Assembly (NCBI GenBank): GCA_964247055.1
Contig: OZ176051.1
Location: 14,942,001-15,006,000 of the forward strand
From: Paragordius varius
Taxonomy: Eukaryota; Animalia; Nematomorpha
Length of the DNA: 64,000 nucleotides
Reading direction: 5' to 3'
Both the position numbers and the translations under genes were made by a program. Shown piece after piece: positions 1 through 64,000 of the stretch; position 1 is the first letter of the stretch; every line of letters begins with the position of its first letter. The notes under the pieces are model-generated. The model had not been told where the DNA came from. It saw only the letters and a list, made by a program, of their open reading frames with translations, and did not search any database.

Positions 1-2014
1 CGTGTGATTGATATGTCCAACTAAACGTACGTTATTAATCAAATCAATAAAGCTACGTTTTGCAACTTTGGAAAGAGATTTAAGAAGGACCAATTGAAAT
101 TTTTCTCATAACCAAATATTGTAAGTTTGATCGATTTAATCATTGTGTGTGTAGACAATTCCTTTAACAATTCATATGTATAATTAATATTTGCGTGATA
201 ATCCCCAACACTAACTACTGTTGAATTTTTTTGCCGGACTTAAAAGCCTGAATAGTAGATACAAAAAATATTGCTGAATTGGCTTCTGTTTTAACTATTC
301 TGATCATATCACTGATTGATAATACATCCGAACAATTATAATTATTTGTCGATTCTATGTGTATGCATTGAAAATTATAAAATTTACAATAATCCAGGCG
401 CCTTATCAACGTTAATATGTGCGTTTTATTGGCAAAATCGTAGATTGAACCATCTCTGTATTTGCAAGCACCAATAAAATTGCCAATTTCACTAATTACA
501 TTGGTCATACCCGCACACTTGAGGTTATTCCCGATAACTATATGTAAAAAAAAGTTAAGAAATAAAATTAATTTCTAAATCTTAATAATATTAAAAAAAT
601 GATTTAATCAAAAAAAGATAGCGAATTGAAAAATCATCATTTATTGAAACATTATTCAATTTCATTGTACTCATTTGGTTGGTAATTTTCTTTAAATATG
701 GTGAGCTAATGTCTATGATTTGTAATTGTGGATATTCTTTTAATTCATCAATGTCAAATGTCTCAATAAAATTGTTTGAAATGTTTAAATATTACATATT
801 TAAGAAATAAGATTGTTCTTTAAGTGAAACAATATTTTCATTTTCCAAAGGAGGGAATAAATGCGTTATGTTATTATAAGCCAGATTTAAATGTGTAAGA
901 TTCCAAAGTTGTTGCCAAACATCCATATAAATAGCAGAGATTTGATTGTTTTCCAAGTTTAAAGATGAAGATTGCAAACTAGTCAAGTTTATATGTAACA
1001 AATGACTAGCATTTATTTGACCGTTCAATTTAAATACCAAATTTAGACTTTGTAACTTAGAACAAAATTGGTATTTTTCGTTCATTTTCTCCAATTCTAT
1101 CTGATTATAACTTAGGTTAAGAGCTTTTAGGCTGGGACTACACACATCAGTCCAACTACTTAATTTATTACCAGATAAATCCAATGTTTCTATGTTATGC
1201 GTTGCATTGAATCCCCCAATGACTACGTTTTTTAGATTCTTTCCAACTTTTAAATATTTTAAAGAAGGTGGAATATTCTGTAAATTAATTGTCTCCAAAT
1301 TGCTAGATAATAAAGTAAGATTAATCAGTTTCATTAAATTCCCTAAATTGGTTAATGATTGCGATGACAAATTTGTATGACCATTCATCTCCAAACTTTT
1401 TAGTGATGATGAAAAGTATTTTATTTGGCTTAAATCAAACGGTGTTTGCACATTTATTGATAAGAAGGTTAGGTTAGATTGGGACCCCAAATGTCTGAAT
1501 AATTGTTCCAATGCAGATTTAGATATTGATTTGTCTACTTGATTAATTTCCAAGCGGTTTAAATTGGGCAATGACATGTCCCCCGTAGTATTAACACTTT
1601 TAATTCGAACATTATCCAACTTTAATGCTCTTATCCATGTTACTTTTATATCGTTCAAGTTTAGCATTTCAAAATCGCAATTTATGAAGGTTAAATCAAA
1701 AAACTTATCTTAGAATCAAACATATCCTTATTATACCCAGACATTGATCCTGAACCACTGTGGTGAATTTGTTCTTCATCGTCGATCGGATAAAAATTTC
1801 GATGCGAATATAATTTCGCTAATTCTTCCAATTTAACTTTTAACATTTCCAATTGTCTGTCTCCCATGTTTTTGCATTTTATTTGGCTTAATTTACATTC
1901 ACATGGATTGGTTATATTGAGGCACCAATCATGAAAAACTTTGTTCGGAATGACTTCCGTGTGTGCTTTAATAAACGGACAAGCGCAGAAAAAAAGTATT
2001 ATAGGTAAATGCAT
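1..2014 (-). pseudogene. Leucine-rich-repeat secreted/receptor-like gene, 5' part (continues left of window), frame-disrupted
   Basis: Signal peptide plus LRRNT-like Cys motif (MHLPIILFFCAC...CLNITNPCECKLSQIKC) at 1691-2014. LxxLxLxxN repeats at 792-1667. The LRR frame continues past a TAA at 792-794 (M*YLNISNNFIE). Confidence 0.8.
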
Positions 2015-2580
2015 TTCACGTTTTTAACGAAAAAAAATTTAATGATAAAATAGAGTTATAAACTGCTAAAAATTTCTTTATTAATCGAAAATGAAGATTG
2101 TGTAATTCAGCGAATTGTTATTTACTAGCCTTATACGCAAGTTACATATAATAACTAGTAAATATAAGATATTACAACGAAAATAAATGATTAATATCTT
2201 CGAAATTTTATAATTAGAAATATAAATAAACAACCTACAGAGTTTACTTAATCGTTTCTAATGCATGCTACCTCTTTATAAAATAAACTTTTTTCGTGAT
2301 ATTTTTATTTTTTAGACGCACCTAGTTGATTGTAAAGATACAATTAGAAATTGATATTATCCTAATTAAGTAAAGTTATCTAGCCCAAAACTATTATATT
2401 TATATGATTTATTGTGTTAAATTACAATAAATTATACTAAGAAAATGTAATTACTTAAATACAAATATTTTTTTTAAAAGCTCTTTAAACCTTAATCCTT
2501 TTTAATAAATTATATAATTTGTGAATTTTATAAATTAGCAATTTAAACGTTTTTTGCAAAAAATATTTAGCGTTATTACA

Positions 2581-2607
2581 TTTATATATATATATATATA
2601 TATATAT
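2581..2607. repeat. (TA)n microsatellite (also at about 14093 and 25672)
   Basis: Direct reading of the sequence. Confidence 0.9.
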
Positions 2608-4412
2608 AAATCTTTAAATTGTATTGTTTCAGTATTGATGAAGTTAAATAAAATCAGGGCTATAAAAGGTATAAACGCCCACGTGTTGTCTGAAGGTAAA
2701 ACATTTCATAACACGTTTTTAAAAGTCTGAGTTAAGTTAAACAATAACCTTCAAATATTGTATAGACTATTAGTTATATATATTGCTCATATTAATTAAA
2801 ATAAATTTACCAAATCAGTAGATAACAATAACAAATGAAATACAAAACTCTATTAACTAAAAAATTTAAAAATAGAAAACATTTACCTTAGTTTACTAAA
2901 CAACATTATTATAAAGATGCATTTATTAACTTGAATTTGTCTAGCGTTTTAAATCTACAAGTAGATTAAAGTTTATCAATATGCTAGATTAAATGAATTT
3001 TGGATTTCTAATCTTTGATAACAAACGTAACAATAAAATTGAATACAAGTTTTTTGAAATATGATATTGTGAGTAAGTTAATTTTTCCTGAATATTTTAA
3101 AAATTAAAACTCCAATAAATTTGCTATATTGAACAATATTATTGTGATGCCCCTACAATTTTAGATACAGTTACAAGAGTTATAATTAACCATTTCATTC
3201 TATTTAGCTAAAGCGGTTTTTTAATTTTAATAAAATTTATATCTTCTGGCGCTCTTGTATTTCGTCTCGACAGTTTTATTTAATATATCACTAATAAAAT
3301 AATGGCAACATAAATATGGCCTATAGTAGCATTCGTTACTATGTATAATGAATCATACGATAGCCAATTCTTTTGGTTATATAGTTTAAAATGCCTTATA
3401 CTATAGCTAAATTAACCATATCTACTTCATTTTCAAATACAAGTTCTTTATTGACTCAATTTTAGGTAAATGTAGATTAATAAATGTATTCATCGCTTTT
3501 TGTCAAAGTCTTTGGAGAATTAGCCTTAGTAAAATTAATAGGATAATATAAATGCCAAACATATAGATATTGAAAATATCCAAAACCATTTAAGAAAGGA
3601 CAATATAAATCAACCATTAGCTATAGATATGAGGTTAGTATTTCGATTATAATATATATTTATTTTAGACGCAAAAAGTATCTAAAAATTTTGTACTTTA
3701 TTAATCGAAAATAACGATTGTGTAATTCAGCGAATTGTTATTAAATAACCTTATACGCAGGTTAGATATAATAACAAAATTTTGTAAATGAAAGAATTAC
3801 AACGAAAATAAATGATTGATTTCTTGGAGATTTTATAATTAGAAATAACAACCTATTGAGTTTACTCAATTGTTTATTATGCTGCTACCTTTTATAGAAT
3901 ATCTTTTTTTTGTTATACTTTTATTTTTTTCGCACCTAGTTAATTGTAAAGATACAGGTATTATCCTAATTAAGCGTATAAAGTTATCCGACCCAAAACT
4001 ATTATTGTATGATTTATTGTGTTAAATTACAATAAAATTAAAATTATACTGAGTAAATGTAATTATTTATATGTAATTATTTTTATTAAAGTACTCTTTA
4101 AACCTTAATCTTTTTTAAATTATATAATTAAAATTGTGAATTTATAAATTAGCAATTTAAACGTTTTTTGCAAAAAATATTTAGCGTATACTATTACATT
4201 TATTATGTATATTTTAAATTGTATTGTTTACGTGTTGTCTGAAGGTAAAACATTTCATAATATTTAACACGTTTTTGAAGGTTTGAGTTATATAAAAAAA
4301 TAAAATCAAATATTGTATAGACTATTAGTTATATATATTGCTCATATTAAGTAAAATAAATTTACCATATCTGGAGAATTACAATAACATATGAAATACA
4401 AAACTCTATTTA

Positions 4413-4989
4413 CACTTCGATTTAAATTGGGGTATCTAAATACCCCAGACTAAATTTAAATTAAAATTTTTAAAAAACACTGAAGGAAACGGTCCCAATT
4501 AAAATTTATGCTTCTATCCGGATAAATATTATATAAATATGCCAAAATATCTTGATAAAATTTTGTTTTGAAAAAAAGTTCCACCTCAAACTACTTCGAC
4601 GCCATTTTTATTTTACAAAAATTTTGCAAAATATCGTCTTCATTTAATTTTAAGGGTAAAACTAAAGCTTATTTTTTTTATAAATTACATCTAACATTGA
4701 TAGTAATAGAAAAAGCGTTTTATTTTGTATTATTTTTTTATTTTATAATTTGACACATGTCACGTTGACTAAATTTTTACCTGTCAGTTTTAGCTCAAAA
4801 AAGGTAATATCAAGTATTTTTAAATAAAATTTTTTATATATTTCGGTTTATAAATGTTATATAAGAGCAACATTTTGCCATGGTTTCGATTGCTTCCATA
4901 CATTTTAGACTACTTAATTTTAAACAGGCCTGGGGTATCCAACTACCCCAATTTAAATAGGACTAAAATGAGTGTGTTGTATCCAAGTG
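4413..4989. mobile_element. piggyBac-type non-autonomous element (MITE), 577 bp
   Basis: Termini CACTTcGAT / ATcCAAGTG. Flanks are TTTA and TTAA, and the paralogous empty site (about 2850) reads ctctaTTAActaaa. Subterminal inverted blocks ttaaattggggta / taccccaatttaa. Confidence 0.85.
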
Positions 4990-5352
4990 TTAACTAAAAA
5001 ATTTAAAAATAGAAAACATTTACCTTAGTTTACTAAACAACATTATTATAAAGATGCATTTATTAACTTGAAATGTAAAAAATATAAAGATATTATGTAT
5101 ACAAAATAATAATTAGTCAAGACAAAATGAATTTTGGATTACTATAACTAATCTCAAACGTAACAATAAAACTGGAATACAAGAATCAAAACTCCAATAA
5201 TTAATATTGAATAATACTCTGTGATTTAAAATACAGTTACAAGAGTTATTAACCATTTCGGGATTATGATTAGCTAAAGCGGTTTTTTCATTTTAATAGT
5301 TTCTTCAGCGCTATTGTATTTCGTCTCGACAGTTTTATTTAATATGTCACTA

Positions 5353-5591
5353 TGAATCTTGAAATACAATGATACTTTATTAAAAATTTCGTGATATTTA
5401 TACTTTTTTATTAATGATAATTTTAACATGCATGTGCGTCACAATTGTAACAATATGTCTTTTCTTCTACGAATATATATATAAGAATTCCATAATGACT
5501 CACGAACATAAACGCCAAACGTTATTAATATAATAATATGATGTAAGATAAAAATACAATGATGCAATGTTGTAAATTCAACTACATATCA
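5353..5591 (-). mobile_element. 3' LTR of the Ty3/gypsy element (239 bp)
   Basis: TG...CA termini, immediately after the polypurine tract AGAGGAGGAAGAGAG (5592-5606). On the minus strand the order is TGACTCA (5496-5502), TATA-like run (5472-5484), AATAAA (5376-5381). The left end coincides with the point where homology to the paralogous empty site breaks. Confidence 0.8.
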
Positions 5592-6940
5592 CTCTCTTCC
5601 TCCTCTAAAAAACGCTTAGGAGGTTTGCGGACTCGATTTGGGTAACGCCTGGGGGCCTCACTCTGCTCACCATCCGACCTCAGTTGATCGGCATGTTTCC
5701 TCATCTCTATTCCATCTTCATCCTTTACTTCGTACGATAACGGCCCCGTCCTTACTTCAACCGTACCCGGTCGCCATCCTCTAGATATCTCGTTCTTTAT
5801 AAATATTGACTGACAAGGTGTAAATTCTCTTAAGGGTCTCGGTGGTGTACTTACTTTAGGAGTTTCTTTATCTTGGAACCAATTCAACGGTGTGTTGATG
5901 TTCCGCTTTAAAAACAACGATGCGGGGGTCGTCTTTATCTCGTATGCCATGAATTTCGATAGGCCAATAAAACATTTAAAGCCTCTTGACTCTTCACGCC
6001 AGTCATCATCGTAAAACGAAATTTTGATTTCAACGTATAAATCATTCTTTCCACTGAACCATTTGTCCTTGGGTGGTAAGGAGCAGATGTCACATGATTA
6101 ACGTTCCAGTTTGTCATCTTTTCCCGAAAATTGAACCATTTGAAAAAAGTAGCATTATCAGATACTAGCATTCTTGGAAAACCATTTCTCCAATTGTTTC
6201 AAAATCACATCAGATGTAGTACTGCTAAGTATCCACCTCCTCCCATCTTGAGAACGCGTCAATTAAAATCAAGCAATATTTACCACACATGAGACCTGCG
6301 ATGTCCACATGAAGTCTTTCCCATATTTCCACATTGAAGTCCATTTATATACCGGATTCTCAGCAACGTTCGCCCTGTTCCTCTGACAACACTGACAGTC
6401 TGTACTAACTTTTCAATGTTCTTATCCATTCCGGGCCAAAACACCAACGACCTTGTTTTTCATAGCAACGATCCCCGGATGTCCTTCATGAAACCAAGCC
6501 AAAATTCGTCTTCGCGCAGCTGTTGGGATAACCAACCGATCACCAACATATACGAAACCATCGGCTTGTTTGAGATCATTTCTAACGGCTTTGAATGCGG
6601 ATAATTCCGTTGACCAATCATTATTTTTAAATGCCATACCTAGTCGTTTTAACAGTTTACTCCAAACAATCTTTTTTTATTTGTTTTAAATCCACGAATG
6701 CGATTTGTCGGATTTTTTCGGCCACATATTCATCATCATTGTCTACGGATGTCTGACTCTTTTCGGGAATTCTTGAAAACACATCGGCCATGTTTGTCGA
6801 TTCCACAATATATTTCATATCAAAATCATACGCTGCGGCCTTGTAGATCCATGTTAACAATTTACAGTTTCTAATATAACTTCCGATTGTTCCGAATAAA
6901 TGAATTATCGCCTTATAATCTAACCAAACCTCACATACAG

Positions 6941-6979
<39 letters not shown>

Positions 6980-8760
6980 ATAAATTTTTCTAACCCAAAT
7001 AGCAAAGCCTTAGTTTCTAATTCAATCACAGAATAATTTTTTTCTGCATTCTGGCATTTTCTTGATGCGAATGCAATTGGTACCATTCTCTCTCCATTAG
7101 CAGAATTACAATTCCAAAGACTTTTGTAGACGTATCTTGTATTATTGTTTTATTATTTATGTTATAAGTGGCAAGTAAAGATTCTCTTGATATTAGTTTT
7201 TTGCTTGCTTAAATTCATTTTGATCTTGTGACCATCTCCATTCCTTTTTGGATCCTGTTAGTGCATGTAGATTACTAACCTTGACATGTATTCATAATTG
7301 AGCAATCCCAAAAAGGATCTTAACTCAGTTTTATTAGTAGGTGTTGCACATTTAGTAATGGCGTCGATTTTATCTTGTACAGGGCGAATTCCCTATTTGA
7401 TAACTCAAAACCCTAAAATTTAATATTCTTCTGATGGAATTATAATTTATCTTTTCTTAACGTAAACCCGCATTTTTGTAACCTTGTTAGGGTCTCGCTA
7501 AGATTTTTATTATGTTCATCTTTCGTTTTACCAACAATCAAAACATCTACGAGATAAGCCATTGTGCCTCGGCAATCTTTGAGTACCTCATCCATTATTC
7601 TCTGGAAAAGGATGGGAGAAACCTTTAATCCAAATGATAGGCGATTAAATTGGAAATATCCCATCGGGGTAGTAATAACTAAATATTTTTTACTTTCCAC
7701 ATCCACCGGAATTTGAAGGTATGCGCTCTTTAAATCAATGGACGAGAACCATGTGGATCCCGCACATTTAGACGCGATCGTGTCAAATGTTGGGATAATC
7801 TGAGATATGTTCTCCATCAAAGAATTGATAGTTACCCGGAAATCAGCGCACACCCTAATTTCCCCATTAGTTTTTACGACGTTAACCGTAGGAGTCGCCC
7901 ATTCCACATGGTTTGTGTAGGATCAACGGGACTCACTATTCCCAGGTCCATCAGTCTCACTCTGTATTACCAATGGAATTCGCCGTGCAGCACAATCTTT
8001 TGGTATTGCATCTGATCGGACATATTGACGAGATCACCGTTGTAACAACCCAATTTCCCGTTAAAGAGTTTTGGAAATCGCTTGAATACATCATCATGAC
8101 CATTATTATTATTAGATGTTACTTGATTAACTTTCACGTTATCCGGTAAGGTCATGCCAAAACCAATGATCCAAGGCAGCCCAAATATCGGAGATATGTT
8201 TTTCCCAAGAGTTTGATTGGGTTGTGCCGTAGGAAGTTAATCTGGGAGCACTCTTGGTGCTCCCACCGTCTTCCAGACATTTTTATTAATCAGAGAAGCA
8301 GCAGCTCCAGTATCGAAAACCATACTGACAGCTTGGCCATAAATCGTAGCGCAAATGTTCGCTTGTGTGCCCCATTTATTATAATTAGCGTTTATATTCT
8401 CACTATATCGTTTTTTATGGCGACACATTGCCTGAAAATGATTTTTTTATTACAATTGTGGTATATTTTTCCGAACGCGGGACATTGTTTTGGTATATGC
8501 GATTTACCACATTTGCCACATCTCCGCTTCCATTTCCATTCATTATTATTGCCATCATCTTCTTTATGTTCCATATCATTTCTATTATTATTATTATTAT
8601 TAATTAGTATTATTATTATAATTCGACCGATTCTTTTAAATTTTGAGGAAATGCTTGACGACGCATGGGAGGCAATGGCCCTTGCAAGTTCTTGATCCAA
8701 GCCATGTCGACAATGGTGGTTAATGACACCGCCTTCCCACCACACTTCGCATCAGGGAAT
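5582..8760 (-). mobile_element. Decayed Ty3/gypsy (Mag/K02A2.6-like) gag-pro-pol, 5' truncated
   Basis: Gag knuckle CGKCGKSHIPKQCPAFGK; protease VFDTGAAASLI; RT EWATPTVNVVKTNGEIRVCADFR and YLVD; integrase HEGHPG, SDNAT, APYHPRTNGSVERM. Order is PR-RT-RH-IN, with many frameshifts. Confidence 0.93.
6944..6976. repeat. (TA)n microsatellite inside gypsy RNase H (33 nt; 37 nt in copy 2 at 18455-18491)
   Basis: Direct reading. It accounts for the +4 offset change between units. Confidence 0.9.
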
Positions 8761-8809
8761 TGTGATAAAGATCCATTTAGCATATATTCAAAATTTTATC
8801 TAGCGCGAG

Positions 8810-9077
8810 CTCTGCATTTTTGCGTTTTAAGAAAATTAGGCTATTTTAGAATGGGTTTTTCGGAGCCCACTCAAAAAATTTAGAAAAAATTTTCTTTTTT
8901 AATGTAGTTTATGATAAATTATATGACAATTTTTAGAATAAGCCATTTAGCTTTCATCCAAAAAATTTTATTTTACAAAAATGTGGGCAAACTTTGCCAT
9001 CATCTAATATGGAGCACTTGCCAGAAAAGTGTAATATATCATCAAGATATTTATTATTCCCGATTTTGTACACAGTG
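8810..9077. mobile_element. Dispersed DNA-transposon (Tc1/mariner-like MITE) remnant; copy at 20389-20656 and a homologue at about 36570-36914
   Basis: Shared block ttattttaca..aatgtgggcaaa.tttg.cat...agcacttgc.a.a.aagtgt. Both end in a tacac(a/t)gtg-TA terminus. Confidence 0.5.
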
Positions 9078-10191
9078 TATAAATACATTTTATTGAAAAT
9101 TATGTAATGTGCAACTAAAAGGTTAAAAAAGCAACTTTTTGAATTTGACCTAATACCCTAAATACTTGTAAAAATACTCAAATTTCAAATCGATAGGGTA
9201 TATAAAATCACCCCAAAAAGTCATAAAGTATTTATACAATAATGTTTTAAGTTTTCCACACATCTATTTAGTTATCTAGAAATTTTCTGATGTCCAAATG
9301 TATTGTTTTCTTCCAGATATAATTCGGGAGACCTTTGCGGGTTTTCCTAGTAGGAGTGAACAGCTTCATGTGACCCATTTAAATTAATTATGAATGAGAA
9401 ATTTTTGTTTTAGTTGTAACCATGTCAAACGCATTTATCATTTTGGTGAGGACGTTAGCCATTTAAAATTGTTAGATACTCGAGGGAGTTGACTTTTCTA
9501 ACGTTTGTATTTTGTGAGCCCATAACTTGCATTTTATTGGATAAGTCTTGACTTCTTTGTTCCATATGGCGCTTGGATATTCGGGTAGATAATTATCTTT
9601 GTCCTATTTAATATAGTTCATGATACTGATTTAGGTGGCTTTTACAAGTTTAAATTTTCATCCGCAAAAATAATTCCGAAGGAAATAAATACGACGTGGA
9701 GAAAATATTCAATTTGGAGAGAATAGCGGTGCCGTACAAGGTAAAAGATGGAAATCGATGCCTTCTCAGATCAATTACGGCCGACTGGCGTTTCGAGGGG
9801 TGGAGAGGAGAATGATTGTGGTCCAACGATAAACCAACCGATGTGTGCAATATAACAACCAATAATCGGAAAGTGAGGGACTAACAAGGCAAAGCAAAGG
9901 AAAGCGAGAAAGAACCAAAAAAGAGAATTTAATATATCCTATTGTTTGGCGAGTGACCTCAAGGGAGAAATCCATTAGCCTACACAAAAAATTAATGACT
10001 ATATTTTAGTTTTTGCATTTTGAACAAATGTATTATATATGTGACAAGATCTAACAACGATTTTGATTTAAGTCTCTAAGGGCAATAATATAGAATGCCA
10101 ATATTTATTTTTTCAAACACCCCCACTTAAAATATTTATTATTCCCAACACCCAATAACAACATTAAAACATGTTAAAACATTTTTTATTA

Positions 10192-13100
10192 TTATTGAAT
10201 CATTCCAGGATAAGAAATGTTGGGCCGTTTCTCACATTCCTCTATTAGAGTAGCATTAATGTTATCCAATTTAATTGTGCCAATAAGCATATATTTATTA
10301 TCATTGAGCTTTAGAGCAACCAATTGATTACAAACATCATTAAAGTATCCATTACCTATGCAAAATATTTATAATTAATGCGTGAAAATCAAAAATATTA
10401 AATATAATATAAACCACCTCTCTCATAAGAACACCAAAAAAGGCTTGGCTCATTATCCGCATCCTAAAATCTCTCAAAATTGGTAATGTGTTTGGTTGTT
10501 TTAAATATTTTAGAAATCTATTGAATAATATTCACAAGCTTTCAAAACAAAATAAAGGTATAGGAAGGAAGATAACATTAGAAGGCGTCGCATGTCATGG
10601 TGGCTTAAAATCAGTAAATCATCTAACAGCAAAAACCAAACCTAGGGAGGAGCCAAAAGAACCAAATTCACATAAAAGTTACCAAGAAATCATTACAAGA
10701 TCTTTACAGCAACACCGTATAATTGAGAAAAATATTGAAACATACATTGTATTGTTTAAGAGTGAAAACTAAGATAAACCAAATCTCACAAGTTAATTGT
10801 TTATATACCAAGTCAAACATTGCTTATTTTTGTGTTTCACAAATCTAATAATTAAATATCGTCACATCTCTATAAATAAATATACCTCTCAAATCAATGT
10901 TTAATTTTTTCTCCCTGTCTTTGCTTGAAAGTTTTTCCCAGCCTGGTATGCTGAAAAGGATTGTAATGCTGGCAAAACTGAAACTATTGAAATGTTTAAT
11001 GATTCCAAAAAATTGAAACTTATATCTATTCGTTCAATTGTCTGTTTATATGCAGCGCGTGTAAAATCAACGGATCTAATTTCACTATGATGTATTACAA
11101 GGGATTTTAAATGCGCCCATTTCTCAAATGGTTCCAAGTTTCTAAACCCCGTAACACATTCCAGGCCCAAAACTTCCAAATTATTTTCGGTTTCGAAAAA
11201 TTCGGGAGTGACCATACAATTCCTAAGGAACAAAGAGGTTAGATTTTTAGGGAAAGATTCAGCGGACCTAAGAAAGGTTTTTTGGAGATACGATTTTCCT
11301 TCTATGGTTAGGGAGCGAATGTTAGGGAATTTTCGCAATATGTCAGAAATATCATCGAAATCTTCCACCACGTGCAAAAGCAATTCTTTCGCGTTCAAAT
11401 TTTTCGCCGTAAAAGTGTTGGTGTATGATTTCACTTCTAGTCTTTCCAGTGAAGGCAAATAAGCTTCTATTACATTATCGAATTTTGACTCTAAAATTAA
11501 ACTCTTTATGGCCGTGTGATTGATATGTCCAACTAAACGTACGTTATTAATCAAATCAATAAAGCTACGTTTTGCAACTTTGGAAAGAGATTTAAGAAGG
11601 ACCAATTGAAATTTTTCTCATAACCAAATATTGTAAGTTTGATCGATTTAATCATTGTGTGTGTAGACAATTCCTTTAACAATTCATATGTATAATTAAT
11701 ATTTGCGTGATAATCCCCAACACTAACTACTGTTGAATTTTTTTGCCGGACTTAAAAGCCTGAATAGTAGATACAAAAAATATTGCTGAATTGGCTTCTG
11801 TTTTAACTATTCTGATCATATCACTGATTGATAATACATCCGAACAATTATAATTATTTGTCGATTCTATGTGTATGCATTGAAAATTATAAAATTTACA
11901 ATAATCCAGGCGCCTTATCAACGTTAATATGTGCGTTTTATTGGCAAAATCGTAGATTGAACCATCTCTGTATTTGCAAGCACCAATAAAATTGCCAATT
12001 TCACTAATTACATTGGTCATACCCGCACACTTGAGGTTATTCCCGATAACTATATGTAAAAAAAAGTTAAGAAATAAAATTAATTTCTAAATCTTAATAA
12101 TATTAAAAAAATGATTTAATCAAAAAAAGATAGCGAATTGAAAAATCATCATTTATTGAAACATTATTCAATTTCATTGTACTCATTTGGTTGGTAATTT
12201 TCTTTAAATATGGTGAGCTAATGTCTATGATTTGTAATTGTGGATATTCTTTTAATTCATCAATGTCAAATGTCTCAATAAAATTGTTTGAAATGTTTAA
12301 ATATTACATATTTAAGAAATAAGATTGTTCTTTAAGTGAAACAATATTTTCATTTTCCAAAGGAGGGAATAAATGCGTTATGTTATTATAAGCCAGATTT
12401 AAATGTGTAAGATTCCAAAGTTGTTGCCAAACATCCATATAAATAGCAGAGATTTGATTGTTTTCCAAGTTTAAAGATGAAGATTGCAAACTAGTCAAGT
12501 TTATATGTAACAAATGACTAGCATTTATTTGACCGTTCAATTTAAATACCAAATTTAGACTTTGTAACTTAGAACAAAATTGGTATTTTTCGTTCATTTT
12601 CTCCAATTCTATCTGATTATAACTTAGGTTAAGAGCTTTTAGGCTGGGACTACACACATCAGTCCAACTACTTAATTTATTACCAGATAAATCCAATGTT
12701 TCTATGTTATGCGTTGCATTGAATCCCCCAATGACTACGTTTTTTAGATTCTTTCCAACTTTTAAATATTTTAAAGAAGGTGGAATATTCTGTAAATTAA
12801 TTGTCTCCAAATTGCTAGATAATAAAGTAAGATTAATCAGTTTCATTAAATTCCCTAAATTGGTTAATGATTGCGATGACAAATTTGTATGACCATTCAT
12901 CTCCAAACTTTTTAGTGATGATGAAAAGTATTTTATTTGGCTTAAATCAAACGGTGTTTGCACATTTATTGATAAGAAGGTTAGGTTAGATTGGGACCCC
13001 AAATGTCTGAATAATTGTTCCAATGCAGATTTAGATATTGATTTGTCTACTTGATTAATTTCCAAGCGGTTTAAATTGGGCAATGACATGTCCCCCGTAG

Positions 13101-13526
13101 TATTAACACTTTTAATTCGAACATTATCCAACTTTAATGCTCTTATCCATGTTACTTTTATATCGTTCAAGTTTAGCATTTCAAAATCGCAATTTATGAA
13201 GGTTAAATCAAAAAACTTATCTTAGAATCAAACATATCCTTATTATACCCAGACATTGATCCTGAACCACTGTGGTGAATTTGTTCTTCATCGTCGATCG
13301 GATAAAAATTTCGATGCGAATATAATTTCGCTAATTCTTCCAATTTAACTTTTAACATTTCCAATTGTCTGTCTCCCATGTTTTTGCATTTTATTTGGCT
13401 TAATTTACATTCACATGGATTGGTTATATTGAGGCACCAATCATGAAAAACTTTGTTCGGAATGACTTCCGTGTGTGCTTTAATAAACGGACAAGCGCAG
13501 AAAAAAAGTATTATAGGTAAATGCAT
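10192..13526 (-). pseudogene. LRR receptor-like gene, complete copy; about four -1 frameshifts, one in-frame TAA, inferred introns
   Basis: ORFs 13203-13526, 12304-13179, 11727-12020 and 10901-11605 join into one LRR protein with single-base corrections. An intron at 10356-10885 (GTATAT...TTTTGCATAG) joins LNIDLRG|NGYFNDVC, an LRRCT-like motif. A possible intron lies at 12050-12182. Confidence 0.75.
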
Positions 13527-15924
13527 TTCACGTTTTTAACGAAAAAAAATTTAATGATAAAATAGAGTTATAAACTGCTAAAAATTTCTTTATTAATCGA
13601 AAATGAAGATTGTGTAATTCAGCGAATTGTTATTTACTAGCCTTATACGCAAGTTACATATAATAACTAGTAAATATAAGATATTACAACGAAAATAAAT
13701 GATTAATATCTTCGAAATTTTATAATTAGAAATATAAATAAACAACCTACAGAGTTTACTTAATCGTTTCTAATGCATGCTACCTCTTTATAAAATAAAC
13801 TTTTTTCGTGATATTTTTATTTTTTAGACGCACCTAGTTGATTGTAAAGATACAATTAGAAATTGATATTATCCTAATTAAGTAAAGTTATCTAGCCCAA
13901 AACTATTATATTTATATGATTTATTGTGTTAAATTACAATAAATTATACTAAGAAAATGTAATTACTTAAATACAAATATTTTTTTTAAAAGCTCTTTAA
14001 ACCTTAATCCTTTTTAATAAATTATATAATTTGTGAATTTTATAAATTAGCAATTTAAACGTTTTTTGCAAAAAATATTTAGCGTTATTACATTTATATA
14101 TATATATATATATATATATAAATCTTTAAATTGTATTGTTTCAGTATTGATGAAGTTAAATAAAATCAGGGCTATAAAAGGTATAAACGCCCACGTGTTG
14201 TCTGAAGGTAAAACATTTCATAACACGTTTTTAAAAGTCTGAGTTAAGTTAAACAATAACCTTCAAATATTGTATAGACTATTAGTTATATATATTGCTC
14301 ATATTAATTAAAATAAATTTACCAAATCAGTAGATAACAATAACAAATGAAATACAAAACTCTATTAACTAAAAAATTTAAAAATAGAAAACATTTACCT
14401 TAGTTTACTAAACAACATTATTATAAAGATGCATTTATTAACTTGAATTTGTCTAGCGTTTTAAATCTACAAGTAGATTAAAGTTTATCAATATGCTAGA
14501 TTAAATGAATTTTGGATTTCTAATCTTTGATAACAAACGTAACAATAAAATTGAATACAAGTTTTTTGAAATATGATATTGTGAGTAAGTTAATTTTTCC
14601 TGAATATTTTAAAAATTAAAACTCCAATAAATTTGCTATATTGAACAATATTATTGTGATGCCCCTACAATTTTAGATACAGTTACAAGAGTTATAATTA
14701 ACCATTTCATTCTATTTAGCTAAAGCGGTTTTTTAATTTTAATAAAATTTATATCTTCTGGCGCTCTTGTATTTCGTCTCGACAGTTTTATTTAATATAT
14801 CACTAATAAAATAATGGCAACATAAATATGGCCTATAGTAGCATTCGTTACTATGTATAATGAATCATACGATAGCCAATTCTTTTGGTTATATAGTTTA
14901 AAATGCCTTATACTATAGCTAAATTAACCATATCTACTTCATTTTCAAATACAAGTTCTTTATTGACTCAATTTTAGGTAAATGTAGATTAATAAATGTA
15001 TTCATCGCTTTTTGTCAAAGTCTTTGGAGAATTAGCCTTAGTAAAATTAATAGGATAATATAAATGCCAAACATATAGATATTGAAAATATCCAAAACCA
15101 TTTAAGAAAGGACAATATAAATCAACCATTAGCTATAGATATGAGGTTAGTATTTCGATTATAATATATATTTATTTTAGACGCAAAAAGTATCTAAAAA
15201 TTTTGTACTTTATTAATCGAAAATAACGATTGTGTAATTCAGCGAATTGTTATTAAATAACCTTATACGCAGGTTAGATATAATAACAAAATTTTGTAAA
15301 TGAAAGAATTACAACGAAAATAAATGATTGATTTCTTGGAGATTTTATAATTAGAAATAACAACCTATTGAGTTTACTCAATTGTTTATTATGCTGCTAC
15401 CTTTTATAGAATATCTTTTTTTTGTTATACTTTTATTTTTTTCGCACCTAGTTAATTGTAAAGATACAGGTATTATCCTAATTAAGCGTATAAAGTTATC
15501 CGACCCAAAACTATTATTGTATGATTTATTGTGTTAAATTACAATAAAATTAAAATTATACTGAGTAAATGTAATTATTTATATGTAATTATTTTTATTA
15601 AAGTACTCTTTAAACCTTAATCTTTTTTAAATTATATAATTAAAATTGTGAATTTATAAATTAGCAATTTAAACGTTTTTTGCAAAAAATATTTAGCGTA
15701 TACTATTACATTTATTATGTATATTTTAAATTGTATTGTTTACGTGTTGTCTGAAGGTAAAACATTTCATAATATTTAACACGTTTTTGAAGGTTTGAGT
15801 TATATAAAAAAATAAAATCAAATATTGTATAGACTATTAGTTATATATATTGCTCATATTAAGTAAAATAAATTTACCATATCTGGAGAATTACAATAAC
15901 ATATGAAATACAAAACTCTATTTA

Positions 15925-16501
15925 CACTTCGATTTAAATTGGGGTATCTAAATACCCCAGACTAAATTTAAATTAAAATTTTTAAAAAACACTGAAGGAA
16001 ACGGTCCCAATTAAAATTTATGCTTCTATCCGGATAAATATTATATAAATATGCCAAAATATCTTGATAAAATTTTGTTTTGAAAAAAAGTTCCACCTCA
16101 AACTACTTCGACGCCATTTTTATTTTACAAAAATTTTGCAAAATATCGTCTTCATTTAATTTTAAGGGTAAAACTAAAGCTTATTTTTTTTATAAATTAC
16201 ATCTAACATTGATAGTAATAGAAAAAGCGTTTTATTTTGTATTATTTTTTTATTTTATAATTTGACACATGTCACGTTGACTAAATTTTTACCTGTCAGT
16301 TTTAGCTCAAAAAAGGTAATATCAAGTATTTTTAAATAAAATTTTTTATATATTTCGGTTTATAAATGTTATATAAGAGCAACATTTTGCCATGGTTTCG
16401 ATTGCTTCCATACATTTTAGACTACTTAATTTTAAACAGGCCTGGGGTATCCAACTACCCCAATTTAAATAGGACTAAAATGAGTGTGTTGTATCCAAGT
16501 G
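15925..16501. mobile_element. piggyBac-type MITE, array copy 2
   Basis: Same sequence as 4413-4989. Confidence 0.85.
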
Positions 16502-16864
16502 TTAACTAAAAAATTTAAAAATAGAAAACATTTACCTTAGTTTACTAAACAACATTATTATAAAGATGCATTTATTAACTTGAAATGTAAAAAATATAAA
16601 GATATTATGTATACAAAATAATAATTAGTCAAGACAAAATGAATTTTGGATTACTATAACTAATCTCAAACGTAACAATAAAACTGGAATACAAGAATCA
16701 AAACTCCAATAATTAATATTGAATAATACTCTGTGATTTAAAATACAGTTACAAGAGTTATTAACCATTTCGGGATTATGATTAGCTAAAGCGGTTTTTT
16801 CATTTTAATAGTTTCTTCAGCGCTATTGTATTTCGTCTCGACAGTTTTATTTAATATGTCACTA

Positions 16865-17103
16865 TGAATCTTGAAATACAATGATACTTTATTAAAAATT
16901 TCGTGATATTTATACTTTTTTATTAATGATAATTTTAACATGCATGTGCGTCACAATTGTAACAATATGTCTTTTCTTCTACGAATATATATATAAGAAT
17001 TCCATAATGACTCACGAACATAAACGCCAAACGTTATTAATATAATAATATGATGTAAGATAAAAATACAATGATGCAATGTTGTAAATTCAACTACATA
17101 TCA
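16865..17103 (-). mobile_element. Gypsy LTR, copy 2
   Basis: Same sequence as 5353-5591. Confidence 0.8.
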
Positions 17104-18451
17104 CTCTCTTCCTCCTCTAAAAAACGCTTAGGAGGTTTGCGGACTCGATTTGGGTAACGCCTGGGGGCCTCACTCTGCTCACCATCCGACCTCAGTTGAT
17201 CGGCATGTTTCCTCATCTCTATTCCATCTTCATCCTTTACTTCGTACGATAACGGCCCCGTCCTTACTTCAACCGTACCCGGTCGCCATCCTCTAGATAT
17301 CTCGTTCTTTATAAATATTGACTGACAAGGTGTAAATTCTCTTAAGGGTCTCGGTGGTGTACTTACTTTAGGAGTTTCTTTATCTTGGAACCAATTCAAC
17401 GGTGTGTTGATGTTCCGCTTTAAAAACAACGATGCGGGGGTCGTCTTTATCTCGTATGCCATGAATTTCGATAGGCCAATATAACATTTAAAGCCTCTTG
17501 ACTCTTCACGCCAGTCATCATCGTAAAACGAAATTTTGATTTCAACGTATAAATCATTCTTTCCACTGAACCATTTGTCCTTGGGTGGTAAGGAGCAGAT
17601 GTCACATGATTAACGTTCCAGTTTGTCATCTTTTCCCGAAAATTGAACCATTTGAAAAAAGTAGCATTATCAGATACTAGCATTCTTGGAAAACCATTTC
17701 TCCAATTGTTTCAAAATCACATCAGATGTAGTACTGCTAAGTATCCACCTCCTCCCATCTTGAGAACGCGTCAATTAAAATCAAGCAATATTTACCACAC
17801 ATGAGACCTGCGATGTCCACATGAAGTCTTTCCCATATTTCCACATTGAAGTCCATTTATATACCGGATTCTCAGCAACGTTCGCCCTGTTCCTCTGACA
17901 ACACTGACAGTCTGTACTAACTTTTCAATGTTCTTATCCATTCCGGGCCAAAACACCAACGACCTTGTTTTTCATAGCAACGATCCCCGGATGTCCTTCA
18001 TGAAACCAAGCCAAAATTCGTCTTCGCGCAGCTGTTGGGATAACCAACCGATCACCAACATATACGAAACCATCGGCTTGTTTGAGATCATTTCTAACGG
18101 CTTTGAATGCGGATAATTCCGTGACCAATCATTATTTTTAAATGCCATACCTAGTCGTTTTAACAGTTTACTCCAAACAATCTTTTTTTATTTGTTTTAA
18201 ATCCACGAATGCGATTTGTCGGATTTTTTCGGCCACATATTCATCATCATTGTCTACGGATGTCTGACTCTTTTCGGGAATTCTTGAAAACACATCGGCC
18301 ATGTTTGTCGATTCCACAATATATTTCATATCAAAATCATACGCTGCGGCCTTGTAGATCCATGTTAACAATTTACAGTTTCTAATATAACTTCCGATTG
18401 TTCCGAATAAATGAATTATCGCCTTATAATCTAACCAAACCTCACATACAG

Positions 18452-18494
<43 letters not shown>

Positions 18495-20339
18495 ATAAAT
18501 TTTTCTAACCCAAATAGCAAAGCCTTAGTTTCTAATTCAATCACAGAATAATTTTTTTCTGCATTCTGGCATTTTCTTGATGCGAATGCAATTGGTACCA
18601 TTCTCTCTCCATTAGCAGAATTACAATTCCAAAGACTTTTGTAGACGTATCTTGTATTATTGTTTTATTATTTATGTTATAAGTGGCAAGTAAAGATTCT
18701 CTTGATATTAGTTTTTTGCTTGCTTAAATTCATTTTGATCTTGTGACCATCTCCATTCCTTTTTGGATCCTGTTAGTGCATGTAGATTACTAACCTTGAC
18801 ATGTATTCATAATTGAGCAATCCCAAAAAGGATCTTAACTCAGTTTTATTAGTAGGTGTTGCACATTTAGTAATGGCGTCGATTTTATCTTGTACAGGGC
18901 GAATTCCCTATTTGATAACTCAAAACCCTAAAATTTAATATTCTTCTGATGGAATTATAATTTATCTTTTCTTAACGTAAACCCGCATTTTTGTAACCTT
19001 GTTAGGGTCTCGCTAAGATTTTTATTATGTTCATCTTTCGTTTTACCAACAATCAAAACATCTACGAGATAAGCCATTGTGCCTCGGCAATCTTTGAGTA
19101 CCTCATCCATTATTCTCTGGAAAAGGATGGGAGAAACCTTTAATCCAAATGATAGGCGATTAAATTGGAAATATCCCATCGGGGTAGTAATAACTAAATA
19201 TTTTTTACTTTCCACATCCACCGGAATTTGAAGGTATGCGCTCTTTAAATCAATGGACGAGAACCATGTGGATCCCGCACATTTAGACGCGATCGTGTCA
19301 AATGTTGGGATAATCTGAGATATGTTCTCCATCAAAGAATTGATAGTTACCCGGAAATCAGCGCACACCCTAATTTCCCCATTAGTTTTTACGACGTTAA
19401 CCGTAGGAGTCGCCCATTCCACATGGTTTGTGTAGGATCAACGGGACTCACTATTCCCAGGTCCATCAGTCTCACTCTGTATTACCAATGGAATTCGCCG
19501 TGCAGCACAATCTTTTGGTATTGCATCTGATCGGACATATTGACGAGATCACCGTTGTAACAACCCAATTTCCCGTTAAAGAGTTTTGGAAATCGCTTGA
19601 ATACATCATCATGACCATTATTATTATTAGATGTTACTTGATTAACTTTCACGTTATCCGGTAAGGTCATGCCAAAACCAATGATCCAAGGCAGCCCAAA
19701 TATCGGAGATAGCTCTTCTTCCGTCACAAAACATTCTAATTTCTTCGTAATATTTCCCATTGTTACTTTGACAACTGTTTTTCCCAAGAGTTTGATTGGG
19801 TTGTGCCGTAGGAAGTTAATCTGGGAGCACTCTTGGTGCTCCCACCGTCTTCCAGACATTTTTATTAATCAGAGAAGCAGCAGCTCCAGTATCGAAAACC
19901 ATACTGACAGCTTGGCCATAAATCGTAGCGCAAATGTTCGCTTGTGTGCCCCATTTATTATAATTAGCGTTTATATTCTCACTATATCGTTTTTTATGGC
20001 GACACATTGCCTGAAAATGATTTTTTTATTACAATTGTGGTATATTTTTCCGAACGCGGGACATTGTTTTGGTATATGCGATTTACCACATTTGCCACAT
20101 CTCCGCTTCCATTTCCATTCATTATTATTGCCATCATCTTCTTTATGTTCCATATCATTTCTATTATTATTATTATTATTAATTAGTATTATTATTATAA
20201 TTCGACCGATTCTTTTAAATTTTGAGGAAATGCTTGACGACGCATGGGAGGCAATGGCCCTTGCAAGTTCTTGATCCAAGCCATGTCGACAATGGTGGTT
20301 AATGACACCGCCTTCCCACCACACTTCGCATCAGGGAAT
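17094..20339 (-). mobile_element. Decayed Ty3/gypsy gag-pro-pol, copy 2 (retains 64 bp at 19712-19775 that is absent from copy 1)
   Basis: Same motifs as copy 1. The offset changes from 11515 to 11579 across the indel. Confidence 0.93.
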
Positions 20340-21770
20340 TGTGATAAAGATCCATTTAGCATATATTCAAAATTTTATCTAGCGCGAGCTCTGCATTTTT
20401 GCGTTTTAAGAAAATTAGGCTATTTTAGAATGGGTTTTTCGGAGCCCACTCAAAAAATTTAGAAAAAATTTTCTTTTTTAATGTAGTTTATGATAAATTA
20501 TATGACAATTTTTAGAATAAGCCATTTAGCTTTCATCCAAAAAATTTTATTTTACAAAAATGTGGGCAAACTTTGCCATCATCTAATATGGAGCACTTGC
20601 CAGAAAAGTGTAATATATCATCAAGATATTTATTATTCCCGATTTTGTACACAGTGTATAAATACATTTTATTGAAAATTATGTAATGTGCAACTAAAAG
20701 GTTAAAAAAGCAACTTTTTGAATTTGACCTAATACCCTAAATACTTGTAAAAATACTCAAATTTCAAATCGATAGGGTATATAAAATCACCCCAAAAAGT
20801 CATAAAGTATTTATACAATAATGTTTTAAGTTTTCCACACATCTATTTAGTTATCTAGAAATTTTCTGATGTCCAAATGTATTGTTTTCTTCCAGATATA
20901 ATTCGGGAGACCTTTGCGGGTTTTCCTAGTAGGAGTGAACAGCTTCATGTGACCCATTTAAATTAATTATGAATGAGAAATTTTTGTTTTAGTTGTAACC
21001 ATGTCAAACGCATTTATCATTTTGGTGAGGACGTTAGCCATTTAAAATTGTTAGATACTCGAGGGAGTTGACTTTTCTAACGTTTGTATTTTGTGAGCCC
21101 ATAACTTGCATTTTATTGGATAAGTCTTGACTTCTTTGTTCCATATGGCGCTTGGATATTCGGGTAGATAATTATCTTTGTCCTATTTAATATAGTTCAT
21201 GATACTGATTTAGGTGGCTTTTACAAGTTTAAATTTTCATCCGCAAAAATAATTCCGAAGGAAATAAATACGACGTGGAGAAAATATTCAATTTGGAGAG
21301 AATAGCGGTGCCGTACAAGGTAAAAGATGGAAATCGATGCCTTCTCAGATCAATTACGGCCGACTGGCGTTTCGAGGGGTGGAGAGGAGAATGATTGTGG
21401 TCCAACGATAAACCAACCGATGTGTGCAATATAACAACCAATAATCGGAAAGTGAGGGACTAACAAGGCAAAGCAAAGGAAAGCGAGAAAGAACCAAAAA
21501 AGAGAATTTAATATATCCTATTGTTTGGCGAGTGACCTCAAGGGAGAAATCCATTAGCCTACACAAAAAATTAATGACTATATTTTAGTTTTTGCATTTT
21601 GAACAAATGTATTATATATGTGACAAGATCTAACAACGATTTTGATTTAAGTCTCTAAGGGCAATAATATAGAATGCCAATATTTATTTTTTCAAACACC
21701 CCCACTTAAAATATTTATTATTCCCAACACCCAATAACAACATTAAAACATGTTAAAACATTTTTTATTA

Positions 21771-24700
21771 TTATTGAATCATTCCAGGATAAGAAATGTT
21801 GGGCCGTTTCTCACATTCCTCTATTAGAGTAGCATTAATGTTATCCAATTTAATTGTGCCAATAAGCATATATTTATTATCATTGAGCTTTAGAGCAACC
21901 AATTGATTACAAACATCATTAAAGTATCCATTACCTATGCAAAATATTTATAATTAATGCGTGAAAATCAAAAATATTAAATATAATATAAACCACCTCT
22001 CTCATAAGAACACCAAAAAAGGCTTGGCTCATTATCCGCATCCTAAAATCTCTCAAAATTGGTAATGTGTTTGGTTGTTTTAAATATTTTAGAAATCTAT
22101 TGAATAATATTCACAAGCTTTCAAAACAAAATAAAGGTATAGGAAGGAAGATAACATTAGAAGGCGTCGCATGTCATGGTGGCTTAAAATCAGTAAATCA
22201 TCTAACAGCAAAAACCAAACCTAGGGAGGAGCCAAAAGAACCAAATTCACATAAAAGTTACCAAGAAATCATTACAAGATCTTTACAGCAACACCGTATA
22301 ATTGAGAAAAATATTGAAACATACATTGTATTGTTTAAGAGTGAAAACTAAGATAAACCAAATCTCACAAGTTAATTGTTTATATACCAAGTCAAACATT
22401 GCTTATTTTTGTGTTTCACAAATCTAATAATTAAATATCGTCACATCTCTATAAATAAATATACCTCTCAAATCAATGTTTAATTTTTTCTCCCTGTCTT
22501 TGCTTGAAAGTTTTTCCCAGCCTGGTATGCTGAAAAGGATTGTAATGCTGGCAAAACTGAAACTATTGAAATGTTTAATGATTCCAAAAAATTGAAACTT
22601 ATATCTATTCGTTCAATTGTCTGTTTATATGCAGCGCGTGTAAAATCAACGGATCTAATTTCACTATGATGTATTACAAGGGATTTTAAATGCGCCCATT
22701 TCTCAAATGGTTCCAAGTTTCTAAACCCCGTAACACATTCCAGGCCCAAAACTTCCAAATTATTTTCGGTTTCGAAAAATTCGGGAGTGACCATACAATT
22801 CCTAAGGAACAAAGAGGTTAGATTTTTAGGGAAAGATTCAGCGGACCTAAGAAAGGTTTTTTGGAGATACGATTTTCCTTCTATGGTTAGGGAGCGAATG
22901 TTAGGGAATTTTCGCAATATGTCAGAAATATCATCGAAATCTTCCACCACGTGCAAAAGCAATTCTTTCGCGTTCAAATTTTTCGCCGTAAAAGTGTTGG
23001 TGTATGATTTCACTTCTAGTCTTTCCAGTGAAGGCAAATAAGCTTCTATTACATTATCGAATTTTGACTCTAAAATTAAACTCTTTATGGCCGTGTGATT
23101 GATATGTCCAACTAAACGTACGTTATTAATCAAATCAATAAAGCTACGTTTTGCAACTTTGGAAAGAGATTTAAGAAGGACCAATTGAAATTTTTCTCAT
23201 AACCAAATATTGTAAGTTTGATCGATTTAATCATTGTGTGTGTAGACAATTCCTTTAACAATTCATATGTATAATTAATATTTGCGTGATAATCCCCAAC
23301 ACTAACTACTGTTGAATTTTTTTGCCGGACTTAAAAGCCTGAATAGTAGATACAAAAAATATTGCTGAATTGGCTTCTGTTTTAACTATTCTGATCATAT
23401 CACTGATTGATAATACATCCGAACAATTATAATTATTTGTCGATTCTATGTGTATGCATTGAAAATTATAAAATTTACAATAATCCAGGCGCCTTATCAA
23501 CGTTAATATGTGCGTTTTATTGGCAAAATCGTAGATTGAACCATCTCTGTATTTGCAAGCACCAATAAAATTGCCAATTTCACTAATTACATTGGTCATA
23601 CCCGCACACTTGAGGTTATTCCCGATAACTATATGTAAAAAAAAGTTAAGAAATAAAATTAATTTCTAAATCTTAATAATATTAAAAAAATGATTTAATC
23701 AAAAAAAGATAGCGAATTGAAAAATCATCATTTATTGAAACATTATTCAATTTCATTGTACTCATTTGGTTGGTAATTTTCTTTAAATATGGTGAGCTAA
23801 TGTCTATGATTTGTAATTGTGGATATTCTTTTAATTCATCAATGTCAAATGTCTCAATAAAATTGTTTGAAATGTTTAAATATTACATATTTAAGAAATA
23901 AGATTGTTCTTTAAGTGAAACAATATTTTCATTTTCCAAAGGAGGGAATAAATGCGTTATGTTATTATAAGCCAGATTTAAATGTGTAAGATTCCAAAGT
24001 TGTTGCCAAACATCCATATAAATAGCAGAGATTTGATTGTTTTCCAAGTTTAAAGATGAAGATTGCAAACTAGTCAAGTTTATATGTAACAAATGACTAG
24101 CATTTATTTGACCGTTCAATTTAAATACCAAATTTAGACTTTGTAACTTAGAACAAAATTGGTATTTTTCGTTCATTTTCTCCAATTCTATCTGATTATA
24201 ACTTAGGTTAAGAGCTTTTAGGCTGGGACTACACACATCAGTCCAACTACTTAATTTATTACCAGATAAATCCAATGTTTCTATGTTATGCGTTGCATTG
24301 AATCCCCCAATGACTACGTTTTTTAGATTCTTTCCAACTTTTAAATATTTTAAAGAAGGTGGAATATTCTGTAAATTAATTGTCTCCAAATTGCTAGATA
24401 ATAAAGTAAGATTAATCAGTTTCATTAAATTCCCTAAATTGGTTAATGATTGCGATGACAAATTTGTATGACCATTCATCTCCAAACTTTTTAGTGATGA
24501 TGAAAAGTATTTTATTTGGCTTAAATCAAACGGTGTTTGCACATTTATTGATAAGAAGGTTAGGTTAGATTGGGACCCCAAATGTCTGAATAATTGTTCC
24601 AATGCAGATTTAGATATTGATTTGTCTACTTGATTAATTTCCAAGCGGTTTAAATTGGGCAATGACATGTCCCCCGTAGTATTAACACTTTTAATTCGAA

Positions 24701-25105
24701 CATTATCCAACTTTAATGCTCTTATCCATGTTACTTTTATATCGTTCAAGTTTAGCATTTCAAAATCGCAATTTATGAAGGTTAAATCAAAAAACTTATC
24801 TTAGAATCAAACATATCCTTATTATACCCAGACATTGATCCTGAACCACTGTGGTGAATTTGTTCTTCATCGTCGATCGGATAAAAATTTCGATGCGAAT
24901 ATAATTTCGCTAATTCTTCCAATTTAACTTTTAACATTTCCAATTGTCTGTCTCCCATGTTTTTGCATTTTATTTGGCTTAATTTACATTCACATGGATT
25001 GGTTATATTGAGGCACCAATCATGAAAAACTTTGTTCGGAATGACTTCCGTGTGTGCTTTAATAAACGGACAAGCGCAGAAAAAAAGTATTATAGGTAAA
25101 TGCAT
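21771..25105 (-). pseudogene. LRR receptor-like gene, second complete copy with the same disruptions
   Basis: ORF translations at 24782-25105, 23883-24758, 23306-23599 and 22480-23184 are identical to the previous copy. Confidence 0.75.
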
Positions 25106-27513
25106 TTCACGTTTTTAACGAAAAAAAATTTAATGATAAAATAGAGTTATAAACTGCTAAAAATTTCTTTATTAATCGAAAATGAAGATTGTGTAATTCA
25201 GCGAATTGTTATTTACTAGCCTTATACGCAAGTTACATATAATAACTAGTAAATATAAGATATTACAACGAAAATAAATGATTAATATCTTCGAAATTTT
25301 ATAATTAGAAATATAAATAAACAACCTACAGAGTTTACTTAATCGTTTCTAATGCATGCTACCTCTTTATAAAATAAACTTTTTTCGTGATATTTTTATT
25401 TTTTAGACGCACCTAGTTGATTGTAAAGATACAATTAGAAATTGATATTATCCTAATTAAGTAAAGTTATCTAGCCCAAAACTATTATATTTATATGATT
25501 TATTGTGTTAAATTACAATAAATTATACTAAGAAAATGTAATTACTTAAATACAAATATTTTTTTTAAAAGCTCTTTAAACCTTAATCCTTTTTAATAAA
25601 TTATATAATTTGTGAATTTTATAAATTAGCAATTTAAACGTTTTTTGCAAAAAATATTTAGCGTTATTACATTTATATATATATATATATATATATATAA
25701 ATCTTTAAATTGTATTGTTTCAGTATTGATGAAGTTAAATAAAATCAGGGCTATAAAAGGTATAAACGCCCACGTGTTGTCTGAAGGTAAAACATTTCAT
25801 AACACGTTTTTAAAAGTCTGAGTTAAGTTAAACAATAACCTTCAAATATTGTATAGACTATTAGTTATATATATTGCTCATATTAATTAAAATAAATTTA
25901 CCAAATCAGTAGATAACAATAACAAATGAAATACAAAACTCTATTAACTAAAAAATTTAAAAATAGAAAACATTTACCTTAGTTTACTAAACAACATTAT
26001 TATAAAGATGCATTTATTAACTTGAATTTGTCTAGCGTTTTAAATCTACAAGTAGATTAAAGTTTATCAATATGCTAGATTAAATGAATTTTGGATTTCT
26101 AATCTTTGATAACAAACGTAACAATAAAATTGAATACAAGTTTTTTGAAATATGATATTGTGAGTAAGTTAATTTTTCCTGAATATTTTAAAAATTAAAA
26201 CTCCAATAAATTTGCTATATTGAACAATATTATTGTGATGCCCCTACAATTTTAGATACAGTTACAAGAGTTATAATTAACCATTTCATTCTATTTAGCT
26301 AAAGCGGTTTTTTAATTTTAATAAAATTTATATCTTCTGGCGCTCTTGTATTTCGTCTCGACAGTTTTATTTAATATATCACTAATAAAATAATGGCAAC
26401 ATAAATATGGCCTATAGTAGCATTCGTTACTATGTATAATGAATCATACGATAGCCAATTCTTTTGGTTATATAGTTTAAAATGCCTTATACTATAGCTA
26501 AATTAACCATATCTACTTCATTTTCAAATACAAGTTCTTTATTGACTCAATTTTAGGTAAATGTAGATTAATAAATGTATTCATCGCTTTTTGTCAAAGT
26601 CTTTGGAGAATTAGCCTTAGTAAAATTAATAGGATAATATAAATGCCAAACATATAGATATTGAAAATATCCAAAACCATTTAAGAAAGGACAATATAAA
26701 TCAACCATTAGCTATAGATATGAGGTTAGTATTTCGATTATAATATATATTTATTTTAGACGCAAAAAGTATCTAAAAATTTTGTACTTTATTAATCGAA
26801 AATAACGATTGTGTAATTCAGCGAATTGTTATTAAATAACCTTATACGCAGGTTAGATATAATAACAAAATTTTGTAAATGAAAGAATTACAACGAAAAT
26901 AAATGATTGATTTCTTGGAGATTTTATAATTAGAAATAACAACCTATTGAGTTTACTCAATTGTTTATTATGCTGCTACCTTTTATAGAATATCTTTTTT
27001 TTGTTATACTTTTATTTTTTTCGCACCTAGTTAATTGTAAAGATACAATTAGAAATTGGTATTATCCTAATTAAGCGTATAAAGTTATCCGACCCAAAAC
27101 TATTATTGTATGATTTATTGTGTTAAATTACAATAAAATTAAAATTATACTGAGTAAATGTAATTATTTATATGTAATTATTTTTATTAAAGTACTCTTT
27201 AAACCTTAATCTTTTTTAAATTATATAATTAAAATTGTGAATTTATAAATTAGCAATTTAAACGTTTTTTGCAAAAAATATTTAGCGTATACTATTACAT
27301 TTATTATGTATATTTTAAATTGTATTGTTTACGTGTTGTCTGAAGGTAAAACATTTCATAATATTTAACACGTTTTTGAAGGTTTGAGTTATATAAAAAA
27401 ATAAAATCAAATATTGTATAGACTATTAGTTATATATATTGCTCATATTAAGTAAAATAAATTTACCATATCTGGAGAATTACAATAACATATGAAATAC
27501 AAAACTCTATTTA

Positions 27514-28090
27514 CACTTCGATTTAAATTGGGGTATCTAAATACCCCAGACTAAATTTAAATTAAAATTTTTAAAAAACACTGAAGGAAACGGTCCCAAT
27601 TAAAATTTATGCTTCTATCCGGATAAATATTATATAAATATGCCAAAATATCTTGATAAAATTTTGTTTTGAAAAAAAGTTCCACCTCAAACTACTTCGA
27701 CGCCATTTTTATTTTACAAAAATTTTGCAAAATATCGTCTTCATTTAATTTTAAGGGTAAAACTAAAGCTTATTTTTTTTATAAATTACATCTAACATTG
27801 ATAGTAATAGAAAAAGCGTTTTATTTTGTATTATTTTTTTATTTTATAATTTGACACATGTCACGTTGACTAAATTTTTACCTGTCAGTTTTAGCTCAAA
27901 AAAGGTAATATCAAGTATTTTTAAATAAAATTTTTTATATATTTCGGTTTATAAATGTTATATAAGAGCAACATTTTGCCATGGTTTCGATTGCTTCCAT
28001 ACATTTTAGACTACTTAATTTTAAACAGGCCTGGGGTATCCAACTACCCCAATTTAAATAGGACTAAAATGAGTGTGTTGTATCCAAGTG
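27514..28090. mobile_element. piggyBac-type MITE, array copy 3
   Basis: Same sequence as 4413-4989. Confidence 0.85.
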
Positions 28091-28453
28091 TTAACTAAAA
28101 AATTTAAAAATAGAAAACATTTACCTTAGTTTACTAAACAACATTATTATAAAGATGCATTTATTAACTTGAAATGTAAAAAATATAAAGATATTATGTA
28201 TACAAAATAATAATTAGTCAAGACAAAATGAATTTTGGATTACTATAACTAATCTCAAACGTAACAATAAAACTGGAATACAAGAATCAAAACTCCAATA
28301 ATTAATATTGAATAATACTCTGTGATTTAAAATACAGTTACAAGAGTTATTAACCATTTCGGGATTATGATTAGCTAAAGCGGTTTTTTCATTTTAATAG
28401 TTTCTTCAGCGCTATTGTATTTCGTCTCGACAGTTTTATTTAATATGTCACTA

Positions 28454-28692
28454 TGAATCTTGAAATACAATGATACTTTATTAAAAATTTCGTGATATTT
28501 ATACTTTTTTATTAATGATAATTTTAACATGCATGTGCGTCACAATTGTAACAATATGTCTTTTCTTCTACGAATATATATATAAGAATTCCATAATGAC
28601 TCACGAACATAAACGCCAAACGTTATTAATATAATAATATGATGTAAGATAAAAATACAATGATGCAATGTTGTAAATTCAACTACATATCA
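28454..28692 (-). mobile_element. Gypsy LTR, copy 3
   Basis: Same sequence as 5353-5591. Confidence 0.8.
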
Positions 28693-29029
28693 CTCTCTTC
28701 CTCCTCTAAAAAACGCTTAGGAGGTTTGCGGACTCGATTTGGGTAACGCCTGGGGGCCTCACTCTGCTCACCATCCGACCTCAGTTGATCGGCATGTTTC
28801 CTCATCTCTTTTCCATCTTCATCCTTTACTTCGTAGGATAACGGCCCCGTCCTTACTTTAACCGTACCCGGTCGCCATCCTCTTGATGTCTCGTTCTTTA
28901 TAAATATTGACTGACAAGGTGTAAATTCTCTTAAGGGTCTCGGTGGTGTACTTACTTTAGGGGTTTCTTTATCTTGGAACCAATTCAACGGTTTTTTGAT
29001 GTTTCTCTTCAAAAACAACGATGCGGAGG
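28683..29029 (-). mobile_element. Truncated gypsy integrase C-terminus, a diverged sibling copy
   Basis: ORF 28683-29018 (WRPGTVKVRTGPLSYEV...RKHADQL). About 12 substitutions versus copies 1/2 in 28810-29029, then unrelated sequence. Confidence 0.9.
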
Positions 29030-30479
29030 GATTTATTTTTCGAAAATTTATTTATAACATTTTAAACTTATTTTTAATACATTAATTTCGTATCCATAAC
29101 TTACTAATCAACTCTGCGGTTGTAATCAGATAACCCTTGTGTGAGTTAATGCTTTAATAAACCCATCTTTTTATTGGGTTGTCTTTTTTCCTTTAACTAA
29201 ATAAAAGTTTCATTTTGGCAAAAACAACGAATGTCCTTTTTCGACCAAAACTAACAGTTTAATCTCTATTGTATCGATTTAACATCCGTTTTATATCTAT
29301 CCTTTACTTTCTTTCTCGTTTAAAAAACCTGCCGATTTTTAAATGCTCATGTCTATGACTGGATTATTGTATCCTCTCTCATAAAATATTAATATTTCTA
29401 TCGCATAAAACACTAAAGTTTTAAAATTTATCCAACAAATTCGTTTAATATATCTATTTACATCGAAACTTTGATGTTCGCAGATTTTAGTTTAAAAAAT
29501 CTACTGACTTTCATGTAGTGATATCTAAAGATAATATTCATCTATTATAACCTAAACCCGGCGTTTCAGTTTGATAATCCACTTGTTAATGTTTGTACTT
29601 AAGCTAGTGTTAAAATCCTAACTAACCTTTGATGTGTTTTCGGAATTAAACTTATGCTTCTTTTAAAAATATAGAAAAATAGTTTGTATCTTAATATTAT
29701 CCATTATTCGGTATAATGATTCATTAAGTTAAAATAATTTTTTTCATAAAATTTAAAGATGGGTAAAATTCTATATAAAATACAACATAAAACCGAGGTT
29801 GGGTTATCTTGCCAAAAACAGTATAAACTGAAAATATTAATTTTTGACTGCAAATTTCTACAGTTTAATTATTATTATATAAAGACATGGATGCTATTGG
29901 TAATTAAATCAGAGTAAACATTCACCAATGAAAGTTATTTAAGTTTTAGCTTTTTCAATGGGATTTCAAATTTTATTATTTATCATACGATCATATTTTA
30001 TTTTTTTCGAAAATCGTTAAGGATACATAAACCGATAATTTTTTTTATAAAATAATAAAAATATAGAATTTAATTTTTTTTCTAAATCCATCCAAATGGA
30101 TTGTATGATTTATGGTATTTACTTAATAATTATTTATTAGCTGATATGGATGATAATGAAATATGACTTGGTGAAAGACGATGAAGAAAACAACATTACA
30201 TTATTTAACATTAAAGAATTTATATTGAGTAAAAAGATTATATAAAATGTTATCAATAAATATTTAAATATTATTTTTAGTGCCTTCTTTAGATTAAAAA
30301 ATTTAAACAATAGAATAATATATTAATTTTTAGTCCATTATTTTATAACGACTTGAGTTGTATTGAGAAGCTCTGTCCAAATTATAAATCAAGGTTTGAA
30401 CTTAAGTACACTATATTTGTGTAGAAGCTAATTATCTAGAGACTCTTAGCTTTCTTACCGATTACAGAGTCAATTGAGG

Positions 30480-31260
30480 GAAAGTGAGTATTATTGTTTT
30501 GAGTATCGAGCCACGTTTAGCTGCTTCTACGGGTTTCCTCGACAAGCCAAGGATAATATTCTTTTGGAGCGATTTGGTTCTGTGAGATGGAGATATTTAA
30601 TTGCCTGTATATCTGATCGTAAAGCAGAATTGGTTTGAATTAGAGATTTGGGATTTTGCCTAAAATTTTCTATAAAGAACCACATTAATATGGGTTGGGT
30701 TTTATTGATGGATTCAAATTTCCTTAATTGCCGATAACATCAACGGGTTATCGTTGCCGAATCCCAGCTGCAGTAAAATAAATGATCGAGCCTAAATATT
30801 GTGTAACTTCAGTCCGATAAAATTTGTTCGCTTATGTGTTTATTTTAGATACTCATGTCAGCAAGTAATTGTTTTATCAGAACCGTATCGTAAGCGTACC
30901 GGAGATTCGTAACAATAAGACATCCAATATTCGTTTATATGTTGCCAAAAATGACAGGTTTACGAATTAACTTTAGGTTGAGAAAAGTGCATAAAACACA
31001 TCCTTGCGTCACACCTTTGTGAGATTGGGACGGCCGTATTATGTTTGGGTAACAGCTGTTTGTTGCCATACAGCGATTGTAGCTAATGTATTATGTGAGT
31101 GAAAACTGCTTTCTACCGAAATCATCTTATCTTGGATAATAGTAAAACAATCATTGAAGGATACGTAGTTATTACTTTGTAAAGTCAGATTGTACGTTGG
31201 GAATTTATTATCAGCAATTTTGGGTTTTAATCTTAAAGACATATTTGGGCAGTTTTTGAA
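30480..31260 (-). mobile_element. Degenerate RTE-clade LINE, RT and C-terminal region
   Basis: Minus-strand translation gives KGVTQGCVLCT (GxxQG motif), TNLRYAYDTVLI (YADD motif at 30887-30898) and IILGL/LVEETRR (RTE C-terminus), with stops and frameshifts. Confidence 0.75.
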
Positions 31261-32043
31261 TATCAATCATACAAACGGAGAAAAAAATTTCATTTTTTAA
31301 AGGGATAAATTAACGATTAACATCAGTCGTTGGGTTCGATGGAACTCAAATTTTGCAGGAGTTTAGTTAACTAATTTAGCAATGGATGGAAAAAGGTCAT
31401 TGGAATTCCATTGTATCCTAAAAAATCGGAGGAAAAGAAGTGATTTAAGGAAAATAAAAATCGTTCGCTAAATTAGATAATCGAGTGGAAGCTTCAGATA
31501 TGGGCCAATATTAAATGACAAATATGGCATTAAAAAAAAGAGAAACTTCAATTTATTTTAATAATAGTTTAGTTGTTTAACACGATTTACACAAAAAATA
31601 TCCTTATATAATTTATGAATGCTAATGCATAAAAGTATGGACGTCTTCATGGTGCTTTTTTGGTTCTTACGAATCATTTAAATTAATAAATTTACTTTTG
31701 CTTTAATTGCTTGATACCATAAGAATTCGTACATCATCGCATTGATTTATTGCTCTTCGCTAACACGAACTGGGAGAAAACCGAATCAAAATGCTTGTGA
31801 ATAAAAGAACTTTTATGTTTAACTTTTGTAATTTACGAATGCATAAAGTTTTCGAAATACGCACCCGCTCAAAAATTGACCTAACATAATCGAAGATAGT
31901 TGGGCAAATGAATTTTATAAGGTCTTATGAAACCAATTTAATCAAATAGGTATCAATTGTCAACTTCCCTCTATTTTAGTTTTATCTTTTATAATTTAAT
32001 TTAAAAATATTAATAATAAGTTGAAATGGGTTAGGTTCTAATA

Positions 32044-32696
32044 TACCATTTGCACTTCAAGAGTGTCCTTGAACAATTCAAGTGGTCCTTGAACAATTCA
32101 AGTGGTCCTTGAACAATTCAAGTTGGTCCTACAATTCAAGTTGGTCCTTGAACAGTTCAAGTTGGTCCTTAAACACTTCAAGTTGGTCCTTTGACTTTTT
32201 TGTTTTGTTTCTAACTTTTATCAATCAAATCGTAAATAATTCATCTATTTTATTGTTTTTAACCTATTTTATTTATTTAACATAAATTTTTAATCGATAT
32301 CAACTTTTAATCTTTGAACCGTATATCTTTATTAATTTCTTAAAATAATTTTGAATATTTATAAGATTTTAACACGAAATGAAAATATATATAATTCTGG
32401 GTTATTAATTAAAATTTTCCATCAAAAACATATAAAAGTCATTTTGTTCAATTGAAAAAAAAAAATAGTTTGAAACAAAAAAAGTGGTTTTAAATAATTT
32501 TTTAAATAAATGCAAAAATTATGGTTAAATCAAAATTTATAAATTTTAAAGACCAACTTGAAGTTTTCAAGGACCAACTAATGTTCAAGGACCAACTTGA
32601 AGTGTTCAAGAACCAACTTGAATTGTCAAGGACCAACTTGCACTGTTCAAGGACCAACTTGAAGTGTTCAAGGACACTCTTGAAGTGCAAATGGTA
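32044..32696. mobile_element. Foldback-type non-autonomous DNA element with TA TSD; arms built of 20-21 bp tandem repeats
   Basis: TA|TACCATTTGCACTTCAAGAGTGTCCTTGAAC ... perfect inverse |TA. About 6-7 units of gtccttgaacaattcaagt(t)g per arm, in opposite orientation. Confidence 0.9.
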
Positions 32697-32809
32697 TATT
32701 CCAAATATTAAAAAAAGTATATATTGCCAAAAATTATATTGGGAAAAATATATAGCAAACGGAAAACTTATATATATGTTGAATAATAAACATAATTTTT
32801 ATGTATAAG

Positions 32810-32845
32810 CTAGCTGGCCCTGTCACGCTTCACTGTGACGTGGTC
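32810..32845 (-). mobile_element. Helitron 3' terminus (hairpin plus CTAG)
   Basis: Minus strand reads gtcac-agtgaagc-gtgac-agggccagCTAG. The same terminus occurs at 59953-59984. Confidence 0.65.
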
Positions 32846-33550
32846 ACATTGATGGTCATTCTTTTTTTCAATAAAAAGAACCAGAAATATAAATCAAACT
32901 TAACGATATTTCATCCAAAATAATCGGGCTCAAGTAACTTAACACAAAATTGTTCATAGAAAACTTTCCTTATTGTTTGACTGCCATTTAATTTATTTTT
33001 TGTTGTTTTACAAAATATTGGTCAGTTTAAGGCAGGGATGTCCAACACAAATGGCTTGAAGAGCCACCTTTTTTTAACCTATAGATGTGCTAATTTTCAT
33101 ATCAAAAAGTAAATAAACAGTATAAATATAATGATGCTTTGCTAATTAAATTATATCAATGTGTAAAAAAAGATAAAAAATACATGTATATGGTAAACTT
33201 ATTGCAATTCGATGGTATGACTAGAGTAGACTGTAACGAATTTAATCCTCAAAATGTAACCTTTTTATATTTAATAAAAATAAAAGAAAAAAACATTGTA
33301 TAATTAAATTTTTAATAGGATATTTGTTTTGTTATTTTTTTGCTTAATTTATTCAAATCTATACCAATATTTGAAGCACATCTCAATTCATTCTCGAAGT
33401 TTTCATCAGTTAATAAAGAACGTGAAAGAGATTTTGTGTATTTTATTTTAGAAAAAAAACTTTCACAAAGATAAGTAGACCCAAAAGCACAAATTAATCT
33501 TTGTGCAAAAATTCTTAAATCAGGAAATTTATCAAAGGTTAATATTTTTG

Positions 33551-33734
33551 AATATAAATTATTTTCGACACGTGAATAGTATAAAAATATGGAAATTTAT
33601 TTAAAACGTATCATAGAATAAATAAATTTATATATTTTTTTACGCTGAGGACGGACACACGTTAAAAATGTCCGAAACCGTTCGCGGATTTTATTTATTC
33701 ATGATACGTTTTAAATAAATTTCCATATTTTTAT
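33551..33734 (+). mobile_element. 184-bp insertion with 13-bp TSD, 45-bp inverted arms and a hammerhead-ribozyme-like core (Penelope/retrozyme-like)
   Basis: gttaatatttttg is duplicated at 33538-33550 and 33735-33747. Arms at 33581-33626 and 33690-33734. Core CTGAGGA-c-GGACA...TGTCC-GAAA at 33645-33677. Confidence 0.7.
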
Positions 33735-35197
33735 GTTAATATTTTTGTAAAATTCAATTTTATTTGTTTGCCCAAATAATTTTAATTCAATATTTTCCAA
33801 ATCCAGTAATTCCATTTGTAATAATAGGAGCGTTGATAGATTCAACGTAGAATGGACAACAAAATAAATCAAATATTTTTTCATATTTTGTCATATCCCC
33901 GTATCGATTATTAAAAGCTTTTAATAATATGTTAATTTGATTTGCATATTTTGAAAAATCGTTAGTTTTACCAGCTTTAAATCTATTCAATTTCGGAAAA
34001 TGTTCAGCACTACTTTTATAAATGGCATTCAAATAACGTCAATTTTTTACAAAACGCTTTAATATGGTTACTGGCATCAACAATTAAATTATCTTGCTTT
34101 TGCAAGGATTCATTTAATTGATTTAGTTTTTCGGTAATATCTACGGGAAAGCATAAATCTGACAACTAATCTTCATTGGTTAATTCCTCTACGCAATAAT
34201 TATTCTGCAATAGAAAAATATTTATTTCTTTAATAAATAATAAACCTTTTTAGACATTTCCCTCGAGTAAGCCACCTTACATTTGAAAAAATATAAGATC
34301 TCCAGATTCTGAATGAATTTCTTTTATGAGATTTTATAAAATTAACTACTTTAATAACAACGGTCATAACATTGTCCATTGTAGGAGCATGTGAGCAGAG
34401 ATTTTCACGGTGAATCATGCAATGTATTATATATATATGGTCAATATTAATATCATCGGATTCCATCTTATTTAACAATAATTTTATGGTTCCTTTGTTT
34501 TTTTCCCATCATAGCTAAGGCACCATCTGTTGTCAAACAATATAGCGCCATCATATTTAATTTATTTTCCTCAATACATTTTAAAATTGCATGAAACATA
34601 TCATCTCCCTTGTATTTTTCATCGGAGCCTAACATATCTTCTGTTATATTAAAAAATTCATCTATCCCTCGAATAAAGACTACCATTGTGATATGTTTAA
34701 AAACGCCACAAAATTTTGAATTCTTTCTTTTAGGGAAAGTTGAATTTCTTCTGCGATGTCTGTAATTCGTCGACACATAGCATTGCGCGAAAGACGTATA
34801 CTGGATATTAATTCAACTTTATTAGGCAAAACACATTTTATTCTAGTACGAATTCATTTACAAACTCACCATCAGAATAAGGCTTCATTTTTTTGGCGAG
34901 TTAATTGGCAACAATATAACTTGCCTTTACTATCGGGTAAGGTTGCGTAAATGAAATTGTTGGTTGGAGATTATTAATATTTTTAAAGATTCTAATTTTA
35001 TTATTTCATTTCTGTAGCCATATTAATAAAATTCAAATGCATGGTATTGGCATGTCTTTTTAAAATATATTCGCGAACGTTTGTCGTAAATTTGCAAATA
35101 AGGCACTCCGCTTTGTTAAAAATTTGAGTAAACCCATATTTTAATTCCCAGACGGGATATTTTATAGTGACTTTTTTAGTTTTATGCATATTGAAAT

Positions 35198-35590
35198 ATA
35201 AATAAATTATTTTAAATACCTATTTTATGCAAGTAATTTAATGTTTCAATGGACCTTAATTATAATTCCCAGTATTGATATGAAAGCTAAATAAATTATT
35301 TTACATACCTATTTTTTGCTAGTATTTCAATGTTTCAATGGACCAAAAATATAATTCCCAGTATTGGTATGAAAGCTATATAAATTATTTAAATACCTAT
35401 TTTTTGCAACTAATTTTTCAATGGACCTTAATTATACCCAATATTAATATGAAAGCTAAATAAATTATTTTAAATACCTATTTTTTGCAAATATTTCAAT
35501 GTTTCAAACCCAAATTATAATTCCCAGTATTGGTATGAAAGCTAAATAAATTATTTTAAATACCTATTTTTTGGTAATTTAATGTTTTAA
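35198..35590. repeat. About 4.5 tandem copies of an 80-90 bp unit just upstream of the hAT transposase start
   Basis: Recurrent taaataaattattttaaatacctatttt...ttcccagtattg.tatgaaagc at about 35198, 35288, 35378, 35458 and 35545. Confidence 0.9.
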
Positions 35591-36158
35591 CACTTCGATT
35601 CAAATTGGGGTATCTAAATACCCAGACTAAATTTAAATTAATATTTTTAAAAAACTACTGAAGGAAACGGTCCCAATTTAAATTTATGCTTCTATCCTAA
35701 TAAAAATTATATAAATATACCAAAATATTTAAAAAAAAATTTTGGTTTGAAAAAAAGTTCCATGTTAAACTACTTCGACGCCATTTTTATCTTAAAAATT
35801 TTTTGCAAAATATCGTCTTCATTTAATTTTAAGGGTAAAATTAAAGTTAATTTTTTATTTAAATTACATCTAACAATGATAGAAATAAAAAAAGCGGTTT
35901 TTGTGTTATTTTTAAATTTTACAATTTGACACAACGTTGACGAAATTTTTACCTTTCGGTTTTAGCTTAAAATAAGTAATAACAAGTATTTTTGAATTTT
36001 TTTATATATTTCGGTTTATAAATGTTAAATTAGTGCAAAATTTTGCCATGGTTCTGATTCCTTCCATGCTATTTAAAGTATTGATTTTAAACAGGCCTGA
36101 GGTATCCGACTACTCCAATTGAATCGAAGAACTAAAATGAGTGTGTTGTATCCAAGCG
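35591..36158. mobile_element. piggyBac-type MITE, independent diverged insertion nested in the hAT element
   Basis: Perfect TTAA on both sides (35587-35590, 36159-36162). Collinear and clearly homologous with 4413-4989. Confidence 0.9.
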
Positions 36159-38611
36159 TTAATTTAATGTGAAAGTTATCATCTTAAAGTTGGAAATAAC
36201 ATGCAGGAAAAAATGTGTTTTATAAATGATTTAATGAATGCGATGATAGATATTTAAAATAAAGAATTTTATTAAAAGATTCTAAAAATAATTTAAATGT
36301 TAAAAAAATGCATATTTACATATAAAAAATTTCTAAAAAAATTAGAAATTATTTTTGTTAAATTTTTTTTTTAAATTTTCAAAAAGCCACTCAAAATTTT
36401 CAATGAGCCACTAGTGGCTCGCGAGTATCCTGTTGTACACCCCTGTTTTAAAGCTATCCCCATCTTGCATTAATAAATAGTATGAAGTATGCTTTAGAAT
36501 TAAATCTAAAAATTGCCCTTTAGTATTTATATTTGATGTCAAAATTTATCATATTATAAAGTTTTTATTGCGCGCAATTTTTGGTTATTTTAAGAGAACT
36601 AGCCCATTTCAGAAGAGCAAAAAAATGGGACTTTTTCAGCTTAAATCTATAAAAATTTTAATATGTTTTTTTTTCTTTTTATACGTAATTTATGTTAATA
36701 TTAGTTTGCAATGAACCAATCTTTAACCTAAAAAATTTATTTTACACAATGTGGGCAAATTTTGTCATTTGATATGAAGCACTTGCTACAGAAGTGTGAA
36801 TAACTTTCTTTTACTTATCGTAAGGACTTAAACCAAAAGTACCATCATAATCCTGCAATTTTCATCAAATATCTAATTATATAATATAACTGGATAATTT
36901 TGAAGTACACTGTGTATATTAACACGACTAAAAATTATCACTACTTTTTTTAGCTTGAATCGTTTTCTTTCTATGTGTAGCATCGACCATGTATCATGCT
37001 CTCAGAGTACATTAAAATTTATGCAATATAAATACAAACTAACACATAATTTTATAAATTACAATAATACTTTTTAAACACCTGGATTCGCATCAAAATT
37101 TAATATAATTTGTAAAATGAATTTATAATTTATCTTTTAGTGTTATTTGGCTGCATATTTCATGACATGTCAATACAGAATACTGAGCACTTAAAAATAA
37201 CCTTAATTTTCGATTGGCCAACAAAGTCCTAATGTTTGGCAAAAACAGTCGAGCGTTGGATGTTGCGAAAAACAAAAAATAGCAATGGGTTTATGACAAA
37301 GGCATGTGGGAAATAAAAATTTGCGCAATGACTATTAATCGTTAATAAAACATGTCTCTAATTAAAACATTTCCAATTTTTATTTGAAATGTTCGAGACT
37401 GAATTTTAAATGGTATACTAAGTTATAAACTTTAACTAATTAATGATACCATTATGTAAAAAATTGAATATTAAAGTATAAAAATATGATATTATGCAAA
37501 CAAAACTTCCAAAAGACAACCATACTTTTTGAAACTTTAAATTTTAAATTATTTTACTATAATTGTAAAATATTTATCAATATGCATCTCTACTTCACCC
37601 TTTGAAATTTAAAACAATGAGTTATAATTTAAGAAACGGTTTTTTGACATACAAAAATATTTGTCTTTATATTTTTTACGTTGTGGCCATATATAAATTT
37701 CAATCATAATTCCCTGGCAGTCTTCATTATTTGTAAGCATACATTGGCCTCCCTTCTGGCTTAATAACTGGTAAACTATTCGCTCAGACACATAAAACCG
37801 CTCTCTTGCCCTAAATCGAACATTAAACATCAAACATTTTAGATTCAATGAACATTAGAATCCCCTTTATCTCTCACAAAAATAACTTGTGAATCTCTGA
37901 CCAACAACGTAAAATTGATATTTTTTAAATACTTAATAAGGTTACCCAATTTAAATACTGCTTCTCCATTAATAATTAGATTATAAGGTTTACATTGACT
38001 ACTTCGAAGCCCTTTAAATTACATTTTTTTTCAACAATAAAACATTTTGACTCAAAGGTTAATTCTTTATATAGCATTTGCTTATTATATTGACAAATAT
38101 GGTTAAAACGGTTTATTATTCCCTCGTGTCATATTTTCTAACTTTAAAGTTTTAAAAAAGTAGACTAAAATCAAATCTTTTTTTTATAAAGATTTATATA
38201 TTTTAGGTCGATGTTATTTATTAGTGTCGATTTTCGAAATGATTTAAATTCCATTTTATATATGCTATTTGATTTGTAACAGCGCTGGCTCTAAAACAAG
38301 CTTATTTGAATTAGAATATTTAGGCGTTAATTTTAGTGTTTCTGAGAAAGTTTGTTATATAAAAGCTGTTTAATGCTTTAAAAAAAGTAATAAATTATTA
38401 ATAACTTTTTTCGGCGAATTCATAATGTTTTAAACGATATATGCTTAGATATAATGAATGTCTAATAAAAATAGATATTATTTTATTTTATACTAACAAA
38501 TTTTGTGTCATTGGCGATGAGAGAGATTGATTAAGATATTTTTACAAATTGGCACATTAGCCTGATATTTTTGATAATGAGCAAATTGCTTTAAATATAT
38601 CCACAAATATT

Positions 38612-39864
38612 ATGGTTGTCAAGTCATATTCATTTTATCATAATAGTTCTTGTTTGGAGACACAAGGTTTAGTTATAAAGTGTACTAACGAAATTCCTTC
38701 CTGGCAATTGGAAATGCGAATTTCCGAATTCGATACTCATTTACAAGTAGTAATTTGGCCGATCCTCTCCATAGTCGGCATCTTGGGCAACGCTTTAGGC
38801 CTCATAATATTGCGACAAATAAGAAGACTTATGGCTTTTCCAGCTAGTCAGGCGTATTATTATTATTTATCAAGTCTGATTTGGATTAATTTTTGGAATT
38901 CCATCCTGAGTGTCGTGCATGAAATGCGTCCGATATGGATGAAAACTCAGGGTTCTCCATTTGTTGCTAATCCTTACCTTCTTAAAAGCGTTTATGTAGC
39001 AGTAATGTTATCTAATGGCTTGGAAGTTGGAGGAACAATAGTTTTAGCATTCATGTTAAGGGACCAATATATCTCTTTGGTCCATCCTTTACAACAATAC
39101 AAACAATACTGTGCAAAATATGGGGTACTTAAGCTCTCTATTCCATGGATGAGTTGTGTAATAGCTATCGCCTTTTCATTTACTACCCTTTTTTGGTATA
39201 ACGTAGAAAAATGTTGGAAATCTGATTACCCATTATTAAATGTTACGCAAGACAATCACTTTTAAATTTAACACTCGATTTGAAAGAAAGCATACCAAGT
39301 GAAAAGGTATATTACTTTGATCGAGAAATATTTGTGCTGCATTGGGTAGCTTATTATGATATAATTCGTATGACCCTTTTCTCCATTGTTCCCGCCTTTA
39401 TAATCCTCTTTTATGGCATAAAACTAACGTATCTGATAGGGTTGGTGCGACAGGACTCAAATACTCGTAAAAAATATCTTGGATTAAACTTTAAGTTTAA
39501 AGCAATGGAAACTTTACAAATTTATACTATAAATTTGAATGAATCTGTTAGAAAAAACCAAGCCAGTCAAAATAGCTTAACTAAAGAAGCGAGTAGATTA
39601 TCAACACTTAATAAAAACGATGTATTGCCAGCACAGCCATTAATTTTCATTAAAAAAGATTTATCAAACCTTATCTTCTTTATATCCTATTTCATCTGTC
39701 AATTGCCAAATGTAATAATGATAACAGCTCACGAACAAATACAAAATCCGACACTAATTTTGGTTTCGGGCACGTCTGTTCTTATGCTCCACACTATGAT
39801 AATATTTGTTTACATGTTTTGCGACAAAAATTTTCACAAATATTTCCCGCACTATAAACTTTGA
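38612..39864 (+). CDS. Intronless class A (rhodopsin-like, peptide-receptor-like) GPCR split by one frameshift at about 39229-39265
   Basis: TM1 IWPILSIVGILGNAL; TM3 DQYISLVHP (DRY-like); TM5 LFSIVP; TM6 YFICQLP; TM7 IIFVYMFCDKNF. The two ORFs are in adjacent frames, and the second is open upstream to about 39230. Confidence 0.8.
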
Positions 39865-41169
39865 TATAAACTGAATTTAACAATCTTGAATAAAATAATA
39901 AAAAGTTTCAAGTTCACCAAAATTTGATGTGATATTCTAGATACAAATTTCTCAAAAACACAAAATTTGAATTTTAAAAGGCATATTGTGCCATAATTAG
40001 ACGGTAAAATGTTTTGACATCACAGCTTATGATACTTGTAAGTAATACCTATATTTAATCGTGAAAACACCTAATTCTAAGATTCCAAATGGGTTATAAC
40101 CATTTTAATTACCATGGCTAAAGGTTGATAGCTCCATAAATTATATTACAAGTTTATTAGAAAATATTTGAATTATGATTATGCTAAAACTCATTTTTAT
40201 AATTCTAATCTGAGTGAATTATAAATCAGTTCCTATTTCTAGTGAGTAATAACGTTACACACTGACTCAATATACAAATATTTTATTCGTATTAACTGGA
40301 ATTATCGATTCGGAATTATAAATATTAGGATATAATCTGAATAATTATAAATTACCATTTCCATCCTTTATAAATTATTGGACCTAGTTTTTCAAAACGC
40401 TAAAACAATTACTAATCATCATGCAAATAAAATTGAAATTTACGGACAAAACGTAAAAATTTGAAACAAATATTTTTTGTTAACTCAACTTAATTTTTAA
40501 AATTGATTCTTCCCTCCTAAACTCTAACAATATCAAATGAGACAATTAAATAAGAATTCTATTTTTTGTTAGCACGTAAAGCAATTAGTATTTTAAAAAA
40601 ACAATTTTAAAGTATAGCTCTGTCTGTATATTTATGCATTCAATCCGTAAAATTTCAATTTCTACTGTAATATTGTTATTAAAAAAGGAATTTAAATTAT
40701 ATGGAAAAATGGTAAAATATAAAAATTATCTTTAAATCACAACCATAATCTTTTACTCCTTAGTATTTGACATATAAACTCCCTAATTATAATTCAAAAT
40801 GATATAACAGAATTTAATGATGAGTTATTTTAAAAATTATTGAAATTGTTTGATTGTTTTTTAAAAATTTATTGTACATTTTTATGTTTTGTCCGTATAA
40901 TTTTGATTTTTACTTTTTCTGCATAAAATAAAAGAAATAATATTTGTCTATAATTAAATTTTAATGAAAAAAATAAATATTACTTAAAAAGTTAAAGTTT
41001 TTTGTCTAGTATACAAAAAAGTTAATACACCCAATCAAAATGGCATTCTTGAAAAAATATAAAAATACATATCCTTATCTACAATAAACATAGGAAACAG
41101 AATGGCAAATCATAATTTCGTAACATAAAATGCAATTAATTTTTTTAATTGATAAATGTAATGATAATT

Positions 41170-41381
41170 TAACTAAAAATTGGATAGCGAAGATTCAAGA
41201 TTTTGGCTTCAGGAGTTTCCAGTTGCTTTCAGAGTGCTTTCAGGAATATTCAATGTAAGTCCTCGTTGATATGAAGGATTATGGTTTCATGTGAATCAGT
41301 AACATCGCTCTTACAATCAATCGTAACTATTTGGTACAATAAAAGTGATACGATACCAAAAATATTTTTCTTCACATACAT
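41170..41381 (-). pseudogene. Small signal-peptide gene of unknown family, paralogue 1 (43-aa ORF 41250-41381, homology continues past TGA stops)
   Basis: MYVKKNIFGIVSLLLYQIVTIDC-KSDVTDSHETIILHIN aligns with 60391-60622. Codon gca ctc TGA corresponds to gca ctc CGA in the paralogue. Confidence 0.55.
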
Positions 41382-42747
41382 AGTCTAGTTTTCAAAAAAG
41401 ATTGTAAATTTAATCAAAAAAATATCATTTTTATAGGTTTTGTATGGTATGTTTGACCGGCGTCTTAGTATATTCTACAATATGCGAAAATAGTAAATGT
41501 GTTCCAGGAAAACTAACTGCTTTGATAATATGGGTTACTGCCTTTAACGTCCTGACAAACAAAACTAGTTTAGTAAACTCTTCCTCAAAAGAGAAATTAT
41601 TGCATTTGCGAATATTTAAATGTCTTGGGATGTGTTTCTAAAATATAGTTTCAGGGCTTATTTCCTTTTAAGGGCACATCTTCTATTTTAAATAATAAAT
41701 ACAATAAACTGCCTACTATTTATTACATAACTATATTATTACATACTTATTATATTTGTGACGAAGTAGTGATTGCGTTAGATGCCTTATGACCTAATCG
41801 AAAATGTAAATTTTATAAAACAATTACATTCGTAATCAGTGACAAGTAATATCAAAATTTTGCTTATTGCCTTTTGAGGAAACATGTATTTAATTGAAAC
41901 TATCAGTAATAATTATGTTATATAATAACAAAAAATTTTGACTTTTTTTTAAATACCATTCTTATAAATTCAAAATTTATTTTATAAAATATTCTAAAAT
42001 TTTTTATTTTTAGGATATATCGAAAATTTTTTGAATCCGATTTAACATTAAACTCGAAATTTTCGAAATTAACAGTTTAAGATATATAGCCATGTTATAT
42101 ATTATTCGGAAGAGCGCAAAAAACTGTTCTTATGTTAGTTAGTCATTAAACTATCTGATGTAATTTATTTATGTATATTGGTCAAAATTTTCCATTTAAT
42201 AAGTCAAAAATCTTTACAGGCAAACTAAATTGAAAATCATAAATTATTTTATATAATTATTAGAATCTTATTATAAATTTGTAAAAATAATCTTTGGAAA
42301 AGCTTTTAGTTTGTTTTATTAATTAATTATTATCAAAATTATCCTAGTGGATACTAAAATGTATAGTTATAACTTTGAATTTATATAATGGTTATAAAAG
42401 AAGAATATCTTAACCGGTATTTTTAGTCTTTAAAATTTAGAAATAATAAACTCTCTAAAGAAAATTAATTTATGTTTAGGCTGCTTTGAATGGCATAAAA
42501 GCAATAAATAATTTTAATCCAAAAACTTTCATGTGTTACCTTTTTTTGGACGTTCATTGCCATTTAGACAAAGTCCAGCTATTTTCATCCATTAGTTTAT
42601 AAAATAAATTAATTATGAAAAATGTTCTCGCTACGCGCGTTTGTCCCTTCCTGTGTCCAATATTAAGTATCGATGTAAAACATATAGGTATGCATTTGAA
42701 GCTTTTACTCTTTCGATTGATATATTATAAATGTACATTTGTTGTAT

Positions 42748-42807
42748 ATTTTTAAAGAAACACATTTTTTGAGCGCAATTTTTAAAGAAACACATTTTTT
42801 GAGCGCA
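42748..42807. repeat. 30-bp direct tandem duplication
   Basis: tttttaaagaaacacattttttgagcgca occurs twice head-to-tail. Confidence 0.9.
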
Positions 42808-43849
42808 TAATCAAAAAAATTAATATTATAATTTTTATTTCAGATTTTCTGTAAAAATGATAATAAATATTATAAAATTTCAAAAACTCGAGTGGCAGAA
42901 AAAATTGTTGTTTAGTGAATTAATCACATGTTAAATAACAATTTGTGTTAAAATCAATAACGAATAAAATAATATTATATCAAGAATATAGAAAAATAAA
43001 TTGATATTAATAAATAACTAGGTAGCCATTATTGAATTATATGAATTAAATGATCATACCATGAATAGTCCAATGCATAAGAATTGCTTGCTGTTTTTGT
43101 TAAATTCCATATATAATTTTTATAAAAGCGCTCAAAATACAAAAATCAAAGTTGTTATATATTTATTATTTTATGAAGGCTAAGTAATTGGCGCTTTAAA
43201 GTGAGACATAAGCTAAAGTATTCATATATAGTAGTTGTGTTTTATTTTTACGTTTTATCCGTATTAAATTTTAACTTTAAAACTAAAGGAATTGTGGAAA
43301 CTCATGATTAAAAATAATGAACCTATTTATTCGTGCTTGTTTTAAATGGCATTTAAACCCCATCTGATATTCTTTAATAAACGGAATAATTCGCTACTTA
43401 TCAAACATAATAAGGAAGTCTTTTAACGAATATAAACTACAATGGACGTTTTTATAATAATCCCTCCCTATTTTAACATTTCAAATAAAAGCGCCTATAA
43501 GTAATTAGGTTATGCGGATTATTATAATGTATCACCAAATTTTTTATGTTAATGAGCTTTTCTTTGCTAACTCCCTAACAAAATTTTTGCATGTTGCGTA
43601 TTAATTAGAGTGGATACCAGGAGAAAGGCGATTGGCCCTCTCAAAGCTAAATGGCTTATTTTTGTGGCATTTTTTGAGGGACACTTAGCTGAACAACTTG
43701 GTCTAGTCTAATCCATCAAGATTGACGACAAATCTTATACAGGTTTTGAATTCAAACACTTTCCTTGAAGTTTTGTGGGCTATTTTTAACCAAATTTGTG
43801 CTTGTTTAGTACCGTTTAATCAAATAAATTTATTATAGAAATGGAAAAT

Positions 43850-44800
43850 GGTGGCTTTGTGATCTGTTTCCGGAAAACCGGTAGATCCATTCAAATATAA
43901 TGGAAAAAATACAATCGTTAATGAATGCCCCGACATTCTTGTCCTTTTTTTGAGTTAGGTCCCCAGTTCGGGCCCACCCAGTGTAAAAAAGGCTTTTTTG
44001 ACAACACAAGTCCACAAAAATCGTGTCTTTGAGACAATTTTCCCGAAAACGTGTTGGACCATTCGATTTTAAATATGATTTTTTTTACTTATTTTCGATT
44101 GCGCCGATAGTCGGCTGGCTTTTTTAATTTAAGCCTCTTTTTACCCGCCCCCTGTAAAATGCCATTTTTCAAAGATCAAGTCCATAAAAATAATTTTTTG
44201 AATCTAATTTTCGCCAAAGTATAAGACGGTAAAAATATAAGCATTCTAGGTATTTCATGTTAAAAGGCAAATATTTTAGCAAAACGTTTAATAGCTGCTT
44301 AAAATATTACCCGTAACAAGGCACAAATTTATATCGTGTTTTTAAAATTAGCCGTTAATTAGGCCCTTCACACCCTGAAAAATGCGCCAGCATAGAATAA
44401 TTTTTTAATTTTGAGGCAATTTTTCTATAAACTAATGAAAAATTTAAATCAAGCGCTTTTTTTGTATCAGCCTCTAGGTAGGGAGCTACCCGCCTAAAAC
44501 TGCGCCAACATATCGAAATTGCATTGTTTAAGAGTTAATTTTCAGAAAACTCATCAAAACATATGAGTTTTATATGGGCTTGAAATATTACCCGTAAAAA
44601 GGCAATAATACAAGTGGAGCAGTTTTTTTTAATTAGCCATTAATTAGGCCCTTTACGCCTTAAAAATGCGCTTGAGCTATTATTTAATTTTGAAGCCATT
44701 CTTCCAAAAACTATCAAGAACATACGGAATGAATGATTCCAGGCAATCCCATATAAAGGCAAAACTTTTTTTCGAACGTTTTTTTTATATTGGCCTCTGG
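43850..44800. repeat. Unclassified dispersed repeat family, copy 1 (internal ~280-bp subrepeat at 44300/44583)
   Basis: tggctttgtg.tctgtttccggaaaaccggtag...aatcgtgtctttgagacaatttt...gttggaccattcgattt is shared with 54727-55560 and 58900-59520. Confidence 0.85.
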
Positions 44801-44880
44801 AAAATAAAATATAAAAGACATTGCTTTCTTTTATGTTTTGTTAAATTTAAATCATATTTTAAGGCATTTGATTTTTATAT

Positions 44881-45128
44881 CAGGGGTATTCAACACAATG
44901 GTTTCGCAGGCCGCATTCGCAGCCATCAACAAATATTTTATTAAATTTTGTAGGTAAGACTCTAAAAACTAATAATTATTTTGCCAGTATATTGCCGAAA
45001 TTCGGTATAATTAATTCAGAAACAAATAAAATTTTACTTAGATTTTGCAAAATATTTAATTTAAAACTCGCAGGCTGAATAATAGTTTCGGAAGCCGCAT
45101 GCGGTCTGCCGGCCGCGTGTAACGCCTG
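44881..45128. mobile_element. hAT (Buster/Charlie-type) MITE
   Basis: Left end caggggtattcaac resembles the TIR of the 33-kb hAT. Internal gccgcatgcggtctgccggccgc motif. The right end (aacgcctg) is degenerate and the TSD imperfect. Confidence 0.6.
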
Positions 45129-45947
45129 TTTATAGAATATATAGCAAAATGTGCGAATGCGATTTTGTTGTGAAAGGAATGAGCAAAAAAGTTCTAATAA
45201 CTTGTTACACCCAAATAAAACATTATAAGATTCGATCTCCATAAGATATAGATTTAACAATATATTTTAGGGTTCGGATTTTGTTAGAATATTCTTACAT
45301 ATTATAAAAAATATCCAAAGTTTTTATATTAAAAGCAAATAAGATATGATGATCAATTATCATAAAAATACACATTTTTTATTTGGATATTGAGAGGTAT
45401 CATTACCTTACGTCTACAATGTTTCCAAAACCTTATCTAAAATAGCTATCTATGGGAAAACCTTCTGTTTGGGTATTTATATATAGAATATCTGAATACA
45501 TCTGTAAATTAAAATAAGCTGATATTTCCAACACGGTCTATTAAAATATTTGACGCTAATACGGCTCATATTTATCAAATCTTACGGAAAATAGACGTAT
45601 AGTTGCGGGAAAGGGCTCGGATATCGGATTTATATTCAGAACGTATAAGTGAATTAAATTACTTAATTAATATAATAAATTACCAAGACACAGCATCTTC
45701 GAAATCTTAACTGTTGATGATATTGGCTTTATTCTTAGGGTATTACTTCCTTCTACTGCGTAACAATTATATGTTAATATTACTAACACTCCATTACCTT
45801 TTAAAGACAATTTTTACCGTTGATTATAGGTCAACGCGCGCATCAATTATTTTAAAAGCCATGTATCAGTAAAACTTTGGGAATTTCGTGCAAACACATT
45901 ATTTATTTACTCTTTCATCAAACGCTTTACGACCTGATATTTAAAGC

Positions 45948-46070
45948 CAATTAAAATATACTGGTCATATTCTACGATCTGATTCTCTAAAAACCAATCA
46001 TTCTTGGGTTAGTAGAGGGTAGCTGCAACGAGACCGCACTTAAAACTGGTGGCTCGATAGCATCAAATAA
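45948..46070 (+). mobile_element. 3' fragment of an RTE-clade LINE
   Basis: Translates with shifts to QLKYTGHILRSDSL / IILGLVEGSCN / WWLDSIK*, the RTE C-terminal motif. Related to the fragment at about 30540. Confidence 0.6.
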
Positions 46071-46299
46071 GTTACAAAACTTTCCCCAAATTCAAGCCTA
46101 AGATCTGAATTGGCAAACACCTATCTCTATAAGTGCTACTTCAAATTAGCTTCTAGCACAGATATGTTTTATTTATCAGAATGTTTTTTAAATACTTCTT
46201 TACAAAATTTGGATTAGTGTTTATTATTTTAGAAGCATAATGGGAACAATATAATGGATTAAATATTTCCATTCGATGCTAAAATAGAATTTTAAAAAG

Positions 46300-46830
46300 T
46301 TTTGTTTCCCTCAAATTTTTTTTCGATTAAATACAATTTATATATAAATTATAAATTTAAGAACGAAGTATTAAGGTGTATATCTTTAGCAGCATCAAAA
46401 TGATAAAAAGTTAAACAACGATATACCAAAGTGTTATGTACCGTCACAATAATTAAAATACGGTATTTGATGCACCCCAATATCGTATCTTTGAATATAG
46501 GAGATGATAAATACATATTCCCTTATAATTTTATTAATATAAACATTTATTTTGAAGACTAATATTAGGAATCTTCCTAATAAAATCAATTCATTATACC
46601 ACTGGAAAAAGTGTTTTATATGGACCATTTCAACCTTCTAAATTCCTTAATCACAAAAAACTTATTTAGTAAATGTCAGCAGTAGCAAAATTAAAAACAG
46701 AAATGCTGGTTAACAATTTGCACATCTTTATATATGCATTTTCCGAATCATTCCTTAAAAGCCAAGGTAGAAATTGAAAACTCCACCAAATTAATCCAAT
46801 TATCCAGTCTAACAAATTAAATATTTTTTA
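46300..46830 (-). pseudogene. Heavily degraded class A GPCR-like sequence
   Basis: Fragments in different frames: IIGLI (TM1-like), TSISVFNFATADI (NLAxAD-like TM2), LLGRFL...IISYIQRYDIGVHQ (TM3, DRY-like). Several stops. Confidence 0.4.
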
Positions 46831-48280
46831 TTTTTAAAATAGCCGATGAGCTTTTAAATTAGCCGAACGCTATGTAATATAAAATTACAAATCTCAAAAA
46901 TGTCATCGGTCCATCCATCATTGGTCGGAATAACATTGTAAAAAACTTTTGTCTGGAAAAAGGTCCACTCAAAAAATTACCCCTTTACAATATCAGCGAA
47001 ATTCAAACTGCTATTTATACGCTAAACATGTATTTTTATAAAGTTTCTTAAATTTTTCATCAACATTTTTTAGGGGAACAAAGAATATGCTAAGCAGGGC
47101 GCTGTTACGCAACGCTGTGATTTAGTCAACAATACATTAGTAATAAAATATTTTTGATACACTAGATACGATTTTTTGGTAAGTCTAAAGCTACGTTATT
47201 TTATAGTTAAGTATTACGCATAGATAGTGTGATCCTATTCATGATTTATGAGATGGGCTTTTTTACGGGAAAGAGCACTAAAATCTTTATTGAATATATT
47301 TGTCTTTTTTAGAAAATACCACTCTGCCTTTGCAAGGATATATTTAAAATAATATACACATGGTTACTATCTCGGACGAAAACTTTGCCTCTATACTGGG
47401 AATACCTAAAACCACTATTGCTTTGTCATAGCCTGATTTAAATTGTTTAAAACTGTTTGGGACTTGTTTATTTTCAAAAAAAATGGATTACGGGTCAGGA
47501 GCTAAATACGAGGCAGACTCAAAAATGTGCTTTGTAAAAAAATAAAAAATTCCTGAATTTATATGAATGATGGCAATTTTTATATACTTTATTTTATGGA
47601 CCCTTTTATTATTCATGGATTGGTATACGGTTTCCGGGATATAGTCTCCATAACAATTCATATTTATAATAAATAGACAGTAAATTTAATATTAATGACC
47701 GGGTAACCGAAATAATATTTTATATAAAACTATTTTTATTTTATGATTTCAATTATATATTTTTTAATAAAATGAAAATATAATATTAATAAAATGTGTA
47801 TAAATTTAATCAATAATAGATGCAATGCGTTGTTATACGTAAAAGTGACAAATATACTAAAATAGATGAATAAAAAGTATATTGATAAAATTATATTTAC
47901 GAAACTTTTTGTGTCACAGTGTTATTAAACTTATATATTATACTCCAATCATAGGGTCAACTTAATTAAATTAGTCACAAGATAACCCCATATAAACAAG
48001 GCATTCTGTAAAATTAAACTATTAAATTTTGGTTACTTGGTATGGGAAAATTATATAGTTTCTTTCTTTTTACTGAGTTATCAAAACGCGTGACAGAGTA
48101 GCTAGGATCCATCCAGTGGCGTACCGAGCATTTGCGGCACCCGGGGCAAAAAATTTTTATGGCGCCCCTCTCCCCTTTTTTTAAAAGCCAGTAAAACAAA
48201 TTAGTAAAAAAATACAAACGTTGTAACCTAACACCATAGATAAGACAGCACAGTCATATAAATTTAAAATCTATTAAATA

Positions 48281-48601
48281 TACCATTTACAGTTCAAATT
48301 CACCCTTGAACAATTCAAATTAACCCTCGAAATTCACCCTAAAAATAAATTATGTGTTTTCGAACTAATATAACTCATTATTAATATGAAATATATGTTT
48401 ATGGTATAGTTTATTATTTTTACAGTATTATTTTAATTTAAAACAAAATTTTTATTCTTAAAAAATATATAAAATATAGGTAATTTTTAATCTTAATAAA
48501 CATATATTTTATTTGAGGGTGAATTTGAATTGTTCAAGGGTGAATTTGAATTAATCAAGGGTGAATTTGAATTAAAGGGTGAAATTGAATTGTAAATGGT
48601 A
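48281..48601. mobile_element. Related foldback element (TA TSD, TACCATTTAC termini, cccttgaacaattcaaattc repeats)
   Basis: TA|TACCATTTAC...GTAAATGGTA|TA, with inverted subterminal repeats. Confidence 0.85.
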
Positions 48602-48714
48602 TATATATATTTATATGATACTAAATTTATTCAATGGTACTAATTAGGTGAATAAAAGAGTATATATTATAGGGATTATTACCTAAATTGCTGAAAAATC
48701 TCATGAAAATTCTT

Positions 48715-51600
48715 ATTATTATTATTATTATGATTATTACATTACATGTTTTCACTCGTGAGAGCGGTCATGTTATACAACCTGTCTCGCCATAGAACTC
48801 TATCTATGGCGTCCTCTGCATTAAGCTCGTATTCTGCTAGCTCTCTTTTTACTGTATCCATCCATTTCGTTTTAGGCCGCCCACGTCCTCGTTTTCCCTC
48901 AACTATATGACTATCTAATATTTTTGGAATATAATTAGAATCTTTCCTTTCAATGTGGCCGAACCAACGTAGCCTATTTTTTGACATTCTTTCCACTATT
49001 GGTTTAATATCTGTGCTCCCACGAATAAATCTATCAATTCTGTACTTTCTTGTTACACTACACATCATTCTGAGCATTTTCATTTCAGTCACGTTAAAAT
49101 GTCTTTCTTCGGATTTTTTGACACCCCACGTCTGTGAATTATACATCATTGAGGGCTGGACAACTGAACTGTAAATCTTACCTTTCACTCTAACATCAAT
49201 ATTTCGATCGCATAACACGCTCTAAATTTTCTTCCAATTTACCCAGCTTCTCTTTATTCTTATATTAATATCATCGGTCACCGAACCATCTGCACTTAAC
49301 ATAGCTCCCAAATATTTGAAACTTTCTTTACCCTTCAGAACCCAACTATCATCAACTTACATTTCATGTTGTGGACCTCCAAAAGTAATAAGTTCGGTTT
49401 TTGCTTTGTTTATTTTCAGACCATTGATCCAGCATAACCGATCTGTTTACCTCTCGCTTTATCTCAATTGAATCAGACAAGATGATTATGTCAACTGCAT
49501 ATACATTAAGTACCATCCTGAACTCACATTAACCACCTTGGCTACCTCGTCCATACAAATTATACAATAATGGGCTGAGTGATGAGCCTTGGTAGAATCC
49601 ATACTTTATTGAAAAGGGCTCTGATAAACCTTATGGGGTTTTAATTTTGGAGGTGTGGGATTCGTACATTATTTGTAACAACCTAATATAACTTTCTGGC
49701 ACCTTTTTACGACGGAGACTCCACCAAATAGTTTCTCTAAGAATCCTGTCAAACGCCTTCTCTATGTCAATTAAAACCCCGTGTAATTCTTTCTTTTTTT
49801 CGATGTGTTTTTCAATCAACCTCCTAACCGCATGTATAGGATCTACTGTTGACTTTCCTGGCATGAAACCAAATTGATTTCCTTCTATAGTTATCATTTT
49901 CCTGATTCGCTTTTCAATTATTTTTTCAAACAATTTCATGGTGTGCGACATTAGTTTTATCCCTCTATAGTTGCTACATTTATATCACCTTTTCCTTTAA
50001 TTAAAGGCACAGTTAAACTTTCTTTAAATTCAACCGGGATTTCATAAGTTGAAACAACTTAATTAAATACACGCTCCAAAAAATTTAATCCAGCGTTTCC
50101 AAGCACTTTCCAACAATTTATATTTATGTTGTCCGATCCTACAGCCTTGTTGTTTGGCATTTCTAACAAATCGGATTTTACTTCCTTTTGTGTATTTGCT
50201 TCTATTGGTTTATCAGTAGCTTCAACTATATTTGGAAAAAATATCTCGCCTACCCCTTCATCTAAACTCACAAAGTACTCTTTCCATCTTTTTAATATTT
50301 CTACATTTTCGCACAGCAAGTTTCTATTTTTTCCTTTTATTGCAGTCGCATAACCTGGCAAATCCATCCTGCGTTTGTTCCTTTGCTGCGCAACTTTATA
50401 CACTTTGACCTCGACTATTTAACTCATCATAAAATATATTCATTTTTTCTTTCTTAACCTTGCCGACTATTTTTTTCAATTTCTTATTTAAACTTTTATA
50501 CTTATCTCTATCATCATCATTCCTTGTATGTCTTCATTTGTCAAAAGCCTTACCTTTTTCTCGTGACATCAATATTATTCTTTCATCGTAAAGCCAAGCC
50601 TCTCTGTATACTTGAGATTTTCCGCCTTTTAATCTACAAACTAAAATTCCTCCCTTTTTGATTAACTGACTTACTTAATCCGACTCATCATTTAACCCAC
50701 CATCCTCGAATTACCGTATTTCTTTTATAAAAGCATGCTTTTTTTTCAGATTATTTCTCCCACTTTATAGTTTTTAATCTCTTTGATCAAGAAACAATTT
50801 GTTTTGACTTTTCTTTCACAAAAAATTTACAAATTATGTTGCGAACTAACCTCTAAGTTTGGCACGACCTTACAGTCTAAAACAAGCTTCAATAAGTCTC
50901 TTGGGACAAGTATAAAATCTATTTGAGATTTGTTTATGCCGCTTTTGTAAGTTACTAATGACTCTCTCTTTTTTCGAAAAACGTATTCGCTCTCGCCAAA
51001 TTGTGAGATTGTGCAAATCTAATCAAATTAATTCCTTCCTCGTTTCTTTCTCCGTAAGAATGTCCTCCGTGCCATATTTCAAAAGATTCCCTTATTGAAC
51101 CAAGATGACCATTAAAATCCCACATAAAAACTTGACTCTGAGCTGAGGGAGAGCGACTAATTTTTCATCTAGAGTCTCGTAAAATTCCTCCTTTTCTTGT
51201 TTTGGTAAACCTATTTGCGGGGCATATATACCGTTATGACCACGTTACCTACCAAAATATCTAAATTCATGATTCGGCTGTAGCGTCTAACCTCTTAAAC
51301 CTGATTGGACAATTTGGGATTAATGATAACTGCCACTCCATTTCGTCCGTCACTTTCACATAAGTAATATAATCGATAATTCTCTACCAAAGTCCTTGCT
51401 CCGTTTCCGCGGTAACGAGTCTCTTGTAATGCCAAAATATCAATATGTTTAACTTTCATTATTCTCACAATATCATTTAACTTACTTTTCAATGAACCAA
51501 CAAAACTAGCCAAACACAAGCATCCCCTTTTTCTTTGCATTCTGTATTATTGGTCACAACACCAAAACCGCGGCTGCCCAGGCCTGACCGGTTATTACTA
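48715..51600 (-). mobile_element. Near full-length decayed RTE-clade LINE (AP endonuclease plus RT)
   Basis: EN: DILALQETR, RNGVAVII. RT: SHTMKLFEKII, QFGFMPGKST, DIEKAFD, GFYQGSSLSP, YAVD (49490-49501). C-terminus RLRWFGHIER, GRGRPKTKW. (TAA)n 3' tail at about 48713-48740. Confidence 0.95.
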
Positions 51601-53555
51601 TACACATCAATATTCATTTGACAGCTTTCAACCAATAAAAATAATAAAATTGAAGGGTCGAACTAATTATGACAAATTGATAGATGTTAAAAAAAATCTA
51701 GGCTATAGGTAAAAACGTAAATTTTATTTCGCAATAAAAAATTTATAGCAAAATTTATGTAAAAAACAATATAAATCAGGGGTTTTTTTATGTGCCAAAG
51801 CGAAAATTAAAATAAAATTTTTTATTAAAATTAAATTAAAGAAACTGTGCTACAATACTTATCCAAGAATACAATCTATATATTTCAAGAGAATATTAAT
51901 AAGGCATATTATAGGAAAAGGCCAACGGTAAGTCCTACATCCAAAACAAAATGTGAATAGGTATGTTATAACAAAATTTAAAGTATAGGATAAGTGATAA
52001 AAGATAGAATTAAGTTTGAAAATAAATAGATAACAATAGATAATTATAATAATTGGTATAAATCATAATTTTGATATAAGATTAATTAGGAATTTTTCGA
52101 TTTTGAAGTTGCGTCTGGGTCAAACGCGCGCGTGTGTAAAAATTTATTATATTGGTAAAATTATTTTTGTATAATTAAAATTTAATTTTAAAAACTCATT
52201 TAGGCGCCCCTTTATAACGGCGCCCAGGGCATGATGCACCCCCTTGCCCCCCCCCTCGGTACGCCCCTGCATTTCGATTAAATAAAACAACAGCACAATT
52301 CGAATTAAAATTGAAAAAATCAAAGTGTATTCTTTTAAAGTTTTTTATAAAAAGTTCCACTATTTGATTCAATAAATACCCTTCACCCCCTGGCCTAAAT
52401 TTGAATTATTCAAAATTAATCGCATGGACTCGTCCAATTTTTAAAGTTTATATTATAATCGGCGAATTTTTATTTCGAACTCTTTAAAAAATGCATTATT
52501 TCTACGTGTATCAAATTATTATTTTGTTTCTTTGGTAAAAGCTTAAATTAAGAAACAAGTCATTTTAAAATTTTTATTTAAAGCTCACGGAGCCTAGTTT
52601 GTCTCGAAGCATATATACATTTTTTGTATAAATGATAAGGTATGAAAGATTACGTTCAATATTTTTAGAAACGTTTACTGTTAATTAAAATTCTATTGTA
52701 GTTGCTAAAAATATCTTATCATAATCTAAAAATAGGGAAGAATATTACATGTATAGTAGGGTATGTAACTAAAAATCGATAAAATTAAATTAATATTAAA
52801 AATATGCCACTTATTAAGTTTTTAATATATACTAATTTTGTCAGATAATAAATTTATGTGTGTATTAAATAAATATTATGGAGTCTCGGATTATTAAATT
52901 TTTATTGAAATATAAGTGGGTTATATTCATGTTTTATATATAGTTGTTCGACCCAAATTGTAAATGGGCAATCTTTACCTTTAATATTGTTATACTTGAG
53001 CTAAAATTAATTTTTGGTTATAATAATCTTAAATAAATGGAAATTAGAATCAGATCTAACTTCTCAGCGATATTCTTTTCTTTGGATTTTATAGCGTACA
53101 GGAAAATAAATGTATAAGAAAGTTAAGGGGAAATTATTAATTAGACAAAGCTTTTAAATTACATTTTATTAGCTTTATATTTATTGAAATCAAAATTTGC
53201 TGTATGATCGGGTTTCGGAGATATACCAGTGTTGACTCTAAAGAAACTGTTAAAATTATTATTTATGCTATATAGGAAAAGGAAATATAAAAAACAATTT
53301 CAAAATACTTTATTTACAAAAACTATCAAAAATTTAATCGTTTACTAAAAAGTAAATTTAAAAAAACGTATTATAACGGATATCTTGGGATTCGAACCGT
53401 ATGCGTTATAAACCTTAAAAATCACAATTATATTTTGACATGCAACACATTTGGCATAAGTAATTATACACATTTTATTTATAATGTAAGTTTACTTTTT
53501 TAATGTAATGTATCTATGAAATCTTCTGAGTATTTAAATGATATATCATAATTAC

Positions 53556-53845
53556 CTTAATCTCTTTGTCTGAATAATAACGTCATAATTTCCTGTCGGA
53601 GATACTGCGTTTGATGGAATGTTGGATGTTCGATAGGCCGCAATAGAACACCCAAATACATTCCCTATAACTCCAAGTCCAAAAAGAATATGGGATAATA
53701 TGCGATTCACGAATGCGAATTCGGTATTTGGATATTGGATCATATCGGTAAAATTTAAGCATACGCTTTTATTGTGACGCATCAAGTGCTCCTCAAATGG
53801 ACTAGAAGAAAACATTATTTCATAATCTTTTAGCGGATTAAACAT
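53556..53845 (-). CDS. First exon of a class A GPCR-like gene (N-terminus plus TM1)
   Basis: ATG at 53845, N-glycosylation-type motifs (NKS, NFT), TM1 ILSHILFGLGVIGNVFG, and a donor AG|GTAATT at 53556/53555. Downstream exons not identified. Confidence 0.55.
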
Positions 53846-54726
53846 ACATCAAAACTATTATACTGATAATTTTGCTTGCAGTTGATTGCAATTTTAATTA
53901 AATTTCAATTAAAATTTTATACCCAGTCATACTGAAGGTCTGAGAATATTAAACCTATAGATTAACTATTATTTGTTGTAGTGAATTAAATGTTGTCGTA
54001 TATCGGGAACAAACATATTCCTTTAAAAACTATTTATTAATCGCTCAAAGTTTGATATTTTAATAGATTTGGGAGTATGGCAAATTATCTTTAATTATTT
54101 TTGAGTTGTTTATTACTTTTGGAATGTAGAAATTTTATAATTTTAAAGTACTATAAATAATTTAATTGCTTTGAAATACACTAAATACTGAAAATTAATT
54201 TCAAAATATTGTGATAACATGATATTATTAAAGCTATTATACCAACTAAAATTTGGATTTATTTTAAATATTACTTGTTATAAATTTTAGGATTTACCCA
54301 AAAAGGTATATTGTTTTCATTTACCTATTATTATATTTAAGCGTAAAGGTCATACATTTTTTCCTAGCCATTGTGTATGATCGCACATGTTTTTAACTTT
54401 ATTTTTAGGTGATAGCTGTAATTTCACTCATTAAATTAATAAGTATTGAAAATTAATTATAATATATAAAGTATAAACAAATTAAAGCATGACGCACGCA
54501 AATTTAAAGGGAACATCATGTATCTCATAAAAAGGTTCGTTAAAGTTTGTATTTGGTTAATATTCTCAAAAAGTAATTTGTCAAAAGAATTAACTACAAC
54601 AATTTTTAAACTTATTTGAGGAAATATCCGTTTAAAAAAATATGTAATTTATGCCTATATGTTTTAAGGTTTTGAATAACCCTCATTTAATAGATCCACG
54701 TACGATTTTTAAGGAAAAAAATCATT

Positions 54727-55560
54727 AATAAATCCCCCGTCAATAGGTTCGCCGTTTTTTTGAATTAGGCCCCCAGTTTAGGCCTACCCCGTGTAAAAGA
54801 TGGGTTTGTTTGAAAACAGAAGTCCTCAAAAATCGTGTCTTTGAGACAATTTTCCGGAGAACGTGTTGGACCATTCGATTTCAAATATGATTTTTGTTTA
54901 ATTATTTTCGATTGCGCCGAACATAGTCGTCTCGCTTTTTTGATTTAGCCCCTATTTTTACCCGCTCCCCCCGTAAAATGCCATTTTTTTCAAAAAACAA
55001 AGTCCACAAAAATAATTTTTTGAATCTATTTTTCGCCGATGGTATGAGACCGTAAAAATCAATAAGGATTCTACGTATTCCCTGTTAAAAGGCAATAATT
55101 TTAGTCAAGCGTTTCTTTGATAATAGCTGCTGGGTAAGGAGCTACCCGCGAAAAACTGATCCCTCATGTGGCTTTGTGATCTGGTACCGGAAAACCGGTG
55201 GACCCATTCAAATCTTAATATCGAAAAATAATCATTAATGAATGCCCCGACAATAGCTTCGCCCTTTTTTTGAATTAGGCCCCCAGTTTAGGCCTACCCC
55301 GTGTAAAAAATGGGTTTGTTTGAAAACAGAAGTCCTCAAAAATCGTGTCTTTGAGACAATTTTCCGGAGAACGTGTTGGGCCATTCAATTTCAAATATGA
55401 TTTTTGTTTAGTTATTTTCGATTGCGCCGAACATATTCGTCTCGCCTTTTTAATTTAGGCCCTCTTTTTACCCGCTCCCCCCATAAAATGCCATTTTTTT
55501 CACAAAACTAAATCCACAAAAATAATTTTTAAACTATTTTTCGCCCAAGTAAACAATATA
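54727..55560. repeat. Unclassified dispersed repeat family, two tandem copies (period about 500 bp)
   Basis: gaattaggcccccagtttaggcctaccccgtgtaaaa at about 54762 and 55272, followed by long near-identical blocks. Confidence 0.85.
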
Positions 55561-55889
55561 TTAGTATGAATGCACCGTTTTGAAATTCCTATGAGATCAT
55601 AGCTATTAAATAATGTTTCAAAATAATTCATATATGTGGACCATTTTATTGTACCTTTTTTCAAATAGCCCCCATCCCTCCCCCAGTAGTCCAAAGGCCT
55701 CCTTGGGCTGCGTAGCAGGAGATTTACGCTAGTTTTATTATAAAATTTTATTGACTGGGAAAATGTTTCGATTGACTGTGAAATTTCGATTGCTTGAGAT
55801 AACGTTTCAACTGATTGGGCCATTTTTGAATGGATAAAAAAAGATGAATATACTCCGAAGAAAATATAAATATGAAATACTATTAACAT
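55500..55889 (-). other. 129-aa ORF of unknown function with short S/Q/E/T repeats
   Basis: ORF track shows MAQSVETLSQAIEISQSIETFSQSIK. Its 3' end runs into the dispersed repeat at about 55560. No family recognised. Confidence 0.25.
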
Positions 55890-57309
55890 TTAATATAGAT
55901 TAAATTAAAAAGTTACATTATGTATATTACCGAATTCGATAAAATATTTTATCTTTATATAATTATGTGTGTTTAGTTTAACAAAAAACTTATGTTCAAG
56001 TATAAAAATGATCGTTCACTAAGTTTTTTTACCTATTGTATAACGTATTTCCAAATAATAAATAAACACCTTTTTGGTTTAAAAATATCGTTAAAATGAG
56101 AAACAATATGATTTTATAAAATCGATATTATCCCAATGTGGCGGATTATACAGATAGTAGGGCCATACCCGGGGGTACTAAAACGCTAATAAATTTTTGT
56201 CTCTTGCTAGGGATACCTAAAGTAACTAGGTTATATATATAGTTTAGAGCTCTTTTTTCCTTTTTTATTAAAGGGTAAGGACTTAAATTGTCTAGGTTAT
56301 TTATAAACAAGCGCAAAATTGGATATTGATAAATAGTCTGATGAAATATAAATATTCGATAATATTTTGATTCAAGCTTTACGTTTAAACGAGTTACTTT
56401 GACTTTTGGCCGATCGTATCTATATCAAAAAATTCCAAAATCAATGCTCATTTTATTATATAAATATATAATAGATATGTTTGATGAAGATATTTCCTTC
56501 CAAAAACAAATACGTTGCCTAAGCAAAGTCTGCTTTTAGATAAGATGAAACCGTTTTTGATGTCCGACATAGTTTTCTATTATTGTGCAATTGACAATTT
56601 CCCCTTATATTAAGAAAACTAGCCCATGAAAATTAGAGACCATTGCAACACACACACCTCAAATTTGAATAAATAAGGCTTTGATTTATGTATAATTTAT
56701 AAATATTTTTTGAAAGGGAGCAGCTTTCATAAAAAATTATTTAATAATAAGCGTTAATTTTGCCTTTTTTTTCAAAATGCAATTAGCAGCAAATTAAAAC
56801 TATATTCTCAAATGACAAGTAAGGCTTAAAACCAAAAAACCATTAGACTGTTTACAATATATATATATATATATTCAAGTGCGCTGGGTATATTAAAATA
56901 ATTTTTACATTTTGATATAATTATGCTATTTATACCTCTAACTGAGCCTTTAAAACCAGCATATTTAAGAATTGATCTTACTAATACTAATATATATCCT
57001 ACACAATAAAATTTTGTGCCTGATAATTTATAATTTTATTCTTAAAGGTAAAATATAACATCTATGTTTACGAACTTTCAAATCGTATTTTAACCAATAT
57101 AATTTAAGATTCTGGCACAGGATATACAAAGAAAAAGCTAAAATGTTTCCGGTATATAGGTTTACTATATTATTATTGACTTTACAATAAGCCATTGTCT
57201 CAAAGGAATAATAATCGCATGAAAATTAAAAATTATTGATCTCATGTTTATGTTTTTTAATCAATAATTTTTAACCAAATATTAAATTCTCTCGTCCATA
57301 TATAATCAT

Positions 57310-58487
57310 ATGTTACCCGAATTTACCATCACTAAACCCGAGGAATTTGTTAAAACATTAAACATTACACAATGGATTAAAAAAGCCAAAGTTTCTGAAT
57401 GGCAAGAAATCGAAAGCGATTTGATAAGGATTCACGAAAATTTTCAGAAAATGCTAAGAATAACGGACCATATTGATGGTGAAAAATTGCTTAAAGATAT
57501 TGGCCATATTTTATCCCAAACAGACAAAGTATGCTTTTGAATATTGTAATAGCATCCGAACATTAATTTTTAACTAATTAATTTTATTACAACTGAGTAA
57601 GTGTGATACTTTATTTATTTTAATATATGTTAAGATGCATAAATTTATTGATAGTTTAACAAAAAAACACAAAATAAAAGCTTAAACGTTCGGGGTCAAT
57701 ATTACGGGTAAAAATTGGATCAAATTGGTCAATTTAGGCAAATTAAGTGACAGACTACGTAAATTCCCATTGATTATTATCATATTAATAATACTTATTA
57801 AAAACCTATGAAATATTTGACTTGACTTATTTTATTTAGTAATTTGATGATCGCAGCTTATGACCGCAAATAACTATACATTTATAGTGTGGACCGCTAT
57901 TCTAATGCCAACTTAAAGATGATTTCATTTTATATTATAGAGTTCCAAACAAAACCTCTTACATTTTGGCCTTAGGGATAGCAAAACTAGCATTGTGGAA
58001 ATTTTGATGGATTTTAACGTTAATAATACAACCGATAAGGTATTTGATTTTTTTCCAATTTTTTTTTTAAATAATAGGAGGGATTGACACCCATCCATTA
58101 TGCAGCTATATTTGGGAAAGAAGATGTGCTTAGGATGTTAATACAAAAAAATGCAGACGCTACCTCCAAGGGTGGGGTATGTTTTTTAAACCTGGTTTTG
58201 ATAAGTTATTAAATAACAAAATTGTTTATTGAACAAATACTCAAAGAGCCTGATTAAACAATAATTAGGAATTCGAAAGACTAGCCATACATTGTGCTTG
58301 CTGTCGTAATATTGGAGCCCAAAGTTTAGTAAAATTACTTCTGAAAATTTCTGGACCAAATTGTCACCTAATACCCGATGCAGAAGATTCGATTCCATTA
58401 TATTTAGCCACCGATAATAATAATCTAGTAGTATGTAAAGAATTGTTGGGTGCTCAAACTAAATTGCAATTGCGATATGCTAAAAAA
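57310..58487 (+). CDS. nompC: TRPN/NompC mechanosensitive channel, N-terminal exons 57310-57528, 57941-58039, 58078-58176, 58269-58487 (remainder not found in window)
   Basis: Four phase-0 GT-AG exons (219, 99, 99, 219 nt) with no stops. EWQEIESDL, RDSKTSIVE, KEDVLRMLI..SKGG and IPLYLA...CKELLGAQTKLQL match my recollection of Drosophila NompC (EWTPIETEL, KDNKTAIMD, REDVVKLLL..STGG, IPLLLA...CRELLAAQTAEQL). Confidence 0.85.
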
Positions 58488-58899
58488 GTAAATAATTATT
58501 TAAACTATAAATTTATGTCTACTTTTTAAAGCATTTTTTAATCTAAAATTTAGCCTAAATACATTAAATTTAACACTTATTTTCTACAAATTAAAAAATT
58601 AAGTATTTGAACGTTCATTAAGCATCTATAGCATCTTAATTATCGATTTTAGTTGTTTTTAATGTTTTCAATTTTTTAAATTAGTTAAAAACTTTATATA
58701 TGCTATAGGGCAGGGCTTCTTACACTATGGATAAAATTACAATTTAACAAAAAATGTTTTTTAGCTTTAAATTATTGTTATAAAGAAAAATAAGAATCAT
58801 CGCAGATAAATATATCATAAAATCTTCTGTTCGGAAAGACTGTTTATACCAGCTTTTCTATTCCGATTATAATCTATATATTTATAAAAATAAAAAATG

Positions 58900-59520
58900 C
58901 TGGCTTTGTGCTCTGTTTCCGGAAAACCGGTAGACCCATTCAAACCTAAATGTCAAAAAATATAATTATTAATAAATGCCCCGACATTATTATCGCCCTT
59001 TATTGAATTAAACTTCCAGTTCGGACCCACCCCGTGTAAAAAACGAGTTTTTTGAAAAGAGAAGTCCAGAAATATGTCTTTGAGAGAATTTTCCGTAAAA
59101 ATTGTTGGACCATTCGATTTCAAATATGATTATTTTTATTATTATCGATTGCGCCGAACCTAGCCAGCTTATATTTTTAATTTAGGCTCTCTTTTTACCC
59201 GTTTCCCCCGTAAAATGCCATTTTTTTCAAATAAACTAAATAATTTTTTGCTCAGGGTATGATACCGTTAAATTCACTGTGGATTTGTATTCTCTGTTAT
59301 AAGGTAAAATTTTAGCCTTGCGTTTTTTTAATACTGGTAAAAATTAAGGTCGGGTTTTTTAAGCCGTTAATTTGGGGCCTTTATACCCTAAAACGCCATC
59401 ATATAACGATTAGTGTTGTATTTTTTCGAATAACCCAGACGATGGTATCAAAGATGATTCCAAATATTTGCCCTATAAAGGCAAAGAATTTCTCAGCGCT
59501 TTTCCATATAGGTCTATGGG
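58900..59520. repeat. Unclassified dispersed repeat family, further copy nested in a hAT-like element
   Basis: Collinear with 43850-44800. Confidence 0.85.
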
Positions 59521-59952
59521 TAGGGGTCTACCGGTTTAAAACTGAGACGCCCCTCAAAGGCGTAGTTGTGGAGCTAATTAATAATTTAAGAAGCCACACT
59601 AGTTCACCTACACACACTTCTGGGGAATTTGTAAAAATTCTTTCCTTTAAAAAAGGACCACAAATGATTTACTTTTTATATCCCGATCCCAGCTAAGTGA
59701 ACACAATTTTAAAATAAAATTTTTAACCATAATTTTAAAACGAAAATCTCAAAATAAATCCAATGATAGTTGAATATTAACATTAAGGGACAGATTAAAT
59801 ATGGTCAATTTCGAGTCAATATTTCAGCCTATGCAAAAACCAGTAAAAGAATAATTAAAGACATTCTTTTTATTAAATATGTTGATTATTAATTTTTTAT
59901 CTCCATTAACTCTATTAATTGTACATTATTAAGAATAATTATCGGTGAGACT

Positions 59953-59984
59953 ACGCCACACCAAAGCGTGACAGGGCCAGCTAG
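59953..59984 (+). mobile_element. Helitron 3' terminus
   Basis: acgccacaccaaagcgtgacagggccagCTAG followed by T. Shares gcgtgacagggccagctag with 32810-32845. Confidence 0.7.
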
Positions 59985-60390
59985 TATCGTGTATAAATTT
60001 ACTATAAATCAGAAAATGTTATAGAAATTTATAAAAAATTTAGATTTATTTTTGTCAATCTCTCAAAACCGAAATAATCCTGATAAATATTATCAACAAA
60101 ATTTCTAAGTGTTAAAGAAACTATTTTTTTCTTTTATATTTGTCGGGGTTTAGAAACTCGCAATCATAAATGGGGTCGGGAACCACAAAAGTTTAAGAAG
60201 CCTTGCATTAGATTAACGATTTATCTTTATAAAAATTTGTTTTATAAAGGTCAATAATAAAAATATTAGCAGCCAACCTTTCTGATTAATCAAAATTTTA
60301 CCCTTGAAATCTAGCCAAAAACTCAATCAAACAAGCAACAAAGTGTTTTTGCATCATATATTAACATAATATTAAATGCATTAATTTATT

Positions 60391-60622
60391 TTAATTGATA
60401 AGTGATAAAATTACTAAAAATTGTGTTGAATTTGGTTCATCATCAGAATCATGGGCTTGTCGGAGTGCTGGTATCAGTAGAAATTCGCCCTGTACGAGGT
60501 TGGTTATTTGAAGGATTATTGCTTCTGTTTGGGGAATTGATAACATCAGCAACACAATCAATTGTATCAATTAGGCTTAGAAAAAGCATTAAGAGACCAA
60601 TAAGGCATTTCAGCAAATTCAT
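60391..60622 (-). pseudogene. Small signal-peptide gene of unknown family, paralogue 2 (57-aa ORF 60449-60622; homologous frame needs one base removed)
   Basis: MNLLKCLIGLLMLFLSLIDTIDC-VADVINS, then after a frameshift QTEAIILQITNLVQGEFLLIPALRQAHDSDDEP. Confidence 0.55.
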
Positions 60623-61789
60623 TTTAAATAATAAATGAATAACTATTAGTCAGTCTGTTTTACTAAAAAAATATTGTAAATTATATTAGAAAAATATCCT
60701 ATTTATAGGTTTTTATGGTATGTAAGCGAAAGGGCATACCTTATCGTATTTTATATTTTTATATAATGATATGCAAAAATAATAAATGTATTCCAGGAAA
60801 ACTAACTGTTTTGATAATGTGTGATATGAGATGTAGCGTCATACCAAACATAAAATTTAGTAAACGATTGTCAAAAGAGGATCGCATTGAATATATTAAA
60901 AGTCTTGTGAGGTATATTATAAAAATATTTTAGTTTTAGGGCTTATTTCTTGTTAAGGAAACATGCATTTATAATGAATGAGAAAACTGGCTAGCACGTT
61001 TTGATATCTAACTCATCCTATTAATTTAACACTGCTACTTATATCAGTAACGAATTTAATCTTAAATAATATGGATATAAATATATTGTTATATGACAAT
61101 AAATTACGTATAATATGTTCTCATATTATCGAGACTATAAATTTTTTATAATACAATTACTTAGGTAATCAGTGATGAGTATTAACTTTTAGGGCCTATT
61201 GCTTTCTAAGGACACATATATTTTATTTTAATATGCAATCATCTTGTTATGTTTTTATATATTAATCCTGTTCATAATACAAAAATTAAAATGTTTTAAA
61301 TATATTGAAGGTTTTAAGTTAATAACTATCTAATATAGGAAGGCATCAATGTTTTTTTGAGTAAAAACCCATATTAGCCATTAACACGCAAATAAATATA
61401 TTTTGAGATCGGTACGTTTAAGTCAGTAAAAATAAAGTAAAACTAAGAAACAAATATTTTTCTGGTATGACGGTAAATTTTATAAATATGATTTTAAAAT
61501 ATAATTTTTTCATGTCTTGATGGTAAACAAATATTCCTTATTTTGCGACACTACTATAAGTATATCACGAAAATTAAGGTTTAAAAATGATCCTTTTTTG
61601 AATATCTTATTTATACGTTTTGGCTTTATCTTTAATTGTAATTAACTTACATAATTCCTTATTTCGTTGACGGTGTAATTATACTGACAAAGAAACTAAA
61701 AAAGAAATATTTTTAAAGATAATTAATATGAAACTCATTATTTAAGGTCCAAAGGGAATAAGGATCTAACTGTTAATATATATGATTTC

Positions 61790-62304
61790 CATATCAATAC
61801 TGTAATTGATTGGTGTCCTTGATTGGTCTCCTTAAACAATTCAAGGTCCTTTGACTTTTTTGTTTTGTTTTTAACTTTAATCAATCAAATCGTAAATAAT
61901 TCATCTATTTTATTGTTTTTAACCTATTTTCTATAATTTAACATAAATTTTAAATTAATATCAACCTTTAATCTCTGTGAAACCGTATATCTTTATTAAT
62001 TTATAATAATTTTGAATATTTATAAGATTTTAAAGAGAGAAAAATATATAAGTTTTGTGGGTTATTAATTAATTTTCATTAAAAACATCTAAGAGTCAAT
62101 AATTTCGTTCATTTGAAAAAAATAGTTTAAAAAAAAGTGGTTTTTCAATAAAAAATTATTTTTAAATGAATAAATATATAAAAATAAAGAAAATTAGGTT
62201 AAAAAATAATAAAATACATGCAAAAATTATGGTTAAATATTTTAAGGACCAGCTTGAACGTCCAAGGACTAATTGGAATTGAATCTCTTGAATTGTAAAT
62301 GGTA
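61790..62304. mobile_element. Degenerate copy of the 32-kb foldback element
   Basis: The internal AT-rich core matches 32191-32520 (ttgacttttttgttttgttt...tcaatcaaatcgtaaataattcatctatttt). Right terminus GTAAATGGTA|TA; left terminus eroded. Confidence 0.8.
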
Positions 62305-64000
62305 TAATACCTATTTAGAATAAATTATGGAAAAATTAAATTTAAGAATTAAATATATTTTATTTTTTCTTTTGCCTAATTTCCTATATTTACTGTAAAC
62401 AAATTAATTTTAACAAATGAGAAAATGTTATACATTGATCCTTTAGTCATCTATTTCGGGAAATATCAAAGTACCTTAATATCTTTGATCGATATATACC
62501 TAAATAGGGGACGTGTTGGCCTGTTGAATTAATTAAGCCTTATTATTATATAAACTTAGATTCTAAGCAATAATTTTCTTAGAATAATATTTTATTATTT
62601 GATTAATAACAAAACATCGCCGGGTAGTATAATTAAATAAATAATCATTTATATATATTATCTATAAAGCGCAATCCATGTTTATAATTTATCAAATATA
62701 TCCAAATAGTTATTAAATTAAGTGCATTTGCATTTAAATCAGCCCCTTCTAAAGAAAATAAATGTCAAGTAATGGAAAAAGTATCTTTGTATGTTGCTTC
62801 AACTTTCAACATTTCTTATTAAAAATCTTGTAAGAAGCACATATCCAAATATTTCGCAAAAGATAATTTATTTTATTTACACTCAGGTTTTTATTTAATT
62901 AAAAAATTATTTTAAATCACCATATTAAAATAAATTGGAACATATATTTTTTGAATTATGGTGTATTTCTGATGTAGCTTAAAAGAATAAAATTTGGTGG
63001 TAAAAAATGTAATTTAATATATCAAGAATTCTTAAACCAAAATATAGGAATGTTGCTAGAAATCAATTTTGTAAACTCCGTTCTTGTTTTAGTGGCCGTT
63101 TCCATGAAATATTTTCTCTCAGAAATATCGAACAACTCATTTTAAATCCAAACTTTTGTTGATAAAAAAAAGAACATTCCAATACCGGATCAGCATCATA
63201 CCTCTTCTTCACAAATCGCAAAACGAACACAAAAGAAACTAAATGTTTTTCATAGCAAAGTAATTCATCCAATAAAACGAAATAGTCCAAGAAAGAGTGG
63301 GAGCCCGGTTGGTCAAACTGCTGCATTAATTGGGGGTAAAAAATAATTATTAGCTAAAGTAATAGTACAATTAGTTTACCGTAAAAACAATAATTATATT
63401 TTATTTAGCTGATAGACCAAAATACAGACCAGATCGAAAATGGTAAAATTTACAAAATTAATATAAAACTCAATCATAATTTTAGTTATTAAATTTTCAA
63501 AATAATCTAGCCCGGAAATCGTGGATTGATACGGTAGAACTAAACAAGATATTATATTAAAAATTATCAGCTGATATTATATTATATAAATATGATAATG
63601 ATAGGAATGTATCATTTAAAAGCAGGTTGTAATTTTTATAAATAATATTTTAATACTATTAGATACTATGATAATTTTTAATATATTTAGCTCTATTCAA
63701 CTAATACATAAATCAATTTATTCATTCTAAACTTTATATATTACTAAGGGGCAGAGAATGTGATGTATGAAGCCGAAAATTTAGTTACTAGTAAGTTTTT
63801 TTAAATTACTAATATTCTAGACACTGAGATCATAATATACAGAGTAGAAGCAAACATATAAGACTCATAATTTTCTAGGATAAGAATACTTTTAAAATTA
63901 TGAATTTTGACTGGCAAAATATGGAGTATAGATGTATATTGGTGAGAGACTTTATTCAACTATCATTGTTTAAAAGATACCAGTCTTTTTTTTAAATTTA

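Follow-up and report, generated by a model that had tools for sequence, protein, structure and literature searches.

The insertion site

The window, by which we mean the whole 64-kb stretch of Paragordius varius DNA that was analysed, contains a 184-bp insert (33551-33734) lodged in the remains of a hAT-type transposase gene. An exact 13-bp direct repeat, GTTAATATTTTTG, brackets the insert at 33538-33550 and 33735-33747. The insert is described below in terms of a Penelope-like element (PLE), and the reference unit named in the list is a natural unit of that element from another locus. The features of the locus are as follows.

33339..35189, minus strand: decayed hAT-type transposase pseudogene with fragmented ORFs, recognised from ORF pieces, weak Pfam matches and genomic relatives
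33538..33550, no strand: left copy of the target-site duplication (TSD), an exact direct repeat whose target is present once in paralogous hAT copies
33551..33580, minus strand: PLE tail, 30 nt beyond the 3' arm and at this end only, corresponding to 2955-2925 of the reference unit
33581..33629, minus strand: tail-bearing copy, the last ~49 nt at the 3' end of the PLE unit, with 98.8% identity to reference 2876-2955 (a span that includes the tail)
33627..33734, plus strand: tail-less copy, the 3'-terminal 106-108 nt of the PLE unit, corresponding to reference 2819-2924
33642..33687, plus strand: PLE-type minimal type I hammerhead motif, from a descriptor match, 37 genomic copies and conservation among subfamilies
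33735..33747, no strand: right copy of the TSD, 13 bp, an exact direct repeat whose target is single in paralogous hAT copies

The insertion point falls in the C-terminal dimerisation region of the host pseudogene. The 66 codons directly downstream of the insert (FDKFPDLR...) gave a weak match to Dimer_Tnp_hAT (E 0.001; 19.3 bits against the Pfam cut-off of 21.4), and an upstream piece gave weak matches to zinc fingers of the Spin-doc type. The host belongs to a family with at least 40 places in the genome that match the window copy at 84-90% identity. A first-pass annotation of this DNA had named a hAT transposase as the host, and this holds for what is now a decayed minus-strand pseudogene.

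In five paralogous hAT copies the sequences that flank the insert abut one another and the target is present once, in an uninterrupted site, so that the 13-bp repeat is a true TSD. The last base of the left copy, a G, can equally be read as the first base of the PLE tail, giving a TSD of 12-13 bp. The empty-site paralogs translate in frame across the target as EFYKKYITFDKFP (our own translation of the paralog alignment), and the window copy is 2 nt shorter than its paralogs within the target. It is this 2-nt difference that accounts for the 1-nt frame shift seen when the insert is excised in silico and the two parts of the transposase are rejoined. Both the 13-bp TSD and the frame-shifted rejoining had been described in the first-pass annotation and both are real.

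Composition of the insert

A search of the 110-Mb assembly with the full 184 bp, the genome-wide check for further copies that had been proposed earlier, matched only the insert itself, which is thus single-copy. Its two parts behaved differently. Bases 1-79 matched ~25 other element ends at 93-99% identity and bases 77-184 matched ~40 element ends at 86-97%, and both halves map, with 93-99% identity, to the 3' end of a ~2.9-kb PLE that encodes an RT and a putative GIY-YIG-type nuclease. The insert comprises two inverted 3'-terminal fragments of this element, one of 80 nt with a tail and one of 106 nt without, and has no private sequence. The suggestion that it might represent an undescribed family is not upheld, all of it being accounted for by the autonomous unit.

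The tail of the family is 33 nt long, of which the final 2-3 nt are missing in the window, and the same tail adjoins one arm per unit in eight other units. The tail-bearing copy is 5'-truncated after a total of 80 nt, ending just before the hammerhead motif, and the tail-less copy is 5'-truncated ~18 nt upstream of the hammerhead core. The two copies, as mapped, meet at 33627-33629 with a 3-nt overlap.

The long AT-rich stem reported for the insert was reproduced: arms at 33581-33627 and 33688-33734 fold into a hairpin of -63.9 kcal/mol (z = -11.3 against dinucleotide shuffles), with CUGAGGA-C-GGACA...UGUCC-GAAA-CCGUUCGCGG carried at its apex. The stem, of 45 bp, exists because the 3' ends of two head-to-head PLE copies overlap in inverted orientation. 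A miRNA reading of the hairpin was rejected: the only matches in Rfam were weak ones to miRNA-type families, such as MIR8562 (26 bits, where the gathering score is 211), and it is the AT-rich hairpin that gives rise to them.

The parent element

The full PLE unit is ~2.92 kb (2924 nt) with a 33-nt tail, the reference being a natural unit from locus L034. One unit of this locus (C10) has an intact ORF of 859 residues, which matches Pfam RVT_1 at 9.8e-16 and 58.5 bits, where the cut-off is 29.6. RT-type matches were also found in NCBIfam and in the PDB, where the sequence search returned generic RT only. The C-terminus of the ORF reads GVY-KVP-CEC-G-RVYIGQT, followed by R...NEH...AEH, that is, a GIY and a YIG motif flanking a Cys pair, and a Cys pair in this position is a mark of PLE nucleases (PMC8557442). 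In the ESM Atlas the closest clusters, at a score of 0.98, consist of animal proteins 770-840 residues long that carry both RVT_1 and GIY-YIG. Pfam gave no GIY-YIG match in the ORF or in its nuclease part taken alone, and NCBIfam gave none; the putative nuclease is assigned from its motifs and from these Atlas look-alikes. The search for linked GIY-YIG/RT ORFs advised in the first-pass annotation was thus answered by full elements with RVT_1 and C-terminal GIY-YIG-type motifs, without a Pfam match for the latter. No transposase is encoded in the full-size elements.

L034 has a layout typical of PLEs: the full unit is preceded by a partial tandem copy of 587 nt (a pseudo-LTR, or pLTR), and this is adjoined by an inverted, 5'-truncated copy of 1733 nt. 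All parts of the locus are 100% identical to one another.

The hammerhead motif

The apical motif is read as follows, all on the plus strand.

33642-44: helix I 5' strand, ACG
33645-51: core CUGAGGA
33652: unpaired C
33653-57 and 33669-73: helix II, GGACA/UGUCC, 5 bp with an 11-nt loop
33674-77: GAAA, followed by CCGTTCGCGG
33678-82: C15.2, spacer C, G16.2, U16.1 and U17
between 33682 and 33683: predicted cleavage site
33683-87: helix I 3' strand, CGCGG

A descriptor was built that asked for pairing between core positions 3 and 8, allowed one extra nucleotide, and called for GAAA and for a helix II, closed by G-C, of at least 5 bp. The motif was its only match in the 64-kb window, against an expectation of 0.07 from 100 second-order Markov simulations of the window. 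The exact motif pattern has 37 genomic copies, compared with none in a reversed control. It lies on the sense strand of the element, ~240 nt past the stop codon and within the last 106 nt of the unit, and hence belongs to the pLTR. The CUGAGGA-C-[GGACA/UGUCC]-GAAA block noticed earlier in the loop is present at 33645-33677, and its comparison to the hammerhead cores of Penelope pseudo-LTRs was apt.

All eleven invariant nucleotides of the hammerhead core are present (CUGA-GA, GAAA and U16.1), together with an unpaired nucleotide between A9 and position 10.1 and the G10.1-C11.1 pair. Helix II is of 5 bp, or of 6 bp in subfamilies (U-A or U-G). The conserved part of helix I is limited to C1.1-G2.1 and G1.2-C2.2, beyond which the pairs are weak (A-U or G-U); a helix I of 2 bp has been reported for PLEs of D. 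virilis (PMC4209133).

Stem III required a choice between readings. The letters of a CCG-UUCG-CGG stem, proposed in the first-pass annotation, are there, but the stem depends on G33687, and an alignment of 30 family arms shows that this G is unique to the window copy, the others having CGCGAA or CGAA. We rejected this stem as resting on a private A-to-G change. The reading common to all subfamilies is GAAA-C-C-G-U-H followed by C, where H is U or A. It corresponds to the reduced ACCGU stem that the same annotation had offered as an alternative, and it gives a canonical GUH site. Stem III would then consist of the pairs A15.1-U16.1 and C15.2-G16.2, with one spacer C between C15.2 and G16.2. Because of this single spacer, A-C-C-G-U is not palindromic and a dimeric helix III would hold a C-C mismatch. 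Beyond the GAAA box lie the palindromes TTCGCGAA and TTCGAA, whose possible role as a dimerisation helix III we rejected, since they are not contiguous with A15.1. That a palindrome is kept when one CG is lost from the CGCG run is trivial and is not covariation.

Conservation of the motif could be followed into three subfamilies (L046, L047 and L050) whose proteins are 50-67% identical to the reference ORF. Substitutions within it are limited to N7 (G/A), loop 2, the sixth pair of helix II (C-A, U-A, U-G) and H17, with no change in the core or in the five pairs of helix II. As the entire 3' UTR is 60-87% conserved between subfamilies, and the motif is not an isolated island within it, we take this conservation as suggestive rather than decisive support for a hammerhead. 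Copies within the family are 90-97% identical. Core mutations occur in individual decayed copies, as expected after insertion.

Rfam hammerhead models, the test recommended earlier, matched neither the region 33400-33900 (E up to 10) nor any of four PLE loci (E up to 5). This negative result is uninformative because the models also missed the textbook U3-A8 min-HHRs of locus L040 in the same genome.

Min-HHRs are found at the same relative position in three other PLE families of this genome, whose proteins share ~30-40% identity with the reference ORF. One of them shows UUGACAA-a-[7-bp helix II]-GAAAUAUU, a U3-A8 variant of a kind already described (PMC4209133), and locus L052 has a U3-A8 core too. 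In a further family the motif is GUGAUCA-a-[7 bp]-GAAAUAUA, with a swapped G3-C8 pair. The 3-8 pair thus covaries between PLE families as C-G, U-A and G-C.

These comparisons bear on the alternative that the block is a non-catalytic, conserved 3' UTR stem-loop recognised by the RT of the element, its likeness to a hammerhead core being incidental. Conservation of the whole 3' UTR between subfamilies is what such a stem-loop would lead one to expect, and the spacer C in stem III, the 2-bp helix I and the silence of the Rfam hammerhead models would all be in keeping with it. Published PLE min-HHRs moreover cleave poorly in vitro (PMC4209133), and insertion by an element from Anolis did not need HHR cleavage in vitro (PMC11167929). 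An incidental likeness would, however, have to extend to every one of the eleven invariant nucleotides and to the PLE-specific extra nucleotide after A9 with its G10.1-C11.1 pair. It would also have to explain why variation at core positions is confined to N7 and H17, and why three unrelated PLE families carry cores at the same position with a covarying 3-8 pair. We regard a non-catalytic stem-loop as unlikely, while giving it appreciable weight, and favour a candidate ribozyme. In full tandem copies of the element the hammerhead would process a transcript of more than unit length, probably as a dimer of two motifs.

Anatomy of the insertion units

Nine insertion units of the family were mapped onto the single L034 reference unit (2924 nt plus the 33-nt tail). 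Their two components are listed below.

1058 + 657 nt
about 2550 + 906 nt
2651 + 95 nt
2924 (+587 tandem) + 1733 nt (L034)
361 + 1297 nt
218 + 758 nt
168 + 2173 nt
144 + 767 nt
80 + 106 nt (the insert in the window)

Every one of the nine consists of two head-to-head, 3'-anchored copies whose inner ends vary freely. Within each unit one copy ends at reference 2924 and the other at ~2957, so that the tail is found at exactly one outer end (9/9). TSDs read from the flanks are of 11-14 bp. Component lengths range from 80 to 2924 nt and unit sizes form a continuum (0.18, 0.92, 0.95, 1.7, 1.7, 2.3, 2.7, 3.5 and 5.2 kb), in which the window unit is the shortest of the truncated insertions of the autonomous PLE. 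With the outer ends fixed and the inner break-points free to vary, the units have arisen by 5' truncation and not by internal deletion. PLE 3' arms are present also as direct repeats (tandem pLTRs) in L032 and L034, and the head-to-head layout recurs in most other PLE families of the genome.

This anatomy closely resembles that of known PLE insertions, which are marked by heavy 5' truncation, tandem or adjacent inverted copies, a 30-40-bp tail at one end and TSDs of variable length (PMC8557442). It also fits in vitro work on the Poseidon element of Anolis, which cuts and extends both strands of its target and begins reverse transcription at two neighbouring internal positions, a distance apart that corresponds to the tail (PMC11167929).

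We conclude with high confidence that the 184-bp insert is a dead-on-arrival, doubly truncated insertion of an autonomous Penelope-like retrotransposon. The make-up of the insert, the anatomy of the units, their TSDs, the empty sites and the conservation of the motif are observed directly; the order of events, which follows the published PLE model, and any ribozyme activity we infer. The nuclease of the element would have cut the two target strands 13 bp apart, and reverse transcription would have been primed on both of them, from two neighbouring start sites close to the RNA's 3' end, one of which includes the tail. Both cDNAs would have ended or switched at a very early point, once 80 nt and 106 nt had been made, and would then have been joined head to head, with gap repair producing the 13-bp duplication. 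The proposal of a retroelement of Penelope type that entered by target-primed insertion is supported. The window copy is inert, since it has a single motif and neither an ORF nor an upstream element copy, in agreement with the earlier remark that it is possibly inactive.

Not borne out is the idea that the insert is a tiny non-autonomous element in its own right. The alternative in question is a separate ribozyme-bearing retroelement family, retrozyme or SINE-like, that is mobilised in trans by PLE enzymes. It could draw on the TSD and the PLE-type hammerhead core, and on the proposal that animal retrozymes derive from PLE pLTRs (bioRxiv 10.64898/2026.07.22.740005). The 184-bp form is nevertheless found once in the assembly, contains nothing of its own (each half is 93-99% identical to 3'-terminal sequence of the autonomous RT-encoding unit), sits at the extreme of a truncation continuum that spans 0.18-5.2 kb, and carries only one hammerhead motif with no tandem period. 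We consider a separate family very improbable. A DNA transposon of MITE or foldback type with long TIRs, formed by internal deletion of a 3-kb DNA element, shares the long inverted arms and the TSD, as well as the ~100-nt inverted ends of the full-size elements, but can scarcely be entertained given ends that are asymmetric (a 30-33-nt tail on one side only), arms that represent the 3' terminus of a unit encoding RT and occur as direct repeats in L032 and L034, fixed outer ends with the varying inner break-points of 5' truncation, a TSD of variable length (11-14 bp) and no encoded transposase.

Comparison with known systems

Canonical EN+ PLEs have the Penelope/Poseidon-type organisation (Evgen'ev & Arkhipova 2005). 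On its sequence features the insert described here belongs to this class. Four of six PLE features were found outright, namely the RT, tandem and inverted copies, the one-sided tail and the variable TSD; of the other two, the nuclease is recognised by motifs only and the hammerhead shows one deviation.

Compared with the canonical EN+ PLEs (Craig et al. 2021, PMC8557442), the parent element is alike in having one ORF, with an RT followed by a putative C-terminal GIY-YIG-type nuclease with a Cys pair. It is also alike in its pLTR tandems, its adjacent inverted 5'-truncated copy and its heavy 5' truncation, as well as in the one-sided tail of 30-40 bp, the variable TSDs and the hammerhead near the 3' end. 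The window copy differs from these in being extreme: both copies have been cut to ~100 nt or less and only two 3' ends are left. Inspected by eye, the segment that links RT to EN in the L034 protein is without the type of Cys motif that is seen in Neptune/Nematis.

The motif shares with the min-HHRs of metazoan PLEs (Cervera & De la Pena 2014, PMC4209133) a type I topology, the CUGANGA and GAAA core and a GUH site. It also shares with them one unpaired nucleotide between A9 and G10.1, the G10.1-C11.1 pair, a helix II of 5-6 bp and a very short helix I. In both, stem III is nearly absent, which by analogy would imply action as a dimer. The one difference lies at positions 15.2-16.2, which are palindromic in the published motifs (PMC4209133), whereas here the spacer C breaks the A-C-C-G-U palindrome.

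A parallel for the insertion process is the Anolis carolinensis Poseidon element PAc (PMC11167929), in which the tail likewise separates two alternative 3' ends and both strands are used as primers. Two such 3' ends combined with priming from both strands would leave each unit with a tailed end and a tail-less one. The PAc hammerhead overlaps the start of the ORF (PMC11167929), whereas here it lies ~100 nt upstream of the ATG of the next unit. Animal non-LTR retrozymes and ORF-less PLE derivatives resemble the insert in being hammerhead-bearing, PLE-mobilised, short and non-coding. Retrozymes are, however, multi-copy, with a unit of their own and tandem hammerheads, whereas the insert is a one-off fragment of an autonomous element with a single hammerhead.

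A more far-reaching reading joins three proposals. The hammerhead with an unpaired C in an otherwise 2-bp stem III (A-C-C-G-U-H) would be a functional, undescribed min-HHR variant, cleaving as a dimer across a C-C mismatch. Together with its U3-A8 and G3-C8 sister families it would provide a natural series of three covarying versions of the 3-8 pair. Miniature head-to-head insertions in transcribed DNA, finally, would act as hairpin sources of small RNAs directed against the parent PLE. Taken jointly, these proposals seem to us distinctly doubtful.

On its own the insert is a further dead fragment from a retrotransposon class that is already known. It is also a very clean minimal signature of PLE integration, combining both-strand priming, one 3' end with the tail and one without, a TSD of 13 bp and an empty site in paralogs, and this signature agrees with the two-start-site model drawn from the Anolis element. 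In this genome, long AT-rich hairpins with an apical hammerhead are best read as doubly truncated PLE insertions rather than as miRNA-like genes or novel ribozyme elements.

Hammerhead motifs of the PLE families

The minimal type I hammerhead motif near the PLE 3' end has a C-G core pair at positions 3-8 in the reference family. Motifs with other pairs at these positions were found at the following PLE loci of the same genome:

G000:C1:8511500-8515500, L036, G3-C8 family
G000:C1:14246800-14250300, L038, G3-C8 family
L040, L041, L044 and L051 (e.g. G000:C6:304300-310800), U3-A8 families
G000:C5:2078000-2082200, L052, U3-A8 family

The protein of the L036 and L038 family shares ~38% identity with the reference ORF. 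Its motif, GUGAUCA-a-[GAUCAUG]cuaa[CAUGGUC]-GAAAUAUA, with nine exact copies in the genome, lies ~160-170 nt past the ORF stop and has the core pair swapped to G3-C8; we know of no described case of this swap in a natural PLE hammerhead. The proteins of the five U3-A8 loci show ~30% identity, and their motifs, positioned 130-310 nt past the ORF stop, take the form UUGACAA-a-[7 bp]-GAAAUAUU or UUGAAAA-a-[5 bp]-GAAAAUUU. As predicted from sequence, these are hammerheads of the textbook type. With the U3-A8 families beside the others, positions 3 and 8 of these predicted PLE hammerheads are thus paired as C-G, U-A or G-C within one genome. Searches extending up to 600 nt from the ORF end, including those with a relaxed descriptor, gave no hammerhead match in L037, L039, L042, L043, L045, L048, L049 or L053; these copies may be decayed, or may carry variants outside the descriptor.

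Unit ends, insertion target and host element

G000:C5:10195722 and C5:10199568, outer ends of the L033 PLE unit
Window 33339-35189, minus strand, hAT family copy

Both outer flanks of L033 are one sequence in inverted orientation (at least 30 nt) and the tail is absent at both ends; the inverted duplication seems to run past the element into host DNA. Among the flanks of nine units, including window 33538-33550, the target beside the tailed end is ...TTG in seven, or CAA adjoining the tail when read in element orientation, which hints at either a weak nuclease target preference or microhomology with the tail end.

The hAT family in the window is middle-repetitive, with at least 40 paralogs and matching places at 84-90% identity to the window copy. 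It combines a zinc finger of the Spin-doc type with a hAT dimerisation region at the C-terminus, both weak profile matches in the window copy, which carries several frameshifts besides the PLE insertion.

Possible recent activity

G000:C10:2825436-2830679, L034 PLE unit

The 859-aa ORF of L034, for RT and a putative GIY-YIG nuclease, is intact. The partial copies in this unit, one in tandem and one inverted, show 100% identity, which suggests very recent activity of this PLE family.
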